Shown here: one piece after another, positions 1 through 64,000 of the stretch | Position numbering within the stretch: position 1 is the first letter of the stretch | Layout: each line of letters starts with the position of its first letter | NCBI GenBank assembly: GCA_947492185.1 | Contig: CANLMR010000011.1 | Span: 12,002 to 76,001 of the forward strand | Reading direction: 5' to 3' | Length of the DNA stretch: 64,000 bases | DNA from: an uncultured Tenacibaculum sp. | Lineage (GTDB): Bacteria > Bacteroidota > Bacteroidia > Flavobacteriales > Flavobacteriaceae | Program-made: the position numbers and the translations under genes | Notes under the pieces: generated by a model | The model's input: the letters and a program-made list of their open reading frames with translations, nothing else | The model's database searches: none | Told to the model about the DNA's origin: nothing

Positions 1-1
1 T

Positions 2-268
2 ATAAACACCAAGAATTAAGCATTCACTTAAGAAATTAGCGATTTGTCTAGGTTTGAAATTTACTATACAACTAACTTGTTTTCCAATTAAATCTTCTTT
101 AGAATATAAGTTAGTTATTTGTGCACTAGATTTTTTTACACCTAAACTTCCTAAATCTATTTTAAGTTGATAAGCGGTTTTTTTAGCTTTAGGGAAATCA
201 TTGACTTCTAATATAGTTCCAATTCGGATATCAACTTTTAAAAAATCTTCAAAAGCAATTATGTCCAT
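2..268 (-). CDS. csaA: tRNA-binding/export chaperone CsaA family protein, 3' end runs off the window
   Basis: Own translation: MDIIAFEDFLKVDIRIGTILEVNDFPKAKKTAYQLKIDLGSLGVKKSSAQIT...VNFKPRQIANFLSECLILGVY; ATG overlaps the TAA of the upstream gene (TAATG). Confidence 0.88.
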   Translation of the reverse strand, partial: MDIIAFEDFLKVDIRIGTILEVNDFPKAKKTAYQLKIDLGSLGVKKSSAQITNLYSKEDLIGKQVSCIVNFKPRQIANFLSECLILGVY

Positions 269-732
269 TATTTTTTACTCAATTTTTCTATTACCCAAAG
301 CGGACCTACTAGTAAAAATTGTAAGTCTTTTAAAAAGGACGGTTTTTTTCCTTCTATTTTATGACCATAAAATTGACCAATCCAAGCAACTACGAATAAA
401 GTAATAGATACGATAAGTAAATTAGTATTGTTGTTTATCCAGTTGTTTCCTGCAATACATAGTAAAATAAAAGCAAACATTTTTAGGAAGTACCAAAATG
501 ATAATCGAAGATAGAATAGAATAGAAATTAAAATTCCAAATATAAAGGCCCAATTTTCGATTAAAGGATTATAAAGTTTAAAGGAGCTTTTAAGAAATCC
601 ATTAGGAATTGTCATAATTAAACCTATTATACTAAAGAATATAACAGGTACACATATATAATGAATAAGTTGGTTTTTTTCATTCTGATGACTTTCTGAA
701 TATTCCTTGAACAATTCTTCTGCTTTTCTCAT
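268..732 (-). CDS. DUF962/Mpo1-like membrane protein
   Basis: YSESHQNEKNQLIHYICVP and WIGQFYGHKIEGKKPSF motifs. Confidence 0.85.
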   Translation of the reverse strand: MRKAEELFKEYSESHQNEKNQLIHYICVPVIFFSIIGLIMTIPNGFLKSSFKLYNPLIENWAFIFGILISILFYLRLSFWYFLKMFAFILLCIAGNNWINNNTNLLIVSITLFVVAWIGQFYGHKIEGKKPSFLKDLQFLLVGPLWVIEKLSKK

Positions 733-763
733 TACTATTATGATTTGGTTTTTATATATAAAA

Positions 764-788
764 AAAGGTCAGAATAAATCTGACCTTT
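764..788 (-). terminator. Intrinsic terminator
   Basis: aaaggtcaga-ataaa-tctgaccttt hairpin with a T-run on the minus strand, after the TonB-like gene. Confidence 0.7.
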
Positions 789-811
789 CAAATATAATAT
801 TAAACTCTTAA

Positions 812-1894
812 TTATTGTAATCTGAAATTAATTGGGAATGCATATTTAACATTTACCGCTTTACCATTTTTCATCGCTGGTTTAACTCTAGGTAATTTTT
901 CAATTAATTTTTTTGTAGCTTCTTCTAAAACTTTAGTTCCTTTAGGACCTCTAGTTTTAACATCGGCAACTTCACCATTAGCATCAATTACGAAGTAAGC
1001 ATTAATTCTTCCCTCTATGTTTTGATCAACAGCTTCTGATGGATATGCAAAGTACTTATTAATGTGCTTACTCATTTCACTATTGAAACAGTCTACTGAG
1101 TTATCACTTGAACAGTTTTTGAAAACTGGAATACTTTCAACTTCATTAAATCTGAAGATTTGAGCAGTTTTATCTACACTTTTAGAAACTTTAACATTAG
1201 AAGGTTTTTTACCTGGAATTCTAAATGCGATAGGAACTCCATATTTAACTTTTACAAACTTACCGTTATGTTTACCTGGTTTGAATTTAGGTAATTTACG
1301 AACGATACGTTCTGCTTCTGCTTCTAAAAGTTCACCTTGGTATGGTCCTCTAATATTTAAGTTTTCAACGTCTCCTTCCTTGTTAATTACAAATTGAACA
1401 AGTACACGACCTTGAATACTTTTTTCATAAGCTTCTTTAGGATAAACGAAGTTTCTTCTAATATGTTCCGCAACTTTAGTTTTAAAACACTTCTCTTGCT
1501 GATAAATTGCAACTGATTCACAATCATTAAAAAGAGGAATCTCTTCTACTAAATTAAAAGGAACTTTTTCAACAACTTCTTCACTACTTAAATCTAAAGT
1601 ACCTACTAATGAAGCTTTCTTTTTAAGTGCAGCTAATTTGTTTGAAGTAGAACTAGAAGAATTAACACCTGTAACAGCATCTCTTTTTCTAATTACTCTT
1701 CTTCGTGAAGTAACTTCAACTGAAATTTGTTTTGTTTTTGCGTCTTTGTCTTCAACCGAGCATTTAGTAATACTATTTAAATCTAATGCCGGTTCTCCAT
1801 TTGGAGTGTCGCACGTCTCTTTTGACTTAGATTGAGACACGACTAACTGCGTACTGAAAGTAACAGCAGCTATTACTAGTAACTTTTTAACCAT
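812..1894 (-). CDS. TonB C-terminal-domain protein with two tandem TonB_C domains and a signal peptide
   Basis: Two YP..A....I.GR....FVI...G.V / VKY..PI.F repeats, each preceded by a Cys pair. Confidence 0.85.
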   Translation of the reverse strand: MVKKLLVIAAVTFSTQLVVSQSKSKETCDTPNGEPALDLNSITKCSVEDKDAKTKQISVEVTSRRRVIRKRDAVTGVNSSSSTSNKLAALKKKASLVGTLDLSSEEVVEKVPFNLVEEIPLFNDCESVAIYQQEKCFKTKVAEHIRRNFVYPKEAYEKSIQGRVLVQFVINKEGDVENLNIRGPYQGELLEAEAERIVRKLPKFKPGKHNGKFVKVKYGVPIAFRIPGKKPSNVKVSKSVDKTAQIFRFNEVESIPVFKNCSSDNSVDCFNSEMSKHINKYFAYPSEAVDQNIEGRINAYFVIDANGEVADVKTRGPKGTKVLEEATKKLIEKLPRVKPAMKNGKAVNVKYAFPINFRLQ

Positions 1895-2063
1895 ATTCTT
1901 AGGGATTAAGAGATTAACTTCGCGTCTAAGGTATGTATTATTAGTGATTAAAAAAAATTTTTTAAGATGTTTTATATGTTATCTACAGGTAAATGGTTAA
2001 TTTCTGTAGTTAAATAGAAATTTTATAATGATGAAATGCAATTATGTTATTTTATAAAATAAG

Positions 2064-2735
2064 TTATTCAGCGTTGAAATTTATAGGCAAACTATATTTA
2101 ACATTTACAGGTATTCCCTTGTGACGTCCGGGAGAGAAATTAGGTAGTTTGTTTAAAACTCTTTTTATCTCATTTTCAAGGGTTTCATCTTTTTTTCTTG
2201 CTTTTACTAGCAGATTAGATATTTTACCTTTTGTGTTAATCGTAAATTGAATAAAAACTCTTCCACTTATTCCTTCTTCTGAAGCTCTCTCAGGGTCAAA
2301 AGTTTTTGCAAAATGCTTAGAAAATTCATTATTAAAACATTCAATACTGTTTTTTTTACTGTTTTAGCATTTTGGAAATAAAGGTACATTATCTACAACA
2401 TTAAATAATATGAACTCAGTAGATAAGTTGTTTGTTACAATGTTGTTTTTTATTTCAAGGTTTTGATGTTGAATAACATCAGTGTTTAAATCTTTTGCGC
2501 TTCCTTCAATAGAATTAGCTTTTTGTCGTTTTCTAATGATTCTTTTTCTAGTTTTTTTTGCAGCTACATTTAAGGTTACTTTATTATTGTTTTTCTTATC
2601 TTTTTCAAAAGTACACTTAGAAATAGTGTTTAAATCTAACTCATTTGGTGTATCACAATGTTTTTTATTTTGAGATACTACAATTGAACTTAATAATGTA
2701 AAGATTATTAATAATAGGGGGGATAAAATTTTCAT
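2064..2735 (-). pseudogene. TonB C-terminal-domain gene interrupted by one in-frame TAA (2364-2366)
   Basis: Frame continues past the stop: VPLFPKC*NSKKNSIECFNNEFSKHFAKTFDPERASEEGISGRVFIQFTINTKG...VNVKYSLPINFNAE*; 224 codons, similar to the 230-aa paralogue at 19170. Confidence 0.85.
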
Positions 2736-2937
2736 TGTTAGGGGTGTTTTTAGATTTGATAATTGATTAATGCATTACAAATTTCGTTTAAGATGAATTT
2801 AATCGTGTTAATTGTAGCTTATAGAAAAGTTAAGTTATGGGAATTGCATAACAATAACTTTTATGATATTTTACAATTAATTAATGTAGGGGTTTTAAGA
2901 AGTAAGTGCTTCTATCTACTCAAATATATTAAAAAAG

Positions 2938-2975
2938 AAGCCAACAAAATTAACATATGTTAACCTTGTTGGCTT
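2938..2975 (-). terminator. Terminator-like hairpin after the PPIase gene
   Basis: aagccaacaa...ttgttggctt stem with an inner ttaacatatgttaa palindrome. Confidence 0.55.
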
Positions 2976-3039
2976 TTGTTTATAAACTCAAACCATTAAT
3001 TAATAAATGGTTATAGGTTTTAACTTTGATAAAGTTTAT

Positions 3040-3969
3040 TTACTTTACATTCATAAGTTCAACATCAAATATTAAAGTTGAATTTGGAGGAATTACACCA
3101 CCAGCTCCTCTTTCTCCGTATGCTAAATTTGAAGGGATTACTAATCTTGCTTTATCTCCAACTTGTAATAATTGAATTCCTTCGTCCCAACCTGATATGA
3201 CTTGTCCGACTCCAATAGCAAAATCCAGAGGTTGTTTGCGTTTATAAGATGAATCGAATACTGTTCCGTCTAATAATTGACCTTTGTAATGAACAGATAC
3301 CATAGCTCCTTTAGTAGCTTTTTTACCTTCGCCTTTTTGTAAAATTTTATAACGTAATCCGCTTGGTGTTTCATCATAACCAGCAGCTACTTGATCCAAT
3401 AATTCTTTTTGCTTCGCTTTTTCAGCAGCTTCTCTTTTTTCACGTGCACCCTCGAAAGTTCTGAAAGCTTCAACAGCATTCCATTTTTCAGCAGTTTCTC
3501 CAACACGTAAAATTTCTACTTGCATTTCGTCTTCTTGTGCAACTGCATCAACAACATCTTGTCCTTCAATTACACTTCCAAATACAGTATGTTTTCCGTC
3601 TAACCATGGTGTAGCAACGTGAGTAATGAAAAATTGAGATCCATTTGTACCAGGACCTGCATTTGCCATAGATAATTTACCTGGAGTATCATGTTTTAAA
3701 TCAGGATGAATTTCATCATCAAATTTATATCCTGGATTTCCTGTTCCCGTTCCTTGTGGACAACCACCTTGAATCATAAAATCAGGAATTACTCTATGGA
3801 ATTTTAATCCATTATAATATGGCTCACCTTGTGAACGAGCATCATTTTCTAAATTTCCTTCGGCTAAAGCAACAAAGTTACCAACAGTTCCAGGAGTTTT
3901 TTCATATTCTAAATTCACTAAAATCTCTCCTTTTGGAGTTGTGAACTTTGCGTAAATTCCGTTATTCAT
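3040..3969 (-). CDS. Peptidyl-prolyl isomerase, cyclophilin-FKBP fusion
   Basis: [41 protein letters not shown] (cyclophilin); [31 protein letters not shown] (FKBP). Confidence 0.95.
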
Positions 3970-3978
3970 TATTTTGTG

Positions 3979-5550
3979 TTATTTATCTTTATTATTGTTT
4001 TTCGCTAAAAGTGAGGCAAAGTTAAAACTTAATCCAATATTTAGGTTATTGGAATTAACATTTCCAAATGGTGCGTATAATTTACCTCCAGATATTTTTA
4101 GAGCTAGGTTATCTTTAATATGGTAATTAAAACCAATAGTTGGTCTAACAACTATTCCTTCATCTGTATCAACTCCAGCTCCTCCAGCGGCACCGCCAGT
4201 TAAATTAACAAATGCATCGAAATTATTATTGATGAATCTATTTGTTTTAAATCCTAATCCGATTAAACCATGTGCATATCCTCCAGATCTTCCACCATAA
4301 GCAAAACCAGCTTCACCTATTACATAAATATTTTTGAAAATATCATAGTTAAACTGTAGCCCTATTAGTTGTAAGTCTGTAGATAGTACATTGTTTGGGT
4401 CGTCGGTTTTATTCACATCGAAATACGTCTGATTCAATAAAGCAACAGAAATTCCCTGTGTTTTAAATGTGTTATTCCTATTTGAAGTTGGGGTTTTGGT
4501 CCCTCCAGATAGATTGATGTATTTTAAACCAAAACCAAGTGTATAGGCTTCAAAATCACCATCTAAAGCTCTGTAATATCCTCCATGTCCACTTAAAGCA
4601 AGATTATCTGAGATTTTTAAATCGATTCCAGCTGAAGGATAAACTGTAAGTCCGCCTTCAGGAGCAATTCTTCCACCTGCTGCTCCAATTCCAAGTTTAC
4701 CGAATAGGTTTATATATTTTGATTGATAAGGATGATAACCAGCTCCGAAGAACAAATCCATAAACCCAGCTCTTAATCCTTTATAAATGGCATCAGTATG
4801 TGCGAATAAGAACGTTTTATCATTTATATATTTTTGATATTCAAATCCTAAAACATATAAAGTTGAATCTAAATCAGTACCATTATCTCTTTTTGATTCA
4901 CCAGTAGGGAAGAAGAAGTCAAAACGAACTTGTTGTACGTTTTTAATAGTTGGTTTATTCCAAAAGAATTCAGTTTTATCTCCAAGTTTAAACTCTTTAT
5001 TGGCGTCTTCATATTTTGCAAATCTGAAAATACTTGGTATTTCAAAAAATACAGAAATAGCATTATCTTTAATTGAGCCCGTATAAAAATTTATATAACT
5101 GTATTGAACACCAAATGAGTAATTCTTCTTTTTATATTGTAGACCAATATTAGAGTTAATAAAAGCTCCATCATTAATTAAAATTCGATAACCACCACCT
5201 CCACCGAAGTGAATATTCCCATCAAAATATAAGTTATTGTAGATTTTTTTATTTACACCTAATTCAGCACCAAGAGTAAATAAACCACCTTGATCACCAG
5301 TTACCGCATAATGAAAACCAGCACCTCCATATAGCCAATCATTAAATGGAATTTGATAATGTAAACCTACTAAACCCATTGTAGCATCTAAATTTGGAAA
5401 TTCAGATGTAGGCATTGAAACTGGAATAAAGTTTAATCGTACTTTATTTGTTAATTCTTTACCTTCTAATGTAGAAATATCTTTTTGAGCAAAAGATAAA
5501 ACACAATTAAAAAGTATAAAGAAAGATAAGAGTTTAGTTTGTTTTTTCAT
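3979..5550 (-). CDS. Hypothetical outer-membrane protein, about three tandem beta-barrel-like repeats
   Basis: Signal peptide (SFAQ); repeated Gly/aromatic alternating strand blocks. Confidence 0.6.
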   Translation of the reverse strand: MKKQTKLLSFFILFNCVLSFAQKDISTLEGKELTNKVRLNFIPVSMPTSEFPNLDATMGLVGLHYQIPFNDWLYGGAGFHYAVTGDQGGLFTLGAELGVNKKIYNNLYFDGNIHFGGGGGYRILINDGAFINSNIGLQYKKKNYSFGVQYSYINFYTGSIKDNAISVFFEIPSIFRFAKYEDANKEFKLGDKTEFFWNKPTIKNVQQVRFDFFFPTGESKRDNGTDLDSTLYVLGFEYQKYINDKTFLFAHTDAIYKGLRAGFMDLFFGAGYHPYQSKYINLFGKLGIGAAGGRIAPEGGLTVYPSAGIDLKISDNLALSGHGGYYRALDGDFEAYTLGFGLKYINLSGGTKTPTSNRNNTFKTQGISVALLNQTYFDVNKTDDPNNVLSTDLQLIGLQFNYDIFKNIYVIGEAGFAYGGRSGGYAHGLIGLGFKTNRFINNNFDAFVNLTGGAAGGAGVDTDEGIVVRPTIGFNYHIKDNLALKISGGKLYAPFGNVNSNNLNIGLSFNFASLLAKNNNKDK

Positions 5551-5556
5551 TTGATT

Positions 5557-7146
5557 TTATTCAAATTCACTTGTGTTGTGAAGTTTTACCGTAGGATATT
5601 TACTTTGAGTCATTTGAATAGTAAAAGGAGAGTCGGCTAAGAATACTAATTGTCCTTGTTTATCTTTAGCTAGGTAACGTTGTTTTACTCTTTTGAATTC
5701 TTTGAATTCTTCATTTTTTTCATCTTCTGGTTCAACCCAACAAGCTTTATGAACAGCAATATTTTCATAAGTACATTTAGCACCATATTCATGCTCTAAA
5801 CGATATTGAATTACCTCATACTGAAGTGCACCTACAGTACCAATAATTCTTCTTCCGTTCAAGTCTAAGGTAAATAACTGAGCAACACCTTCATCCATTA
5901 ACTGATCTAATCCTTTATATAGTTGTTTTGCTTTTAAAGGATCAGCATTGTTTACATAACGGAAATGTTCTGGTGAGAAACTCGGTATTCCTTTAAAGTT
6001 TAACTTCTCTCCTTCAGTTAATGTATCACCAATTTTAAAATTACCTGTATCATGCAAACCAACAATATCTCCTGCAAAGGACTCTTCAACAATTTCTTTT
6101 TTCTCTGCAAAAAAAGCATTAGGACTAGAGAATTTTACTTTTTTATTATTTCGTACATGTAAATATGGAGTATTTCTTTTGAAGGTTCCAGAAACAATTT
6201 TCACAAAGGCCAAACGATCCCTGTGTTTTGGATCCATATTTGCATGGATTTTAAAAACAAACCCAGTGAGCTTTTCTTCTTTGGAATCAACTAAACGTGA
6301 GTCCGACATTTTAGGTTGTGGATTCGGAGCAATATCAATAAAACAATCTAATAATTCTTTTACTCCAAAATTATTTAAAGCAGAACCAAAAAATACAGGC
6401 TGTAATTGTCCTTCTTCATATTCATCTTTATTGAACTCAGGGTAAACCTCATAAACTAATTCTAATTCTTCTCTAAGTGTATTTGCAGCATCTTCACCAA
6501 CTAAATTATCTAATTCAGGATTATTTACATCATCAAATTCTACACCTTCAGAAATAGTTTGTTTGTTATCTCCAGAGAAAACATTTATTTTCTTTCCCCA
6601 GATATTATAGATACCTTTAAAATCATATCCCATTCCTATAGGGAAACTTAATGGAGTAACACGTAAACCTAATTTTTGCTCAACTTCATCTAATAAATCA
6701 AAAGCGTCTTTTCCTTCACGATCTAATTTGTTAATAAACACAATCATTGGAATATTACGCATTCTACAAACCTGAACTAGTTTTTCAGTTTGTTCCTCAA
6801 CTCCTTTTGCAACATCAATAACTACAATTACACTATCAACTGCAGTTAATGTTCTAAAAGTATCTTCAGCAAAATCCTTATGACCAGGAGTGTCAAGAAT
6901 ATTAATTTTTTTATCTCTATAATTAAAAGCCAATACAGAAGTTGCTACTGAGATACCACGTTGGCGTTCGATCTCCATAAAATCGGAAGTAGCACCTTTT
7001 TTAATCTTATTACTTTTTACTGCACCAGCTTCCTGAATTGCACCACCAAATAAAAGTAATTTCTCGGTTAATGTTGTTTTACCCGCATCAGGGTGAGATA
7101 TAATTCCGAACGTTCTTCTTTTCTGTATTTCTTCTAAAAAACTCAT
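5557..7146 (-). CDS. prfC: Peptide chain release factor 3
   Basis: RRTFGIISHPDAGKTTLTEKLLL, DTPGHKDF, NKLD, GAVGxLQ-like GTVGALQYEV. Confidence 0.97.
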   Translation of the reverse strand: MSFLEEIQKRRTFGIISHPDAGKTTLTEKLLLFGGAIQEAGAVKSNKIKKGATSDFMEIERQRGISVATSVLAFNYRDKKINILDTPGHKDFAEDTFRTLTAVDSVIVVIDVAKGVEEQTEKLVQVCRMRNIPMIVFINKLDREGKDAFDLLDEVEQKLGLRVTPLSFPIGMGYDFKGIYNIWGKKINVFSGDNKQTISEGVEFDDVNNPELDNLVGEDAANTLREELELVYEVYPEFNKDEYEEGQLQPVFFGSALNNFGVKELLDCFIDIAPNPQPKMSDSRLVDSKEEKLTGFVFKIHANMDPKHRDRLAFVKIVSGTFKRNTPYLHVRNNKKVKFSSPNAFFAEKKEIVEESFAGDIVGLHDTGNFKIGDTLTEGEKLNFKGIPSFSPEHFRYVNNADPLKAKQLYKGLDQLMDEGVAQLFTLDLNGRRIIGTVGALQYEVIQYRLEHEYGAKCTYENIAVHKACWVEPEDEKNEEFKEFKRVKQRYLAKDKQGQLVFLADSPFTIQMTQSKYPTVKLHNTSEFE

Positions 7147-7164
7147 CTATAAATTTTGAAGTGG

Positions 7165-7172
7165 CAAAGATA
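7165..7172 (-). promoter_or_regulatory. Bacteroidota sigma70 -7 element upstream of prfC
   Basis: TAtcTTTG on the minus strand, about 20 nt before ATG. Confidence 0.65.
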
Positions 7173-7304
7173 GTTTTTAAAAGAAAAAGAGCCAAGAGTT
7201 TACGGCTTTATCAAGAACAGTTAGAAAGACTATAAATAAAGTGAGCATAATTCTTTTCAATTATACTCACTTTTAATAAAATTAAAATTTGAGGCATTAT
7301 TTTT

Positions 7305-8258
7305 TTATATAACTTTCATAAAGTTCTTGATCTTTTCGATGATAACATCACCATCTTCTTCTAGAGCAAAATGACCAGTGTCATAAATATTATAGTCAAT
7401 ATTTTTTACATCGTTTTTAAAAGCTTCAGCACCATTTTCTGGGAAGAATGCGTCATTTTTCCCCCAGACGATTAATAACGGAGGTTGATTATCTCTAAGA
7501 TATTGTTGCCATTTTGGATACAATTTAATGTTGTTTTGATAGTCATAGAATAAATCCAAGTGCATTTTATGAGCTTTTGGTCTTAACATTCTCAAATAAT
7601 CTAAATTCCAGGTATCTGGATTAATGTGTTCTGGATTTCTAGTGCCATGAGTGTATTGCCATTTTAATCCTTCTTTAGAAAATGCGAATAATAAAGCTTT
7701 CTCAGTTTCTTCATTTCTATTCGCCCAAAGTGCCTCGATTCCTTTCCAACCTTCACCTAATCCTTCTTCATAAGCATTTCCATTCTGATTAATAATTGCA
7801 GTTATTTTTTCCGGATTTGAAGTTGCCAATCTAAAACCAACTGGAGCACCATAATCCTGTATCATTATAGCATAAGAATCAACTTTTTTTAGTGCAAGGA
7901 ATTTTTCTATGTAAGAAGCGATATTATCAAAAGTATATGTAAACTCATCAGGAGATGGAAAATCACTCTCTCCAAATCCTGGATAATCAGGAGCGATTAA
8001 ATGAAATTCGTTTGAAAGCTCGCTAAGAACTTTTCTGTATTGATGAGAAGAACTTGGGAATCCATGTAAAAGAACAATAGTTGGGTTTTTAGGATTACCA
8101 GATTCTCTGTAAGCAATGGATATACCGTCTACATTTAAGTTTTTGTATTGAATTGTCGTCATTTTATTTTGTTTTGTGTTTTCTGTTTTCGGTTCTTTTG
8201 AACATCCTAATGCAAGTATTAGCAATAGAAGTACAGCTATAGATTTTAAATTTTTCAT
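7305..8258 (-). CDS. Alpha/beta hydrolase (epoxide hydrolase/dehalogenase-like), probable lipoprotein
   Basis: LLHGFPSSS, APDYPGFG, QDYG nucleophile elbow, DTGHFALE; lipobox-like LGC. Confidence 0.88.
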   Translation of the reverse strand: MKNLKSIAVLLLLILALGCSKEPKTENTKQNKMTTIQYKNLNVDGISIAYRESGNPKNPTIVLLHGFPSSSHQYRKVLSELSNEFHLIAPDYPGFGESDFPSPDEFTYTFDNIASYIEKFLALKKVDSYAIMIQDYGAPVGFRLATSNPEKITAIINQNGNAYEEGLGEGWKGIEALWANRNEETEKALLFAFSKEGLKWQYTHGTRNPEHINPDTWNLDYLRMLRPKAHKMHLDLFYDYQNNIKLYPKWQQYLRDNQPPLLIVWGKNDAFFPENGAEAFKNDVKNIDYNIYDTGHFALEEDGDVIIEKIKNFMKVI

Positions 8259-8268
8259 TGTGTTTGTT

Positions 8269-8676
8269 TTATAATTTTCTGTCTGTTTCGTCTACTTCTA
8301 TATCGTTTATACTGGCAAATCGTTTTTTCATTAAACCATTTTCATCAAATTCCCAGTTTTCATTTCCATAGGCTCTAAACCATTTGCCTTCCGTATTTTG
8401 ATATTCATATTCGAATCTTACTGCAATTCGATTATCAGAGAATGCCCATAATTTTTTTTTTAGCTTATAATTCAGTTCAGTTTTCCATTTATCCTTTAAA
8501 AATTTTTGAACTTCATTTCTTCCATTGATAAATAGATTTCGATTTCTCCATTCTGTATCTAGAGTGTATGCTTCAGAAATTTTAATTGGATTTTTACTAT
8601 TCCAGGCATCTTCTGCCATTTGAACTTTTTGTTTAGCAGTCTCCAAATTGAATGGAGGAAGTGGATATTTTTTCAT
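8269..8676 (-). CDS. DUF1348 / SnoaL-like (NTF2-fold) protein
   Basis: PLPPF...[31 protein letters not shown]. Confidence 0.9.
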
Positions 8677-8690
8677 GTTTATTGATTATG

Positions 8691-8708
8691 TTACCGAACG
8701 TTTGGTAA
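8691..8708. promoter_or_regulatory. Putative TetR operator 1
   Basis: TTACCGAACGTTTGGTAA imperfect palindrome 14 nt upstream of the DUF1348 ATG; 16/18 identical to the site at 9304 (opposite strand). Confidence 0.75.
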
Positions 8709-8727
8709 AATTGATTTATAAATTTTT

Positions 8728-9291
8728 TTAAAACTTTGAATATGTCATTTCTATTTCTTGTAATGCATTTTCAAATACTTCGATATTATTTAATCCTTTA
8801 GATACAATTAAACTTCCTTGGATTTTAATTAGAGTTCTTGTCGCTTCATTTTTGGCTTCAGTAGGAGTGAGGCCAAAACTTAATCCTAGTGATTCAAAAG
8901 TTGAAACCCATTTTTGCATTCCATTGTTTATTTCATTAGCGAATAATTCCAAACCAGATTGCAATGAAAGGGCGCGGAAAATACATATTTCTTTACCACC
9001 ATTATATAAGATTCTAATTTCATTTAATCCTTTTTTTAATCTTATATTAGGAGAATTTTCCTCATTAAGTAATTCAAAAAAAACTCGTTCTTCAACCCAA
9101 CTTTGAATATGATTTAAAACAGCATCGGCCATTTCTTTTTTTCCATTGGGGAATCTATGATACAAACTTGCCTTTTTTAAACCAGTTGCATCCGATAAAT
9201 CTTTTAAGCTTGCTCCATTGTATCCTTTAGAACGGAATACTTGACTTAGTCCATCTAAAATTTCATTATCTAATACTTTTTGAGGTCTCAT
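8728..9291 (-). CDS. TetR/AcrR family transcriptional regulator
   Basis: FRSKGYNGASLKDLSDATGLKKASLYHRFPNGKKEM HTH. Confidence 0.93.
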   Translation of the reverse strand: MRPQKVLDNEILDGLSQVFRSKGYNGASLKDLSDATGLKKASLYHRFPNGKKEMADAVLNHIQSWVEERVFFELLNEENSPNIRLKKGLNEIRILYNGGKEICIFRALSLQSGLELFANEINNGMQKWVSTFESLGLSFGLTPTEAKNEATRTLIKIQGSLIVSKGLNNIEVFENALQEIEMTYSKF

Positions 9292-9303
9292 TAATTGTTA
9301 ATT

Positions 9304-9321
9304 TTACCAATCGGTCGGTAA
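9304..9321. promoter_or_regulatory. Putative TetR operator 2 (autoregulatory)
   Basis: TTACCAATCGGTCGGTAA 12 nt upstream of the tetR ATG, overlapping a TActTTTA -7-like element. Confidence 0.75.
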
Positions 9322-9361
9322 AAGTAGTTTTACATTACAGAAAAAACATTTTTTTTTAAAA

Positions 9362-10078
9362 TTAATTTAAAACAGTAATTGTCATCGGAATATCAACAAT
9401 AGGCCAATCGCTTCTTCCAGTTTTTACTTTTGAAATTTTTCTTACTGTTGAAAAACCTGAAATAACTTCACCAAAAACGGTGTAATCTCCATCTAAATGT
9501 GGAGCACCACGTTTACTACTGATAATATAAAAATTGAAAGGATTAGATTTTTTATATGGATTATAATCTAATTGGCGAGCTAAAGCTAACGAACCATAAA
9601 TATGTTTTCTTTTTTTAGACATTTCAGCCGGAATTCTATAATTTTTGTACTTGTTCTTTATATCTGTAGATTCTTGCCCATCAGATTCTCCTCCTTGAAT
9701 TGCCATATCTCCCGCTATTCTATGGAAAACTGTAGTGTCAAAGTATCCAATTTTAGAAAGAAAAACAAAACTAGCTCTATGCAAAGGAGTTTCGCTAAAC
9801 AAACGTAGTTTAATTGAACCAAATTTTGTTTTTATAACAACCTTATTTTCTTTGTTTTGCTTTCCATATTCAGTTAAAAAAGCAGTAACATTTTTATGAT
9901 TTAAACTATCCCAAGGTATTTCTTTTGGTTCTCCTTTAATTATCTTGGTTGTAACTGTATCTATCTTTTTTTGAATAACTTCTTTTGATGAAACTTTTTC
10001 CTCTTTTTTAGATTCCTCTTTGCAATTATAGATAACTAATAGAATTGATAGTATAACAAACGCTTTATGTAATTTCAT
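9362..10078 (-). CDS. Cyclophilin-type PPIase, probable lipoprotein
   Basis: FHRIAGDMAIQGG, HLDGDYTVFGEV; YNC lipobox-like. Confidence 0.88.
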   Translation of the reverse strand: MKLHKAFVILSILLVIYNCKEESKKEEKVSSKEVIQKKIDTVTTKIIKGEPKEIPWDSLNHKNVTAFLTEYGKQNKENKVVIKTKFGSIKLRLFSETPLHRASFVFLSKIGYFDTTVFHRIAGDMAIQGGESDGQESTDIKNKYKNYRIPAEMSKKRKHIYGSLALARQLDYNPYKKSNPFNFYIISSKRGAPHLDGDYTVFGEVISGFSTVRKISKVKTGRSDWPIVDIPMTITVLN

Positions 10079-10165
10079 AAAAATAATTTATTAGGAGAAC
10101 AAATATAGTTTATGTATCTATAAGAATCATTTATGAGTAATTTTTTGTTAGCGTTACTATTTTAG

Positions 10166-10173
10166 TACATTTG
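10166..10173 (+). promoter_or_regulatory. -7 element upstream of idi (near-leaderless)
   Basis: TAcaTTTG ends 7 nt before ATG at 10181. Confidence 0.6.
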
Positions 10174-10180
10174 TGTGCGT

Positions 10181-10711
10181 ATGGTAGAAAATGTAATTTT
10201 AGTTGATGAACAGGATAATGAAGTTGGGTTCATGGAGAAAATAGAAGCTCATGAAAGAGCAGTTTTGCATAGAGCTTTTTCTGTTTTTGTATTTAATGAT
10301 AATAATGAATTAATGCTTCAACAAAGAGCAAAAAGTAAATATCATTCTCCTTTGTTATGGACGAATACTTGTTGTTCTCATCAAAGAAAAGGAGAGTCAA
10401 ATATTTCAGCTGGTAAAAGACGTTTACAAGAAGAAATGGGATTTGTTTGTGAATTGGAAGAAGTATTTTCTTTTATTTATAAAGCTCCATTTGATAACGG
10501 ATTAACGGAACACGAACTAGATCATGTTATGATTGGAAGATATAATGATGAACCAATTATAAATCCAGATGAAGTAGAAAGCTTTAAATGGATGTCTTTA
10601 GAGGCAGTAAAAAATGATATTGCTGAGAATCCCAAAGAATACACAGCTTGGTTTAAAATAATTTTCGATAAATCTTACGAAAAAATCGCTAACTTTAATA
10701 GTAAAGAGTAA
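10181..10711 (+). CDS. idi: Isopentenyl-diphosphate delta-isomerase type 1
   Basis: LHRAFSVF, WTNTCCSH, EHELDHV; ATG at 10181 preferred over GTG at 10175. Confidence 0.96.
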   Translation: MVENVILVDEQDNEVGFMEKIEAHERAVLHRAFSVFVFNDNNELMLQQRAKSKYHSPLLWTNTCCSHQRKGESNISAGKRRLQEEMGFVCELEEVFSFIYKAPFDNGLTEHELDHVMIGRYNDEPIINPDEVESFKWMSLEAVKNDIAENPKEYTAWFKIIFDKSYEKIANFNSKE

Positions 10712-11125
10712 ATGCCTAGGGTTACTGTACATAGAAGAGCACATTTTAATTCAGCACACCGATTATATAGGAAAGATTGGTCTGATGAAAAGAATGCTGA
10801 AATATTTGGTAAATGTAGCAACCCAAATTTCCATGGTCATAATTATGAATTAGTTGTTTCTTTAACAGGTGAAATTGATAAGGAAACTGGTTATGTTTTT
10901 GATCTAGGAAAATTAAAAAAAATAATAAAAGAAGAGGTAGAAGAACCTTTTGATCATAAAAACCTAAATATTGAAGTTGAGGAATTTAAAAATTTAAACC
11001 CTACTGCTGAAAATATTTCTGTAGTAATTTATCATAAACTCCGTAGAATAATACCTAGTCATTTGGATATTGAAATTACGTTATACGAAACCCCAAGAAA
11101 CTTTGTAACCTATTCTGGTAAATAA
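10712..11125 (+). CDS. queD: 6-carboxytetrahydropterin / 6-pyruvoyl-tetrahydropterin synthase
   Basis: FNSAHRL, KCSNPNFHGHNY, PTAENI, YETP. Confidence 0.9.
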   Translation: MPRVTVHRRAHFNSAHRLYRKDWSDEKNAEIFGKCSNPNFHGHNYELVVSLTGEIDKETGYVFDLGKLKKIIKEEVEEPFDHKNLNIEVEEFKNLNPTAENISVVIYHKLRRIIPSHLDIEITLYETPRNFVTYSGK

Positions 11126-12106
11126 ATGCAAAAACTAAATCAATTTATAAAGTTCGAACCTATATTAAAGGAAAAGATTTGGGGAGGAAAAAAACTCTCA
11201 AGTCTTTTACATAAACAATCTAATAAAGATAACATAGGAGAAAGTTGGGAAGTTTCAGATGTTGAGGGAGATACATCAATTGTTTCTAATGGGATTTTAA
11301 AAGGGAAAAGTTTAAAAGAACTTATAACTCTTTTTAAAGGAGATTTAGTTGGAGAAAAAGTTTTTAAAGATTTCAAATATAAATTTCCTCTACTTATAAA
11401 ATTTATAGATGCTAAAGAAGCATTAAGTATTCAATTACATCCTAATGATGAATTAGCACAGAAACGCCATAATTCTTTTGGGAAAACTGAAATGTGGTAT
11501 GTTATGCAATCTGATGATAAAGCGAATTTAATTGTTGGTTTTCAAAAGGATAGTACAAAAGAAGAATATCTTCATCATTTAGAAAACAAATCACTTTTGG
11601 ATATTTTAAATGTTGACGAAGTGAGTAAAGGTGACGTGTATTTTATTCCAACTGGTAGAGTACATGCTATTGGAGCTGGAGTTTTATTAGCAGAAATACA
11701 ACAAACTTCAGATATTACGTATCGCGTTTATGATTGGGATAGACAGGATGATCAAGGAAATTATAGGGACCTTCATACAGACTTGGCTATAGATGCAATA
11801 GATTTTAAAGCGAAAAGTAACTATAGAACTATGTATAGAAAACAAGAAAACATTTCTTCTGAGATTGTTTCTTGCCCTTACTTCACTACGAATGTGCTAC
11901 CAATAAATGGAGATATTTTAGTTAATCATAATGATAAAGACAGTTTTGTAATTTATATGTGTGTTGAAGGTAAAGCGCATTTCTCATTAGCTGATGAAAA
12001 TGAAACAATACAAGTGGGTGAAACCATTTTAGTACCAGCTTCTTTAAAAGAGTTTAGGATTAGTTCTTCAGTAAAATCAGAGCTTCTAGAGGTGTATATA
12101 AAGTAA
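11126..12106 (+). CDS. manA: Type I mannose-6-phosphate isomerase
   Basis: KIWGG, ESWE, PLLIKFIDA..LSIQLHP, KTEMWY, EIQQTSDITYR. Confidence 0.92.
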   Translation: MQKLNQFIKFEPILKEKIWGGKKLSSLLHKQSNKDNIGESWEVSDVEGDTSIVSNGILKGKSLKELITLFKGDLVGEKVFKDFKYKFPLLIKFIDAKEALSIQLHPNDELAQKRHNSFGKTEMWYVMQSDDKANLIVGFQKDSTKEEYLHHLENKSLLDILNVDEVSKGDVYFIPTGRVHAIGAGVLLAEIQQTSDITYRVYDWDRQDDQGNYRDLHTDLAIDAIDFKAKSNYRTMYRKQENISSEIVSCPYFTTNVLPINGDILVNHNDKDSFVIYMCVEGKAHFSLADENETIQVGETILVPASLKEFRISSSVKSELLEVYIK

Positions 12107-12139
12107 AAAGCTCGAAGCTTTTTATGTCCCCGAGCTTTT
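12106..12139 (+). terminator. Intrinsic terminator
   Basis: aaaagctcg...cgagctttt followed by T-run. Confidence 0.55.
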
Positions 12140-12286
12140 TAACAAACAAACCAAATTAACTTACAAAAGAATCTATTCAAACTTAAAAAGTTTAGAATTA
12201 GTCACAAAACCAACTCCATATTATAAATGTTAAAGTTTTACCTTTTTAACATTTATTCAAAGCTATTTTCAGAATATGTAAATATG

Positions 12287-12294
12287 TATCTTTG
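12287..12294 (+). promoter_or_regulatory. -7 element upstream of kdsB
   Basis: TAtcTTTG. Confidence 0.6.
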
Positions 12295-12315
12295 AGGTAT
12301 TCTAATTGAAGTTTT

Positions 12316-13053
12316 ATGAAGATCATTGCGATGATTCCGGCACGATATAATGCCAGTCGATTTCCAGGAAAATTATTAAAAGATTTAGGAGGAAAATCAG
12401 TAATTGTGAGAACGTATGAAAGTGCTTTACAAACAAATTTGTTTGATGAAGTATATGTAGTAACGGACTCTGATGTGATTTTTAAGGAAATTGAAAAAGT
12501 AGGAGGAAAGGTAATTATGAGTAAAAAAGAACACGATTGTGGTTCTGATCGTATTGCTGAGGCTGTTGAAGGAATGGATGTAGATATCGTTATAAATGTT
12601 CAAGGAGATGAACCTTTTATTGATAAAGTATCTTTAGAAAAGTTAATAGAGGCCTTTAAATTAGATATCAAAAATGAAATTGATTTGGCTTCATTGAAGG
12701 TTAAAATGAATACTCAGGAAGAAATTGAAAATCCTAATAACGTAAAAGTAATTACGGATATAAATGATTTTGCAATTTATTTTTCTAGATCTGTAATTCC
12801 TTTTCATAGAGATCAAAGTATAAAGGCTACTTATTTTAAACATAAAGGAGTTTATGCGTTTAGAAAAAAAGCATTGATGGATTTTTATAATACTCCAATG
12901 ACTCCTTTAGAAGCAGTTGAAAAAATTGAAGCTATTCGATATCTTGAAGTTGGGAAGAAAATAAAAATGATTGAGACTTCGGTAGAATCAATAGGAATTG
13001 ATACACCAGAAGATTTAGAGAAAGCAGTTAAACTATTTGAAGATGAAGTATAA
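12316..13053 (+). CDS. kdsB: CMP-KDO synthetase
   Basis: [48 protein letters not shown]. Confidence 0.95.
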
Positions 13054-13738
13054 GAATATAAAAGTTATAGCCTTTGATGCTGATGATACTTTATGGGTGA
13101 ACGAAACGTATTTTAGAGATGCGGAAAAAGAGTTTGCACAATTGCTAAATGACTATGAAACTGAAAATAAAATTCACCAAGAATTGTTTAAGAAAGAAAT
13201 AGAAAATCTTAAACTCTACGGCTATGGTGTAAAAGGTTTTATGTTGTCTATGATAGAGTGTGCTTTAGAATTATCTAATAATCAACTAGACAATAAACAG
13301 ATCAATAAGATTTTAGATATTGGTAAGGATATGTTAGAAAAACCAATTGAATTATTGAATGGAGTAGAAGAGGTTTTACAATCTTTGCATGGGAAATATA
13401 AATTAATTGTTGCTACAAAAGGAGATCTTTTAGATCAGGAAAGAAAATTAGATAAATCTGGGATATTAAAATATTTTCATCACTTAGAAGTTATGAGTGA
13501 AAAAAAAGTGCCTGATTATCATAAATTAATAGGTCATTTAGATATTGATCCTTCAGAATTATTAATGGTAGGTAATTCGTTAAAATCAGATGTTTTACCA
13601 TTATTAGAAATAGGAGCATCAGCAATTCATATTCCGTTTCATACCACATGGGCACATGAAATGGTTAGTGAAAAACAAGCAGAGTCTAAAGACTTTAAAA
13701 CTTTATCTAATATTAAAGAAATCTTAGGATACTTATAA
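13037..13738 (+). CDS. HAD family hydrolase
   Basis: [22 protein letters not shown]. Confidence 0.9.
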
Positions 13739-14367
13739 TGAAAAAGTACTTAGATATTGATTCGTGGAATAGAAAAGAGTTATACTTACACTTTAAAACT
13801 CTTTCTGATCCAACTTTTGCAATTACAGCTAATGTAGATGTAACTAAAGCTTATAATTTTGCCTCTAAAAGAAATGAATCATTCTTTACTATTTATTTAC
13901 ATACTTGTTTAAAAGCACTAAATTCAATAGAGAATTTTAAATATAGAATAGAAGAAGATAAGATTGCTATTTATGATACAATACATGCTTCGGCAACAAT
14001 TTTAAGAGAAGATAAAACGTTTGGTTTCTCTTTTATTGAGTTTGATGAAGATTTAAAAGTCTTTAATGCTAATTTCTTGGAAGAAAAGAATCGAATACTC
14101 AATTCAGAGAACTTATTTCCTCCTAAATATTCTTTAGGATGTATTCATTGTTCTGCAATTCCATGGGTTCACTTTATTGGACATAAAGAACCGGTTTCAG
14201 GCAATAAAAATGATGGTGTACCTCAATTAGCATTTGGGAAAATAAAAAAAGAAGAAAAGCAAATAATGATGCCAGTAGCAATAAATGTTAATCATGCTTT
14301 GGTAGATGGTTATCATATTGGTCAGTTTTTTGAAAATTTTCAGACCGAATTAGATAAATTGACTTAA
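13738..14367 (+). CDS. CatA-like O-acetyltransferase
   Basis: WNRKELYLHF, SAIPWVHF, NHALVDGYH (CAT active-site-like). Confidence 0.88.
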   Translation: MKKYLDIDSWNRKELYLHFKTLSDPTFAITANVDVTKAYNFASKRNESFFTIYLHTCLKALNSIENFKYRIEEDKIAIYDTIHASATILREDKTFGFSFIEFDEDLKVFNANFLEEKNRILNSENLFPPKYSLGCIHCSAIPWVHFIGHKEPVSGNKNDGVPQLAFGKIKKEEKQIMMPVAINVNHALVDGYHIGQFFENFQTELDKLT

Positions 14368-14387
14368 TTTTGCATAAAAATATAATT

Positions 14388-14654
14388 ATGGCTAGTGTTA
14401 AAAATTTAAAAAAAGACATCAACTATACCTTAGGAGACTTGTATGATATTTGTGTTTTGAACTCTAATTTAAATCCAAAGATTGATTCTAAAAAAACTGA
14501 TGAATTAATAGAAGAGTTATTTACAATTCATGATGAGTTAATTTCTAAGATTCATGTTAAAGATGTTGATAATAAAAAAGCTCATTTTAAATCAGTTAAT
14601 AAAGAATTAGAAACAAGAGCTACAGCTTTTATAGACAAGCTAAACGCTTTATAA
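14388..14654 (+). CDS. Conserved hypothetical helical protein
   Basis: MASVKNLKKDINYTLG...; ATG 14388 follows TAatTTTG at 14365-14372. Confidence 0.75.
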   Translation: MASVKNLKKDINYTLGDLYDICVLNSNLNPKIDSKKTDELIEELFTIHDELISKIHVKDVDNKKAHFKSVNKELETRATAFIDKLNAL

Positions 14655-14676
14655 AATGCAATGATTTGCGTATGAA

Positions 14677-14703
14677 AAGTCAATTTTATTAACAAATTGA
14701 CTT
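14677..14703 (+). terminator. Intrinsic terminator
   Basis: aagtcaattt-tattaac-aaattgactt plus long T-run. Confidence 0.6.
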
Positions 14704-14775
14704 TTTTTTTGCTATAATTTTAACAAAAGGTATAAAACATTTTTGTATATTTAAGCGTAATTTTAATTCCCTATT

Positions 14776-14979
14776 ATGCCAAGAGCAATGTTCGAGTATA
14801 CCAAAGTTGTACTCCAAAAAGTTAGCTTTAATGCTGAATTGTTTTGTAAAGAACTTGAAAAGGCTGTAAACAGATTATTACCATACGAAGTAGATGAGCT
14901 AGTAATTTGGTTAAAAAGATTTACAGCGAATAAGCCAGAACTCTATATGTGTATGGCTGTAGTAAAAAATAATAAATAA
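14776..14979 (+). CDS. Small conserved hypothetical protein (67 aa)
   Basis: YTKVVLQKVSFNAELFCKELEKA..LLPYE; followed by a terminator. Confidence 0.7.
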   Translation: MPRAMFEYTKVVLQKVSFNAELFCKELEKAVNRLLPYEVDELVIWLKRFTANKPELYMCMAVVKNNK

Positions 14980-14984
14980 CAAAA

Positions 14985-15016
14985 AATAAAGGAGCATTTT
15001 TAAATGCTCCTTTATT
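14985..15016. terminator. Bidirectional terminator
   Basis: aataaaggagcattt / aaatgctcctttatt between convergent genes. Confidence 0.75.
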
Positions 15017-15018
15017 TT

Positions 15019-15492
15019 TTATTGTCTTCTATTTCTAAAACCTTTAACGTTTTTTCTTCGATTTTTCCATTTTTCCATTAATCTCCTATTGAATTCATGT
15101 TCTGCAATTTCTAATAATAAAACCTTTTTTGCAGGTAAGAAACGAACTAAATCATTATGAAAATTAATTTTATTATCATATTGTGCTTTACGAATTTCTT
15201 GGAATATAGATAAATACTTTTCCGCATCTTTATCACTTATACTTTCTATACCACCAGAAGCTTTTACCTTACGACGTATTTCTTCTTTTTCTCTTTTTAA
15301 GAGATTAAATTTAGTTTTCTCATATTTATTATAAAGTGGCCAAAATTTTTCGGCTTCATCTTCACTTAAATTAAGTTTCTCCGTAATAAAAGCAATCTTT
15401 AAAGCTTTTATTTTAGGATTTGCTGGCCCACGTTGAGCTATAGCTTTATGTGTTATAAAGCATAATGTAATTAAAAGTAGTATTCTCTTCAT
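15019..15492 (-). CDS. Periplasmic Spy/CpxP-like helical protein of an ECF locus
   Basis: Signal peptide (AIAQ); KIAFITEKLNLSEDEAEKFWPLYNKY; true start likely 15492 or 15507. Confidence 0.7.
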   Translation of the reverse strand: MKRILLLITLCFITHKAIAQRGPANPKIKALKIAFITEKLNLSEDEAEKFWPLYNKYEKTKFNLLKREKEEIRRKVKASGGIESISDKDAEKYLSIFQEIRKAQYDNKINFHNDLVRFLPAKKVLLLEIAEHEFNRRLMEKWKNRRKNVKGFRNRRQ

Positions 15493-15535
15493 TTGCGTAT
15501 TCTTCATTTTGCAAAAATAAACTTTTGCTATTTTG

Positions 15536-16168
15536 TTATTCTTCTTCTTCAAAATCAATTAAAGTAGAAGTATCAATTGTATTAAAATATTCTTCTATTG
15601 TATCATCATTTACATTATCAGATAAATTATCTTCCGAAAAATCATCAGTAGTAAATAACATTGCTAATTCATAAGAATTAGTATCTCCATATCCATTCTC
15701 AAACCAATCATCTAATTCAGCAATAGTAACTTCTCCAGATTCGATTGGAATAATAAAGTAAGTAGCAATAAATAGTAAAATTGAAGCTGCTGCAGCTACA
15801 GGAATATATTTGCGAATTCTTTTAGATAAAGAAATTACTTTAATCTCTTTATCACTTTCTTGTTCATTTTTAATTTTATTTAAAATAGAATCTTCAAGCG
15901 AATCAAAATAACCTTCTGGAACACCACCTATATTTGTTTTATTAGGTAAACTTATTTCAGGAATTCGTTCTAAAAGATCATCTTCTAATTCGTTAAAATA
16001 ATTTTGTGGAGTAGAAAACCCATTAAAATCTGGAAGATTCGCAGTTGCTTTTTTACTAACGATTTCTGATTCTAATTCATTAAAATAGTCTTCGGGTACA
16101 GAAAAACCATGGTGTTTACCAACCTTATAGTTTAAAAACTCAATACTATTTTTTAAATTATTTTCCAT
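15536..16168 (-). CDS. Putative anti-sigma factor
   Basis: Repeated F.VPEDYF / VPEGYF motifs, one TM helix, directly downstream of ECF sigma. Confidence 0.7.
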   Translation of the reverse strand: MENNLKNSIEFLNYKVGKHHGFSVPEDYFNELESEIVSKKATANLPDFNGFSTPQNYFNELEDDLLERIPEISLPNKTNIGGVPEGYFDSLEDSILNKIKNEQESDKEIKVISLSKRIRKYIPVAAAASILLFIATYFIIPIESGEVTIAELDDWFENGYGDTNSYELAMLFTTDDFSEDNLSDNVNDDTIEEYFNTIDTSTLIDFEEEE

Positions 16169-16203
16169 CTCTATTTGTTAAGACTCTATTTTTTTAAAAA
16201 GGT

Positions 16204-16749
16204 TTAATTATAGGTTTTTATAAATGTTTCTATTTTTTTAACAGCATGAAAGTACGATGCTTTCAATGCTCCTACAGAAGTTTCTAATACTTCTGAAATT
16301 TCATTGTATTTCATATCATCAAAATACTTCATATTAAACACTAATTGTTGTTTTTGAGGAAGTGTTGCAATAGCTTTCTGAAGAATAATTTGAATTTCTT
16401 CACCTGAAAACCAATCATCACTTTTTAAGTTTGAAACAACTTGTTGTTTATAATCTGAAATATCTACATTTTGTTGTTTAGCTTTTTTATTTAAAAAAGT
16501 AATTGCTTCGTTTGTTGCAATCCGATACATCCATGAATATAACTTACTATCACCTTTGAAATTGTCTATATTTCTAAAGACTTTAATAAATGTATTTTGT
16601 AAAACATCATCAGTATCATCATGCACAATCACAATCTTTCTTATATGCCAATATAATCGTTCTTTATACTGAGTAATAAGATTACGAAATGCTGCTTCTT
16701 TCGTAGCAGTATTTTGTAATTGTAAAACAAGTGTAGTCTCTTCAGTCAA
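16204..16749 (-). CDS. ECF sigma factor
   Basis: DDVLQNTFIKVF, SWMYRIATNEA, LPQKQQLVF, SVGALKASY; TTG start. Confidence 0.93.
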   Translation of the reverse strand: MTEETTLVLQLQNTATKEAAFRNLITQYKERLYWHIRKIVIVHDDTDDVLQNTFIKVFRNIDNFKGDSKLYSWMYRIATNEAITFLNKKAKQQNVDISDYKQQVVSNLKSDDWFSGEEIQIILQKAIATLPQKQQLVFNMKYFDDMKYNEISEVLETSVGALKASYFHAVKKIETFIKTYN

Positions 16750-16806
16750 ATGAATAGTTTTTCATTATGACTATAAATTTAAGAAAAGGTTTAATTAAAA
16801 ATAGAA

Positions 16807-18246
16807 TTATTTTCTTCTACTACAACCAAACAACCTTTTTTCTTTGATTACTTCAGGAATTCCAGTAGGAAGCATTTCTTCCCATCCTTCTTCACCTTGT
16901 TTAATCATTTTTAATACTGATCTAGAGAAGATATGAAGTATGTCTTGATCAAAATCCTGAATGTCAACAACTCTACCGTTGTTTTTGAAGAACTTGTATA
17001 GTTCTTTCATTCTAGGATGTACTTTTAAGTTTTCAGAATTGATAAATTTATTTGATTCTTCCTCTTTATATGGATACATATAAATTTTTAAATCTTTGTA
17101 AAATAACTTACCAAAAGCTTCTAAAATTCCTCCACTAATATGTCGGTAATACTTTTCATCAAAAATTTGAATTAAGTTATTTACTCCCATAGCTAGTGCC
17201 ATTCTTTCTTTTGTAAATTCACTAAAATATTCTACTAACCTATAATACTCTTGGTAATTGGTTATCATTACATTTTGACCAAGTGAGCATAAAAGCTCTG
17301 CTCTATCTAAGAAATCACGTTCGTTAATTTCACCTTCAGCACGTAAATTACTTAATGTAATCTCGAAAATTATTTGTGTTTTATCAGGATCTACTTTCTT
17401 TTCTTTAAAGAACATTTTTTTAGACTGTTCATACATATCCATATTCACTTTCGTTACAGGCCTAAAACTACCACGAAGTGCTAAAATGTTTTTTTTGTAT
17501 AAAACTTGTGCAGGTAATAAGTTGTTTCCATCAGGACCAAACATTACGGCATTTGTCATTCCGTTTTTAACAAGTTGTAAACTCATTAAACGATTATCAA
17601 CGTAGGTAAATCTAGGACCAGAGAAATTAATCATATCAATTTCTAATTTATCCTCATCAATATTATCGTAGAAAGACTTTAATAGTTCTTTTGGATTATC
17701 ATTTAGATAGAAAGCACCATAAATTAAATTTACACCTAATATTCCTAAAGTTTCTTGTTGTAAACGAGCTTCAGTTTCCTTGAAACGTAAGTGTAAAATA
17801 ATTTCATTATAATCTTCTAAAGGATCTAATTGAAAACGAATTCCAATCCAACCATGTCCTTTAAATTTTTTTGTAAAGTTTATTGTTGCTACTGTATTCG
17901 CATAACTAAAGAATAATTTTTCAGGATGTTTTTGACGGTCTAACCTATCTTCAATTAGATTCATCTCATGTTTTAACATCTTTTTTAATCTATCTTCAGT
18001 TACATAACGTCTGTCAGTTTCTATACCATAAATAGCATCAGAGAAATCTTTATCATAAGCACTCATTGCTTTTGCAATAGTTCCAGAAGCTCCACCAGCT
18101 CTAAAGAAATTACGTACAGTTTCTTGTCCAGCTCCAATCTCTGCAAATGTTCCGTAGATATTTGCATTTAGGTTAATTCTTAGCGCTTTATTTTTTGTAG
18201 TAGGCACACTACTAATTTTTTGATCTCCCTTTAAGGTAATTGCCAT
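16807..18246 (-). CDS. Conserved protein with CinA/PncC-like N-terminus and nucleotidyltransferase-like C-terminus (function uncertain)
   Basis: AEIGAGQETV..GGASGTIAKAMSAY; LRGSFRPVT; no signal peptide or barrel features. Confidence 0.6.
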   Translation of the reverse strand: MAITLKGDQKISSVPTTKNKALRINLNANIYGTFAEIGAGQETVRNFFRAGGASGTIAKAMSAYDKDFSDAIYGIETDRRYVTEDRLKKMLKHEMNLIEDRLDRQKHPEKLFFSYANTVATINFTKKFKGHGWIGIRFQLDPLEDYNEIILHLRFKETEARLQQETLGILGVNLIYGAFYLNDNPKELLKSFYDNIDEDKLEIDMINFSGPRFTYVDNRLMSLQLVKNGMTNAVMFGPDGNNLLPAQVLYKKNILALRGSFRPVTKVNMDMYEQSKKMFFKEKKVDPDKTQIIFEITLSNLRAEGEINERDFLDRAELLCSLGQNVMITNYQEYYRLVEYFSEFTKERMALAMGVNNLIQIFDEKYYRHISGGILEAFGKLFYKDLKIYMYPYKEEESNKFINSENLKVHPRMKELYKFFKNNGRVVDIQDFDQDILHIFSRSVLKMIKQGEEGWEEMLPTGIPEVIKEKRLFGCSRRK

Positions 18247-18329
18247 TTATAGTTGTTTTTGTTTACGTAGAACAAATGTACAGAAAATAGCAAGTAATAG
18301 TCAATATTTATCTTATTTTTGTGAAAAGA

Positions 18330-19151
18330 ATGAGTCAAAAAAAGCAATTAAAAATAACGTTTTTAGGAACCGCCACTTCTACTGGTGTTCCAATGATTTC
18401 AAGTAAAAATCCTGTTCGATATTCTGAAGACAAAAGAGATAAGCGTTTAAGAGCTTCAGTTGTAATTTCTTGGGATGATAATAATTATGTAATTGATTGT
18501 GGTCCAGATTTCAGACAGCAAATGTTAAGAGCTAATATAGAATCAATCAAGGCAATTTTATTTACACATGAACATGCTGATCATATTGCTGGATTTGATG
18601 AGATACGCCCGTATTATTATCAAATGGGACCAGTTCCAATATATTCTGATGAAAGAGTTTTAAAAGCTTTAGAAAGACGATATGAATATATTTTCACAAA
18701 AGAAAATAGATATCCATCTGCACCAGCTGTAAATCCAACAGTAATAAATCACAAAGATAAATTAACTTTTGATGGGGTAGAGGTAATTCCAATTAAAGTG
18801 ATGCATGGAGATTTACCTATTTTGGGTTATCGATTTGGTGATGTGGCTTATTTGACTGATGTAAAATATATTCCAGAAGAAGAAAAAGAAAAGTTAAAAG
18901 GATTAGATGTTTTAATTACCACAGCTTTACGAAAAGAATCTCATAAAACTCACGCTAATTTAGAAGAAGCACTAGAATTAGTTAAAGAATTAAAACCTAA
19001 GAGAGCATATTTTACTCATATTAGTGAATTGCTTGGATTTCATGCAGAAATAGAAAAAGACTTACCAGAGAATGTGTTCTTGGCTTATGATGAATTAGAA
19101 ATTACTTCTTATCTAAATAAAAAAGCTACCAGAATTCCTGATAGCTTTTAA
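18330..19151 (+). CDS. MBL-fold metallohydrolase, PhnP/YycJ-like
   Basis: FLGTATSTGVP, IDCGPDFRQQ, THEHADH, THISE, LAYD. Confidence 0.9.
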   Translation: MSQKKQLKITFLGTATSTGVPMISSKNPVRYSEDKRDKRLRASVVISWDDNNYVIDCGPDFRQQMLRANIESIKAILFTHEHADHIAGFDEIRPYYYQMGPVPIYSDERVLKALERRYEYIFTKENRYPSAPAVNPTVINHKDKLTFDGVEVIPIKVMHGDLPILGYRFGDVAYLTDVKYIPEEEKEKLKGLDVLITTALRKESHKTHANLEEALELVKELKPKRAYFTHISELLGFHAEIEKDLPENVFLAYDELEITSYLNKKATRIPDSF

Positions 19152-19169
19152 AAAAAATATTTTTATTTA

Positions 19170-19862
19170 TTAATTATCTTCTAAAGAGAAATTAATTGGG
19201 AATCCGTATTTTACAGAAATAGCTTCACCGTTATTAGTAGCTGGTGTAAACTTAGGTAGGTTAGAAACTACTCTAATAGCTTCATCTTTTAACAATTTGC
19301 CACCTTTTGGTCCTAATGCTTTAATATTAGTAACATTTCCGTCTTTGTCTATGATAAAACGAACCCAAACTTCACCTTCAATTTTATTTACTAATGCTTC
19401 ATCAGGATATTCGAAATATTCTTGGATATGTTTCATCATTTCAGTATTAAAACAATTGAATTGATCATCTGTTTTATTACAATTAGGAAAGGCTGGGATT
19501 TTATCAACAATATTAAATTTTAAAGCACTTCTAACTTCTTCTTTTGATAATCTGTTAGTAAGGGCAGCCAAATTAGTTTTGAATTTTGTAGCTTTTGAAA
19601 CGCTAGAAACACCAGAGCTGCTTAAATTTGCATTAGACACAACTTCTTTATTTCTTCTTTTTAAGAAACGTTTGTTAGAAGCAGAAACTCTAACAGCAAT
19701 TTGTCTAGATTTTTTATTGTTTTTTTTATCAACTTCTTTAATAGTACATTTAGTAATACTATTTAAGTCTTCTACAACTTCACTTTTAGTTTCGCATGTT
19801 TCTTTTTGCGCAAAACCTATTGTAGAGAAACTTAATATAAGAATGTATAGTAGTTTTTTCAT
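19170..19862 (-). CDS. TonB C-terminal-domain protein with signal peptide
   Basis: YPDEALVNKIEGEVWVRFIIDKDG, VKYGFPINF; N-terminal CET..DLNSITKC motif shared with 812 and 2064. Confidence 0.85.
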   Translation of the reverse strand: MKKLLYILILSFSTIGFAQKETCETKSEVVEDLNSITKCTIKEVDKKNNKKSRQIAVRVSASNKRFLKRRNKEVVSNANLSSSGVSSVSKATKFKTNLAALTNRLSKEEVRSALKFNIVDKIPAFPNCNKTDDQFNCFNTEMMKHIQEYFEYPDEALVNKIEGEVWVRFIIDKDGNVTNIKALGPKGGKLLKDEAIRVVSNLPKFTPATNNGEAISVKYGFPINFSLEDN

Positions 19863-19997
19863 TGGGTCTAGTTTTACATTTAGATTCTTACATCAACTTT
19901 TATCAATATATTAAAATTAATCGATAAAAAAAGATTTCCTTACAAAAAAACGACATTTTATTGATAATATTTTAAAATATCGATTATTGGTTCTTTT

Positions 19998-21080
19998 TTA
20001 ACTTTTATTGGTACTATTTAAAAGATTATTTGCGGCATTAAAAGGCGTAGTTTTTCCTGCTTCTAGGTTTTTTATCTCTTTATCAAGTAGTTTTTTGATA
20101 ATAGGATTGTTATAAAATCTGCTTTTCAGTTGATCATTAATTGTAGAAAATAACCAGTGTTTATTTTGATCATTTCGTCTTTTTTGAAAAGAACCAGATT
20201 TTGTAGTAGTTTGAATATAATCAGATATCATTTTGTAAATATCATCTATTCCTGAATTATGAAGTGCACTAGCAACCATTACTTTTGGTTGCCAACCGTT
20301 CTCTTTTGGAGGGTATAAATGAAGCGCACGATTGAATTCAACTTTGGCAATTTTTGCATTTTTAACGTTATCTCCATCTGCCTTGTTAATAACAATAGAA
20401 TCAGCCATTTCAATAATTCCTCTTTTTATACCTTGGAGTTCATCTCCGGCTCCAGAAAGTTTCAATAATAAGAAAAAATCTACCATAGCATGAACAGCAG
20501 TTTCACTTTGTCCCACACCAACGGTTTCGACTATAATTGTATCAAAACCTGCTGCTTCACATAGTAAAATACTTTCTTTCGTTTTTTGTGCAACCCCACC
20601 TAATGAGGTTCCAGAAGGAGAAGGTCTAATGAAAGCATTTTTATCTGTAACTAATTGTTCCATTCTAGTTTTATCACCCAAAATACTTCCATTATTTATA
20701 GAACTACTAGGATCTACAGCAAGAACGGCTACTTTTTTACCCAATCCTGTAAGATGCTTTCCAAAAGCTTCGATAAATGTACTTTTTCCAACTCCAGGAA
20801 CACCAGTAATACCAATTCTTATAGATTTATTAGCATATGGAATACATGCATTTAAAATTTCATTAGCTTTTTCTTGATGCTTAACATTTGTACTTTCAAT
20901 TAAAGTAATGGCTCTACTCAAAAAAGTAATATCACCAGCTAAGATTTTTTCTATAAAAGTTGAAGTTGATGCTTGCTTTCTTCTACTCAATTTAATTTTA
21001 TTGGCAGAAGATTTACTTGTAGTTTCTGGTTGTGAAACTCCTTCTTTTTCGGATAAGTTTGATTTAGAATCCTTTGTCAT
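19998..21080 (-). CDS. meaB: Methylmalonyl-CoA mutase-associated GTPase
   Basis: IGITGVPGVGKSTFIE, LAVDPSS, GSILGDKTRM, ETVGVGQSE, GDELQGIKRG. Confidence 0.95.
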   Translation of the reverse strand: MTKDSKSNLSEKEGVSQPETTSKSSANKIKLSRRKQASTSTFIEKILAGDITFLSRAITLIESTNVKHQEKANEILNACIPYANKSIRIGITGVPGVGKSTFIEAFGKHLTGLGKKVAVLAVDPSSSINNGSILGDKTRMEQLVTDKNAFIRPSPSGTSLGGVAQKTKESILLCEAAGFDTIIVETVGVGQSETAVHAMVDFFLLLKLSGAGDELQGIKRGIIEMADSIVINKADGDNVKNAKIAKVEFNRALHLYPPKENGWQPKVMVASALHNSGIDDIYKMISDYIQTTTKSGSFQKRRNDQNKHWLFSTINDQLKSRFYNNPIIKKLLDKEIKNLEAGKTTPFNAANNLLNSTNKS

Positions 21081-21182
21081 TAATTACACTAGTAAAAAGG
21101 TATTTGTAAATTTAAAGATAAAAAAGTTGATAAAATGCAACGTCAAGAAAAAACTATCGTCTTTAAGATAAGAAATCAATAA

Positions 21183-21740
21183 ATGAGATCAACTAAGCAA
21201 TTACATCATAAGCTCATTAAAGAGTGTAAGAATCAAAATGCAAAGGCGCAAATGCAATTGTATAAAACTTATGCAAAAGGAATGCTTTTGGTGGCAAATA
21301 GATATATGAAAGATATTCATTTGGCAGAAGATGTAATGCAAGATGCTTTTATTAAGGCTTTTAAAAATATTGAGAGTTATAAAGAAGAAGTCTCATTTGG
21401 TGCTTGGTTGAAGAGAATAGTAATTAACCAAAGTATTGATGAGTTAAAGAAAAATAAACTGGCTATGGTATCTATTAACGATGAAGTTTTAAATGTTGTT
21501 GATGATGGAAATTGGGAAGTTAATGATGAAGTGACATCAGAAATGGTTATCAATACGATTAACAAACAAAAAGACAAGTATAGATTAGTATTGACTTTGT
21601 ATTTAATTGAGGGATACGATCATAGTGAAATATCTCAAATATTAGGAATAACAGAAGTTACTTCTAGAACTCACTTAATGAGAGGAAAGAAATTAGTTAA
21701 AGAACAATTAAAAATGACGAATCATGCCGAAGGATATTAG
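21183..21740 (+). CDS. ECF sigma factor
   Basis: AEDVMQDAFIKAF, FGAWLKRIVINQSID, YLIEGYDHSEI. Confidence 0.93.
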   Translation: MRSTKQLHHKLIKECKNQNAKAQMQLYKTYAKGMLLVANRYMKDIHLAEDVMQDAFIKAFKNIESYKEEVSFGAWLKRIVINQSIDELKKNKLAMVSINDEVLNVVDDGNWEVNDEVTSEMVINTINKQKDKYRLVLTLYLIEGYDHSEISQILGITEVTSRTHLMRGKKLVKEQLKMTNHAEGY

Positions 21741-22281
21741 AAATTTAGCAAAAGATTTTCAACATCAATCAGTTGAGTTATCTGATAATCATGAAGATAA
21801 ATTCTTGAAAAAACTTCAAGAAGAGATGCCTAGTAAAAAGAAATCCTACAGATGGATTTATGTGGCTGCATCTATAATCATATTGTTAAGTTTTGGAATT
21901 AAGTTTTATCCAGATATTAATTCTGTTGATCCAAATCCAAAAAAGAATACTATAGAACAAGTAGTGAATTTAGGTGATATATCACCAGAAATGCAAAAAA
22001 TAGAAAATTACTACCTAACCGCTATTAATTATGAAATAGCTAGTTTAGAAGTTACTCCAGAAAATAAGGCCTTATTAGATGAGTATTTTGAGAGGATAAG
22101 TAAGTTAGATGCAGATTACAAACGTTTAAACCAAAAGCTTAAAAAAGAAGGTGTAAACAACGAAACAATCAATGCATTAATTACCAATCTTCAATTACGT
22201 TTACAATTATTAATTCAGTTAAAAGATCAAGTTATTGATCTACAATCAAAAAAGAATAAAAATGAGAGTTTTACCATATAA
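21724..22281 (+). CDS. Putative anti-sigma factor
   Basis: HEDKFLKKL, single TM, LGDISPEMQKIENYY, NLQLRL; overlaps the sigma gene. Confidence 0.7.
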   Translation: MPKDIRNLAKDFQHQSVELSDNHEDKFLKKLQEEMPSKKKSYRWIYVAASIIILLSFGIKFYPDINSVDPNPKKNTIEQVVNLGDISPEMQKIENYYLTAINYEIASLEVTPENKALLDEYFERISKLDADYKRLNQKLKKEGVNNETINALITNLQLRLQLLIQLKDQVIDLQSKKNKNESFTI

Positions 22282-23236
22282 ATTAGTGATATTGTCGATC
22301 TTTTCTTTAGTTCAATTATGCGCTCAAAAGAGGGATTTTAAAGAAGAGTTTAATGTGAAATCTGATGTTGTTATAGATATTAATACACGACACTCAGATA
22401 TAGAGATAGAAACATGGAATAAAGATAAAGTTGTTGTAGAAGCCTTTATGATTGTAGATGGAGAAGAAGTTACAGAAGAAATGCGTGACAAATTCTATAA
22501 AAAATGGGATTTTGATGCTTACGGAAATAGTTCAAAAGTTACTGTAAAGTCAAGAACTAATTCATCTATTATAGATATTAATACATTTAATTTCGATACA
22601 CCAAATTATAATTATTTTAATGGAGACTTAATAGATCTTTCGTTAGGAAGTTTAGATATACTAGATTCAATTGATTTTTCAGGAATAAATGATTTTGTAA
22701 TAATTCCAGAAATTGAATTGCCTGCACTTCCAGAAATGCCCCCATTACCACCGTTACCACCGTTACCAAGTGAGTTTGATTTTGACGAATACAAAAAGGA
22801 TAAAAATTATTTAAATCGTTGGAAGGAGAAAAACAAAAATGTAATTGGTAAAAATGCTGAGGTAACTATAGGTAAAAATTCAATTTCTATTAAAACAGAT
22901 GATGATACTGATATTACTATGTTAAAGGAAAAAGAGAAGTATCAAAAAGAAATAGAAAAGGCAAGAGAGTTATATAATACAGAACGTTTAAAAGCAAGAG
23001 AAGCATATAAGAAAGCTAGAAAAATTCACAAGGAAAAAAGAAAGAAAGATTTGCGTAAGAAAAAAGAAGATTATAGAGAATTAATCAAAAAATATTCAAA
23101 AGATCGAAAAGAAATTCAAAGTCTATTGAAAAAAAGAAGTAAGTTAAAAATTAAAAGATTGATAAAAATTAAAGCGCCAAAAGATGCCAAATTTAACATG
23201 AATGTTAAGTATGGAGCTTTAAGTTTTTCAAAATAA
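22262..23236 (+). CDS. Secreted hypothetical protein (DUF4097/adhesin-like N-terminus, Pro-rich linker, charged coil)
   Basis: Signal peptide (LCAQ); IEIETWNKDKV; LPALPEMPPLPPLPPLP. Confidence 0.65.
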   Translation: MRVLPYKLVILSIFSLVQLCAQKRDFKEEFNVKSDVVIDINTRHSDIEIETWNKDKVVVEAFMIVDGEEVTEEMRDKFYKKWDFDAYGNSSKVTVKSRTNSSIIDINTFNFDTPNYNYFNGDLIDLSLGSLDILDSIDFSGINDFVIIPEIELPALPEMPPLPPLPPLPSEFDFDEYKKDKNYLNRWKEKNKNVIGKNAEVTIGKNSISIKTDDDTDITMLKEKEKYQKEIEKARELYNTERLKAREAYKKARKIHKEKRKKDLRKKKEDYRELIKKYSKDRKEIQSLLKKRSKLKIKRLIKIKAPKDAKFNMNVKYGALSFSK

Positions 23237-23241
23237 GAGAA

Positions 23242-23679
23242 ATGAAAAAAACGTTAATCATTGTATTATTAAGTATAACTATCGGGGTTAGTAGTCAAGA
23301 AACTGCTAATCCCGATAAAGCAATTGGATTTTCTTGTTATTTTGCTGGAACTCCAACAAAAATTGTTGATGAGTTATCGAGTCTTTTGAAAGAAAAAAAA
23401 ATCAAGGATTTGAAGAGTAAATTATTCGATAAAAGAATTGAATATCAAACCTTATCAGCTTTAATTATTAATGAATTGCTAATTAATAATAAAATAGAAT
23501 TAACCTTAAAAGAAAAAGAACTTTTAAGTAAAATCAAAAGCTTAGAAGACAAAATTTCTATTTGTTCTGGATGTACAATATTAAAAACAGTTCAAGTGAA
23601 ATCTCTATTTGATAATTCGATAATTAAAAACCAATTAAACTTTTCTTTTTGGTTCAATAATCTCCATAAAACATTATAA
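23242..23679 (+). CDS. Secreted hypothetical protein
   Basis: Signal peptide; GFSCYFAG and CSGCT Cys motifs. Confidence 0.6.
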   Translation: MKKTLIIVLLSITIGVSSQETANPDKAIGFSCYFAGTPTKIVDELSSLLKEKKIKDLKSKLFDKRIEYQTLSALIINELLINNKIELTLKEKELLSKIKSLEDKISICSGCTILKTVQVKSLFDNSIIKNQLNFSFWFNNLHKTL

Positions 23680-23732
23680 ATTCTTTTTAAAAAAGTACCT
23701 ATATTTACACTTTAAAATAGTGTAATTATTTC

Positions 23733-25214
23733 ATGGAGCTATACAAAGAAAATCAACTAAAAATATACAATTCACTTTCTAAATCTAAAGAAAATTTTAA
23801 GCCTGTAATAGAAGGAAGAGTAGGAATGTATGTATGTGGACCAACTGTATACAGTAATGTACATTTAGGAAACTTAAGAACATTCATGTCTTTCGATATG
23901 GTTTTTAGATATCTATTACATTTAGGTTATAAAGTGCGTTATGTTCGTAATATTACTGATGCTGGACATTTAGAAAGCGATGCTGAAGAAGGAGAAGATA
24001 AGATAGCGAAAAAAGCACGCTTAGAAGAAATTGAGCCAATGGAAGTTGTTCAACGCTATACAGTTGATTTTCATGAAGTAACTGCTAAGTATAATTTTTT
24101 ACCACCAAGTATAGAACCAACTGCTACAGGTCATATAGTAGAACAAATTGAAATGATAAAGGAAATCATGGATAAAGGTTTTGCATATGAAGTAAATGGA
24201 TCTGTATATTTTGATGTAATAAAATATAATGAAGCAGGAAATAATTATGGAATACTTTCAGGAAGAAATATAGAAGATGCTATACATAATACTAGAGCTT
24301 TAGATGGACAATCGGAGAAGAAAAGCCCACAAGATTTTGCTCTATGGAAAAAAGCTGATGAACGTCATATTATGCGTTGGCCTTCACCTTGGAGTGAAGG
24401 GTTTCCTGGTTGGCATTTAGAATGTTCTGTGATGAGTTCTAAATATTTAGGAGAGCAAATTGATATTCATGGAGGTGGTATGGATCTTAAATTTCCACAT
24501 CACGAATGTGAAATTGCACAATCGCATACATGTTCTGGAGTTCAACCAGTAAATTATTGGATGCATGCAAATATGCTGTTGTTAAACGGACAAAAAATGT
24601 CTAAATCTACTGGAAATAGTATTTTACCAGATGAAATTTTATCTGGGAATAATACAATTTTAAGTAAAGCTTTTGGAGCTGGAGTTGTTCGTTTTTTTGC
24701 AATGCAAGCGCATTATAGAAGTATTTTAGATTTCTCTAATGATGCATTATTAGCTTCAGAAAAAGGATACAATAAGTTGATGGAAGCTATGAGTATTTTA
24801 AAAGAGTTAAAAGTATCAAAAGCATCAAGTTTTGATGTTGAAACATGGAAACAGAAGTGTTACGATGCTATGAATGATGATTTCAATACTCCCATTTTAA
24901 TCGCAAATATGTTTGAAGCGGTTAAATTTATCAATCAGGTTAAGGATAATAAAGGAACAATTACAGGTAAAGATTTAGAGTTGTTAAGCGCAACTTTGAA
25001 TTCTTTTATATATGATATATTAGGATTAATAAATGATTCAAAAGAACAAAGTTCAGATAAATTAGGAGGAGTAGTTGAGTTACTAATAAAGTTGAGGAAA
25101 GAAGCTAGAGACAATAAAAATTGGGCATTATCTGATCAAATTCGTGATGAACTAGCTGAATTAGGAATTCAACTAAAAGACGGACGAGAAGGAACTACTT
25201 TTTCTGTAAATTAA
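23733..25214 (+). CDS. cysS: Cysteinyl-tRNA synthetase
   Basis: [46 protein letters not shown]. Confidence 0.98.
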
Positions 25215-25218
25215 TATC

Positions 25219-25464
25219 TTGAAAAAAATACTTGCATATCCATTTATACTATTAATTCGTTTTTATCAAACGGCGATTTCACCATTTACTCCAGCAACTT
25301 GTAGGTATAACCCTACATGTTCTGCTTATTCTTTAGAAGCACTAAAAAAGCATGGTGTGTTTTATGGAGGATGGTTGGCAATGAAACGAATTTTTAGTTG
25401 TCATCCTTGGGGAGGAAGTGGTTATGATCCTGTACCAGAAAAGAAACAAAAAACTAAACTTTAA
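25219..25464 (+). CDS. yidD: Membrane protein insertion efficiency factor
   Basis: [30 protein letters not shown]. Confidence 0.95.
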
Positions 25465-25470
25465 CGATAC

Positions 25471-26325
25471 ATGAATTTTTTAGCAATTACATGGGATTGG
25501 AATCCTGAAATTTTTAACATTGGCGGATTTAGTATCCGTTGGTATAGTTTAATGTTTATCATTGCTTTTATTTTAGGGTTGCAACTAATGAAGAAAATTT
25601 ATACAGAGGATAAGATATCTCTTGAAAAAATGGATCCTTTGTTTATGTATACGTTTGTTTCCATGTTAATTGGAATGCGATTAGGGGAAGTTTTCTTTTA
25701 TAGCTGGGCAGATTATCAAAATAACCTACTTCAAATTATTTTACCTTTTAGAAAGCAAGAAGGAGCAGAAATGTTATTCGGTTTAGTTAAAGGATGGAAA
25801 TTTACTGGTATTTCCGGGTTTGCTAGTCATGGAGCAGCAATTGCAATTCCAATAGCTTTATACTTTTATGCAAAAAAGCATTTACAAAAATCATGGTTAT
25901 TTATTCTTGATAGAATGGGGATTATGGTTGCTTTAGCTGGATTCTTCATTAGAATGGGAAATTTCTTTAATTCTGAAATTTATGGAAAGCCAACAGGTTC
26001 AAGTTTTGGAGTAATATTTAAAAGAGCAGGAGAAAAAGTTCCATGTCATCCAACTCAGATATATGAAGCTTTTAGTTATCTAGTATTGTTTTTTATTTTA
26101 TGGAGATTATATTGGAAAACTGATAAGAAGCAAAAAGAAGGATATTTATTCGGAGTCTTTATGATTGCACTTTGGTCTCTACGATTTGTAATTGAGTTTA
26201 TAAAGAAACCACAAGTACACGAAAGGGGAGAGTGGGCTTTAAACACAGGACAATGGTTAAGTATTCCTTTAGTGTTAATTGGAGTTTGGCTGGTGTTGAG
26301 AAAAACTAAAGCTAAGACAGAATAA
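25471..26325 (+). CDS. lgt: Prolipoprotein diacylglyceryl transferase
   Basis: IRWYS, GMRLG, FASHG, RMGNFFNSEIYG, HPTQIYE. Confidence 0.96.
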   Translation: MNFLAITWDWNPEIFNIGGFSIRWYSLMFIIAFILGLQLMKKIYTEDKISLEKMDPLFMYTFVSMLIGMRLGEVFFYSWADYQNNLLQIILPFRKQEGAEMLFGLVKGWKFTGISGFASHGAAIAIPIALYFYAKKHLQKSWLFILDRMGIMVALAGFFIRMGNFFNSEIYGKPTGSSFGVIFKRAGEKVPCHPTQIYEAFSYLVLFFILWRLYWKTDKKQKEGYLFGVFMIALWSLRFVIEFIKKPQVHERGEWALNTGQWLSIPLVLIGVWLVLRKTKAKTE

Positions 26326-26374
26326 TCGTTTTAAAATAAATTCTGAATAAAATATTCTAGTTCTATTTCTTTAG

Positions 26375-26473
26375 GAACTTCCAATTTTTTACGAATTCTA
26401 TAGCGTAGTTTACATTGTTCGATTAGAAGTTGATGGAAAAGTAATTAATAAGAAAGTAATATTTGAAAAGTAA
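26375..26473 (+). pseudogene. Remnant resembling the end of a T9SS C-terminal sorting domain
   Basis: In-frame ELPIFYEFYSVVYIVRLEVDGKVINKKVIFEK*, no start codon, TAG at 26372. Confidence 0.55.
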
Positions 26474-26481
26474 TTAAGATA

Positions 26482-26592
26482 CTGTCATTGCGAATGTAGA
26501 GAAGCGTAATGAAGCAACTTTTTATTTTCTGAACTAAATTCAAAATAAAGAAAATAAGATTACTTCGTCGTTATCACTCATCGCAATGACGG
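26482..26592. repeat. REP-like inverted doublet (CGTC-type, REPIN/MITE-like)
   Basis: GTCATTGCGA (26484-26493) and TCGCAATGAC (26581-26590), plus imperfect inner arms gaagcaactttttattttct / agaaaataagattacttc. Confidence 0.75.
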
Positions 26593-26610
26593 ATTTAATT
26601 CATAATAAAA

Positions 26611-26784
26611 ATGAAGAAATTAAATCAAATCAAAAACAAAGAAACGATCACCAGAAAAGAAGCATTACAAAAAATAGGTGATTATGGAAAATATTCAGTA
26701 TTAACAGCTTTAGGAACTTACTTAATTTTAAACCCTAAAAAGGCACAAGCTGCTTCCCCAGAAGCACCTGGAGATGGGTTTTAA
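26611..26784 (+). CDS. 57-aa secreted micro-peptide precursor (not in ORF track)
   Basis: MKKLNQIKNKETITRKEALQKIGDYGKYSVLTALGTYLILNPKKAQAASPEAPGDGF; own terminator 5 nt after the stop. Confidence 0.8.
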   Translation: MKKLNQIKNKETITRKEALQKIGDYGKYSVLTALGTYLILNPKKAQAASPEAPGDGF

Positions 26785-26789
26785 ATTTT

Positions 26790-26820
26790 AAAAGGAGTAA
26801 CATTTTGTTACTCCTTTTTT
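26790..26820 (+). terminator. Intrinsic terminator of the micro-peptide gene
   Basis: aaaaggagtaaca-ttt-tgttactcctttt plus T-run. Confidence 0.8.
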
Positions 26821-26920
26821 AGTACGTTATTTTTTGTTAATTTTCAATTTAGAATTTCATTAGCATTATTGAAATTGTAGATAACCTAAACTAATTACTA
26901 ACTTACTAAAACACAGATCT

Positions 26921-28783
26921 ATGAAAAAATATATTTTCTTCATGATCTTTTTGGGAATTACCAATTTTAGTTTTACCCAAAACAAAATAGAATCATTACA
27001 AAAAAAATTAAATAAAGTATCTGAAGTAAAAGATCAGATAGCGATTTTAGATACTTTAACTACCGAAATGGTTAGGAATAATCATCCTGAGCAGAATAAA
27101 TTCCTAAATAAAATAGTTTTATTGTCTAAAGAAAATGACAATTATGATTTAGCAGCTGAAAAATCTCGATTTATCATACAAGCCTACACAAATAAAGGAC
27201 AATTAGATTCCGCATTGTATGTAATAGAATCAATGTTAAAAGGAAAACCAAAATTTAAAAAGAAAAGTTCAGAAGCTCATTTATTACTAAAAAGAGCATC
27301 TTATTATTACAATAATGAAAAGCTTGATAAAGCTGTTCAAGATTATGATGTTTCAGCAAATTTATTTTTAGAAAGTAAAGATTCAATATTTGCTGCTGAT
27401 GCTAGGTTTTTTGCGGGTCAGGCGTATTTCGATATCAATGATTTTTTAAAGAGTGTCAAGCGTTTTGAAGAAGCATATTTTTTATACGATACTTTAGGAG
27501 ATAAAGATTATGCAAATTATGCACTTAATGAATTGTCGAGTTTGTATGGAAAAAATGGTTTTCATGATAAAGCAATTTATGAAAGAAAAAGAATTTTACA
27601 AGATGCGAAATCATCAAATAACTGGCATGGTATATTTTACGCTTATTCTCATTTATTTACTTCTTTTTATAAAAAGAATCAGATAGGAATAGCTAAGAAA
27701 TATTTGGACTCTATGGTTATTTCCCAAAATAAGATAGAAAACGAAAGAGGAAAAAGAGAATCAGAATTACATGTGTCTAAAATGTTTACTAAATATTATT
27801 TGAAAACTAATAATTTAGATAGCGCATCCATCTATTTAAAAGAGTTTGAAAACAAACTGAAAATTGGAAGTAATAGTGCTAAATATAATAGAAATGCATT
27901 TCTGTTATATAGTGCAAGGTTTGCAAAACAGAAAAAGAATTATATAGAATCTCAAAGGTTTTACGAACAGTTATTAGATAAAAACAATAGGGTAGGAGAC
28001 CTACAAATGTTGATAAATGCTAATAAAGAAATCTCTGAAGTACTTGCTGCTCAAAACAAATTTGGAGAATCATATAAGTACTTGAAAAATTTTTCAGATT
28101 TAAAAGAACCTGAAGATTCAAGAATTAAGACGAATACATTTTTGTATTATCAATCTGAGTTTGAAACTCAAAGAAAAGATGCTGAAATTTTTAAAAAGAA
28201 AACGCAAATAACATTACTTGAAAAAGATAGGACGATTTTAGAAACTAATAGAAATCTTTTAAGGGTAGTTTTATTATCAGTTATTTTGCTTTCTATTGTT
28301 ATTGGTTATTTTATTTGGTTAAAAGGAAAATTAAAACGTAAAGCATTAGCTAAAAAACTTGAAAAAAACAAACAAGAACTTAAAGAGTTTACACAACAGC
28401 TTTTAGAGAAAAGTAAAGTTCAAGAGTCGTTAACAAAAGAGTTAGAAAAGTTAAAAGAAGAAATAGGAGAGCAAAAATCCATAGAAAAAATTCATGACTT
28501 AACTACGACTAGAATTTTAACTCCAGATGATTGGTATTTGTTTAAAGAAAAATTTAGCCAAGTCCATCCAACATTTTTTGTTCGATTAAAAAATAAAGGA
28601 TATAAACTTACCAAATCAGAAGAACGATTATTGGCTATGGAAAAGTTGTATTTAGATACAAAACAAATAGCAAGTATGTTAGCTATTTCTAATGATAGTG
28701 TAGTGAGAAGCCGTTCTCGCTTAAGAAAAAAAATTAATGCGCCTAAAGGAAGTTCTATACTTGAATACCTTGAGGCATCGTAA
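26921..28783 (+). CDS. One-component regulator: signal peptide, TPR-like helical sensor, TM helix, coiled coil, LuxR-like HTH
   Basis: TM LLRVVLLSVILLSIVIGYFIWL; ILTPDDWYLFKEKF; LTKSEERLLAMEKL..DTKQIASMLAIS..SV.RSRSRLRKK. Confidence 0.8.
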   Translation: MKKYIFFMIFLGITNFSFTQNKIESLQKKLNKVSEVKDQIAILDTLTTEMVRNNHPEQNKFLNKIVLLSKENDNYDLAAEKSRFIIQAYTNKGQLDSALYVIESMLKGKPKFKKKSSEAHLLLKRASYYYNNEKLDKAVQDYDVSANLFLESKDSIFAADARFFAGQAYFDINDFLKSVKRFEEAYFLYDTLGDKDYANYALNELSSLYGKNGFHDKAIYERKRILQDAKSSNNWHGIFYAYSHLFTSFYKKNQIGIAKKYLDSMVISQNKIENERGKRESELHVSKMFTKYYLKTNNLDSASIYLKEFENKLKIGSNSAKYNRNAFLLYSARFAKQKKNYIESQRFYEQLLDKNNRVGDLQMLINANKEISEVLAAQNKFGESYKYLKNFSDLKEPEDSRIKTNTFLYYQSEFETQRKDAEIFKKKTQITLLEKDRTILETNRNLLRVVLLSVILLSIVIGYFIWLKGKLKRKALAKKLEKNKQELKEFTQQLLEKSKVQESLTKELEKLKEEIGEQKSIEKIHDLTTTRILTPDDWYLFKEKFSQVHPTFFVRLKNKGYKLTKSEERLLAMEKLYLDTKQIASMLAISNDSVVRSRSRLRKKINAPKGSSILEYLEAS

Positions 28784-28813
28784 ATTATAACTAATATTTA
28801 ATTGTTTTTTCTG

Positions 28814-28833
28814 TTTTGTCCGTTTTTTGTCCG
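28814..28833 (+). promoter_or_regulatory. Direct repeat TTTTGTCCG x2, 11-bp period
   Basis: Copies at 28814-28822 and 28825-28833 in otherwise AT-rich DNA. Confidence 0.5.
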
Positions 28834-28928
28834 GGTGATTTTCTTTATTTTTTTTGGTTTAATTATTTCTTTTGTGGTGTCAACAACAATCATTCATAGT
28901 TTACAATACATCCAAAAAAAATAATCAA

Positions 28929-29111
28929 ATGTTATTTACTACTACTAAAAACACCAAGAGAAAAAAATACAAAGTTAGAAAGTCAAAAATCAAGTTCTTA
29001 TTATTACCTATTTTATATAAAGGTAAGTTCCACTGGTTATCAAAAGTTCGTTTAGAAAAAGCCTTTAATGGTTATAAAATGATGATAATAGGAATAGAGA
29101 GAGTTGCTTAA
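28929..29111 (+). CDS. Small basic hypothetical protein (60 aa)
   Basis: MLFTTTKNTKRKKYKVRKSKIKFLLLPILYKGKFHWLSKVRLEKAFNGYKMMIIGIERVA; followed by a terminator. Confidence 0.45.
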   Translation: MLFTTTKNTKRKKYKVRKSKIKFLLLPILYKGKFHWLSKVRLEKAFNGYKMMIIGIERVA

Positions 29112-29136
29112 CTAAGTTTTTGGGATTATTATGTTT

Positions 29137-29172
29137 ATTATAGGGGTTTCTTTTGAAGGGTACCCCTATAAT
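29137..29172. terminator. Bidirectional terminator
   Basis: attataggggt...acccctataat between convergent genes. Confidence 0.65.
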
Positions 29173-29174
29173 TT

Positions 29175-31751
29175 TTAATAACTATCCACTAAACTCATTA
29201 GTTGCAATTTCTTTTTAAAATTTTCAAGTGTTTTTATATTTCCTTTTTTAATTGAAATTGTTCTCTCAGAATTAGGAAGCATATTAAAGTAATTGTCAGA
29301 AAAATTTTCATCAAAATTTCCTGAAGCAAATACGCCAATTGCTAATTTTTTAGTGTTAATTGATACGATATATTCGGTTTCATTTTCGTTTACATCATAT
29401 CTTAATTCAGGTTTTGGTAATTCTAGTTCTTTAAAAGGAACTAAGAAGTTTTCTTTGCTGTCAATAGAGTTGTTATTGGTTAATAAATTTGCGCTTAAAA
29501 ACACCTTGTTAGGTTCAGTAGTATATTTAAAAAGATCAACTTTAGAAACGGTTAAATAACTTCTAGAAATATTTGCTTTAACGTTTACATCTTTATTCCA
29601 AGTATGAACTTCTTTTCCTTCAAAATCCATCAATTTTAATTCAATTTTAGCATCAAAATCATTTAAAGAATCTGTAGCAATAAAAAGTTTAATTTCTTTT
29701 TCTTTGTTATCGAAACTTAATATGGTTTTCTTAAAAGTATTTTTTACTCCGTAATGTAACGCTTTCCATTTTCCGTAATAATCAATACTCGACCAAGAAG
29801 CTACTGGCCAACAATCGTTAATTTGCCAATACAATGATCCCATGCAACGATATCTATTTTTACGATGAGCTTCAATTCCAGTTGTAATTCCATAAGCTTG
29901 TAATAAATGACTTACATATAAAAAACTCTCAAAATCTTTTGGTTGCCTATAATGACGAAGCATATATTCTTTTATGGTTCCATTTCCTATACTAGAACGT
30001 TGATGAGATTTCATTACTTCGGAGAAGATATCATGATCCTCAGGGATAGTATATTTATTTACAGTGGCTAGTTCAGGGAACGATTGAAATCCAAATTCCG
30101 ACATAAATCTTGGAATCTTTACATTATAATTTTCAAACGGTTCTTTTCCCCACCAAACTCCCCAATAATGTGCATCACCATCGGTATGAGATTCTGCCAC
30201 TCCTAATTCACTACTAGGAGAAGAAGCCCAGTATTTTCTATCTGAATCAAATTCATTTACCACTTCAGGTAATACTTTATGAAAAATATCTTTATAAGCT
30301 TTCCATATGGTATCGGCAATTTCTTGAGATTGTTCTTTTACAGCTTGTTGTTTCCAACCCCAGCGTTCCCAAGCTGACAGTACTTCATTATTACCACACC
30401 ATAATGCAATTGAAGTATGATTTCTTAATCTTTTTACATTATCTATAGCTTCTTGTTTTACACTTTCAAGAAAATCTTTATCTCCAGGAAACATTGCACA
30501 AGCAAACATAAAATCTTGCCAAACCAATAATCCCATTTCATCGCATAAATCATAAAATTCTTTCTTTTCATAAATCCCACCACCCCAAACACGAATCATA
30601 TTCATATTTGCATTTTTTGCAGAGTTTAGAATATGTTTATAATCTGCTGAGGTAACTCGATCTAAAAATACATCTTGTGGAATGTAATTTGCACCTTTCA
30701 TAAATGTTGGAACGCCATTTACTTTAAAGTAAAAAGAACTACCTATTGAATCCTTTTCAGTTACTAATTCGATAGTACGCAAACCAACTCTATGTGATTT
30801 AAAATCTGTATGTTTTTTTGAAGAAAATTTTACAGTAACATCATATAACTCTTGATTTCCCATTCCATTCGGCCACCAGAGTTTTGGATTGTTTATTTGA
30901 AAAGGGATATTGAATTTATTGATTCCTTTAGTTAATGATATTTCTTTTGTAATCGTTATGGTATCGTTCACCAAAATATCTAGGTTAGTTTTTTCAATGT
31001 TTTTTGCACTATTAATTTCTATTTCAGCAGAAAGAGACGCAGTTTTATCTATGTTTTTTTGACGTATAAAAACATCATTAATTTTGAAGTGATTCCAGTT
31101 TCTCAGTATAACAGGTCTCCATATTCCAGAAGTAACTAATCGCGGTCCCCAATCCCAACCAAAATGATATCCAGCTTTTCTTAGGAAAATACTTACTTTC
31201 TTGTTGTCTTTAACTTTTCCTATTTCCGCTAAATCGTTATTTGAAACAGGAATTTTAAAGTTGAATTTATCATGTTCAATCATTCCTCTATTAATTGGCG
31301 ATTCTAAAACAACTTTTAATACATTATTTGCTTCTCTTAGATAAGACTTAACATCTACTTGGTAATTACGGAACATATTATCCGTTTTTAAGAGTAAAGA
31401 ATCGTTTAAGTATATTTTTGAATAGGTATCAATTCCTCTAAAATCCAATTCAATAAACTCACTATTCAGAACTTCTTCTTTTAAATTAAAAGAAGTTTCA
31501 TATTCCCAATCAGTTTTATCTATCCACTGAACATCATGCTCATTGAGCCTATAAAAAGGATCTTTAATTTTGTTGTTAGCAATTAAATCTGAATGAACAG
31601 TGCTGGGAACATTTGCTTTAGTCCAGCTAGTGTCATTTGCTTTTTTAAACTTCCAATTTGTATTAAGTTCCATTTCATTTACAATAGATTTTTTGCATCC
31701 AACAGTTAAAAATATTATAAGAGAGAGTATAGCGTAATGAAGTGATTTCAT
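29175..31751 (-). CDS. GH2 beta-mannosidase, lipoprotein
   Basis: FGWDWGP, KGANYIP, NMNMIRVWGGG, WQDFMFAC, WCGNNE, RFMSEFGFQS, LYWQINDCWP. Confidence 0.93.
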   Translation of the reverse strand: MKSLHYAILSLIIFLTVGCKKSIVNEMELNTNWKFKKANDTSWTKANVPSTVHSDLIANNKIKDPFYRLNEHDVQWIDKTDWEYETSFNLKEEVLNSEFIELDFRGIDTYSKIYLNDSLLLKTDNMFRNYQVDVKSYLREANNVLKVVLESPINRGMIEHDKFNFKIPVSNNDLAEIGKVKDNKKVSIFLRKAGYHFGWDWGPRLVTSGIWRPVILRNWNHFKINDVFIRQKNIDKTASLSAEIEINSAKNIEKTNLDILVNDTITITKEISLTKGINKFNIPFQINNPKLWWPNGMGNQELYDVTVKFSSKKHTDFKSHRVGLRTIELVTEKDSIGSSFYFKVNGVPTFMKGANYIPQDVFLDRVTSADYKHILNSAKNANMNMIRVWGGGIYEKKEFYDLCDEMGLLVWQDFMFACAMFPGDKDFLESVKQEAIDNVKRLRNHTSIALWCGNNEVLSAWERWGWKQQAVKEQSQEIADTIWKAYKDIFHKVLPEVVNEFDSDRKYWASSPSSELGVAESHTDGDAHYWGVWWGKEPFENYNVKIPRFMSEFGFQSFPELATVNKYTIPEDHDIFSEVMKSHQRSSIGNGTIKEYMLRHYRQPKDFESFLYVSHLLQAYGITTGIEAHRKNRYRCMGSLYWQINDCWPVASWSSIDYYGKWKALHYGVKNTFKKTILSFDNKEKEIKLFIATDSLNDFDAKIELKLMDFEGKEVHTWNKDVNVKANISRSYLTVSKVDLFKYTTEPNKVFLSANLLTNNNSIDSKENFLVPFKELELPKPELRYDVNENETEYIVSINTKKLAIGVFASGNFDENFSDNYFNMLPNSERTISIKKGNIKTLENFKKKLQLMSLVDSY

Positions 31752-31867
31752 TATATGATAATTTGGTTGATTGTATATGAACTCAATATAGCAAAATATA
31801 GAAGACTAGTTTTTAACTATTATGACATAATTTGATGATAAATTAACCAAGGTTTAGAGATGAAAAA

Positions 31868-31893
31868 AACCTTATCCAAATAAGGATAAGGTT
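31868..31893 (-). terminator. Intrinsic terminator
   Basis: aaccttatcc-aaataa-ggataaggtt with A-run on the plus strand. Confidence 0.7.
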
Positions 31894-31919
31894 ATGAATT
31901 TTCATTTTAATTGAACTGA

Positions 31920-32390
31920 TTAATTATATGTTTTCTTTAATTTTTTCCAGTTATTATTTGCTGTAGAAATAAGTTTTTGATCATTTTTTTCTTTTAGCCA
32001 TAATTGTTTAGCGTCTAATTCTACATTATTTAAGAATAGGTAATATTTATTATTCATTACTAGAAACTTATTTGGATCTACTCTAAATTTTGCTCCAGCA
32101 TAAGTTCCAAAAGCACAGTATCCACCGTATTGAGGAAGATATTTTTTTGGATTACTATCAAATGTGCTCTTTTGAGTATCTGAAGTAAAATAATACACAA
32201 TTCCTTCATAAGTAGATTTGTGGCTTTTGCTTCCTCTTTGAGCTAAATTTAAATCTAAATATGATACTGGACTATAACCCTGTAATGCGATATTACTGTT
32301 ATCTATATTATTGGCTTTTTTATCTTGTCCGAAAGATGTTAATGAAGCTAGAAATAATGTTGCTACGAATATTGATTTTAAAATTTTCAT
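31920..32390 (-). CDS. Secreted YHS-domain protein
   Basis: ALQGYSPVSY, YYFTS, PKKYLPQYGGYCAFG. Confidence 0.88.
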   Translation of the reverse strand: MKILKSIFVATLFLASLTSFGQDKKANNIDNSNIALQGYSPVSYLDLNLAQRGSKSHKSTYEGIVYYFTSDTQKSTFDSNPKKYLPQYGGYCAFGTYAGAKFRVDPNKFLVMNNKYYLFLNNVELDAKQLWLKEKNDQKLISTANNNWKKLKKTYN

Positions 32391-32416
32391 GATATATTTT
32401 ATTATAATTTATGTTT

Positions 32417-32773
32417 TTATTGAATGTTTGTTTGTGGTTTATGAGCACTTACTACTAAGAGAACTGTAATACCGTTTACCCAATAGTAATAAGCATCTAA
32501 ACCTTGAAAGGAGAATATAAATGGAACTAAAATAAATGTTAATCCTACTATGAAATCTACAGTTAAATGAAACTTATAAGACAATACTCTTAATACACCT
32601 AAATGATGATCGGTTAGAAGAGTTAATACAAATGCTGCTATCCCAGTAATTACAGAAAACCATAAGGCAAGAGAGTTTGTTTTTCCTAGCCCAAGTATAA
32701 AAGGTAATGCAATAAGAGCAATGGCTACAGGATAATCTAAATATGCGTGAATTCTTTTAGTGACAAATTTCAT
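32417..32773 (-). CDS. SPW-repeat-like membrane protein
   Basis: HAYLDYPVA..LPFILG, LTDHHLG, HLTVDF; four TM segments. Confidence 0.75.
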   Translation of the reverse strand: MKFVTKRIHAYLDYPVAIALIALPFILGLGKTNSLALWFSVITGIAAFVLTLLTDHHLGVLRVLSYKFHLTVDFIVGLTFILVPFIFSFQGLDAYYYWVNGITVLLVVSAHKPQTNIQ

Positions 32774-32784
32774 AATTACTAGTT

Positions 32785-33138
32785 TTAATTAGCGTTGAAA
32801 TATTCTTCTTTAATAACTTTCCCTTCTGTATTCCATTCTCTTTGAATGATTTCATGCCAATAGATTTTTGAACCGTCTTTCATGTCGAAATCAAATGTGA
32901 ATTCAGAAGCAGAATTGTTTCCATCAACAATTGATTTATGATGTGTTATTCCATTTACATTAGCTATAGCTCCTAAAAAGCCTTCCATTTTATCTACCAT
33001 TTGCTTTTTTGAGTTGGTAATAGCATTTGAGTAATCTGAAGTGCTAGCGTTTTCTGCAAAATAGGTTTTGACTGCATTAACAATATCTCCTCGAGATACC
33101 ATTGTGTCCATACTTTGTACTTGATTTTTAATATTCAT
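32785..33138 (-). CDS. SnoaL-like (NTF2-fold) protein
   Basis: Size and pattern; SASEFTFDF, EIIQREW, KVIKEEYF. Confidence 0.75.
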   Translation of the reverse strand: MNIKNQVQSMDTMVSRGDIVNAVKTYFAENASTSDYSNAITNSKKQMVDKMEGFLGAIANVNGITHHKSIVDGNNSASEFTFDFDMKDGSKIYWHEIIQREWNTEGKVIKEEYFNAN

Positions 33139-33215
33139 CTTTAAATAATTTTATGAGTTATTTTGTTGATACAAAGATGAGAAGAGAAGGAAAGGGAAGA
33201 GGTACAAAAAAAACG

Positions 33216-34262
33216 CTAGTTATTGTACTTTTTTAAAAAAGCAGAAGGAGTTAACTGTGTATAGTTTTTAAAGAAAGTGGAGAAGTGGTTGGCTTCTTCA
33301 AAGCCTAAAAAGAAAGCTATATCTTTTATTTTTTCACCATTAAGTAAGTGTTCTTTTGAAGTTCTAATAATTTCATGTCGTATTAGTTGACCAATTGAAG
33401 CATTTAGTTTTTGACGTACTTTCTTACTTAGTGTTTTTTCTGCTATATGTAGTTTATCAGCATAAAAAGACAATTTTTTTTGAGAAGTGTGATGTTCTTG
33501 AATGAGCTGGAAAAGATCATTTCCGAAATGATCATCTATTTGATAGCCAATTTGATCTCTGAATTCACTTGGTGTTATTCCAGTATTTTTTTTAAAGTTT
33601 TTGTTAAAATAAGCGACATCTTTATACCCTTGCTCATAAGCTATTTGCTTAATAGAATTATTAGTGAAAGCAATTAATTTTTGATCTTCAATTAAGCGTT
33701 TATTTACTTCAAGTTTCTTAATTGTTAACCCTATTTTATTTTTTAGAAGATAATTTATGTTTTGATTGTTCTTACTTATTTTCTTAATAAGTTCATCAAC
33801 AGAAAGATGATTTTTAAACTCTTGATCTATGATTTCTTTAATGTCAAATATAATTTGATATTCTTTTTTATCAGCATTAAAAGGGTTTTGCCAATACCAC
33901 TGATTTACAGAAATATCAATAATATCTTTAGGTGAAGAAAAAATAGTGTTAGATAAATAATCTTGACAATCTTTACAGTCTAAATAATCGATGTAACCCA
34001 GAGAAACTAAATGTTTAAAAAGAATACGAACATCTTGACTTTTAAATAATATTTGGTTACCAAAATCAATTCGTCTAACAATAAATGAATCTGAAGAGAA
34101 TTTTATATACTGTCCTTTTTCTAGAAAAATTAATTTATCATCCCAATTCAAATAACTTTTAAAATCTACTTGTATTGTTCCTTTTCCCTTCATTATATGA
34201 AATAATGAATGAGTTTCTAATAAGTATATTTTATTAACCTTAGGAGTAAACTTTGATACCAT
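33216..34262 (-). CDS. AraC-family regulator with two tandem DNA-binding domains
   Basis: IKQIAYEQGYKDVAYFNKNFKKNTGITPSEFR and IKDIAFFLGFEEANHFSTFFKNYTQLTPSAF. Confidence 0.9.
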   Translation of the reverse strand: MVSKFTPKVNKIYLLETHSLFHIMKGKGTIQVDFKSYLNWDDKLIFLEKGQYIKFSSDSFIVRRIDFGNQILFKSQDVRILFKHLVSLGYIDYLDCKDCQDYLSNTIFSSPKDIIDISVNQWYWQNPFNADKKEYQIIFDIKEIIDQEFKNHLSVDELIKKISKNNQNINYLLKNKIGLTIKKLEVNKRLIEDQKLIAFTNNSIKQIAYEQGYKDVAYFNKNFKKNTGITPSEFRDQIGYQIDDHFGNDLFQLIQEHHTSQKKLSFYADKLHIAEKTLSKKVRQKLNASIGQLIRHEIIRTSKEHLLNGEKIKDIAFFLGFEEANHFSTFFKNYTQLTPSAFLKKYNN

Positions 34263-34310
34263 TAACCTTTTTAAACCAAGTTAGTATTAATGGATTTAAA
34301 GATAAGGTTT

Positions 34311-36758
34311 TTAAAACTTCATTCTTAGCTTAAAGTTTAAAACTCTACCAGTCATAAAATTTGGTATAGCAAATTGTTGTTTACTATACACATCTCTTAC
34401 CCAAGTATTTGTAATTGAGTTTCTAATGTCGAAAATATTAAACAGTTCCAAACCAGCAGATAATTCTTCGAAATTGTTTAAAAATTTATTAGAGGTTTTC
34501 TTGTTGTTGTCAATAAAAATATAAGAAACCCCAACATCTGCACGTCTGTAATCTCCTAATCTATTTTGGAAATCATAAACATCAGCATAAGCTGGAGCTC
34601 CACCAGGCACCCCAGTATTATAAACCAAGTTTAAATAGGCTTTTAAATCTGGTAAGTTAGGAACGTAATCTTGAAATAAAATACCTAGTTTAATCCTTTG
34701 ATCTGTAGGTCTAGCAATATAGCCTCTATTATCAATATTTTCCTGAGTTTTTAAGTATCCAAAACTAACCCAACTATCACTTCCAGGAACAAATTCTCCG
34801 TTTAAACGAACATCTAAACCATAAGCATAAGCATCTGTAACGTTATCTGCTCTATATCGAATTCTAACATTATCAATTGAATAAGCATTTACATCACTTA
34901 AATTTTTATAATATAACTCAGTAGTTAATTTAAATGGTCTATTCCACATTGTAAAACTATAATCATTCCCAAAAACAGCATGGATAGATTTTTGCGCTTT
35001 AACATCTGCAGAAATTTGCCCATTAAAACCTCTTAATTCTCTGTAGAATGGAGGTTGAGAATAGAAACCTCCAGAAAGTCTAAAAAGCATATCATTATTC
35101 CAATCTGGTTTGATAGCAAATTGTGCTCTTGGACTAAAAACAATATGACTTTTTGAATCGAACCCAACTGGATTTACATTCCAATATTGTCCTCTAACAC
35201 CTGCATTAAACCAAATATCATGATTTCCCCAAGTGGTTTTTCTACTAAATTGTAAGAAACCAGAAAACCTATCAATATTAACAGTGTTCTGAGCTCTAAC
35301 GTTTTGAAAAGGTTCAATTGGACCAGTAAATGGAGTATAAGGTTGATTGTTTCCTATTGTGTGATGAGGTGGCCTAACAGAAAAACCAACACTATCGATA
35401 ACCTCCCACTCTCTAATTCTATCTTTTATATTTTCTCGTTGATATTTTACTCCAGCTCTCCATTCATTATTACCGTCTTTTAGAGTAGCTCTTACTTGTG
35501 CGTTAACTATTAATGCATCTAAATCATTACGAGCATGATTTAACTGAGAACCAATACCTTGAGCAAATTCAACGTCTCCAAAATTTTCAGATCCTAAGTT
35601 GGTGTTTACTTGCCCTAAATTGTATTGTGCAGCAATATCAAAATATTCCTCTTCTTGTGTATTAAATGAAGATACAATTCCGGTAAGTTCTAAATTATCA
35701 TTCACCTTATAATCCATAGAAAAAGCTCCAAAGAACGTTTGAAATCTATCTGATTCTTGTCCTTGATAAAAAACAATTAATTCTAATGGATTAGCTATTG
35801 TTCCAAAACGAGTTCTTCTTGATAAAGGTTTGTAATCATAGTTGTTCAAAGAAAAGTTCCCTAAAAAATTTAAACTCACTTTAGATGATAATTCATAAGA
35901 TAAAAAGGTTTGAATATCAGTAAAACTAGGTCTGAAATTTACTTCAGTTTGTTTATCGTTAACAAATAAACTATTATCTCTATAACGAACTCCTAGTATT
36001 GCACTTAGCTTATCGTTAAACAATAATCCTTCTGTAGTTACACTTGCGCCAAGGAAGCTAAGATCAATTTGAGTACTGCTTTTAGTTGGTTTTCTGTAAG
36101 TAATATCTAAAACCGAAGAAAGTTTATCTCCATATTTTGCTTGAAATCCACCAGCAGAGAAATCAATGTTCTGAATCATATGCGGATTTATAAAACTTAA
36201 CCCTTCTTGCTGGCCAGAACGAATTAAAAATGGACGATACACTTCAATTCCGTTTACATAAACTAAGTTTTCATCAAAATTTCCACCTCTAACATTATAT
36301 TGAGTACTAAGTTCGTTATTATTACTTACGCCAGGTAAGGTCATTAAAACAGCTTCAACCCCAGCATTTGGTCCTACTACAGTTTCAACTTTTTTAGTAT
36401 CAATTTTTGTGATTCCTTGCGCTTCTTTTTTTCTGTTTTTTACAATTACTTCTTCTAGTTCTTCCGTTTTAATAGCAAGAGTAGGAGAGAAGTTAATAGT
36501 TCTTATACCACGAGTTGTAAACTTCTTTACCACTGTTTTATAAGAAACGTGAGTAAAAGTTACTTTTACTGTTTTTCTTATAGGAATTTGAAAAGAATAG
36601 TTTCCGTTTTTATCCGTAGTTGTTCCTTTATCTAAATAGCTGATAGCGACGCCTTCAATAGGATCATTAAATTTATTGACTAATTTCCCTTGAATAGTTG
36701 ACATTTTCTGAGCGAAAAGTAGAGAAGGGAATAAAACAAGAAGTAAGAGTTTTTTCAA
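34311..36758 (-). CDS. TonB-dependent outer-membrane receptor with carboxypeptidase-regulatory-like N-terminus
   Basis: YNVRGGNFDEN plug motif, AGGFQAKYGDKLSSVL, C-terminal F. Confidence 0.88.
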   Translation of the reverse strand: MKKLLLLVLFPSLLFAQKMSTIQGKLVNKFNDPIEGVAISYLDKGTTTDKNGNYSFQIPIRKTVKVTFTHVSYKTVVKKFTTRGIRTINFSPTLAIKTEELEEVIVKNRKKEAQGITKIDTKKVETVVGPNAGVEAVLMTLPGVSNNNELSTQYNVRGGNFDENLVYVNGIEVYRPFLIRSGQQEGLSFINPHMIQNIDFSAGGFQAKYGDKLSSVLDITYRKPTKSSTQIDLSFLGASVTTEGLLFNDKLSAILGVRYRDNSLFVNDKQTEVNFRPSFTDIQTFLSYELSSKVSLNFLGNFSLNNYDYKPLSRRTRFGTIANPLELIVFYQGQESDRFQTFFGAFSMDYKVNDNLELTGIVSSFNTQEEEYFDIAAQYNLGQVNTNLGSENFGDVEFAQGIGSQLNHARNDLDALIVNAQVRATLKDGNNEWRAGVKYQRENIKDRIREWEVIDSVGFSVRPPHHTIGNNQPYTPFTGPIEPFQNVRAQNTVNIDRFSGFLQFSRKTTWGNHDIWFNAGVRGQYWNVNPVGFDSKSHIVFSPRAQFAIKPDWNNDMLFRLSGGFYSQPPFYRELRGFNGQISADVKAQKSIHAVFGNDYSFTMWNRPFKLTTELYYKNLSDVNAYSIDNVRIRYRADNVTDAYAYGLDVRLNGEFVPGSDSWVSFGYLKTQENIDNRGYIARPTDQRIKLGILFQDYVPNLPDLKAYLNLVYNTGVPGGAPAYADVYDFQNRLGDYRRADVGVSYIFIDNNKKTSNKFLNNFEELSAGLELFNIFDIRNSITNTWVRDVYSKQQFAIPNFMTGRVLNFKLRMKF

Positions 36759-36767
36759 AATGATTAA

Positions 36768-38459
36768 TTATTTACGATAAAACGTAGTAGAAATAGTTTC
36801 AGTATTTCCAACATTATCAGAAACTACAAGTTTAAAGATATGTTTGCTACCAACCAATTTTTTATCGGAAAAATCGTAAGTTAAGATTCCTTTTTTATGG
36901 TTATACTCCATTAAAATCCATTCACCATCTATTGTAGCCCTGTATTCATTTATACCAGATTCTTTATCTGAAATCTTAACTTTTAGATTTTTGTTTTTAG
37001 TTAGCCATCTTCCTTCGGCAAAATTTACTAGAGATAATTCAGGAGATGTTTCATCAAAAAGTAAGGTATAACTACCTAAAGTTTTTTGATTGGTAAACAC
37101 CTTATTATCTCTTCTTTTAGTAGTAACATACCTTGGGTATTTTTCTTTTGTTACATTGGCTATATACACTTGCTTTTTTTGAAGATTAGTAAGGTCACTA
37201 GTACTAAAAGTTAAAGTGAATTTTTTATCAAGAGGAATTGTAGGTTCATGAAGTTTTGCTACTCCATTTTCAACAGTAAAATTTAAAAAACAATCATGAT
37301 AAAAACTGTTTTTAGGAAAAGCTATTGTAACACTGTCTTTTTCAAATTTTTGAAAATCTTTAGCAACAATTTTATAATTAGTTGTATCTTTTTCAGAAAA
37401 CATAGTATTAGCAGTAACACCTTTAATTGGTATTCTTAAAGCTGTAGCATTACCATTATAATCCTTAGCAATGATCTCTACATTATAGTTCTCATAGGAG
37501 TTTATTTTAATCTTCCCGTTATTCACCAAATCCTTGTACAAACTAAGCTTGTTTTGATCTACTTTATGTGTTTTTTGATAACGTTTTCTGTATTTACTAT
37601 AGTGTTCATAATCGATTAAAAGATTTATGTATTTACTCTCGGCAAATGAAAAGGTTTCTACATCATGATAGTATACTCTTTTACCATTAATATTCATTTC
37701 TAGACTATATATACCATTTTTATTCATTGCTGCATCCTGATGGTCAAAAACGTAAACTCCTAAACCAATATTTCCATTAGCAGTAACTCTCTCTCCAACA
37801 TAATTTCCATTCTCTAATTGTTTAATGGGAATTACAACATCATTATTTGAGTTGTTAACACGAGAACTATTATCTAGTGAAAAAACTTTAAGTCCTTTAA
37901 TAATAGGCTTTTTTGTGTCATCTGCATGCAATCCAAAAAGCATAGGATTTATAATATGTTCAGTTTTAGTGTTTCTTATTTCATAATGTAAATGCGGACC
38001 AGAAGAACTTCCAGTGTTTCCTGAATAAGCAATTATTTCTCCCTTTTTAACCTTAAATTGTTCAGGCTTAGGGAATAGATTACCAATATTATTTTGTTCT
38101 TTTTTGTACTGAATTTTTTTTACATACTCTTGAATTTTGGGAGAAAACTTCTTCAAATGAGCATAAACAGTTGTGTAACCATTAGGGTGATCTACATATA
38201 AAGCTTTTCCATAACCATACTGTCTAATTTTAATTCTAGATACAAAACCATCAGCAGTGGCTTTAATAGGAATTCCTTCTTTTTTTTGAGTTTTTAAATC
38301 TATTCCAGAATGAAAATGATTGCTTCTTAATTCTCCAAAAGTACCAGCTACTACAACAGGAATATCCATTGGAGAGGAAAAGTAATTTTGAGGATATTTC
38401 TTTTGTGAAAACGAAAAAGAAAAAGTGAGTGATAAAAAAAGAAAGAAAAAATATTTCAA
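36768..38459 (-). CDS. M23 family metallopeptidase
   Basis: FHSGIDL, YAHL, GPHLHYE. Confidence 0.92.
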   Translation of the reverse strand: MKYFFFLFLSLTFSFSFSQKKYPQNYFSSPMDIPVVVAGTFGELRSNHFHSGIDLKTQKKEGIPIKATADGFVSRIKIRQYGYGKALYVDHPNGYTTVYAHLKKFSPKIQEYVKKIQYKKEQNNIGNLFPKPEQFKVKKGEIIAYSGNTGSSSGPHLHYEIRNTKTEHIINPMLFGLHADDTKKPIIKGLKVFSLDNSSRVNNSNNDVVIPIKQLENGNYVGERVTANGNIGLGVYVFDHQDAAMNKNGIYSLEMNINGKRVYYHDVETFSFAESKYINLLIDYEHYSKYRKRYQKTHKVDQNKLSLYKDLVNNGKIKINSYENYNVEIIAKDYNGNATALRIPIKGVTANTMFSEKDTTNYKIVAKDFQKFEKDSVTIAFPKNSFYHDCFLNFTVENGVAKLHEPTIPLDKKFTLTFSTSDLTNLQKKQVYIANVTKEKYPRYVTTKRRDNKVFTNQKTLGSYTLLFDETSPELSLVNFAEGRWLTKNKNLKVKISDKESGINEYRATIDGEWILMEYNHKKGILTYDFSDKKLVGSKHIFKLVVSDNVGNTETISTTFYRK

Positions 38460-38607
38460 AGCGATATAATTTAATAACGAAATTACTAAAATTATGCCAT
38501 ATTTATAGTGGTTTGACTACCAGTTTGTTAAGAAAAAAGTGCTTAAGAGTTGCTATTGTTAAATGAGATTGTTAATTTTGTAGGAAATGGTTTTATCTCA
38601 ATAATAA

Positions 38608-38898
38608 ATGAGTAATACTTTAGAAGTAATTCATTTACTGGAACTTAAGTTGAAAGATGTATTAACTAAGTACGAGTTCTTAAAAAAAGAAAACGAAGTA
38701 TTGCTTCAACAAAATGGAGAATTACATTATTTATTAGAAGAAAAAGAACAACAATTAGTCAACCAAAAGAAACAATTTGATACGCTGAAAGTTGCAAAAA
38801 CCATAGAAGGCAGTAATGAAGATTCGAGAAATACAAAACTCAAAATAAATGCTTTAATTCGAGAGATTGATAAATGTATTACTCTTTTGAATGCGTAA
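38608..38898 (+). CDS. Coiled-coil protein (ZapB-like) upstream of zapA
   Basis: Heptad pattern, KINALIREIDKCITLL, synteny. Confidence 0.7.
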   Translation: MSNTLEVIHLLELKLKDVLTKYEFLKKENEVLLQQNGELHYLLEEKEQQLVNQKKQFDTLKVAKTIEGSNEDSRNTKLKINALIREIDKCITLLNA

Positions 38899-38912
38899 AG
38901 TTCTTTTAAAAA

Positions 38913-39203
38913 ATGGAAAAATTAAAAGTTAATGTTGTAATAGGCGGAAGAACTTATCCTTTAATTGTTAACAGTGAGTTAGAAGAGGAAGGTATGAGAA
39001 AAGCGGCTAAACAGATTAATAATTTAATTTTAAAATTTGAACAAAATTACGCTGTAGCAGATAAACAAGATGTTTTAGCAATGTGTGCATTACAATTTGC
39101 ATCTAAATTGGAAATTAATTCCTTAAAAACATCACAAGAAGCTAAAGAAGTATTAAATAAAGTAAATGAGCTAACAAGTTTGTTAGATAATCATTTAAAA
39201 TAA
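38913..39203 (+). CDS. zapA: Cell division protein ZapA
   Basis: IGGRTYPL, EEGMRKAA, DKQDVLAMCALQ. Confidence 0.88.
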   Translation: MEKLKVNVVIGGRTYPLIVNSELEEEGMRKAAKQINNLILKFEQNYAVADKQDVLAMCALQFASKLEINSLKTSQEAKEVLNKVNELTSLLDNHLK

Positions 39204-39229
39204 GTTCATTATATAACAGTTAACATACT

Positions 39230-39382
39230 GCCTATATTAGTAATTAGTTAATAAACTCAACACTATTCAATTAAAAAGAATGAGTCTTGGTTAGTAAAGC
39301 AAGCCGTTAGTTCGGATCCTTGATCAACCAGTTAGTTCTAAACCTGTTTTTCAGGAGTTTATGAAACACTACTAATATGGGC
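39230..39382 (+). ncRNA. ssrS: 6S RNA (6S-Flavo type)
   Basis: Closing stem gcctatattagta / tactaatatgggc, second stem ataaactc / gagtttat, central bubble, T-run; located between zapA and rny. Confidence 0.8.
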
Positions 39383-39414
39383 TTTTTTTATTTTTAAGAA
39401 TATATATTCAATTT

Positions 39415-40980
39415 ATGGAAGGATTAGTATTACCAATTTTGGTAGGTATAATAGGAATTGCAGTAGGTTTTATTATTGCAAAAATGTTAGAGAAAACAAA
39501 AGCAAATAAACTGCTTAAAGAAACGAATAAAGAAGCTAAAAGTATTGTTAAAGAGGCAAAACTAGAAGCAGAAGCTATAAAAAAAGATAAAATATTACAA
39601 GCTAAGGAAAAGTTTATTGAGCTTAAAGCAGAACATGAAAAAGTAATTTTATCTAGAGAAAAGAAAATGTCTGATGTAGAGAAGAGAATTCGTGACAAAG
39701 AATCAAGAGTTTCTTCTGAATTAGATAAAAATAAAAAGCTATCACAATCTTTAGAAAAGAAGACTTCTGACTTAGATTATAAATTAGATTTTTTAGATAA
39801 AAGGGAATCTGAAGTAGAAAAGTTACATAAGCGTCATGTAGATATGTTAGAGCAAATCTCAGGTTTTTCTGCTGATGAAGCTAAAACAGAATTAGTTGCA
39901 TCTTTAAAAGAAGAAGCAAAAACAGATGCAATGAGTTTTATTCAAGAGACTTTAGAAGAAGCAAAAATGACTGCCCAACAAGAAGCAAGAAAGGTTGTTT
40001 TAAATACAATTCAAAGAGTAGGAGTAGAGCAAGCTATAGAAAATTGTGTCTCTGTTTTCAATTTAGAATCTGATGATGTTAAAGGGCGTATTATTGGTAG
40101 AGAAGGACGTAATATTCGTGCTTTAGAAGCAGCTACTGGAGTAGAAATTATTGTTGATGATACTCCAGAAGCAATTATTCTTTCTTGTTTTGATCCTGTA
40201 CGTCGTGAGATTGCGAGACTTTCTATGCATAAATTAGTGACAGATGGAAGGATTCATCCTGCAAGAATTGAAGAAATTGTTCGTAAAACTGAAAAGCAAA
40301 TTAATCAGGAAATTATTGAAGTTGGTAAACGTACTGTTATAGATTTAGGTATACATGGTTTACATCCAGAATTAATAAAAACAGTTGGTAGAATGAAATA
40401 TCGTTCTTCTTATGGACAAAATTTATTACAACACTCTCGTGAAGTTGCAAATTTATGTGGCTTAATGGCTGCAGAAATGGGCTTAAATGCGAAAGCAGCT
40501 AAAAGAGCTGGTTTATTGCATGATATAGGAAAAGTTCCTGAAACAGAAAGTGAATTACCTCATGCATTATTAGGAATGCAATGGGCAGAAAAGTATGGAG
40601 AGAAGCCAGATGTTTGTAATGCAATTGGAGCTCACCATGATGAAATAGAGATGAAGAGTTTAATAGCACCTATCGTTCAAGTTTGTGATGCTATTTCTGG
40701 AGCTAGACCAGGAGCAAGACGACAAGTGTTAGATAGTTATATTCAACGTTTAAGAGATTTAGAAGATATAGCTTTTGGATTTACAGGAGTTCAAAAAGCT
40801 TATGCAATACAAGCAGGTAGAGAGCTAAGAGTTATGGTGGAAAGTACTAAAGTTAATGATGAAAAAGCTGCTGAATTATCTTTTAATATTTCACAAAAAA
40901 TACAGAATGATATGACCTATCCAGGTCAGGTTAAGGTAACAGTTATTAGAGAAACTAGAGCTGTTAATGTAGCGAAATAA
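39415..40980 (+). CDS. rny: Ribonuclease Y
   Basis: N-terminal TM, coiled coil, KH ([13 protein letters not shown]), HD (GLLHDIGK), SGARPGAR. Confidence 0.97.
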
Positions 40981-41006
40981 TGAAACTTAAAAATTAAGAT
41001 TTTTTT

Positions 41007-41033
41007 AAGGCACAAGTAAATTACTTGTGCCTT
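41007..41033 (+). terminator. Intrinsic terminator after rny
   Basis: aaggcacaagta-aat-tacttgtgcctt plus T-run. Confidence 0.8.
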
Positions 41034-41075
41034 TTATTTTTTTATGTTTGCGCTCTAATCTAAAATTGTTTAAAA

Positions 41076-41630
41076 ATGAAAAATTTATTTTCAATTACAT
41101 TTCTACTTACTTTATTTTTAAGTATACAATCATTTTCACAATCATCTAACTATGGTGTTACTGTGGGATATAATAACTTTATAGCTTCGGCAACTATTTC
41201 AGGAGTCCCTGGTAGTGGTTCCGATGGAGCCTCTGGTTATTATGTTGGTGTTTACGGAGATTTTGAATTAGGTAATAAGTTTTCTCTTCAACCAGAATTA
41301 CAATTTGGACAAGTCTTTAATGAAGGAGATACAGGAGAGATGTTGATGTTACCTATTATGTTTAAATATTATGTAGTAGATAAGTTCAATTTACAAGCAG
41401 GACCAGTATTAGATTTAATTTTAAATGATGAGACTGATGGAGTAAATGATTTCGGTTTAGGGCTTGGATTCGGAGGAGCTTATGATATTAATGATGAACT
41501 ATCAATTACAACTAGGTATTCATTAGGTTTAACAAACAGAACACCTGATTTAGTTATTGATCCAACTCTTAATTTCGATGTCACAACGAAATTTGACTTT
41601 TTTCAAGTAGGATTAAGTTATAAGTTCTAA
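41076..41630 (+). CDS. Porin-family (8-stranded OMP) protein
   Basis: Signal peptide, FSLQPEL, LPIMFKYYV, C-terminal GLSYKF. Confidence 0.85.
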   Translation: MKNLFSITFLLTLFLSIQSFSQSSNYGVTVGYNNFIASATISGVPGSGSDGASGYYVGVYGDFELGNKFSLQPELQFGQVFNEGDTGEMLMLPIMFKYYVVDKFNLQAGPVLDLILNDETDGVNDFGLGLGFGGAYDINDELSITTRYSLGLTNRTPDLVIDPTLNFDVTTKFDFFQVGLSYKF

Positions 41631-41648
41631 TATTATAGATACCTAAAT

Positions 41649-41684
41649 AAAAAAAGCCATTGTATAAAAACAGTGGCTTTTTTT
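41649..41684. terminator. Bidirectional terminator
   Basis: aaaaagccattgt / acagtggcttttt. Confidence 0.7.
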
Positions 41685-41706
41685 ATTTGAGTATAAGTAT
41701 AGATTC

Positions 41707-43497
41707 TTACCTTCTTCTAGGTCTTCTTGAATTCCTACTTTTATTATTGTCATTTTTTGGAAATGACTTTTTATTACTATTATTTCTACTTCTACCAAAA
41801 CCTCCAGAAGCATTATTGTCTCCGTTTCTTCTTCTACTTCCACCGCCATTACCACCGCGTCTTCTTCCGCCTCCTTTTCTTTCCTTGGTAATTTCTATAT
41901 TAACTCTTCGACCATTAAATTCTGGAGAGTTTGAAGAAAAAGCATCTAAAGTTTGACTCTCAAAGTTTTTATCAATTTCAAAGAAAGAGAAAGTATCTAA
42001 AATATCAATAGCTCCAATTTCAACATTATTGTTAATTCCTTGTTCATTAATTAATCCCATTAATTTTGCAGGATTTAAACGATCTTTTCTACCTAAATTA
42101 ATAAAGAAACGAGTCATATTTTCACTTGGCATTCTCCCGTTTCTACTACCACCTCTTTCACGATCATTAGACATCTTGTTTAAATCAGGAGCGTTTTCGT
42201 AATATGATAAGAAAGAATTGAATTCTAATGAAACAAATTTTTGAATTAATTCTTCACGAGAAAAATCTTTTAGCTTATCATAAATATTAGGTAAATATGA
42301 GTCAATTTCAGAAGTATTTACTTCAGAATTTTCTACTCTATCAATTAAATGGAATAATTGTTTCTCACATATTTCTTTTCCAGTAGGTATAGAGTTTTCA
42401 ATGAATTTTTTCTTTAAAATTCGTTCAATTGGATTAAGTTTACCTCTCTCTTTTCTGTTTACAAGAACAACAGAAATACCTTTATTTCCAGCTCTACCTG
42501 TACGTCCACTTCTGTGATTATAGTTTTCTATTTGATCTGGAAGCTTATGATTTATTACATGTGTTAAGTTATCTACATCTAAACCACGAGCAGCCACATC
42601 TGTAGCTACTAGCATTTGAATGTTTTTCTTTCTAAACTTATCCATAACGCTATCACGCTGAGCTTGTGATAAATCACCATGCAAAGAGTCAGCGTTATAA
42701 CCATCTTGAATTAATTTGTCTGCAACTTCTTGAGTTTCTCTTCTAGTTCTACAAAAAACAATAGCATATATATTTGGATTGATATCTGCAATTCTCTTTA
42801 AAGCTGGATATCTACTTCTTTCAGATACTAAATAATACTCATGAGTTACATTGTCAGATCCTTGATTTTTTTGACCAGAGGTTACTTCTACTGGATTATG
42901 CATATAGTTTCTTGCTATAGCTTCAACCTCTCTTGGGAAAGTAGCAGAAAAAAGAAGTGTTTGTTTTGTTTCAGGAGTTGCATCAAGAACTTTATCAAGT
43001 TCTTCTTTGAAACCCATATTTAACATTTCATCAGCTTCATCTAAAACTAACCATTTAACATTGCCAAGCTTTAAAGCTCTTCTTCTAATTAAGTCTACAG
43101 TTCTACCGGGAGTACCTATAACAATTTGAGCTCCTTTTTTTAATTGTCTAATTTGTTGTTCAATATTTGCTCCACCATAGACGGTAGCGACTTTTAACTT
43201 GGGTAAATATTTAGAGAAATCTTCTATGTTTTTACCAATTTGAACGGCTAGTTCTCTTGTAGGAGAAAGAATGATAGCTTGTGTAGAATTATCTTGATCA
43301 TCGGCAAGTTCTACAATTGGTAAACTAAATGCTGCTGTTTTTCCTGTTCCTGTTTGCGCGAAAGCTTTTAAATCTTCTGTTGAAGATAAGATTTGAGGAA
43401 TAGCTTTTTCTTGAATAACGGTTGGTGTTTCATAACCTAAATCTACCAACGCTTTACTTATAGGTTCTTTTAAACCTAAGTCTGCGAATTTTGACAT
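41707..43497 (-). CDS. deaD: DEAD-box RNA helicase (DeaD/CsdA-like) with DbpA domain and RG-rich tail
   Basis: AQTGTGKT, PTRELA, DEAD, SAT, ARGLD, HRSGRTGRAG. Confidence 0.9.
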   Translation of the reverse strand: MSKFADLGLKEPISKALVDLGYETPTVIQEKAIPQILSSTEDLKAFAQTGTGKTAAFSLPIVELADDQDNSTQAIILSPTRELAVQIGKNIEDFSKYLPKLKVATVYGGANIEQQIRQLKKGAQIVIGTPGRTVDLIRRRALKLGNVKWLVLDEADEMLNMGFKEELDKVLDATPETKQTLLFSATFPREVEAIARNYMHNPVEVTSGQKNQGSDNVTHEYYLVSERSRYPALKRIADINPNIYAIVFCRTRRETQEVADKLIQDGYNADSLHGDLSQAQRDSVMDKFRKKNIQMLVATDVAARGLDVDNLTHVINHKLPDQIENYNHRSGRTGRAGNKGISVVLVNRKERGKLNPIERILKKKFIENSIPTGKEICEKQLFHLIDRVENSEVNTSEIDSYLPNIYDKLKDFSREELIQKFVSLEFNSFLSYYENAPDLNKMSNDRERGGSRNGRMPSENMTRFFINLGRKDRLNPAKLMGLINEQGINNNVEIGAIDILDTFSFFEIDKNFESQTLDAFSSNSPEFNGRRVNIEITKERKGGGRRRGGNGGGSRRRNGDNNASGGFGRSRNNSNKKSFPKNDNNKSRNSRRPRRR

Positions 43498-43568
43498 AAT
43501 GTGAATTTTAACGAATTCACAGATGCCCTATCCGCGAATTCTAAATATTAATTTATTTTAGGACGGCG

Positions 43569-43576
43569 CAAAAGTA
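43569..43576 (-). promoter_or_regulatory. -7 element upstream of the DEAD-box gene
   Basis: TActTTTG on the minus strand, leaving a roughly 65-nt leader. Confidence 0.65.
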
Positions 43577-43607
43577 ATGAATTTAAAATAAACTGATTTT
43601 TAATTGA

Positions 43608-44966
43608 TTAATAAAGTTCAGTTATTTGTTTTTCAATCTTTTTTGAAGATAATGCACAGAAGCCATTTTCAACAATTCCTTTTTTATTAACCAATACCAT
43701 TCTAGGGTATTTACTGGTTAAAAATTTATGAGCATCACTTTCTTTGTGAAGATAAAATTGGTGCTTTATGTTTAAGTCTTTAATATACTCATTCTTATCA
43801 TTGTCCATGTTGATAACTAAAAATTTCACATCTGGATTATTATTAATTAAGTAATTCATTCTAGAAGCTACCCAATTATCTGATGAATAATCTTTATTCC
43901 TAAAATAAATTACTGTACTATTCCCTTTAATTACATCTCTTATTTTTTCCATTGAACCTTGAGGAGAGAATAATTTAAAATTAGGTAACAGTCTGTTTTT
44001 TGGAATATGTTTCACATCAGTTAATAAACAACCAATTTCTTCTTTATCAGCATTATTAGATGAAAATTCAGCAAAAGCATTATACGCTTTCTTATTTAAG
44101 CTACAACTCGTTTTTGTGTAAAAATGACGAATAATTGTTTCTTTTAATAATCTGTTTTTTAATTCTTGAGAGCCAATTTTTTTATTTACAGTTTCTAGAA
44201 CTGAAACAGTAAACTCATCACTATCATCTTTTATTTTTTTTGCATAAACATCATAATAAATATTATTATAAACATATTTCCTATATGGAGAAAAGAACAT
44301 TAAAGAATCACTGTTAATGTTAATTTTATTTCTATGCAAAATAAAATTACTCTCATTTATGTTATCTGGCTTTTCTTTTAAGTAATTATTTATGGCGTAA
44401 GTTTCTAACTTAGTAAATAAAGGATAATACAATGCAACTTTCAAAATATCTAAATAACTTTTAGAAGTATTAGGATAATTAGTATTGTAGTCTTCAATAT
44501 AATTATCTTTAATCGTTTTCAGAGAATCTACAGTTTGTAGAAAGTTATCTGGAGCAAGTTTGTAAAATTGATAGAAATCTTTTACTTGTTTTTCGTTAAC
44601 TAAAAAGTTTTCAATTAATGCATTGTTTTTTTCTGCATTACTTCCACTGAATACTAACGACTCATCAAAATCCCATGTATTTAAACGAATTAATAAACTA
44701 TCTTGAGGTTCTAGGAAAATATATTGGTATTCAGCGCCATGCTTGAAAAGGTATAATCCTGATTTAATATTTTTAAAAGTTCCTGTAAAAGTGTTGTCTG
44801 ATTTTAGTTTTATAGAATCTATAACTTCCTCATAATGATCATGTAAAGTGACAAAATCCGATTTAGGATTAATAATTTTACCTCCTATATATGTTAAGTC
44901 CTCTTTTTTAGTATTGTTACAACTAAGTAAGAAGATGGATAAAAGGGGAGCTAAATATTTAATCAT
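43608..44966 (-). CDS. Lipoprotein with C-terminal thioredoxin-like (TlpA-like) fold lacking CxxC
   Basis: MIKYLAPLLSIFLLSC lipobox (start 44966); LLPNFKL, YPRMVLVNKKGIV. Confidence 0.65.
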   Translation of the reverse strand: MIKYLAPLLSIFLLSCNNTKKEDLTYIGGKIINPKSDFVTLHDHYEEVIDSIKLKSDNTFTGTFKNIKSGLYLFKHGAEYQYIFLEPQDSLLIRLNTWDFDESLVFSGSNAEKNNALIENFLVNEKQVKDFYQFYKLAPDNFLQTVDSLKTIKDNYIEDYNTNYPNTSKSYLDILKVALYYPLFTKLETYAINNYLKEKPDNINESNFILHRNKININSDSLMFFSPYRKYVYNNIYYDVYAKKIKDDSDEFTVSVLETVNKKIGSQELKNRLLKETIIRHFYTKTSCSLNKKAYNAFAEFSSNNADKEEIGCLLTDVKHIPKNRLLPNFKLFSPQGSMEKIRDVIKGNSTVIYFRNKDYSSDNWVASRMNYLINNNPDVKFLVINMDNDKNEYIKDLNIKHQFYLHKESDAHKFLTSKYPRMVLVNKKGIVENGFCALSSKKIEKQITELY

Positions 44967-45023
44967 TTTATTCAAAACGGCATATAAATTAACGCTCAAA
45001 AATAGAAATATAGAGTAAATCAA

Positions 45024-45043
45024 GATGTTAATTCGATGTTAAT
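45024..45043. promoter_or_regulatory. Direct repeat GATGTTAAT x2, 11-bp period
   Basis: 45024-45032 and 45035-45043; about 20 nt upstream of TAttTTTG (44997-45004, minus strand). Confidence 0.5.
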
Positions 45044-45115
45044 ATTCCAAAAAATAAGAGATTTTTAACGATATAATTTATAGACTATAAATGCTGTAAA
45101 AGCAAAGAGATTTTA

Positions 45116-45123
45116 TACTTTTG
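45116..45123 (+). promoter_or_regulatory. -7 element upstream of the ABC-F gene
   Basis: TActTTTG. Confidence 0.6.
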
Positions 45124-45146
45124 CATCGAATTTAAAAAAACAAAAA

Positions 45147-46769
45147 ATGTTAACAGTTTCTAATTTATCAGTTCAGTTTGGTAAGAGAGTATTGTTTGAT
45201 GAGGTAAACACGAAGTTTACACAAGGAAATTGCTACGGAATTATTGGAGCAAATGGAGCAGGAAAATCTACTTTCTTAAAAATATTATCGGGTCAATTAG
45301 ATCCAACTTCTGGACAAGTTCATTTAGAGCCTGGAAAAAGAATGTCTGTTTTATCTCAAGATCACTATGCATTTGATGAGTTCCCTGTTTTGGAAACTGT
45401 AGTAATGGGTAATAAAGATTTATATAAGATAAAGAAAGAGATAGATGCATTATATGCTGATTATACTGATGAGAATGCTGAAAAAATAGGGGAGCTTCAA
45501 GTTCAGTTTGAAGAAATGAACGGATGGAATGCTGATTCTGAAGCCGCAGCAATGTTATCTAACCTTGGTATTAAAGAAGAATTACATTATTCATTAATAA
45601 AAGATCTAGATGGAAAACAAAAAGTACGTGTGTTATTAGCACAAGCTTTATTTGGAAATCCTGATGTGTTAATAATGGATGAGCCTACCAACGACTTAGA
45701 TTTTGAAACTATTGCTTGGTTAGAGAGTTTTTTAGCTAATTATGATAATACTGTAATTGTTGTATCTCACGATCGTCACTTTTTAGATGCGGTATGTACA
45801 CATATTTCTGATATTGATTTTAGTAAGATTAATCACTTTTCAGGTAACTATACATTCTGGTACGAATCTAGTCAGTTAGCAGCAAAACAAAGAGCACAGG
45901 CTAATAAAAAAGCTGAAGATAAAAAGAAAGAGTTAGAAGAATTTATTCGTCGTTTCTCTGCAAATGTTGCTAAATCTAAACAAGCAACTTCTCGTAAGAA
46001 AATGATAGAGAAATTAAACGTAGAAGACATCAAACCTTCAAGCCGTAGGTATCCTGCAATTATTTTTGAAAGAGATAGAGAAGCTGGAGATCAAATTTTA
46101 AATATTGAAGGATTAGCAGCAAAAGATGCAGAGGGAGAATTATTATTTTCTAAAATTGATATCAATTTAAATAGAGGAGATAAAGTAGCTGTTATTTCTA
46201 AAAACTCTAAGGCTACAACAGCTTTTTATCAGATTATTTCAGGAAATGAAGAAGCTCTAGAAGGAAAATATAGTTGGGGAGTTACTACAACTCAGTCGTA
46301 TTTACCATCTGATAACTCTGAGTTTTTTCAAAATGGAGATCTAAACTTGGTAGATTGGTTACGTCAGTATGCGCAAACTGAAGAAGAGAGAGAGGAAGTA
46401 TTTTTACGTGGTTTCTTAGGGAAAATGATTTTTTCTGGTGAAGAAGCATTAAAAAAGAGTAATGTGTTGTCAGGAGGAGAAAAGGTACGTTGTATGTTAT
46501 CTAGAATGATGATGACTAGAGCGAATATTTTAAAACTAGATGAACCAACAAATCACTTAGACTTAGAATCTATTCAGTCTTTAAATAACTCTTTAATTAA
46601 TTTTAAAGGAACAGTTTTGTTTACAACGCATGATCATGAGTTTGCTCAAACCGTTGCGAATAGAATTATCGAAATTACACCAAACGGAGTTATTGATAAG
46701 TACGCTACTTTTGATGAATATCTTGAAGATCCGAAAGTAAAAGAGTTAAGAGAAAAAATGTATATATAA
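45147..46769 (+). CDS. ABC-F family ATPase (YbiT-like)
   Basis: GANGAGKST, MDEPTNDLD, LSGGE, LDEPTNHLD; no TM segments. Confidence 0.92.
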   Translation: MLTVSNLSVQFGKRVLFDEVNTKFTQGNCYGIIGANGAGKSTFLKILSGQLDPTSGQVHLEPGKRMSVLSQDHYAFDEFPVLETVVMGNKDLYKIKKEIDALYADYTDENAEKIGELQVQFEEMNGWNADSEAAAMLSNLGIKEELHYSLIKDLDGKQKVRVLLAQALFGNPDVLIMDEPTNDLDFETIAWLESFLANYDNTVIVVSHDRHFLDAVCTHISDIDFSKINHFSGNYTFWYESSQLAAKQRAQANKKAEDKKKELEEFIRRFSANVAKSKQATSRKKMIEKLNVEDIKPSSRRYPAIIFERDREAGDQILNIEGLAAKDAEGELLFSKIDINLNRGDKVAVISKNSKATTAFYQIISGNEEALEGKYSWGVTTTQSYLPSDNSEFFQNGDLNLVDWLRQYAQTEEEREEVFLRGFLGKMIFSGEEALKKSNVLSGGEKVRCMLSRMMMTRANILKLDEPTNHLDLESIQSLNNSLINFKGTVLFTTHDHEFAQTVANRIIEITPNGVIDKYATFDEYLEDPKVKELREKMYI

Positions 46770-46775
46770 ACAAAT

Positions 46776-46806
46776 AAAAAAGGAAGCTTTAATGGCTTCC
46801 TTTTTT
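46776..46806. terminator. Bidirectional terminator
   Basis: aaaaaaggaagc / gcttcctttttt. Confidence 0.75.
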
Positions 46807-46809
46807 ATT

Positions 46810-47751
46810 TTATTCTTTTTTAATCGGACTTATAATATCTACATCACTAAAAGCAATTGCACCTCTAATAATTCCATCAATGCTAGATTTTAATGCTTCT
46901 ATTAATTGCATTTTTAATTGTGATTTATGATAAATTAAACTTACTTCTCTTGCTGGAGGAGGAGTTTCGAATTCACGTAAGTGATTTTTATCTTCATCAT
47001 TTAAATCTAAAGTATTTAAATAAGGAAGTAATGTCATTCCTAATCCATCTTTAGATAATTTTATTAAGGTGTCAAAACTTCCACTTTCCAAATGAAAATT
47101 TTTATGCTCGTCCTTTTTATTGATTTTACAAAGGTTGATCACACTATTTTTAAAACAATGTCCGTCTTCTAACAATAGAATATCCTCTAATTCTAAATCT
47201 TCAACAGTTAACTTCTCTTTTTGATATAGCCTATGTTCATTTGGAATCAGTCCAACAAATGGCTCATAATATAGAACACGCTCCTTAATTGCTTCATTGC
47301 CTAATGGAGTAGCAGCAATTGCAGCATCAATATAACCATCAGATAACTTTCTAATAATTTCTTCCGTAGTTAACTCTTCTATAATTAATTGAACCTTTGG
47401 ATATGTTTTAGTGAAATGTTTTAAGAACATTGGTAATAAAGTCGGCATAATAGTAGGGATAATACCTAATTTAAATTCTCCTCCTATATATCCTTTTTGC
47501 TGATGTACAATATCTATAATCCTATTACTTTCATCAACAATAACTTTTGCTTGTTCAACGATTTTCTGACCAACAGGTGTTAACTCAATAGGTTTCTTTG
47601 AACGGTTGAAAATTTTTGCATCCAATTCTTCTTCTAATTTTTGAATTTGCATACTCAAAGTGGGTTGAGTAACAAAACAATGTTCAGCAGCAACGGTAAA
47701 ATTTTTATGCTCTGCAACAGCAAGAGTATATTTTAATTGGGTAATTGTCAT
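46810..47751 (-). CDS. oxyR: LysR-family H2O2 sensor OxyR
   Basis: LysR HTH; LLLEDGHCFKNSVINLC carries both OxyR cysteines with the usual spacing. Confidence 0.9.
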   Translation of the reverse strand: MTITQLKYTLAVAEHKNFTVAAEHCFVTQPTLSMQIQKLEEELDAKIFNRSKKPIELTPVGQKIVEQAKVIVDESNRIIDIVHQQKGYIGGEFKLGIIPTIMPTLLPMFLKHFTKTYPKVQLIIEELTTEEIIRKLSDGYIDAAIAATPLGNEAIKERVLYYEPFVGLIPNEHRLYQKEKLTVEDLELEDILLLEDGHCFKNSVINLCKINKKDEHKNFHLESGSFDTLIKLSKDGLGMTLLPYLNTLDLNDEDKNHLREFETPPPAREVSLIYHKSQLKMQLIEALKSSIDGIIRGAIAFSDVDIISPIKKE

Positions 47752-47975
47752 TAATAATAATTTTCGATAAAGATATTAAAACTTATCAATTTAACTAATC
47801 GTTTTAGCTTTAAGTTTTTCTACCAAAATACCTTATTTAAAATAATTCTAATTATTAAGACTTAGTTTAATTGTGTAACATTTTCTTAAAAAGAACTTAA
47901 AATAGGATTGATTTAAACTTTAAATAGGTGGACTTGTTTTGTATTGATTAAAAACAAAAACTTAATAAGGACAAA

Positions 47976-49505
47976 ATGAAAAATCTAAAACTAACTTTAA
48001 CTGCATTATTAGCATGTTCTATCGGTTTTACTACATTAACTTCATGTGAAGATGGTAAAGATGGTGTGGACGGTGTTGATGGAGTAGATGGACAAAATGG
48101 TGCTGATGGACAAGATGGTACTAACGGAACAGACGCATCTGTTTATTTAGCATCTTCTAAAACGCCAAACTTTTTAAAAGTAACTAGTGAATTTGTTGGA
48201 TTAAAAATTACTCCAATTTTATCTTCTGAAGATGTTATTCCAAACACGCCAGATTTCGTGTACGGTTCAATGGCTGACGGTGCTGGTTTATTAGCTGAAG
48301 CTGATGGAACATTTACTTTAATTAATAATATCGAAGCTGATTATTCAATTGCTAGAATTAAGTTAAATAAAAACTTAAGACCATATTACGGGGAGTATAT
48401 TTTAAATGCTGCAGCTACTGCTGAAACAGCTCAATGTTCAGGATCTATGATTTCTATGCAAGAGCATGGATTCGGACCAATGTACTTATCTGGAGGTGAG
48501 TGGGGAGGATCTTCAAAAGGTGTTTTTGCTACTGATCCATATAAATCTGCTGCTGAAGCTGGTACTGGAAAATTATTATCTGCGTTAGGTCAATGGTCTA
48601 CTGAGAATGCGGTTGTAATAGGTAAAGATGCGTATCCAAATAAAACAGTTGCTTTTATTGGAGACGATCATTCTGATAACGATGTACCTTCAGGACAATT
48701 AGGAATGTATGTTGGAAACAGAGGTGATTTAGAAGGAGGAAAATTATACGGGTTAAAAGTTACAGCTACTGGGATTGATTACGAAGTTGATATGGTAGAA
48801 GGAACTACGTATGATGCTGAATTTGTAGAATTAACAGAAAGAGAAATTAGTGCTTTAGACGCAGAAGCTAAATCTAAAGGAGTTATGGGATTCTCTCGTT
48901 TAGAGGATATCGATTGGAGAAGAGGAGTTGCTGGAAATCAAAGAGAGGTTTACTTCGCTGTAACTGGTCGTAGTAAAGCTGGATTAGTTGGAAAAGGAAC
49001 TACTTTAGGACGTATTTATAAAGTTGTATTAAATGATGCTGATCCAACTGGAGCTGCAAAAATAACTTGTGTATTAGATGGTGATAAAGTTGGAGGAAAA
49101 GCTGATGGATTCCACTCTCCTGATAACATTTTAGTTACTGAAAACTACGCGTATATTCAAGAAGATCCTAACGGATATGCTTCTTTAAATGCTGCAATTA
49201 CTGGGTATGCTAAATTATATCAATACAACTTAAATACTGGTGAAATTAAAACAGTGTTAGAGTGTGATCAAGATAGAGCTAACGACATGGGATATGGACC
49301 AAACACAAGAAACTGGGAAATTACAGGTATGATTGATGTTACTGAAGTTGTAAACAATGGAAAGAATACTTTTATCGTAATTACTCAAAATCATGGATGG
49401 GAACCAGCAGATGGAACTTCATTTACAGATCCATTAGCAAATCCTGATTTAGGAAACAGAAAAGAAGGTTCAGTATTACATATTATCACTGGATTAGCTA
49501 GATAA
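47976..49505 (+). CDS. PhoX/DUF839-like beta-propeller phosphatase, lipoprotein with collagen-like linker
   Basis: LTSC lipobox; (G-X-D/N)9; NNIE, AQCSG, GGEW, TENA, GDD, RLED, SPDN, IQED, WEITG resemble PhoX metal-ligand motifs. Confidence 0.8.
   Translation: MKNLKLTLTALLACSIGFTTLTSCEDGKDGVDGVDGVDGQNGADGQDGTNGTDASVYLASSKTPNFLKVTSEFVGLKITPILSSEDVIPNTPDFVYGSMADGAGLLAEADGTFTLINNIEADYSIARIKLNKNLRPYYGEYILNAAATAETAQCSGSMISMQEHGFGPMYLSGGEWGGSSKGVFATDPYKSAAEAGTGKLLSALGQWSTENAVVIGKDAYPNKTVAFIGDDHSDNDVPSGQLGMYVGNRGDLEGGKLYGLKVTATGIDYEVDMVEGTTYDAEFVELTEREISALDAEAKSKGVMGFSRLEDIDWRRGVAGNQREVYFAVTGRSKAGLVGKGTTLGRIYKVVLNDADPTGAAKITCVLDGDKVGGKADGFHSPDNILVTENYAYIQEDPNGYASLNAAITGYAKLYQYNLNTGEIKTVLECDQDRANDMGYGPNTRNWEITGMIDVTEVVNNGKNTFIVITQNHGWEPADGTSFTDPLANPDLGNRKEGSVLHIITGLAR
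48054..48134 (+). repeat. Collagen-like G-X-Y repeat, 9 triplets
   Basis: GKDGVDGVDGVDGQNGADGQDGTNGTD. Confidence 0.85.
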
Positions 49506-49508
49506 AAC

Positions 49509-51305
49509 ATGAAAGACATATTACGTCGAGCTAAGGCATACCTCTGTGTATGTCTTTTGCTTTTATCAATAGGATGCGGTAAAGAGGAAAAAAAGTATGA
49601 ATCTGTAGATAATTTTTCTATCGAAATTTCTGCTTTATACAATGATTATTTAGCTAAAGCGATTAGTAACTTAGATAAAATCGATTTAGAAAAAGTATCT
49701 TCTTCCAATCGTAAAAATTATTACGTTGCTGCTAGAAAGTATTTCAAGCTTGTTGAACCTATTTTATCGTATTCAGATAAGAATAATTATAAGTCATTAA
49801 ATGCACCTAATATAATTCAGGTTAAAGGTGAAGACACTCAAGATACTCGAATTTTAAACCCGATAGGTTTTCAGGTTATCGAAGAAAATCTTTATGATGA
49901 GGAAATTGATACAATTACGTTAACCAGAGCAGTGAACGTAACTCGAGACAGATTAAAACTTGTTAAGGAAAATAATAATTTGAAACTTAAAGATTATCAT
50001 ATTATTTGGATGTTGAGAGATCAAATTGTTAGAATTGCTACTGCCGGAATTACTGGTTTTGATTCTCCTGTATTGAATCAATCATTGTTAGAAAGTAAAT
50101 ACACTTACAATACAATTATTGATATAATTAAAATGAACAAAAATAGATTTCAATCAAAAGATTTAATGAATGATTTTATTAGAGTTATTCAAACTGCTCA
50201 AAAAGAGTTAGATCATGATTTTGAGACGTTTGATCGTTTCGATTTTATTAAAAATCATATAGATAAACAATTGAAGTTATTAGTAGATATTCAAAAAGAT
50301 TGGATCGTCTCTTTTCCTTTTGAAATGGCATTGTCAAATACTATGACAACTCTTTTTTCAAAGGATGCTTTAAATATAGATTATTTCTCTGATCAATTAA
50401 GTGATACTACACAGCTTACTGAGAAAGTTGCATTTGGTAAAATGTTATTCAACGATAAGTCATTGTCTAAAGATTATAATATGGCTTGTGCAACTTGTCA
50501 TGTAAAAGATTTAGCATTTACTGATGGAAGAAAAACTTTTGATTTTAATCAAACGAGAAATACACCAACAGTAACTTATGCTGCTTATCAACAATCATTT
50601 TTTATGGATGCAAGATCAGGAAGTCTTGAAGGTCAGGTTGTAGGAGTCATAAAAAATCATAATGAGTTCAATATGTCAATGGATTCTGTGGTGAATAGAG
50701 TACTAAAAAATGATAGTTATAAAAAGCAACTTTCTGAACTATACAATAATAAAAAAGTAAACTATAATATCAGACATGCTATTGCTTCCTACATTAGAAG
50801 TTTAAATACTTTCAATTCTAAATTTGATAAAAATATAAGAGGAGAGGAGAATACTTTAACCGAAGAGGAAAAACTAGGATTTAATGTGTTTATGGGAAAA
50901 GCCATGTGTGCAACTTGTCATTTCGCTCCAGTTTTTAATGGAACAGTTCCTCCAAATTATGTAGATACAGAGTTAGAGTTTATTGGTATTCCTGCTTCTA
51001 AAGATACCGTTAATGCAAAATTATCTCCAGATTTAGGAAGGTATGAGTTGTTCAAAACTCCAGAACGTAAACACTTTTTTAAAACTCCAACGGTAAGAAA
51101 TTCTGCTGTAACAACTCCGTATATGCATAATGGTGTGTATTCAAGTTTAAAAGAAGTAATGGAGTTTTATAACAAAGGTGGTGGTGCTGGTTTAGGAATA
51201 GACAACGATTATCAGACCCTGCCATTTGATAATTTAAATTTAACAGAAAAAGAAATAAATGCTCTTATTGCATTTGCTAAAACGTTAACAGATGCCGAAT
51301 ATTAG
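49509..51305 (+). CDS. Di-heme cytochrome c peroxidase (bCcP/MauG family) fused to an N-terminal EfeO/imelysin-like domain, lipoprotein
   Basis: Two CATCH heme motifs, RNTPT, KTPTVRN, PYMHNG; N-terminal AARKYFKLVEP and GFQVIEENLY; SIGC lipobox. Confidence 0.85.
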   Translation: MKDILRRAKAYLCVCLLLLSIGCGKEEKKYESVDNFSIEISALYNDYLAKAISNLDKIDLEKVSSSNRKNYYVAARKYFKLVEPILSYSDKNNYKSLNAPNIIQVKGEDTQDTRILNPIGFQVIEENLYDEEIDTITLTRAVNVTRDRLKLVKENNNLKLKDYHIIWMLRDQIVRIATAGITGFDSPVLNQSLLESKYTYNTIIDIIKMNKNRFQSKDLMNDFIRVIQTAQKELDHDFETFDRFDFIKNHIDKQLKLLVDIQKDWIVSFPFEMALSNTMTTLFSKDALNIDYFSDQLSDTTQLTEKVAFGKMLFNDKSLSKDYNMACATCHVKDLAFTDGRKTFDFNQTRNTPTVTYAAYQQSFFMDARSGSLEGQVVGVIKNHNEFNMSMDSVVNRVLKNDSYKKQLSELYNNKKVNYNIRHAIASYIRSLNTFNSKFDKNIRGEENTLTEEEKLGFNVFMGKAMCATCHFAPVFNGTVPPNYVDTELEFIGIPASKDTVNAKLSPDLGRYELFKTPERKHFFKTPTVRNSAVTTPYMHNGVYSSLKEVMEFYNKGGGAGLGIDNDYQTLPFDNLNLTEKEINALIAFAKTLTDAEY

Positions 51306-51327
51306 GCTCTTTTTAGTTGTGTTGTGT

Positions 51328-51356
51328 AAACTCCTTGATTTTTAGTTAAGGAGTTT
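51328..51356 (+). terminator. Intrinsic terminator of the phoX-peroxidase pair
   Basis: aaactcctt / aaggagttt plus T-run. Confidence 0.7.
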
Positions 51357-51419
51357 TTTTATGTTAAAAGTGTAATTTTACGAAATAACTTCGACGAAGT
51401 AGTATAAAATCAATTTTCA

Positions 51420-52187
51420 ATGAAAAAACTAATAACATTATTTTTACTTGTTGCTTTAGTTAGTGCTTGTAAAACAGAGGAGAAAAAAAAGTCTAATGAA
51501 AAAACTAAAACAGAGGTTGTAAAAGAACCAACGTACCCAAAAGTTTTAGGAGAAATATTTGAAAAACATGGTGGAATAGATGCGTGGAGAAAAGCGAAAT
51601 TTTTATCGTATAAAGTAAAAGGAGAGGAGCATACTACAGATTTACATTCAAGAAGAGCAGTTGTTCATGGAGATAAATATTCATTAGGATATGATGGAAA
51701 AGAGGTTTGGTTAAGCCAAAAAGATACTATCTTTAAAGGTAATCCAGAATTTTATTATAACCTATATTTTTATTTCTACGCAATGCCTTTTGTACTTGCA
51801 GATGATGGAATTGTATATTCAGATATAGATCCAATTGAATTTGAAGGAGTAAAGTATCCTGGAGTGAAAATATCTTATAAAGCGAATGTAGGAGTTTCAC
51901 CAGATGATAATTATTTTATATTTTACCATCCAGAAACAAAACAAATGGCTTGGTTAGGATATACAGTTACGTATTTTAGTAAAAAGCCATCTGATAAGTT
52001 TAATATCATTAGATATAATGATTGGGAAAACGTTAACGGTTTCTTATTACCAAAAACTATAACTTGGTACAAGAAAAACGAACAAGGTGTTCCAACTGAG
52101 CCAGCCGGTGATCCAATTCAATTTTCATCAGCATTAGTAAGTCAAGCACCATTAGCTGATAACTTTTTTAGTAAGCCAGCTGAATAA
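51420..52187 (+). CDS. Lipoprotein, DUF6503-like
   Basis: VSAC lipobox; FYYNLYFYFYAMPFVLADDG; SPDDNY. Confidence 0.7.
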   Translation: MKKLITLFLLVALVSACKTEEKKKSNEKTKTEVVKEPTYPKVLGEIFEKHGGIDAWRKAKFLSYKVKGEEHTTDLHSRRAVVHGDKYSLGYDGKEVWLSQKDTIFKGNPEFYYNLYFYFYAMPFVLADDGIVYSDIDPIEFEGVKYPGVKISYKANVGVSPDDNYFIFYHPETKQMAWLGYTVTYFSKKPSDKFNIIRYNDWENVNGFLLPKTITWYKKNEQGVPTEPAGDPIQFSSALVSQAPLADNFFSKPAE

Positions 52188-52216
52188 TTTGAATCAACAA
52201 AACAAACTAAAATATT

Positions 52217-52321
52217 ATGAGTAAAAAGTATATGTGGAAAAAAGAGTACACACTCGTCTTGGTAGCAAATCTAGTGTACATCGTTCTTTTTTATTTAATC
52301 ACTAACGCATATACTAAATAA
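52217..52321 (+). CDS. 34-aa single-TM peptide upstream of the symporter (not in ORF track)
   Basis: MSKKYMWKKEYTLVLVANLVYIVLFYLITNAYTK; stop 7 nt before the symporter ATG. Confidence 0.7.
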   Translation: MSKKYMWKKEYTLVLVANLVYIVLFYLITNAYTK

Positions 52322-52328
52322 CATACTC

Positions 52329-53996
52329 ATGCAAATTTTAGACTGGATTGTACTTTCACTTACCTTATTATTTATTGTATTATACGGAACTTGGAAAACA
52401 AGAGGAAGTGAAAATGTAGAACAATATATTAAAGGAGGAAATGATACAAAGTGGTGGACTATCGGATTGTCTGTAATGGCAACTCAGGCTAGTGCCATCA
52501 CTTTTTTATCTACTCCAGGACAAGCTTTCCATAGTGGAATGGGATTTGTCCAATTTTACTTCGGATTACCTCTTGCTATGGTAATCATCTGTTTAGTATT
52601 TATTCCAATTTATCATAAATTAAATGTTTATACTGCATATGAATATTTAGAAACTAGATTTGATCTTAAAACAAGAACTTTAGCAGCCATTTTATTTTTG
52701 ATACAAAGAGGTTTAGCTGCGGGTATTACCATTTTTGCACCTGCTATTATTTTGTCAGCGGTATTAGGTTGGGATTTAGTACTATTAAACATCATTATTG
52801 GGATGTTGGTAATTATTTATACTGTTAGTGGAGGAACAAAAGCAGTTAGTGTAACCCAGAAACAACAAATGGCAATTATATTCTCCGGAATGTTTATTGC
52901 ATTTTATTTGATTTTACAGTATTTGCCAGATGGAATTACATTTGGTAAAGCTCTTGAAATTGCTGGAGCTAGCAATAAAATGAAAGTTCTTGATTTTTCA
53001 TGGGATTTAAATAATCGATATACAGTTTGGACAGGTTTTCTTGGGGGAACATTTTTAATGTTGTCATATTTCGGAACAGATCAAAGTCAAGTGCAACGTT
53101 ATTTATCAGGAAAATCAGTAAGAGAGAGCCAGCTAGGATTAATTTTTAATGGGTTGTTAAAAGTTCCTATGCAGTTTTTCATTTTATTAGTTGGTGTAAT
53201 GGTTTTTGTGTTCTACCAATTTAATGCGTCACCATTAAACTTTAATCCGAAAGCTCAGGAAGCGGTTATCAATTCTCAGTATGCATCGGAGTATAAAGTT
53301 CTAGAAGATAAGCACAAAAAAATTGAAGCAGAAAAGAAAACGCTTATTTTAAGTGGAATTACTGAAGCAAATAAACCAAAGTTGCAAGCTTTAAATGAAG
53401 AAGATTTAAAATTAAAGAAAGAAGCTAAAACTATAATTGAAAAATCAGATGCAGATGTAGAAACAAATGACAAAGATTATGTATTTATTCATTTTATATT
53501 AAACAATCTTCCAAAAGGTTTAATAGGGTTATTACTTGCCGTTATCTTATCAGCAGCAATGTCATCTACAGCTTCAGAATTAAATGCTTTAGCATCTACT
53601 ACGGCAATAGATTTGTATAAGAGAAATGTTACTGAAGAAAAGAGTGACCAGCATTATGTGAAAATGTCAAAATGGTTCACTTTAGGTTGGGGAGTTTTAG
53701 CAATTCTCGTTGCTTGTGTTGCCAACCTATTTGATAACCTAATTCAGTTAGTAAATATAATTGGATCTATATTTTATGGAAATGTGTTAGGTATTTTCTT
53801 GTTAGCATTCTTCTTTAAGTTTGTAAAATCGAATGCAGTGTTTATTGGTGCAATTATCACTCAAATACTAATTATAGTGGTATGGTCTCAAGATTGGTTG
53901 CCGTACTTATGGTTAAATGCACTTGGTTGTGGGTTAGTGATTTTAATAGCTTCAATTTTACAAATTGCGAATCGAGAATCTGAAGAAGGATTTTAG
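52329..53996 (+). CDS. Sodium:solute symporter
   Basis: GLSVMATQASAITF, DQSQVQRYL, AAMSS; many TM helices. Confidence 0.93.
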   Translation: MQILDWIVLSLTLLFIVLYGTWKTRGSENVEQYIKGGNDTKWWTIGLSVMATQASAITFLSTPGQAFHSGMGFVQFYFGLPLAMVIICLVFIPIYHKLNVYTAYEYLETRFDLKTRTLAAILFLIQRGLAAGITIFAPAIILSAVLGWDLVLLNIIIGMLVIIYTVSGGTKAVSVTQKQQMAIIFSGMFIAFYLILQYLPDGITFGKALEIAGASNKMKVLDFSWDLNNRYTVWTGFLGGTFLMLSYFGTDQSQVQRYLSGKSVRESQLGLIFNGLLKVPMQFFILLVGVMVFVFYQFNASPLNFNPKAQEAVINSQYASEYKVLEDKHKKIEAEKKTLILSGITEANKPKLQALNEEDLKLKKEAKTIIEKSDADVETNDKDYVFIHFILNNLPKGLIGLLLAVILSAAMSSTASELNALASTTAIDLYKRNVTEEKSDQHYVKMSKWFTLGWGVLAILVACVANLFDNLIQLVNIIGSIFYGNVLGIFLLAFFFKFVKSNAVFIGAIITQILIIVVWSQDWLPYLWLNALGCGLVILIASILQIANRESEEGF

Positions 53997-54003
53997 AGAT
54001 AAA

Positions 54004-54525
54004 TTACTTTTTACGATTACGTTTATTTTTATAGTAAGCTTTATCAGCTACATAAATTGTTTTATGCACTTCGCAGAAAATAGTGTTTCTATCTTTTGTA
54101 GTTAGCAGAGTAGTTTTTTTAATTTCGATTTCTTTCTTTTCAGCTACTTGTTGTTTAATATCTTCAAGCTCTTCTGTAGTGTAATTGAAATCGGCATAAA
54201 CATGTTCTTTTGCAGGTCTTTTAAAATATATTTCTGCTGACTTATCCCAAACCACATAATCATCACCAATTAAATTGATTAATTGTACCATCGGAATTGG
54301 ATCTACAGAAGAAAAAAGACTTCCGCCAAATATGGAGTTTACATAATTTCTATTTTTATAACTTATAGGAATTCTAACTACTACATTTAGTAAATCTTGA
54401 GAAACATTAATTACTCGTCCAGTACTCCTTCTGTACATTGGAGATAAGTTAAAACCATGTTTAAAAAGCTTAGATTTTGGTATAAATTTGGTTCCTATTT
54501 CGGCTATTTTTTTATAGATAGACAT
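54004..54525 (-). CDS. DUF4442 / hot-dog-fold thioesterase-like protein
   Basis: NLSPMYRRSTG, NRNYVNSIFGGSLF, YVVWDKSA. Confidence 0.85.
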   Translation of the reverse strand: MSIYKKIAEIGTKFIPKSKLFKHGFNLSPMYRRSTGRVINVSQDLLNVVVRIPISYKNRNYVNSIFGGSLFSSVDPIPMVQLINLIGDDYVVWDKSAEIYFKRPAKEHVYADFNYTTEELEDIKQQVAEKKEIEIKKTTLLTTKDRNTIFCEVHKTIYVADKAYYKNKRNRKK

Positions 54526-54562
54526 AAAGTAAACATTGAAAAGGTAAAGGTAAGAAGAATAA

Positions 54563-54591
54563 AAAACTCGAGCTGGTTGGACTCGAGTTTT
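54563..54591 (-). terminator. Intrinsic terminator
   Basis: aaaactcgag / ctcgagtttt. Confidence 0.65.
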
Positions 54592-54618
54592 ACTTTTAAT
54601 TAAATTTAGATAGACAGA

Positions 54619-55464
54619 TTAAGCTCCCCATTCTTTAAGAGAGTCTTTATTCATCTTTACGTAGTCAGCGTTTTTAGCTTCCTCAGCATGCTTTAAAGAA
54701 GCCTTCGCAGCTTTAATAGCACCTTTTTTATCTCCAGCTTTAGCGTGAATTAATGATTGTTTACGTAAGTACCAAAAACGAGGTTTTGCACTTGTCATGT
54801 CAACAGCTTTATCAATCCACATCATAGCTTTCTTAATATCTTTTCCTTCAGCCATATAGTAAGAAGCTGCTGCATAATAGTCGTTTGGAGCTGGTCCAGA
54901 CATTACAGATGCGATGCTTGCTTCAACAGCTTTATCAGTAGGAACGCTAAATTTAACACCTACATAAGTGTTTTCCCATAAAATACCTAAAACAGCAGAA
55001 CTGTTTGTGATATCATCAAAAGAAAGTGTAAATGTTTCAATATTCATAGGCATTTTAATAACAGAAGCAGTAGTTGTTAAAGCTACTTTGCTATCATCCC
55101 ATTTTCTTGGAGTCCCCCAGTTATTTGTATCGTTATAGAACATTACTTTCCAAGAAGTAGCTCCAGGTTCAGTAAAAATTGCATAAGAACCTTTCTTTAA
55201 TGTTTTACCATCAATCATAACATCTTGGCTGAAAGTAATCATTGTATTTTTGTTTGCTCCAGTTCTCCATTTAGCTCCAAAAGGGACTAAATCTCCAAAA
55301 ACTTTTCTTCCTTTAACTCCAGGTCTAGAGTACTCTACAGAAACATCAGTTAAACCAACTTTTTGCTCTAATTTAGAAAGTGGACTTGGTTGCGGGGTTT
55401 TAATTTGTGCGTTAACAGATAATGTTAATGACGCAACAAATAATCCTAAAAGTATTTTTTTCAT
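54619..55464 (-). CDS. DUF2911 domain secreted protein
   Basis: PQPSP, EYSRPGVKGRKVFGDLVPFGAKWRTGAN. Confidence 0.88.
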   Translation of the reverse strand: MKKILLGLFVASLTLSVNAQIKTPQPSPLSKLEQKVGLTDVSVEYSRPGVKGRKVFGDLVPFGAKWRTGANKNTMITFSQDVMIDGKTLKKGSYAIFTEPGATSWKVMFYNDTNNWGTPRKWDDSKVALTTTASVIKMPMNIETFTLSFDDITNSSAVLGILWENTYVGVKFSVPTDKAVEASIASVMSGPAPNDYYAAASYYMAEGKDIKKAMMWIDKAVDMTSAKPRFWYLRKQSLIHAKAGDKKGAIKAAKASLKHAEEAKNADYVKMNKDSLKEWGA

Positions 55465-55564
55465 GATAATAAATTAGTTTGTTTTTTTAGTCAGTATAAA
55501 ATTACGGCTTAAAGAGGCGATAAATGTTAACAAAAACTTAAAAAACCAGTTTAAATCTTGATTG

Positions 55565-55572
55565 TATCTTTG
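55565..55572 (+). promoter_or_regulatory. -7 element upstream of the aquaporin (near-leaderless)
   Basis: TAtcTTTG ends 5 nt before ATG. Confidence 0.6.
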
Positions 55573-55577
55573 TAAAC

Positions 55578-56240
55578 ATGAAAAAATACATTTCTGAGTT
55601 TGTAGGAACTTTCGCATTAATTTTTTGTGGAACTGGAGCAATGACAATTAATGAAGTCACCAATGGTTCTATTGGTCATGTTGGAATTGCAATTACATGG
55701 GGGTTAATTGTAATGGCAATGATTTATGCTTTTGGAGAAATTTCAGGAGCACATTTTAATCCAGCTGTCACAATCTCTTTTGCGTATGCTAAAAAGTTTC
55801 CTTGGGCTGAAGTTCCGAAATATATTATTTTTCAAATTCTTGGTGCACTTTTAGCTAGTTTTACGTTATGGTTTTTATTCCCAGAAAGTGAATTTTATGG
55901 AGCCACAATTCCTAATACTGATGCCATTAGAGCTTTTGTATTAGAGTTATTACTTGCATTTTTCTTAATGGTTACTATTATTAATGTTTCTACAGGAAGT
56001 AAAGAAGTAGGGGTAATGGCAGGAATTGCAATAGGAGGGATAGTTTTATTAGAGGCAATGTTTGCTGGGCCAATTACAAAAGCATCGATGAATCCTGCAA
56101 GATCATTAGCACCTGCAATTGTTTCGGGGCATTATCAAGATCTTTGGTTATATATGGTAGCTCCAATTATTGGAGCTTTGTTAGCTGTAGCTACTTGTAA
56201 ACTAGTAAAAGACGATAATTGTTGTGATGGAGAATGTTAG
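55578..56240 (+). CDS. MIP/aquaporin family channel (NIP-like) with Cys-rich tail
   Basis: SGAHFNPAVT and SMNPARSLAPA; ends DNCCDGEC. Confidence 0.92.
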   Translation: MKKYISEFVGTFALIFCGTGAMTINEVTNGSIGHVGIAITWGLIVMAMIYAFGEISGAHFNPAVTISFAYAKKFPWAEVPKYIIFQILGALLASFTLWFLFPESEFYGATIPNTDAIRAFVLELLLAFFLMVTIINVSTGSKEVGVMAGIAIGGIVLLEAMFAGPITKASMNPARSLAPAIVSGHYQDLWLYMVAPIIGALLAVATCKLVKDDNCCDGEC

Positions 56241-56243
56241 TTT

Positions 56244-57017
56244 ATGAGTAAAAAGGTATATAGTATTTTAGGTTGTGGATGGTTAGGGATTTCTTTAGCG
56301 GAATTTCTAATTCAAAAAAATGCAGTTATAAAAGGTTCTACTAGAAGCGAAGAAAAATTGAAGGTTTTAAAAGAATCTGGTATTCAATCTTTTATTGTTG
56401 ATGTTGAAAAAGAGATTGTAGATTCTGATTTTTTTAATTGTGATGTACTTTTGATTATGATTACTTCTAAAGATATTAATGCTTACCAAAATTTAGTTAA
56501 TCAAATAGAGAAATCACGATTAAAGAAAGTGATTTTTATTAGTTCAACTTCTGTGTATCCTAGAAATAATAAAACCTATACTGAGAAAGATGAAACTATT
56601 GATGATGCTTTATTAGTTTGGGTAGAGGAGTTGTTTAGAAGTAATCCGAATTTCAAAACAACAATAATTAGATTTGCTGGATTATATGGTGGGAAAAGAC
56701 AACCAGGGAATTGGTTTGCAAAAAAAGAAATTCCTCAACCCAATGGTTTTGTGAATATGATTCATAGGGATGATTGTATTAAAATTATTTCTAAAATTAT
56801 AGAAGAAGATGTATTTGAAGAAACATTTAATGCTTGTGCAGATCATCATCCAACACGTAAAGAATTTTATATTAAAGCTAGAAAGAAGTTAGGTAAATCT
56901 GAACCAATATTTAAAACAGAATCTAAACTAATATTTAAGAAAATTAGCCCAACTAAATTGATAAACCGTTTGAATTATCAGTTTATACATAATGACTTAC
57001 TAGATTTAAAAGATTAA
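56244..57017 (+). CDS. NAD(P)-dependent epimerase/dehydratase (YeeZ-like)
   Basis: ILGCGWLG, FISSTSVY, IIRFAGLYG, VNMIHRDD. Confidence 0.85.
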   Translation: MSKKVYSILGCGWLGISLAEFLIQKNAVIKGSTRSEEKLKVLKESGIQSFIVDVEKEIVDSDFFNCDVLLIMITSKDINAYQNLVNQIEKSRLKKVIFISSTSVYPRNNKTYTEKDETIDDALLVWVEELFRSNPNFKTTIIRFAGLYGGKRQPGNWFAKKEIPQPNGFVNMIHRDDCIKIISKIIEEDVFEETFNACADHHPTRKEFYIKARKKLGKSEPIFKTESKLIFKKISPTKLINRLNYQFIHNDLLDLKD

Positions 57018-57030
57018 ATATATTAGAATT

Positions 57031-58671
57031 CTAACTGTATTTCTTTTTTCTCCAATAATTAAATCCTAAACCAAAAACTAATAAGATAGCAAGTGGCAAA
57101 ACTATATTAAAAAATTGCCAAAAGCTGCGCTCTTTAAAAGCTTTTTGCTTATCTAAACTATTTAATTGAACAGTTTTGTTTCTTAATGAAATTAATCCTG
57201 AGTCATCAAGTAAATAATCAACAGTATTCAATAAGAAATCTTTATTTCCAAAACGTTGTTGTGTCCATTTGTCAATTCCTAAATCATAAGGTTTTCCTTT
57301 TAAAATTTGGTTTTTACCAATATCTCCATCAGCAATAATTACCATTTTGTTTTCTGATGAAATGTTTTGATAATTAGGATTTTCAAATGGCTTAGTTCTG
57401 TTTTCGTAAGCGGAATTAAATTTACCTTCTAATAAAACTGCGAGTAATTGACTACCTGCAGAATATTCTTCTTGACTTGGTTCCTTAGCTATGTTTTCTA
57501 ATTCAACAATTGTTGGTGTTCCTGAAAGTTTAGATAGAACAGAGCTAACAAGTAAAGGTGTTTTTTTTATATCTTTTTTAAGTGTGTCGATTTGAGTTGT
57601 AAATCGTAAACGGACAGGTAGTATGTTTTTAGTAATAGGATGGTTTGGGTTACCATTTACTAAAGGATGATAAAACCAATCATAGCTTTCAAATCGAGCT
57701 TGATTTCCTAGGTTTCCTGAAGCTAAAGTTAATTTTGATGCATACAAATCTTGAACTAAATTGTTGTTAATACGAACACCATAACTGAATAATAAATCAG
57801 TTAAATTTAATTCACGATTGTACGCTAACATTTTTCCTGCATTATATAAGCTATCTGTATCCGCATTTAAGTTATCAATCATCCATAATGATTTTCCACC
57901 ATTCATGATGTATTGATCCAGTACCAACTTTTCTTCATTTGTAAAAGTTTCAGTAGGTTTCGCTATGATAGATAAGTCGTATTGTTTTAATTGTTCAATA
58001 GTTTTAATTGGATTTTTAGCTGCTGAATCTAAAGTGAATTTACCTAAACTATATTTTTTTCCAAGTTCACTTAAAAAACTAAACAATCTTATATCTTCTA
58101 ATTCACCATTTCCGGATAAAACAGCAATTTTCTTCCTTTTATTTTGAGTGATTAGTTGAATAGCATTCGCGAAAGAATGCTCTAAAGAAGATATTGCATT
58201 TTCGAGTTGAGCTTCCTGAGATTTTGCCATAGTGTTGGGAAGCAATGAAACAGTAATCGCTTTTTTACCATAGAATAATTCTGCCCAAGGGAAAATCAAA
58301 GCCTCAGAAAGTTTACCATCTTCTTCAACAGTTAATTGACTTGGCATCATTCCGTTTTTTACCAATTCTTCTCTAATATCCTCTGGATTAATAAAGCGGA
58401 AACGAATGTTTGAGTTTTCAGCCTGAAGTTCTTCTAAAAATTGACGAGTTTCAATTTGTAAACGTTTAAATTCAGAAGGAAAATCACCTTCTAGATATAC
58501 ATTTATAATTAATGAACTTTCAAGATTGTTAACTAATTGCTTGGAAACTTCTGAAAGTGTGTACCGTTTATCTTTTGTTAAATCAAACCTTGTGAAAAAA
58601 GTAGCCGAAAAAAAGTTTAAAAATATTAGACCAACTAAAACAAAAAGGATAGTTTTCAAATTCTTATTCAT
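57031..58671 (-). CDS. gldG: Gliding-motility ABC transporter accessory protein GldG
   Basis: RFDLTKDKRYTLS, YLEGDFPSEF, GNGE, GNKDFLLNTVDYL; follows gldF. Confidence 0.93.
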   Translation of the reverse strand: MNKNLKTILFVLVGLIFLNFFSATFFTRFDLTKDKRYTLSEVSKQLVNNLESSLIINVYLEGDFPSEFKRLQIETRQFLEELQAENSNIRFRFINPEDIREELVKNGMMPSQLTVEEDGKLSEALIFPWAELFYGKKAITVSLLPNTMAKSQEAQLENAISSLEHSFANAIQLITQNKRKKIAVLSGNGELEDIRLFSFLSELGKKYSLGKFTLDSAAKNPIKTIEQLKQYDLSIIAKPTETFTNEEKLVLDQYIMNGGKSLWMIDNLNADTDSLYNAGKMLAYNRELNLTDLLFSYGVRINNNLVQDLYASKLTLASGNLGNQARFESYDWFYHPLVNGNPNHPITKNILPVRLRFTTQIDTLKKDIKKTPLLVSSVLSKLSGTPTIVELENIAKEPSQEEYSAGSQLLAVLLEGKFNSAYENRTKPFENPNYQNISSENKMVIIADGDIGKNQILKGKPYDLGIDKWTQQRFGNKDFLLNTVDYLLDDSGLISLRNKTVQLNSLDKQKAFKERSFWQFFNIVLPLAILLVFGLGFNYWRKKKYS

Positions 58672-59383
58672 TATCTAATTGTTTTTTAGTTAGAAATAAA
58701 AAGAAGAAACTCACACTTATAAAATAAATGATATCTCTTGTGTCAATTACACCACGGCTTATACTTTTAAAATGCTCGTTAAAACCAAATTGCCTTATAT
58801 AAAAATCAGAAGTTCCAGATAAGTTTGCAATAGCATCAAACCCATAAAAAACAAAAAAGGAAATGAAAACGGCAAGTATAAATGCAACAATTTGATTTTT
58901 AGATAGAGTAGAAGTAAATAATCCAATGGCACAATAACCTGAGGCTAAGAACAACATTCCGAAATATGAGCCAATGACACTTCCTAAATCTAAATTACCA
59001 ATAGGATTACCTAAAGTATAAACAGAATAGACGTAAGTAAGTGTTGGTAAAAGTGCTATGATTACTAAAAATAGGGCTGCAGTATATTTACCTAAAACAA
59101 TTTGCCAATCTGTTAATGGTTTCGTCTTTAAAATTTCTAGCGTTCCTGTATTAAATTCATCTGCAAAGCTCTTCATTGTTATTGCTGGAATTAAAAATAG
59201 AAATAACCATGGGGCGATATAAAAGAATGAATTTAAATCTGCAAAACCTGCGTTTAAAATATTAAAGTTGTCTTTTAACACCCATAAAAACAAACCATTT
59301 ACCAATAAAAATGCTCCAATAACTAAGTAAGCCACTGGAGAGGCAAAAAATGAGTTGAATTCTTTTTTTAAAATTGAAATCAA
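58664..59383 (-). CDS. gldF: Gliding-motility ABC permease GldF
   Basis: KKEFNSFFASP, PAITMKSFADE, GTLEIL, RGVIDTRD. Confidence 0.93.
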   Translation of the reverse strand: MISILKKEFNSFFASPVAYLVIGAFLLVNGLFLWVLKDNFNILNAGFADLNSFFYIAPWLFLFLIPAITMKSFADEFNTGTLEILKTKPLTDWQIVLGKYTAALFLVIIALLPTLTYVYSVYTLGNPIGNLDLGSVIGSYFGMLFLASGYCAIGLFTSTLSKNQIVAFILAVFISFFVFYGFDAIANLSGTSDFYIRQFGFNEHFKSISRGVIDTRDIIYFISVSFFFLFLTKKQLDNE

Positions 59384-59407
59384 TGTATTTAAATTTTATA
59401 ATTCTCT

Positions 59408-59704
59408 TTAAGTCAAACTTACAACTTTATCCACACTCCAAGCTAGTGGTTTATCGTTAAAAAACACTTTAGTCTCCGCCCAAATATTTTGAAATAATTC
59501 AGAATGTCTGTAATTTTCTAAATCTTCTTCTTTCTCCCAGTAACTGTAAGTAAAAAAGATATTTGGATTGGTTTTATCTCTATATAATTCTAATAAACGG
59601 CATCCGGGAAAGTTTCGTATAAATTCTTTCTTTTTATTAAAGTTGTCTAGAAAAGTTGAGATTTTTTCAGGTTGAAAACTCATTTTCACGATGCGTACAA
59701 ACAT
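59408..59704 (-). CDS. Antibiotic-biosynthesis-monooxygenase (ABM) domain protein
   Basis: FPGCRLLELYRD, FFTYSYW, LENYRHSELF. Confidence 0.85.
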   Translation of the reverse strand: MFVRIVKMSFQPEKISTFLDNFNKKKEFIRNFPGCRLLELYRDKTNPNIFFTYSYWEKEEDLENYRHSELFQNIWAETKVFFNDKPLAWSVDKVVSLT

Positions 59705-59714
59705 AGGTTTAATA

Positions 59715-60572
59715 TTAAATTGTAGTAAAATCTGGTGTATTAGGATTTTTGAATTCTATCGTAATTCTATCTCTGTAATCTAAACCTAGTAATGTTGAAG
59801 CGCCTCCAACTGTTTTTAAATTACTTCTATAAATTGCTATCTCTAAATAATTCGCAGAATTGAATAAAGCTAATTTTTTACCATCAAACTGACGAATATC
59901 TGATGAGTCAAAATTTACAATTTCATTATATTGATAATGAATTTTGTCAAATGTATATCGTCTGGCAGTAACTTTAAATGGTCTGTCTTTTCCAATTTCA
60001 TCAAACATTTTTTTACTGATATTGCTAATTACATTACCATAATTATCAATGTAAATAACGCCTCCAACAATAATTGTTTTTTCTTGGTTAACCTTTGGTT
60101 GAATTTCAACCATTTTTTTAAAAGAACTAATTTCTTTTCCAACTACATCAAGTTTTCCTCCTCTTGTAATAAAACTAGCCACTTTTACAAAAACATCTAA
60201 AACAGGAAAGCTACTTTCTATGTGATTATGAATATTAATCTCAACAATTTTTGAGGGTTTAATTTCTGAAGCAATCATTGAAATAATTCCATTATCAGGA
60301 CAAATAAAATAATGTTCATCTAATAATAAGGCTATATGTTTATTTTGAATGCTTAATTCAGAATCAACACCTACAATATGAATTGTTCCTTTAGGAAAAC
60401 TCTTATATGCATTTTTAAGAATATATGCCGTTTCTGCTGTGTTGAATGGAGTGATTTCATGAGTAATATCAACAATGGTAGCTTCAGGTAACTCTGAATA
60501 AATTGCTCCTTTAACAGCACCAACAAAATGATCCTTAAGGCCAAAATCGGTTGTTAAAGTAATAAGTGCCAT
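59715..60572 (-). CDS. DUF62 / SAM hydrolase-halogenase fold protein
   Basis: ITLTTDFG, VDITHEI, PKGTIH, PDNG, YIDNYGNVISN, NSANYLEIA. Confidence 0.85.
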   Translation of the reverse strand: MALITLTTDFGLKDHFVGAVKGAIYSELPEATIVDITHEITPFNTAETAYILKNAYKSFPKGTIHIVGVDSELSIQNKHIALLLDEHYFICPDNGIISMIASEIKPSKIVEINIHNHIESSFPVLDVFVKVASFITRGGKLDVVGKEISSFKKMVEIQPKVNQEKTIIVGGVIYIDNYGNVISNISKKMFDEIGKDRPFKVTARRYTFDKIHYQYNEIVNFDSSDIRQFDGKKLALFNSANYLEIAIYRSNLKTVGGASTLLGLDYRDRITIEFKNPNTPDFTTI

Positions 60573-60692
60573 TTATACTATATAATTGTTAACTATTTTG
60601 TGAAAAACTCTATTGAAAATTAAGACAAAGCTACATAAATGAATAAAATAATTACTACATTTAAGCATAATAAAATTAAAAAAGCCTAGCAT

Positions 60693-61646
60693 TTGAACGA
60701 AAGAGTAATTGAACTTACAGAAATCAATCCAAAAGAATTCTTTGGTGCTCAAAATAGAACCATCTCACTATTAAAAACTTATTTCCCTAAAATTAAGATT
60801 GTTGCCAGAGGGAATAAACTTAAAATTTATGGTGATCCTGAAATATTAGATGAGTTTGAGACACGATTGGAGAGACTAATAAAATACTATAACCGATATA
60901 ACAAATTAGACGAAAATAGCATAGAACGAATTTTAACTTCTAACGGAAAAGAAGAAGAAGAAAGAAAATTCGGAGATAAAAGCGATATTTTAGTTCATGG
61001 TGTAAGTGGTAAAAGTATAAAGCCGCAAACAGAGAATCAACGAAAAATGGTAAAACTCATGAATGAAAATGATTTGCTATTTGCTGTTGGTCCAGCCGGA
61101 ACAGGAAAAACATATACAGCTGTTGCACTAGCAGTTAAAGCTTTGAAAGAAAAAGAGGTTAGAAGAATAATTCTTACTAGACCAGCAGTTGAATCTGGAG
61201 AGAATTTAGGGTTTCTACCGGGTGATTTAAAAGAAAAATTAGATCCCTATATGCAACCTTTATATGATGCATTGCGAGATATGATTCCTTCTGAAAAGTT
61301 ACAAGTTTATCTTGAAAATGGAACTATACAAATTGCACCATTAGCTTTTATGCGTGGTAGAACATTGGATAATGCTTTTGTGATTTTAGATGAAGCACAA
61401 AATACTACACATGCACAAATGAAAATGTTTTTAACTCGTATGGGTAAGCATGCTAAATTTGTAATTACAGGAGATCCTGGGCAAATAGATTTACCTAGAA
61501 AGCAAGTTTCAGGACTAAAAGAAGCACTACTAGCTTTAAAAAGTATTGAAGGTGTTGGTCAAATTTATTTAGATGATAAAGATGTTGTTCGCCATAGATT
61601 GGTAAAGAAGATTATTAAAGCTTATAAGAGTATTGAAACAGAGTAG
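60693..61646 (+). CDS. phoH: PhoH family ATPase
   Basis: GPAGTGKT, LTRPAVE, GFLPG, RGRT, DEAQN, GDPGQIDL; TTG start. Confidence 0.93.
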   Translation: MNERVIELTEINPKEFFGAQNRTISLLKTYFPKIKIVARGNKLKIYGDPEILDEFETRLERLIKYYNRYNKLDENSIERILTSNGKEEEERKFGDKSDILVHGVSGKSIKPQTENQRKMVKLMNENDLLFAVGPAGTGKTYTAVALAVKALKEKEVRRIILTRPAVESGENLGFLPGDLKEKLDPYMQPLYDALRDMIPSEKLQVYLENGTIQIAPLAFMRGRTLDNAFVILDEAQNTTHAQMKMFLTRMGKHAKFVITGDPGQIDLPRKQVSGLKEALLALKSIEGVGQIYLDDKDVVRHRLVKKIIKAYKSIETE

Positions 61647-61656
61647 GAGTAGTTTT

Positions 61657-62262
61657 ATGTTTAAAAAACTTAGCTTACAAGAGAAATTTTATGTTTTTTA
61701 TATATACTTAATTTTATTAGGTATTGTAAGTGATGCTCTTTTTTATGCGATACTTGGTATTCAGTATTTAAATTATGTCTCTATTTTAGATGCTCTAATT
61801 TCTCCATTTAGTTTATTAACCAATAGCTGGAAGCTAACTTTAATTCTAGCTATAGCTTTTTATTTTGTTTATATATATACAACTAAATGGTCTTATAGAT
61901 TACACAAAAAAAACAGAAATAAAAAATGGTATAATAAGTTTTATGATGTTCAAAAATGGGATAAATTATACCAAGAAATGCAAAAGAAAAAAGATGTGGT
62001 TCCAGGTATGTTATTTTTGTTTTTTGTACTTTTTGTTTCAATGAGATTAGGTATGGGAATAGGTACGAGTCATAAAATAAAAGAAAAGAATGTGGTACCT
62101 AATTATAGTTTAATTTTTAAAAATGAAACAAAAAAAGAGGTAAAACTTATAGGGCAAAACAGTACTTTTTTATTTTATATAGAAAAAGGAGAAAAAGTAA
62201 TTGCAATTACTCCAATATCTGATAACATAATGCAGATAAAAAGAATTCCAAAAAAAGATTAA
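61657..62262 (+). CDS. Hypothetical membrane protein
   Basis: Three hydrophobic segments, LIGQNSTFLFY; start uncertain (61633 or 61657). Confidence 0.65.
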   Translation: MFKKLSLQEKFYVFYIYLILLGIVSDALFYAILGIQYLNYVSILDALISPFSLLTNSWKLTLILAIAFYFVYIYTTKWSYRLHKKNRNKKWYNKFYDVQKWDKLYQEMQKKKDVVPGMLFLFFVLFVSMRLGMGIGTSHKIKEKNVVPNYSLIFKNETKKEVKLIGQNSTFLFYIEKGEKVIAITPISDNIMQIKRIPKKD

Positions 62263-62301
62263 AAAGTTTACTTTTGCGCTTCACAACAACGCAACATAGT
62301 A

Positions 62302-63249
62302 ATGAATACAATTAATAAAACTAATTTTAACTTTCCAGGACAAAAATCTGTATACAAAGGAAAGGTGAGAGAGGTATATAATATAAATGACAATGTTTTA
62401 GTAATGATTGCTTCGGATCGTTTGTCTGCATTCGATGTAATCATGCCTCGCCAAATTCCTTTTAAAGGACAAATCCTCAATCAAATTGCAACTAAAATGA
62501 TGAATGATACATCTGATATTGTTCCAAATTGGTTAGTGGCTAATCCTGATGAAAATGTAGCTATCGGACATTTATGTGAACCTTTTAAAGTAGAAATGGT
62601 TATTAGAGGTTATTTATCTGGCCATGCAGCTCGAGAATATAAAGCAGGTAAGAGAATGCTTTGTGGAGTTGGAATGGTTGAAGGAATGAAAGAAAATGAT
62701 AAATTCCCTGAGCCAATTATAACGCCTTCAACAAAGGCTGATAATGGAGAACATGATGAAGACATTTCCAGACAAGAAATTTTAGCTAAAGGAATTGTTT
62801 CAGAGGAAGATTATTTAGTGCTAGAAGATTATACCAGAAAATTGTTTGCTAGAGGAACTGAAATAGCTGCTAAACGCGGTTTAATTTTAGTGGATACTAA
62901 ATACGAATTTGGTAAAACAAAAGATGGAAAAATTGTATTGATTGATGAAATCCATACACCAGATTCTTCTCGTTATTTCTACGCAGACGGATATACTGAA
63001 AGACAAGAAAAAGGAGAGAAACAAAAGCAATTATCAAAAGAATTTGTTCGTCAATGGTTAATAGAAAATGGATTTCAAGGAAAAGAGGGACAACAAATTC
63101 CTGAAATGAGTGATGAGAAAATTCTAGAAATTTCTAATCGTTATATAGAATTGTATGAGCAAATTACAGGAGAGCAATTTGTAAAAGCAGATACAGATAA
63201 TATTTTAGATAGAATAGAACAAAACGTGATTTCATTTCTTAATGTTTAG
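62302..63249 (+). CDS. purC: SAICAR synthase
   Basis: [45 protein letters not shown]. Confidence 0.96.
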
Positions 63250-63616
63250 TAAGAAATCTATTCGTCCAAACCTAAACTTATCGTTTGGTTCTGAGCGTGA
63301 AAAATTTCAGAACCAAACGTTACGTCCAATTTTAAAACTACAACATAGTATAATAATTTTACTTTTTAAAAATTGGGTAAAAAAATATAAAATAGAATTA
63401 GGTAATCTTTCTAAAGATCATTTTAATCAAATTTTAGAAAACTCATTTTCTAAAAACAATGCTGTTAAAAATAAATTGTTGGGTATTGTTATTGGACAAT
63501 TTACAGATGAAGAGTTTGAAAATTACGATTTAAATTCTTCTGAATATAACAAACGAGTTTTTTCTATGATCAAGAAAAGACTTTTTGATAGCTTTGAAGA
63601 ACTTAAGAAAAATTAG
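63242..63616 (+). CDS. Conserved hypothetical protein
   Basis: [24 protein letters not shown]. Confidence 0.7.
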
Positions 63617-63621
63617 AATTA

Positions 63622-64000
63622 ATGAAAGCCGCTTCAATTAAAGAATTAAAAGAAGAATTAAAGTATAAAACTTCTGAGGAGTTATTGGAGTTGTGTTTGA
63701 AATTATCTCGATTTAAAAAAGAGAATAAAGAGTTACTTACCTATCATTTATTTGAATCTCAAAATGAAGACAGATACATTGAAACGATAAAAGTTGAGGT
63801 GGATGAGATGTTTAACGAAATAAATACTAAGAGTTTTTTTTACATTAGAAAAAGTGTACGAAAAATTTTAACTTCAATTAAAAAACAAATTAGATACTCG
63901 AAAAAGAAAAGTACAGAGGTTGAATTGTTATTATACTTCTGTTTAAAATTGAAAAACTTTAAACCTTCTATAAAAAGAAGTCCAAGACTTGAAAACGTTT
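63622..64000 (+). CDS. Conserved hypothetical protein, truncated by the window end
   Basis: Own translation MKAASIKELKEEL...LSRFKKENKELLTYHLFE...; open to the end. Confidence 0.75.
   Translation, partial: MKAASIKELKEELKYKTSEELLELCLKLSRFKKENKELLTYHLFESQNEDRYIETIKVEVDEMFNEINTKSFFYIRKSVRKILTSIKKQIRYSKKKSTEVELLLYFCLKLKNFKPSIKRSPRLENV

What the first reader, a model, noticed from the sequence alone, without database searches (positions are those of the whole stretch)
26611..26784. Unannotated 57-aa precursor: Tat-like leader with only a 10-residue mature peptide
Seen: n-region ITRKEALQKIG (twin-arginine-like, RK variant), h-region YSVLTALGTYLIL, c-region NPKKAQA, leaving ASPEAPGDGF; dedicated strong terminator. 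A leader much longer than its cargo is the architecture of peptide signals or RiPP precursors, or of a membrane-retained accessory peptide. My recollection that similar ORFs follow large T9SS genes in Flavobacteria is unverified.
Basis: partly seen in the sequence, partly recalled or inferred. Interest (0 to 1): 0.7.

Follow-up and report, generated by a model that had tools for sequence, protein, structure and literature searches.

The report
Small exported peptide riding T9SS cargo genes
The 57-codon ORF is a real, strongly conserved gene from a very large, unnamed family of small leader-bearing peptides that marine Flavobacteriaceae place right after genes for type IX-secreted proteins; in this window the secreted-protein gene has been deleted and only the peptide gene survives.

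Summary
Window 26611..26784 (+) encodes MKKLNQIKNKETITRKEALQKIGDYGKYSVLTALGTYLILNPKKAQAASPEAPGDGF, followed by a strong terminator hairpin.

- **Real gene.** It has hundreds of close homologues and at least 6,900 clusters in the wider family, none with a Pfam or NCBIfam model. Codon-level purifying selection is clear.
- **Architecture.** About 46 N-terminal residues are conserved. The tail varies from 2 to 96 residues, with Ser at +2 after AQA in 98% of members.
- **Not a canonical Tat signal.** The leader looks Tat-like in outline, but the motif is R-K in 87%, RR in 2% and non-basic in 11%.
- **Not a membrane anchor.** The hydrophobic core is only 13 residues.
- **Context.** About 80 of 85 genomic copies lie 0-50 nt after a gene ending in a T9SS sorting domain (PF18962) and end the transcription unit.
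- **This window.** Only a decayed relic of that domain (26336-26473) remains upstream, so this copy is an orphan.
- **Possible tailoring enzymes.** Often, at one locus in a genome, a family peptide sits about 100 nt upstream of a PqqD-like/HprK-type kinase plus a nucleotidyltransferase. That pair is known to phospho-glycosylate lasso-peptide precursors.

Best reading: an exported, possibly modified pre-peptide coupled to T9SS cargo. Its function is unproven.

The parts
26336..26473 (+). Decayed relic of the 3' end of a T9SS cargo gene (C-terminal sorting domain). The best-preserved part, 26396-26473, reads FYSVVYIVRLEVDGKVINKKVIFEK*. Further upstream it carries in-frame stops.
   Evidence: tblastn of 81 sorting-domain tails against the window gave best E = 8e-6, with 20-44 residues aligned and stops within 26336-26395. 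The DNA alignment with L001, L002, L006, L009, L012 and L047 agrees.
26484..26590 (+). Palindromic spacer between the relic's stop and the peptide's ATG. The outer arms are GTCATTGCGA and TCGCAATGAC. It folds into a long hairpin.
   Evidence: Energy is -37.6 kcal/mol with z = -5.3. Only L001 and L002 share it, with a compensatory G:C to A:T change in the outer stem. There is no Rfam match above threshold.
26611..26751 (+). Leader or signal part of the ORF (residues 1-47). It comprises a variable K/N/E-rich N-terminus, then the conserved I-T-R-K-E-A-L-x-K-I-G, the 13-residue hydrophobic core YSVLTALGTYLIL, and N-P-K-K-A-Q-A.
   Evidence: Translation; invariant and near-invariant columns; codon-position test; AlphaFold2 predicts a single helix over residues 15-40; hydrophobicity.
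26752..26784 (+). Predicted mature tail ASPEAPGDGF (residues 48-57) plus the TAA stop. Ser49 is invariant across the family.
   Evidence: ASPEAPGDGF is the commonest tail (54 of 120 close homologues). Ser is at +2 in 348 of 355 family members. Cleavage after AQA is inferred from the -3/-1 rule, not shown.
26790..26820 (+). Intrinsic-terminator-like hairpin: 13-bp stem, 3-nt loop, U run.
   Evidence: Energy is -16.8 kcal/mol with z = -6.6. 66 of 90 family copies have a hairpin of -10 kcal/mol or stronger within 60 nt of their stop.
26921..28783 (+). Neighbouring gene, context only: a 620-aa regulator with a signal peptide, TPR repeats, a TM segment and a LuxR-type HTH.
   Evidence: Pfam gives TPR_12 at E = 1e-6 and GerE at E = 2e-3, both below the gathering score. 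Orthologues (66% identity) in L035 and L066 sit directly after lgt with no peptide between. Related regulators flank cassettes in 13 of 73 loci.

Best explanation
The ORF is a functional-looking member of a very large, undescribed family of small pre-peptides in marine Flavobacteriaceae (Tenacibaculum, Polaribacter, Winogradskyella and many uncultured lineages).

**Shown**
- It is a protein-coding gene under strong purifying selection.
- The family has a conserved leader of about 46 residues and a variable tail.
- The gene is normally the last cistron of an operon whose preceding gene encodes a T9SS-secreted protein. Sorting-domain end, peptide gene and terminator together form a recurring 3' module.
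- In this window the cargo gene has been deleted. A pseudogenised sorting-domain relic remains, while the peptide ORF stays intact.
- Often, at one locus in a genome, a family peptide lies about 100 nt upstream of a cytoplasmic kinase with a PqqD-like N-terminus and an HprK/PEPCK-type C-terminus. A PF14907 nucleotidyltransferase follows that kinase.

**Inferred**
1. The peptide is translated together with its cargo.
2. Its long, weakly hydrophobic leader with a basic c-region acts as a post-translational export signal. The leader may also be the recognition element for the PqqD-like domain.
3. The kinase and nucleotidyltransferase pair may modify a conserved Ser or Thr in the cytoplasm. Candidates are the invariant Ser at +2 or the T/S before the invariant Arg.
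4. The leader is removed after A-Q-A.
5. A short Pro/Gly-rich peptide with an aromatic C-terminus (here ASPEAPGDGF) is released into the periplasm or beyond.

The peptide's role is tied to T9SS cargo, but what that role is remains unknown.
For: - **Real gene:** homologues and codon-position pattern.
- **Leader conserved, tail variable:** tail length 2-96 residues, including Cys-rich and SKPSL-repeat tails.
- **Signal-like, not anchor-like:** 13-residue hydrophobic core, P at -6, A-x-A, KK in the c-region.
- **T9SS coupling:**
  - About 80 of 85 copies lie 0-50 nt after a large same-strand gene ending in a sorting domain.
  - 10 of 10 tested upstream genes pass Pfam's gathering score for PF18962.
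  - Distant members follow the same arrangement, with gaps as short as 2 nt.
- **Last cistron:** terminator hairpins follow 66 of 90 copies.
- **Transcription:** metatranscriptome contigs run from the cargo's 3' end into the peptide ORF. Depth falls to zero in all four runs between the peptide and the kinase.
- **Orphan status:** sorting-domain relic. Orthologous loci L035 and L066 have lgt followed directly by the regulator, with no insert.
- **Kinase:**
  - TIGR04352-like C-terminal half, and PF14907 in the next gene.
  - Weak but repeated PqqD hits at the N-terminus.
  - One orthologue is named 'PqqD family protein' by a source.
  - The AlphaFold2 model (pLDDT 89.8) has beta-beta-beta-alpha-alpha-alpha topology at residues 4-78 and a PEPCK/HprK fold after that.
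- **Reciprocal test:** of 67 kinase loci with enough upstream sequence, 41 have a family peptide ending 55-154 nt upstream on the same strand, and 7 more within 1-3 kb. A kinase only 28% identical, in Winogradskyella with different flanks, keeps the adjacency.
- **Precedent:** an HprK-like kinase and a nucleotidyltransferase phosphorylate and then glycosylate a Ser of lasso-peptide precursors (PMC8498205).
Against: - No cleavage, export or modification has been observed. No peptidomics or expression data exist for this organism.
- The kinase adjacency may be partly synteny.
  - In many genomes the kinase is fixed between trkH and mpl, and cargo-peptide cassettes come and go in front of it.
  - 19 of 67 kinase loci have no peptide nearby.
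  - A terminator separates peptide and kinase.
- The characterised HprK-like peptide kinases act on a C-terminal Ser. These peptides end in F, W, D or K.
- No leader peptidase or dedicated transporter is seen in the loci.
- In the Tenacibaculum/Polaribacter clade the tail is nearly invariant, unlike a typical hypervariable RiPP core.
- Q at -2 and S at +2 are invariant, which signal peptidase I does not require.
- The window copy has no recognisable promoter of its own and may be silent.
Confidence: 0.5

Rival explanations
1. Uncleaved small membrane protein. The hydrophobic helix anchors the 57-aa protein in the inner membrane, N-terminus in and tail out. There it acts as an accessory factor for export or secretion of the adjacent T9SS cargo, for example by contacting the Sec, GldLM or sorting-domain machinery.
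For: - The helix region is far more conserved than ordinary signal peptides. G, T and Y positions are invariant, suggesting specific helix-helix contacts.
- AlphaFold2 gives one continuous helix over residues 15-40.
- There is tight genetic coupling to cargo genes.
Against: - The uncharged core is only 13 residues. The position-independent Hessa sum is about +1 kcal/mol for the 13-mer and +8.7 for any 19-residue window.
- A textbook P(-6)...A-x-A site follows the core.
- Tails range from 2 to 96 residues and include Cys-rich modules typical of exported passengers.
Confidence: 0.2
2. Genuine Tat substrate. The leader is a true twin-arginine signal (RK variant), and the peptide is exported by TatABC.
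For: - The n-region is long.
- T-R-K-E-A-L-K-K resembles S/T-R-R-x-F-L-K.
- The h-region is weakly hydrophobic.
- The c-region carries basic residues.
- There is an A-x-A site.
- A few family members do have RR.
Against: - The position after the invariant Arg is K in 87%, R in only 2%, and N/G/E/I/T/Q/S/A in 11%.
- No match to Tat-signal models in NCBIfam or Pfam at E <= 1.
- Whether these genomes have a Tat system was not checked.
Confidence: 0.12
3. For this window only: the copy is a silent leftover of a deleted cargo operon, still intact simply because it is short and the deletion is recent.
For: - The cargo gene is gone and its sorting-domain relic carries stops.
- There is no TAnnTTTG-type promoter motif in the 286 nt upstream.
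- Related genomes lack any insert at this site.
Against: - All family-invariant residues are intact, and the substitutions present (S29, V30, D24) are seen in other members. The adjacent relic has decayed.
- Read-through from lgt could transcribe it, since no terminator was found between them.
- Its own terminator is intact.
Confidence: 0.3
4. Double-glycine-type bacteriocin precursor. The leader would be cleaved near K-I-G-(N/D)-Y-G by a C39-peptidase ABC transporter, releasing a hydrophobic peptide of about 33 residues.
For: The N-terminus (MKKLNQIKNKETITRKEALQKIG) loosely resembles Bacteroidetes GG leaders. This is my own recollection of TIGR04149 and TIGR01847.
Against: - No NCBIfam hit to those models.
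- The register is off by one and there is no GG pair.
- No C39/ABC transporter gene recurs in the 73 loci.
- The putative 'core' is the most conserved part, unlike bacteriocins.
Confidence: 0.03

Closest known systems
Phospho-(glyco)sylated lasso-peptide precursors (paeninodin, pseudomycoidin): HprK-like kinase K plus nucleotidyltransferase N
   Same: Small ribosomal peptides with a leader sit next to an HprK-family kinase and a nucleotidyltransferase. A PqqD-type recognition domain is present; here it is fused to the kinase (PMC8498205).
   Different: - No lasso cyclase or B2 protease in the loci.
- The peptides do not end in Ser.
- The leader carries a secretion-signal-like hydrophobic core.
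- There are many precursor genes per genome, each attached to a T9SS cargo gene.
- The kinase scores 69 bits against TIGR04352, whose cut-off is 200.
Twin-arginine (Tat) signal peptides
   Same: Long n-region; a T-R-K-x-A-L-K-K motif directly before a weakly hydrophobic h-region; basic c-region; A-x-A site.
   Different: The twin arginine is not conserved (RK 87%, RR 2%, non-basic 11%). No Tat profile match. The passenger is 2-96 residues and mostly disordered.
Multi-precursor families with a conserved leader and variable core (prochlorosin-type RiPPs; conotoxin-like signal-sequence superfamilies). Comparison from general knowledge.
   Same: Many paralogues per genome (at least 5-7). The N-terminal part is far more conserved than the C-terminal part across the family. 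One candidate tailoring locus was seen in each genome where it was found.
   Different: The precursors are not free-standing or clustered. They are the last cistron of T9SS cargo operons. Within Tenacibaculum/Polaribacter the tail is nearly constant.
T9SS type-A C-terminal sorting domain cargo (PF18962 / TIGR04183)
   Same: Genetically inseparable in most copies. The sorting-domain end, the peptide and the terminator behave as one 3' module, and they look homogenised within a genome (L032).
   Different: The peptide itself has no sorting domain and is not a known T9SS component. Only a subset of sorting-domain genes carry it: 80 with against 35 without in the fetched loci.

Membership tests
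Tat signal peptide | Conserved twin-arginine in S/T-R-R-x-F-L-K | tested here: not met
   After the invariant Arg: K in 325, R in 7 and non-basic in 43 of 375 family sequences.
Tat signal peptide | Match to Tat-signal profiles (NCBIfam TIGR01409, Pfam TAT_signal) | tested here: not met
   No family hit at E <= 1 in NCBIfam or Pfam.
Tat signal peptide | Weakly hydrophobic h-region, basic c-region, A-x-A site | tested here: met
   13-residue core with mean Kyte-Doolittle hydropathy about 1.0-1.6, then NPKKAQA.
Tat signal peptide | Export depends on TatABC | not testable with these tools
   Needs genetics in a Tenacibaculum strain.
Sec-type cleavable signal peptide (signal peptidase I) | n-h-c organisation with small residues at -3 and -1 | tested here: met
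   A45-Q46-A47 with P42 at -6. A-Q-A is near-universal in the family, with some E/D/V/I at -1. The 27-residue n-region is atypically long.
RiPP precursor with RRE-dependent tailoring | Conserved leader, variable core | tested here: met
   The leader is invariant or near-invariant, while tails are 2-96 residues of varied composition. Within the close clade the tail is conserved.
RiPP precursor with RRE-dependent tailoring | Adjacent gene for an enzyme carrying a PqqD-like recognition element | tested here: inconclusive
   - Not present in this window.
- Elsewhere, 41 of 67 kinase loci have a family peptide 55-154 nt upstream.
- PqqD Pfam hits are sub-threshold, E = 0.01-0.1.
- The AlphaFold2 topology fits.
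- One orthologue is named 'PqqD family protein'.
RiPP precursor with RRE-dependent tailoring | Leader peptidase and/or dedicated exporter in the cluster | tested here: not met
   No recurrent peptidase or ABC transporter family among 894 neighbouring ORFs.
RiPP precursor with RRE-dependent tailoring | Demonstrated post-translational modification | not testable with these tools
   Needs mass spectrometry.
Lasso peptide system | Asn-synthetase-like cyclase (C) and B2 protease next to the precursor | tested here: not met
   The 'home' locus reads trkA-trkH-collar-cargo-peptide-cargo-kinase-NTase-mpl, with no C or B2.
HprK-related kinase A system (TIGR04352) | Kinase reaches the model's cut-off | tested here: not met
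   59.8-68.9 bits against a cut-off of 200. It is a relative, not an equivalog.
Double-glycine leader bacteriocin (Bacteroidetes GG family) | GG cleavage motif and C39-peptidase ABC transporter | tested here: not met
   No GG pair in register, no NCBIfam hit, no transporter family in the loci.
T9SS cargo | C-terminal sorting domain (PF18962 / TIGR04183) on the protein itself | tested here: not met
   No Pfam or NCBIfam hit for the 57-aa protein. The domain is on the upstream gene.

The most novel reading that the evidence does not exclude
The family is a previously unrecognised partner system of type IX secretion. Each cargo operon would co-express a small exported peptide, possibly phospho-glycosylated on its invariant Ser by the PqqD-like/HprK kinase and nucleotidyltransferase.

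Two roles are conceivable after leader removal:
- The peptide's free N-terminus acts as the acceptor in the PorU sortase-like transpeptidation that removes the sorting domain, so that it tags or anchors the cargo.
- The peptide is a secretion-coupled signal read by the periplasmic TPR domains of the TPR/TM/LuxR regulators that often flank these cassettes.

Either would be a new component of T9SS biology and a new class of modified peptide.
Probability: 0.15. Interest if true: 0.85.

Novelty: new variant of a known kind. Interest (0 to 1): 0.62.

Why it matters
T9SS is the main protein-secretion and gliding-motility route of Bacteroidota, including fish pathogens and the main marine polysaccharide degraders.

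- **A blind spot in annotation.** A family of thousands of small genes physically welded to the 3' end of T9SS cargo genes has no Pfam or NCBIfam model and did not appear in the literature searched.
- **A possible missing substrate.** It may supply the substrate for an orphan pairing of a PqqD-like/HprK-type kinase with a nucleotidyltransferase.
- **Directly testable.** The predicted product is a defined 10-mer, ASPEAPGDGF, whose presence and mass shifts can be sought by mass spectrometry in culturable Tenacibaculum or Polaribacter.
- **For this window.** It shows how a cargo operon decays. The sorting-domain relic is pseudogenised while the peptide gene stays intact.

Tried and rejected
- **Other copies in the window:** none (tblastn).
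- **Pfam and NCBIfam for the peptide:** no hit at E <= 1.
- **Rfam for 26200-27000:** only sub-threshold terminator-like matches.
- **Consensus terminator scan:** missed the hairpin. Folding showed it.
- **RNA or DNA sequencing runs:**
  - None were listed for the window or for Polaribacter Hel1_85.
  - Marine metatranscriptome contigs for a related metagenome locus were usable, but they are contigs, not reads.
- **Structure prediction of the kinase from locus-derived sequences:** It was repeated with database orthologues.
- **PDB sequence search with the kinase profile:** only weak HprK P-loop matches, and nothing for the N-terminal domain.
- **The 90-aa ORF next to the nucleotidyltransferase in L075:** not PqqD-like and probably spurious.
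- **Tail motif inside the cargo proteins (mimicry idea):** absent from 894 neighbouring ORFs.
- **Palindromic spacer as a dispersed repeat:** found only at this position in the window, L001 and L002.
- **Literature:** nothing on this peptide family, on TIGR04352, or on PF14907 in this context.
- **Non-coding or spurious ORF:** rejected by the codon-position pattern.
- **GG-leader bacteriocin:** rejected (see rivals).

Full report
**1. The observation**

Window 26611..26784 (+) is an ATG-to-TAA ORF of 57 codons. It translates to MKKLNQIKNKETITRKEALQKIGDYGKYSVLTALGTYLILNPKKAQAASPEAPGDGF. An in-frame TAA at 26596-26598 fixes the start.

Six bases after the stop, a 13-bp stem with a 3-nt loop runs into a U tract (26790-26820). 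Its energy is -16.8 kcal/mol, and none of 200 shuffles folds as well.

**2. It is a real gene**

A search of 5.8 billion proteins returned 643 homologues. The best 120 are all 51-74 aa, at E down to 1e-22. They come from Tenacibaculum, Polaribacter and uncultured relatives, and all are called 'hypothetical protein'.

From residue 13 onward they are almost invariant, including the C-terminal decapeptide. The first ~10 residues vary.

On 83 distinct DNA copies, the non-consensus fraction by codon position is 0.118 / 0.037 / 0.366. Synonymous codon differences outnumber non-synonymous ones 63,333 to 23,231. Ser49 uses both TCN and AGY, and Arg15 uses both CGN and AGA. That pattern marks selection on a protein, not a DNA or RNA element.

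No Pfam or NCBIfam model matches, and no paper was found on the family.

**3. The wider family shows the architecture**

A profile search of 1.84 billion cluster representatives found 296 representatives. These include Winogradskyella and many uncultured marine Flavobacteriaceae.

Conserved across all of them is the pattern I-[TS]-R-K-[ED]-A-[LI]-K-K-[IM]-G-K-Y-A-A-L-T-A-x-G-T-[FY]-x-I-L-N-P-K-K-A-Q-A-x-S. The Tenacibaculum/Polaribacter clade carries a three-residue insert (N-Y-G).

After A-Q-A, the tail ranges from 2 to 96 residues:
- Many are Pro/Gly-rich and end in GGF, GGW, GWD or NPFD.
- Some have SKPSL repeats.
- Some are Cys-rich modules of 60-80 residues.

Ser at +2 is present in 348 of 355 members.

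So the N-terminal ~46 residues behave as a family-specific leader carrying diverse passengers.

**4. What kind of leader**

In outline it resembles a Tat signal:
- a long n-region;
- T-R-K-E-A-L-K-K directly before the h-region;
- a weakly hydrophobic 13-residue core;
- a KK-containing c-region;
- an A-x-A site.

The defining twin arginine is not maintained. After the invariant Arg the residue is K in 87%, R in 2% and non-basic in 11%. No Tat profile matches. I therefore do not file it as a Tat signal.

It is also unlikely to be a stable membrane anchor. The uncharged core is 13 residues, and any 19-residue window sums to about +8.7 kcal/mol on the position-independent Hessa scale.

AlphaFold2 predicts one helix (residues 15-40) and a disordered tail, at modest confidence.

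Q at -2 and S at +2 are invariant, which signal peptidase I does not require. Something else probably also reads this segment.

**5. Genomic context: the strongest result**

In 73 genome loci carrying about 85 copies, roughly 80 copies lie 0-50 nt downstream, on the same strand, of a gene of 200 to more than 3,300 codons. A subset has a 120-141 nt gap. The upstream product ends in ...G(V/I)Y(I/V)VKL...KKI(I/V)LE.

Ten of ten tested upstream proteins pass Pfam's gathering score for PF18962 Por_Secre_tail at their extreme C-terminus. Their passenger domains differ (LTD, CBM_4_9, Big_3, DUF642).

Distant members show the same arrangement, with gaps as short as 2 nt.

Further features of the arrangement:
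- Tandem [cargo + peptide] cassettes about 3.2 kb apart are common.
- Sorting-domain end and peptide look homogenised within a genome. In L032 the two peptides are identical and the two sorting domains nearly so.
- Only a subset of sorting-domain genes carry the peptide: 80 with against 35 without in these loci.
- A strong hairpin follows the stop in 66 of 90 copies. Mean energy is -14.7 kcal/mol, against -5.3 for shuffles. The peptide is therefore normally the last cistron.
- Genomes carry at least 5-7 copies.

For a related metagenome locus (L096), metatranscriptome contigs run from the cargo's 3' end into the peptide ORF (one contig spans 4390-5790; the peptide is at 5717-5884). Depth is zero in all four runs at 5857-5977, just after the peptide. 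These are assembled contigs of a multi-copy sequence, so this is supportive rather than decisive.

**6. This window's copy is an orphan**

Here the upstream gene is lgt, 286 nt away.

The gap holds two features:
- **A sorting-domain relic.** 26396-26473 still reads FYSVVYIVRLEVDGKVINKKVIFEK*. Similarity extends back to about 26336 but is broken by stops.
- **A palindromic spacer.** It occupies 26484-26590, with energy -37.6 kcal/mol and z = -5.3. Only the giant-cargo cassettes of L001 and L002 share it, with a compensatory change in the outer stem.

Two related genomes (L035, L066) keep the same sigma / anti-sigma / cysS / lgt / 620-aa regulator synteny, but lgt and the regulator are only about 135 nt apart, with nothing between them.

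So a cargo-peptide cassette entered this intergenic site in the window's lineage. The cargo gene was later deleted up to lgt's stop.

The peptide ORF retains every family-invariant residue while the relic has decayed. This hints that it is still useful. However, no Bacteroidetes-type TAnnTTTG promoter motif lies upstream, so any expression would need read-through from lgt.

**7. A candidate tailoring pair**

In 13 of the genome loci, each from a different genome, a 376-aa protein and then a 351-aa protein follow a family peptide. In some of them a second cargo gene lies between.

The 376-aa protein has two parts:
- **C-terminal half.** It matches HprK-related kinase A (TIGR04352) at E = 4e-19, below the family cut-off.
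- **N-terminal ~80 residues.**
  - They give repeated sub-threshold PqqD hits in the same register.
  - A high-confidence AlphaFold2 model (pLDDT 89.8) shows three strands then three helices, the arrangement of PqqD-type peptide-recognition elements.
  - A PEPCK/HprK-fold kinase follows in that model.
  - One orthologue is named 'PqqD family protein' by a source.

The 351-aa protein is a PF14907 nucleotidyltransferase.

Neither protein begins with an obvious signal sequence, judged by eye from the translations. No signal-peptide predictor was run.

The reciprocal test started from the kinase in metagenome contigs:
- 41 of 67 loci with at least 450 nt upstream have a family peptide ending 55-154 nt upstream on the same strand.
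- 7 more have one 1-3 kb upstream.
- 19 have none. In most of these the kinase follows trkH directly; in two (L091, L131) it follows a sorting-domain gene.

A Winogradskyella kinase only 28% identical, with different flanking genes, keeps the peptide-kinase-nucleotidyltransferase order.

There is a precedent. In lasso-peptide clusters an HprK homologue phosphorylates a Ser of the precursor, and a nucleotidyltransferase adds hexoses to that phosphate (PMC8498205).

The caveats are real:
- There is no cyclase or protease here.
- These peptides do not end in Ser.
- A terminator separates peptide and kinase.
- Part of the adjacency may be a conserved insertion hot-spot between trkH and mpl.

**8. 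Most likely mechanism**

*Shown:* the gene, the family architecture, the T9SS coupling, the last-cistron position, the orphan status here, and the frequent adjacency of a family member to the kinase and nucleotidyltransferase pair.

*Inferred:*
1. Co-translation with the cargo.
2. Recognition of the leader in the cytoplasm.
3. Possible Ser/Thr modification.
4. Post-translational export.
5. Cleavage after A-Q-A.
6. Release of a ~10-residue Pro/Gly-rich peptide whose role relates to T9SS cargo.

Two speculative roles are an acceptor for the sortase-like removal of the sorting domain, or a ligand for the periplasmic TPR domains of regulators that flank 13 of 73 cassettes and this one. Both are untested.

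**9. Comparison and novelty**

It works most like a leader-bearing exported or RiPP-like precursor. It fails the membership tests for Tat signals, lasso systems, GG-leader bacteriocins and T9SS cargo.

The coupling of a conserved small pre-peptide to the 3' end of T9SS cargo genes was not found in the literature searched here. I rate it a new variant of a known kind. There is a modest chance that it is a new element of T9SS biology.

**Scores**
- Interest: 0.62.
- Confidence that the ORF is a real member of a T9SS-coupled family: about 0.95.
- Confidence in the full mechanistic reading: about 0.5.

Noticed in passing
window 26484-26590: A long palindromic spacer lies between the sorting-domain relic and the peptide ATG. 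Energy is -37.6 kcal/mol, z = -5.3. It is shared only with the giant-cargo cassettes L001:9882-9981 and L002:9870-9981, with a compensatory G:C to A:T change in the outer stem. It could be an RNA processing or stability element, or an inserted miniature element.
   Followed up: partly
window 26336-26473: A pseudogenised 3' end of a T9SS cargo gene abuts the lgt stop. It records the deletion of a probably very large cargo gene. Its subtype matches the 2,000-3,200-aa proteins of L001, L002 and L006.
   Followed up: yes
window 26921-28783; L035:12380-14242; L066:12404-14263: The 620-aa signal/TPR/TM/LuxR-HTH regulator is conserved next to lgt in related genomes. Related 524-561-aa regulators flank cargo-peptide cassettes in 13 of 73 loci, either divergently upstream of the cargo or directly after the peptide. 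They may control these operons or sense something periplasmic.
   Followed up: partly
proteins P0131, P0177, P0184, P0196: Some database entries fuse the family's C-terminal half to unrelated N-termini: a GldN-like fragment, a sorting domain read through its stop (KKVIIQ-INPTKDNN...), and a Fib_succ_major-like fragment. These may be recombination products, frameshifts or assembly chimeras.
   Followed up: no
proteins P0192, P0211, P0212, P0228, P0234; P0273, P0306, P0322, P0327: Two subfamilies keep the same leader but have very different tails. One has Cys-rich modules of 60-80 residues ending in K-rich tails. The other has (S/L)SKPSL repeat tails.
   Followed up: no
L096:5736-5856: In one marine metatranscriptome (X3) the contig depth over the peptide ORF is 259-603, against 0-3 over the upstream cargo gene. 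This could be summed signal from many paralogues or a stable 3' RNA fragment. Contig depth is a poor measure.
   Followed up: no
L163:2161-3594; L003:5697-6353 and 16 other loci: One or two ~220-aa secreted proteins with a phage-tail Collar domain (PF07484) precede the cargo-peptide cassettes at the trkH-to-mpl 'home' locus. In L074-L076 and L078 a YadA_head/Peptidase_S74 protein precedes the cargo.
   Followed up: no
L091 and L131 (upstream of the kinase): Here a sorting-domain cargo gene is followed directly by the kinase, with no peptide gene between. The peptide is therefore not obligatory at that position.
   Followed up: no
window 21183-23236: An ECF-type sigma factor (185 aa), a putative anti-sigma protein (185 aa) and a 333-aa Pro/Lys-rich protein lie upstream of cysS. 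They are conserved in the same order in L035 and L066.
   Followed up: no

What the first reader, a model, noticed from the sequence alone, without database searches (positions are those of the whole stretch)
26611..29111. Candidate Gram-negative peptide-signalling module: secreted peptide + periplasmic TPR/LuxR-like receptor + target promoter
Seen: micro-peptide gene, then 136 nt later a signal-peptide/TPR/TM/HTH regulator, then an 11-bp-period TTTTGTCCG repeat and a small terminated ORF. Known: TPR domains bind peptide pheromones in Gram-positive RRNPP regulators. Inference: the exported 10-mer could be the ligand for the periplasmic TPR domain, a quorum- or secretion-sensing circuit not described in Bacteroidota to my knowledge. 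Adjacency could also be an accident of the upstream deletion.
Basis: inference. Interest (0 to 1): 0.72.

Follow-up and report, generated by a model that had tools for sequence, protein, structure and literature searches.

The report
Orphaned secretion-cargo peptide beside membrane regulator
The small peptide gene is a leftover tail gene of a deleted type IX secretion cargo operon, not a dedicated signal for the neighbouring membrane sensor-regulator, but that regulator, its conserved DNA repeat and the small gene after it form a real, undescribed control unit.

Summary
The proposed pairing of peptide and receptor does not hold. The 57-aa peptide belongs to a large multi-copy family in Tenacibaculum, Polaribacter and relatives. 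It is a real coding gene: codon-position differences are 0.16/0.055/0.48. In 80 of 83 cases it lies about 30 nt downstream of a gene ending in a type IX secretion (T9SS) type A sorting domain. In 65 of 88 cases an intrinsic terminator follows it. The window keeps the last 32 codons of such a sorting domain (26375-26473) just upstream of the peptide, and a strong terminator (26790-26821) separates the peptide from the regulator. Only 7 of 88 copies are followed by a TPR-HTH regulator. Syntenic orthologues of this regulator (L079, L061) have no peptide upstream.

The second half of the finding is supported. The regulator is a signal peptide, TPR solenoid, one transmembrane helix and a LuxR-like HTH. 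The repeat TTGTCCG-N4-TTTTGTCCGG follows every orthologue that has free space. In 9 of 9 sites it sits at a fixed distance from a Bacteroidota -7-like box. The 60-aa ORF downstream is conserved, and its paralogues sit 5' of cargo genes. The functions of both micro-proteins and the sensor's ligand remain unknown.

The parts
26375..26473 (+). Relic of the 3' end of a T9SS type A cargo gene. It encodes the last 32 codons of the C-terminal sorting domain plus the stop (ELPIFYEFYSVVYIVRLEVDGKVINKKVIFEK*). In-frame stops lie upstream at 26348 and 26372.
   Evidence: In blastn, window 26407-26473 aligns at 81-82% with the last 65 nt of the cargo genes of L012 and L009 (L002: 76% over a 375-nt alignment that includes it). 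In tblastn, sorting-domain ends of upstream cargo ORFs match 26375/26408-26470, with best identity 75% to L012.
26482..26597 (.). REP-like palindromic insert between the cargo relic and the peptide gene. Its arms are GTCATTGCGA... and ...TCGCAATGAC.
   Evidence: The fold energy is -37.8 kcal/mol, z -5.5. Both arms were found. One arm lies at the same place in L002. L001 and L002 also have 129-140 nt gaps at this position.
26611..26784 (+). Gene for a 57-aa signal-like micro-protein: a variable K/N-rich N-terminus, then ITRKEALQKIGDYGKYSVLTALGTYLILNPKKAQA, then ASPEAPGDGF. It belongs to a multi-copy family that normally forms the last gene of T9SS type A cargo operons. Here it is orphaned.
   Evidence: The family has 643 homologous proteins and 419 genomic relatives. 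Codon-position differences are 0.16/0.055/0.48. 80 of 83 upstream ORFs carry Por_Secre_tail. There is no Pfam or NCBIfam hit.
26790..26821 (+). Intrinsic terminator of the peptide (former cargo) transcript: a 13-bp stem followed by a U-tract.
   Evidence: The fold energy is -16.8 kcal/mol, z -6.8, and 0 of 200 shuffles fold as well. A comparable hairpin plus T-tail follows 65 of 88 family members, against 2 of 88 in shuffled controls.
26921..28783 (+). Membrane-tethered one-component regulator of 620 aa. It has a signal peptide, a periplasmic TPR solenoid of about 340 aa, a single transmembrane helix (about residues 447-470), a cytoplasmic coiled coil and a LuxR/GerE-like HTH (about residues 559-616).
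   Evidence: Pfam hits are. Orthologues at 50-67% identity occur in Tenacibaculum and Aquimarina, and relatives carry the same sensor fused to HisKA_3/HATPase_c. The AF2 model has pLDDT 86. Foldseek finds LGN/Pins and consensus TPR at 4e-8 and Rap/NprR at 1e-6. A family profile matches the EsrB DNA-binding domain at E 4e-3.
28814..28835 (+). Direct repeat TTTTGTCCG-TT-TTTTGTCCGG with an 11-bp period. It is the candidate operator (activator site) of the regulator, placed at about -63 to -46 of the downstream promoter.
   Evidence: The repeat exceeds chance. It is conserved downstream of orthologous regulators in L061, L049, L075, L076, L079 and L080. The strict pattern gave 7 hits in 879 kb of loci (6 sites; L076 and L077 carry the same Aquimarina locus) against about 0.45 in shuffles. 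All hits lie in loci with regulators of this class.
28863..28874 (+). Bacteroidota -7-like promoter box (TTATTTCTTTTG). The TTTG ends exactly 58 nt from the first T of the repeat. A transcription start is expected near 28880.
   Evidence: The same spacing holds in 9 of 9 sites from 7 genomes. The consensus -7 box TAnnTTTG comes from established knowledge of Bacteroidota promoters and is recalled, not tested here.
28929..29111 (+). Conserved gene for a 60-aa basic micro-protein (...KFLLLPILYKGKFHWLSKVRLEKAFNGYKMMIIGIE...). It is the probable target of the regulator. Paralogues lie immediately 5' of T9SS cargo genes.
   Evidence: tblastn finds copies right after regulator orthologues in L061 (76% identity), L049 and L079, and copies in front of the 743-aa and 2349-aa cargo genes in nine or more loci. 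Database homologues are P0319-P0321. There is no Pfam or NCBIfam hit.
29137..29177 (+). Terminator hairpin plus T-run ending the small-ORF transcript. It abuts the stop of the convergent GH2 beta-mannosidase gene (29175-31751, minus strand).
   Evidence: The fold energy is -17.7 kcal/mol, z -3.8.

Best explanation
The 2.5-kb region is two separate transcription units that are neighbours by rearrangement, not a peptide-receptor pair.

**Unit 1 (26375-26821)** is the decayed tail of a type IX secretion cargo operon. The cargo gene has been deleted down to the last 32 codons of its sorting domain. What survives is the usual last gene of such operons, a 57-aa signal-like micro-protein, together with its terminator. 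In related genomes this micro-protein is encoded about 30 nt after the stop of many different type A cargo genes, in five or more copies per genome. It therefore most likely acts with the cargo or the secretion pathway. It could be an exported short Pro/Gly-rich peptide or a small inner-membrane helix. Which of these it is, and what it does, are inferred, not shown.

**Unit 2 (26921-29177)** is a membrane-tethered one-component regulator. A periplasmic TPR solenoid senses an unknown ligand, probably an extended peptide or protein segment. The signal passes through a single transmembrane helix and coiled coil to a cytoplasmic LuxR-like HTH. The HTH most likely binds the two TGTCCG half-sites, which lie one helical turn apart at about -63 to -46 of a weak Bacteroidota promoter. 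Binding would activate the downstream gene.

In this genome the downstream gene is only a conserved 60-aa basic micro-protein. In other genomes it is the same micro-protein followed by a giant T9SS cargo, or a giant LRR/T9SS cargo directly.

The complete cassette seen elsewhere is regulator, small basic protein, cargo, signal-like peptide(s), terminator. A peptide-then-regulator adjacency therefore arises naturally where one cassette ends and the next begins.
For: **Peptide linked to cargo.**
- 76 of 88 copies lie at most 64 nt after a co-directional large ORF.
- 80 of 83 of those ORFs carry Por_Secre_tail.
- 65 of 88 copies are followed by a terminator, against 2 of 88 in shuffles.
- Downstream genes are heterogeneous and 25 of 88 lie on the opposite strand: gyrB, folE, FIST, redoxin, AraC, a transposase and further cargo.

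**Real coding gene.** Third-position differences are 0.48, against 0.055 at second positions.

**Cargo relic in the window.**

**Terminator between peptide and regulator.** z -6.8.

**Synteny without the peptide.** L079 has cysS-yidD-lgt, a 384-nt gap with no peptide, the regulator, then the small ORF. In L061 lgt and the regulator are 133 nt apart.

**Regulator architecture.**

**Operator.**
- The repeat follows every orthologue that has free space. It lies in front of the small ORF (window, L061, L049, L079) or of large LRR/T9SS cargo genes (L075, L076 twice, L080, L049).
- The repeat-to-TTTG spacing is exactly 58 nt in 9 of 9 sites.
- L075 and L080 carry two tandem regulators and also a second, different direct repeat, TTTTGCCAC twice.

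**Full cassette.** L082 shows regulator, small ORF, 2349-aa cargo and two peptide copies.
Against: - No expression, binding or secretion data exist. No public sequencing run holds this sequence.
- Assigning the repeat to this regulator rests on co-location only.
- The LuxR/GerE assignment of the HTH is below Pfam's cut-off.
- TPR-HTH regulators of this class lie near cargo-peptide modules repeatedly: L011, L017, L034, L044, L049, L061, L078, L029 and the window. A functional connection between regulators and cassettes is therefore likely, and a role for the peptide in it is not excluded.
- Only a subset of cargo genes carry the peptide. 30 further sorting-domain ORFs in the same loci lack it.
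- The orphan peptide gene is fully intact, which could mean that it still functions on its own.
Confidence: 0.7

Rival explanations
1. The peptide is exported and cleaved to ASPEAPGDGF. It then binds the periplasmic TPR domain of the adjacent regulator, which switches on the 28814 promoter. The result would be a dedicated peptide-signalling or secretion-sensing circuit.
For: - The TPR solenoid resembles peptide-binding TPR domains (LGN/Pins, Rap, NprR).
- The peptide has a signal-like N-region, a 13-residue hydrophobic core and an AQA motif.
- Regulators of this class lie directly after a peptide copy in 7 of 88 cases.
- Their operator also precedes T9SS cargo genes whose operons may end in the peptide. 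A feedback loop is therefore conceivable.
Against: - The peptide tracks with cargo genes, not regulators.
- Orthologues of this regulator lack the upstream peptide.
- The tail is nearly invariant across five or more paralogues per genome and across species, while the regulator's sequence falls to 50-66% identity.
- Peptides are abundant in Polaribacter, yet no Polaribacter protein appears among the 47 regulator homologues.
- A terminator separates the two genes.
- The adjacency follows a deletion.
Confidence: 0.07
2. The TGTCCG direct repeat is not the operator of the adjacent TPR-HTH regulator. It would instead be the site of another factor, or part of an alternative-sigma promoter, that happens to be syntenic with the regulator gene.
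For: - Assignment to the regulator rests on co-location alone.
- An ECF sigma/FecR pair lies next to one cassette (L081, L082).
- In L082 the regulator-to-small-ORF spacer (87 nt) has no such repeat.
Against: - The repeat was found only in loci that carry regulators of this class.
- Loci with two tandem regulators carry two different repeats.
- An 11-bp direct repeat at a fixed distance upstream of a housekeeping-type -7 box is the layout of an activator site. It is not the layout of a -35/-10 pair.
Confidence: 0.15
3. The peptide is a precursor of a ribosomally synthesised, post-translationally modified peptide or bacteriocin. Its conserved N-terminal part would be a leader and its variable Pro/Gly-rich part the core.
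For: Across 280 clusters at 50% identity the N-terminal 45 residues are conserved. The tail varies in length and sequence, and some tails are Cys-rich.
Against: - No maturase, peptidase-transporter or immunity gene recurs next to the peptide. Its neighbours are cargo genes upstream and unrelated genes downstream.
- Within Tenacibaculum the 'core' is almost invariant.
Confidence: 0.03

Closest known systems
RRNPP peptide-sensing regulators of Firmicutes (Rap, NprR, PlcR, PrgX)
   Same: Both have a TPR superhelix of similar size. Foldseek matches Rap and NprR at E about 1e-6. In PlcR, NprR and PrgX the TPR is coupled to an HTH output.
   Different: RRNPP receptors are cytoplasmic, and their peptide is re-imported. 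Here the TPR is predicted to be periplasmic, lying between a signal peptide and a transmembrane helix, and the HTH is C-terminal. The cognate pro-peptide gene of RRNPP systems is paired with the receptor. Here the peptide family is paired with T9SS cargo genes instead.
Membrane-bound one-component regulators (ToxR, TcpP, CadC)
   Same: Both are single-pass inner-membrane proteins with a periplasmic sensor and a cytoplasmic DNA-binding domain. Both have direct-repeat operators with a period of about one helical turn upstream of the activated promoter. The ToxR site TNAAA-N5-TNAAA is recalled from the literature, not tested here.
   Different: ToxR-like proteins have an N-terminal OmpR-type winged helix and a C-terminal periplasmic domain. 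This protein has the opposite order: a signal peptide, an N-terminal periplasmic TPR domain and a C-terminal LuxR/GerE-like HTH.
PorP/SprF-like genes next to T9SS type B cargo genes in Flavobacterium johnsoniae
   Same: The principle is shared: a dedicated accessory gene sits directly beside individual T9SS cargo genes.
   Different: Those are outer-membrane beta-barrel proteins of about 300 aa linked to type B sorting domains (recalled from the literature). The micro-proteins here are 55-60 aa, have no known domain, and are linked to type A sorting domains (Por_Secre_tail).
PorXY-SigP-PorA control of T9SS in Porphyromonas gingivalis (PMC7712824, listed)
   Same: It is a regulatory route connected to T9SS in which a small secretion-related protein feeds into signalling.
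   Different: That route uses a two-component system plus an ECF sigma factor, and it controls machinery genes. Here a one-component TPR-HTH regulator sits beside cargo genes. No homology was found.
BT3442 family (NCBIfam NF053779), a TPR multi-domain protein at the head of the Bacteroides thetaiotaomicron MACPF cluster (PMC2954219)
   Same: The only match is a weak one of the C-terminal 86 residues to the C-terminal end of the profile (E 3e-4). Both are TPR proteins of Bacteroidota beside genes for surface or secreted proteins.
   Different: The score is 19.7 bits against a cut-off of 940, so this regulator is not a member. The function of BT3442 is itself unknown.

Membership tests
RRNPP-type peptide signalling pair | The pro-peptide gene is genetically paired with its receptor across genomes. 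| tested here: not met
   80 of 83 upstream neighbours are T9SS cargo genes. Only 7 of 88 downstream neighbours are TPR-HTH regulators, all from one blastp cluster of ~545-aa paralogues. Orthologues of this regulator in L079 and L061 lack the peptide.
RRNPP-type peptide signalling pair | The receptor is cytoplasmic and binds a re-imported peptide. | tested here: not met
   An N-terminal signal-like segment and a single later transmembrane helix followed by KGKLKRK place the TPR domain outside the cytoplasm. This is a topology inference, and no predictor was run.
RRNPP-type peptide signalling pair | The TPR fold is of the Rap/NprR type. | tested here: inconclusive
   Rap and NprR match at E about 1e-6 with TM 0.55-0.66. 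Generic TPR proteins (LGN/Pins, consensus TPR) match better, at 4e-8.
LuxR/GerE (NarL/FixJ-type) HTH DNA-binding domain | A match to PF00196 above its gathering score. | tested here: inconclusive
   The window protein scores 18.0 bits against a cut-off of 23.5. A paralogue in L029 scores 21.6 bits. A profile of 36 orthologues matches the EsrB DNA-binding domain at E 4e-3 over residues 559-616. The AF2 model shows a C-terminal helical bundle.
T9SS type A cargo operon (relic) | A Por_Secre_tail (PF18962) sorting domain at the C-terminus of the gene directly upstream of the peptide. | tested here: met
   The feature is met in 80 of 83 related loci. In the window only the last 32 codons remain. 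They match the ends of those domains at up to 75% identity over 20 residues, and at 81-82% at DNA level over 65 nt. The relic is too short for Pfam itself.
Twin-arginine (Tat) signal peptide | A match to TIGR01409/PF10518 with an S/T-R-R-x-F-L-K motif. | tested here: not met
   The window peptide has T-R-K-E-A-L-Q-K and no hit. Of 58 diverse members, 1 reaches TAT_signal_seq at E 0.011. A few members carry RR. This is a resemblance only.
Sec signal peptide cleaved by signal peptidase I | An n-region, h-region and c-region with A-x-A at -3/-1. | not testable with these tools
   The sequence shows basic residues, a 13-residue hydrophobic core, and NPKKAQA with Pro at -6. No SignalP-type predictor was available. 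Q at -2 and S at +2 are invariant across the family, which is more than a plain cleavage site needs.
RiPP precursor | A modifying enzyme or dedicated transporter is encoded next to the precursor. | tested here: not met
   The neighbours are cargo genes upstream and unrelated genes downstream.
ToxR/CadC-like membrane one-component regulators | An N-terminal cytoplasmic OmpR-type winged HTH, one transmembrane helix and a C-terminal periplasmic sensor. | tested here: not met
   The domain order is reversed and the HTH is LuxR-like. The protein has a comparable layout (periplasmic sensor, one transmembrane helix, cytoplasmic DNA-binding domain) but is not a member.

The most novel reading that the evidence does not exclude
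T9SS cargo genes of marine Flavobacteriaceae sit in cassettes bracketed by two undescribed micro-proteins. One is a basic protein of about 57 aa at the 5' end. The other is an exported signal-like peptide of about 55 aa at the 3' end. The cassettes are driven by periplasmic TPR-LuxR sensors through a TGTCCG direct repeat. In this reading the 3' peptide is the periplasmic read-out of cargo-operon expression or secretion load, and those TPR sensors detect it. That would be a secretion-coupled peptide feedback circuit in a Gram-negative phylum. The cassette layout is supported here. The sensing step is pure inference.
Probability: 0.07. Interest if true: 0.8.

Novelty: new variant of a known kind. 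Interest (0 to 1): 0.5.

Why it matters
- **The proposed circuit is unsupported.** There is no support for a Gram-negative peptide-pheromone circuit here, which saves a costly experimental chase.
- **Three testable items remain, none with a Pfam or NCBIfam model or, as far as five literature searches found, a publication:**
  - a family of signal-like micro-proteins with hundreds of members, encoded right after T9SS type A cargo genes;
  - a second micro-protein family encoded right before cargo genes;
  - a class of membrane-tethered TPR-LuxR regulators with a precisely positioned direct-repeat operator in front of giant adhesin-like cargo genes.
- **How cargo genes are controlled is largely unknown.** Little is known about how individual T9SS cargo genes are regulated and handled in Flavobacteriia, a group that includes the fish pathogens of Tenacibaculum.
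- **The operator allows regulon prediction.** The operator motif plus its fixed spacing can be used directly to predict regulons from sequence.

Tried and rejected
- **Rfam.** A scan of 25000-30000 at E up to 1 gave only sub-threshold chance matches over the terminator.
- **Promoter and terminator scan.** The sigma-70 promoter scan did not exceed shuffles and does not cover Bacteroidota promoters. Its terminator rule missed the hairpin at 26790 because the T-run is partly inside the stem.
- **Sequencing runs.** No public run holds the region, so there are no expression data.
- **Other peptide copies.** tblastn found no second copy of the peptide, and no other sorting-domain ORF, in the 64-kb window.
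- **Contig look-ups.** P0124 and P0132 are not on record.
- **Small-ORF structure.** The AF2 model of the 60-aa protein, built from 4 sequences, is a single low-confidence helix and is uninformative.
- **Tat signal.** HMM support is essentially absent.
- **RiPP precursor.** Rejected because no maturase recurs next to the peptide.
- **Origin of the cargo relic.** I considered that it derives from the 743-aa cargo that neighbours the regulator orthologue in L061. This was rejected because the relic is closest to the roughly 1900-aa cargo family of L002, L009 and L012.
- **Literature.** Searches on BT3442, T9SS with small ORFs, Tenacibaculum with LuxR, and Bacteroidetes TPR with LuxR-type found no description of these elements.
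- **Tandem Repeats Finder.** It reports only a 9-bp T-rich period at 28803-28828, not the 11-bp repeat.
Full report
**Observation.**
- The 57-aa ORF runs from 26611 to 26784. The 620-aa ORF starts 136 nt later, at 26921.
- The 620-aa protein has a signal-like N-terminus and a Pfam TPR_12 hit.
- Its AF2 model has pLDDT 86. It shows a TPR solenoid at residues 36-377 and one long helix at 381-514 that includes the hydrophobic stretch at about 447-470. A C-terminal helical domain follows.
- The C-terminal domain matches LuxR/GerE only weakly. Pfam gives 18.0 bits against a cut-off of 23.5. A profile of 36 orthologues matches the EsrB DNA-binding domain at E 4e-3.
- TTTTGTCCG occurs twice, 11 bp apart, at 28814 and 28825. 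There are 3 matches in the window against 0.27 expected.
- The small ORF at 28929-29111 ends before a hairpin plus T-run.

**What the peptide is.**
- It has 643 homologues in the protein collection and 419 confirmed genomic relatives. These lie mostly in Tenacibaculum and Polaribacter, with at least 5-7 copies per genome.
- Within Tenacibaculum the whole sequence after the first ten residues is conserved, including the tail ASPEAPGDGF.
- Across 280 clusters at 50% identity, nearly all members are 40-100 aa. They share [ST]R[KR]xA[LI]KK.GKYAALTALGTF.ILNPKKAQAxS, followed by a variable Pro/Gly-rich tail.
- It is a real gene. Among 81 distinct copies, pairwise differences per site are 0.16, 0.055 and 0.48 at codon positions 1, 2 and 3.
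- It has no Pfam or NCBIfam model.

**What the peptide is linked to.**
- In 74 loci holding 88 copies, 85 have a co-directional ORF upstream, and 76 of these end at most 64 nt before the peptide.
- Of the 83 distinct upstream ORFs, 80 end in the T9SS type A sorting domain Por_Secre_tail.
- A strong hairpin plus T-tail follows 65 of 88 copies, against 2 of 88 after shuffling. The peptide is therefore normally the last gene of a cargo operon.
- Downstream genes are heterogeneous, and 25 are on the opposite strand. They include 22 further cargo genes, gyrB, folE, FIST, redoxin, AraC and a transposase.
- TPR-HTH regulators of about 545 aa follow the peptide in only 7 cases, all in a single blastp cluster.
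- Not every cargo gene has the peptide. 30 other sorting-domain ORFs in these loci lack it.

**The window copy is an orphan.**
- Window 26407-26473 aligns at 81-82% with the last 65 nt of the cargo genes in L012 and L009, and within a 76% alignment of 375 nt to L002.
- Translated, 26375-26470 reads ELPIFYEFYSVVYIVRLEVDGKVINKKVIFEK. This is the canonical end of the sorting domain, up to 75% identical over 20 residues to those of related cargo. In-frame stops lie just upstream.
- The cargo gene has therefore been deleted down to its last 32 codons, directly after lgt.
- A REP-like palindrome (26482-26597, z -5.5) fills the space before the peptide, as in L002.
- Immediately after the peptide stop lies a 13-bp stem with a U-tract (26790-26821, -16.8 kcal/mol, z -6.8). 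The peptide and the regulator are thus separate transcription units.

**The regulator's orthologues do not have the peptide.**
- The closest orthologues are 57-67% identical.
- L079 is syntenic with the window: cysS, yidD, lgt, a 384-nt gap, the regulator and a 61-aa ORF. tblastn finds no peptide in its gap.
- In L061, lgt and the regulator are 133 nt apart. The nearest peptide belongs to a convergent cargo operon.
- No Polaribacter protein appears among the 47 regulator homologues, although Polaribacter carries many peptide copies.
- Aquimarina has the regulator without a peptide in the 12 kb held.

**The regulator, its repeat and the small ORF form a real unit.**
- The small ORF is conserved directly after the regulator in L061 (76% identity), L049 and L079.
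- Its paralogues lie immediately 5' of the 743-aa cargo in eight loci, and 5' of a 2349-aa cargo in L081 and L082.
- The repeat TTGTC(C/T)G-N3/4-TTTTGTCCGG follows every orthologue that has free space. These are the window, L061, L049, L075, L076, L079 and L080.
- The repeat also precedes other large LRR or T9SS cargo genes in L049 and L076.
- The strict pattern TGTCC-N6-TGTCC gave 7 hits in 879 kb (6 sites; L076 and L077 carry the same Aquimarina locus), all in loci with such regulators. Shuffles gave about 0.45.
- In 9 of 9 sites, a T.nnTTTG box ends exactly 58 nt from the first T of the repeat.
- By recalled knowledge of Bacteroidota promoters (-7 box TAnnTTTG), this places the half-sites at about -63 to -46. 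That is the position of an activator site in front of a promoter with a weak -33 element.
- L075 and L080 carry two tandem regulators. They have an additional, different direct repeat, TTTTGCCAC twice, about 110 nt upstream. This fits one operator type per paralogue.
- That the HTH binds the repeat is inferred from co-location, not shown.

**The sensor.**
- Foldseek places the periplasmic domain with LGN/Pins and consensus TPR superhelices at 4e-8. Rap and NprR match at 1e-6. It is a groove-forming TPR that could bind an extended peptide, but it is not specifically of the RRNPP type.
- Relatives carry the same TPR and transmembrane module fused to HisKA_3/HATPase_c instead of the HTH. The module is therefore a portable periplasmic input domain.
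- The ligand is unknown.

**Synthesis.**
- The complete cassette appears in L082: TPR-HTH regulator, small basic protein, T9SS cargo, signal-like peptide (two copies), terminator.
- In strain 190524A05c such cassettes lie head to tail with further regulators and cargo genes.
- A peptide-then-regulator adjacency is what one expects at the junction of two cassettes.
- In the window, the upstream cassette has lost its cargo. The downstream unit consists only of the regulator, its operator and the small protein, as in L061 and L079.

**Comparison with known systems.**
- The regulator is laid out like membrane-bound one-component regulators such as ToxR and CadC. It has the reverse domain order and a LuxR-like HTH, so it is not a member.
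- It fails the defining features of RRNPP systems, namely a cytoplasmic receptor and a paired pro-peptide gene.
- The cargo-adjacent micro-proteins recall the PorP/SprF-like genes beside type B cargo only in principle.
- Five literature searches found no description of any of these elements.

**Verdict.**
The regulator and its target promoter hold. The peptide as ligand does not.
- What is there is a new variant of known kinds, and is moderately interesting. Two undescribed micro-protein families bracket T9SS cargo genes. A TPR-LuxR membrane regulator class has a precisely positioned operator that can be searched for in sequence.

Noticed in passing
window 26482-26597; L002 5870-5879: A REP-like palindrome (GTCATTGCGA... 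/ ...TCGCAATGAC, 116 nt, -37.8 kcal/mol, z -5.5) is inserted between the cargo stop and the peptide start. L001 and L002 have similar gaps of 129-140 nt, and L002 shares one arm. This may be a small mobile or RNA-stabilising element.
   Followed up: partly
L075 6993-7015; L080 5927-5949: A second direct repeat, TTTTGCCAC-TTTTTGCCAC (10-bp period), lies about 110 nt upstream of the TGTCYG repeat. It occurs only in loci where a ~545-aa and a ~621-aa TPR-HTH regulator sit in tandem. It is possibly the operator of the 545-aa paralogue.
   Followed up: partly
L034 6001-6147 and 6530-6664; L005 6001-6150 and 6329-6463; L078 5460-5302 and 4919-4785; L081 10001-10174 and 10320-10487: The peptide gene is often tandemly duplicated after a single cargo gene. 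The duplicates have different N-terminal residues but identical tails.
   Followed up: no
P0237, P0263, P0270, P0274: Some distant members of the peptide family carry tails of 60-90 aa that are rich in Cys, Pro and Gly (for example CDDGNPATCCPTCYDGDPSTPCP...). They look like small disulphide-rich secreted domains behind the same conserved N-terminal part.
   Followed up: no
P0162, P0164-P0167: Relatives of the regulator keep the TPR sensor but end in HisKA_3 and HATPase_c. This is the same input domain on a histidine kinase instead of an HTH.
   Followed up: no
L049 6001-6147: This is a second orphan peptide copy. No cargo gene lies upstream (a 903-nt gap, then a divergent LRR gene with its own TGTCC repeat at 5183). 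A 552-aa TPR-HTH regulator follows directly.
   Followed up: partly
L081 versus L082, positions 1-2683: These two sister strains differ upstream of the same cassette. L082 has a 545-aa TPR-GerE regulator between the ECF sigma gene and the small ORF. L081 lacks it. This shows recent gain or loss of the regulator.
   Followed up: no
L073 (contig labelled Arenicella sp. MAG): A peptide plus T9SS cargo locus typical of Flavobacteriaceae sits in a MAG labelled as a gammaproteobacterium. The contig is probably mis-binned.
   Followed up: no
window 29175-31751 (-): A GH2 beta-mannosidase-like gene converges on the small ORF. The hairpin at 29137-29172 abuts its stop codon and may terminate both transcripts.
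   Followed up: no
window 26921 versus database entry P0121: The public gene call for the regulator (613 aa) starts at Met8. This removes the basic MKKY n-region of the signal-like segment. The ATG at 26921 fits the orthologue alignment better.
   Followed up: partly
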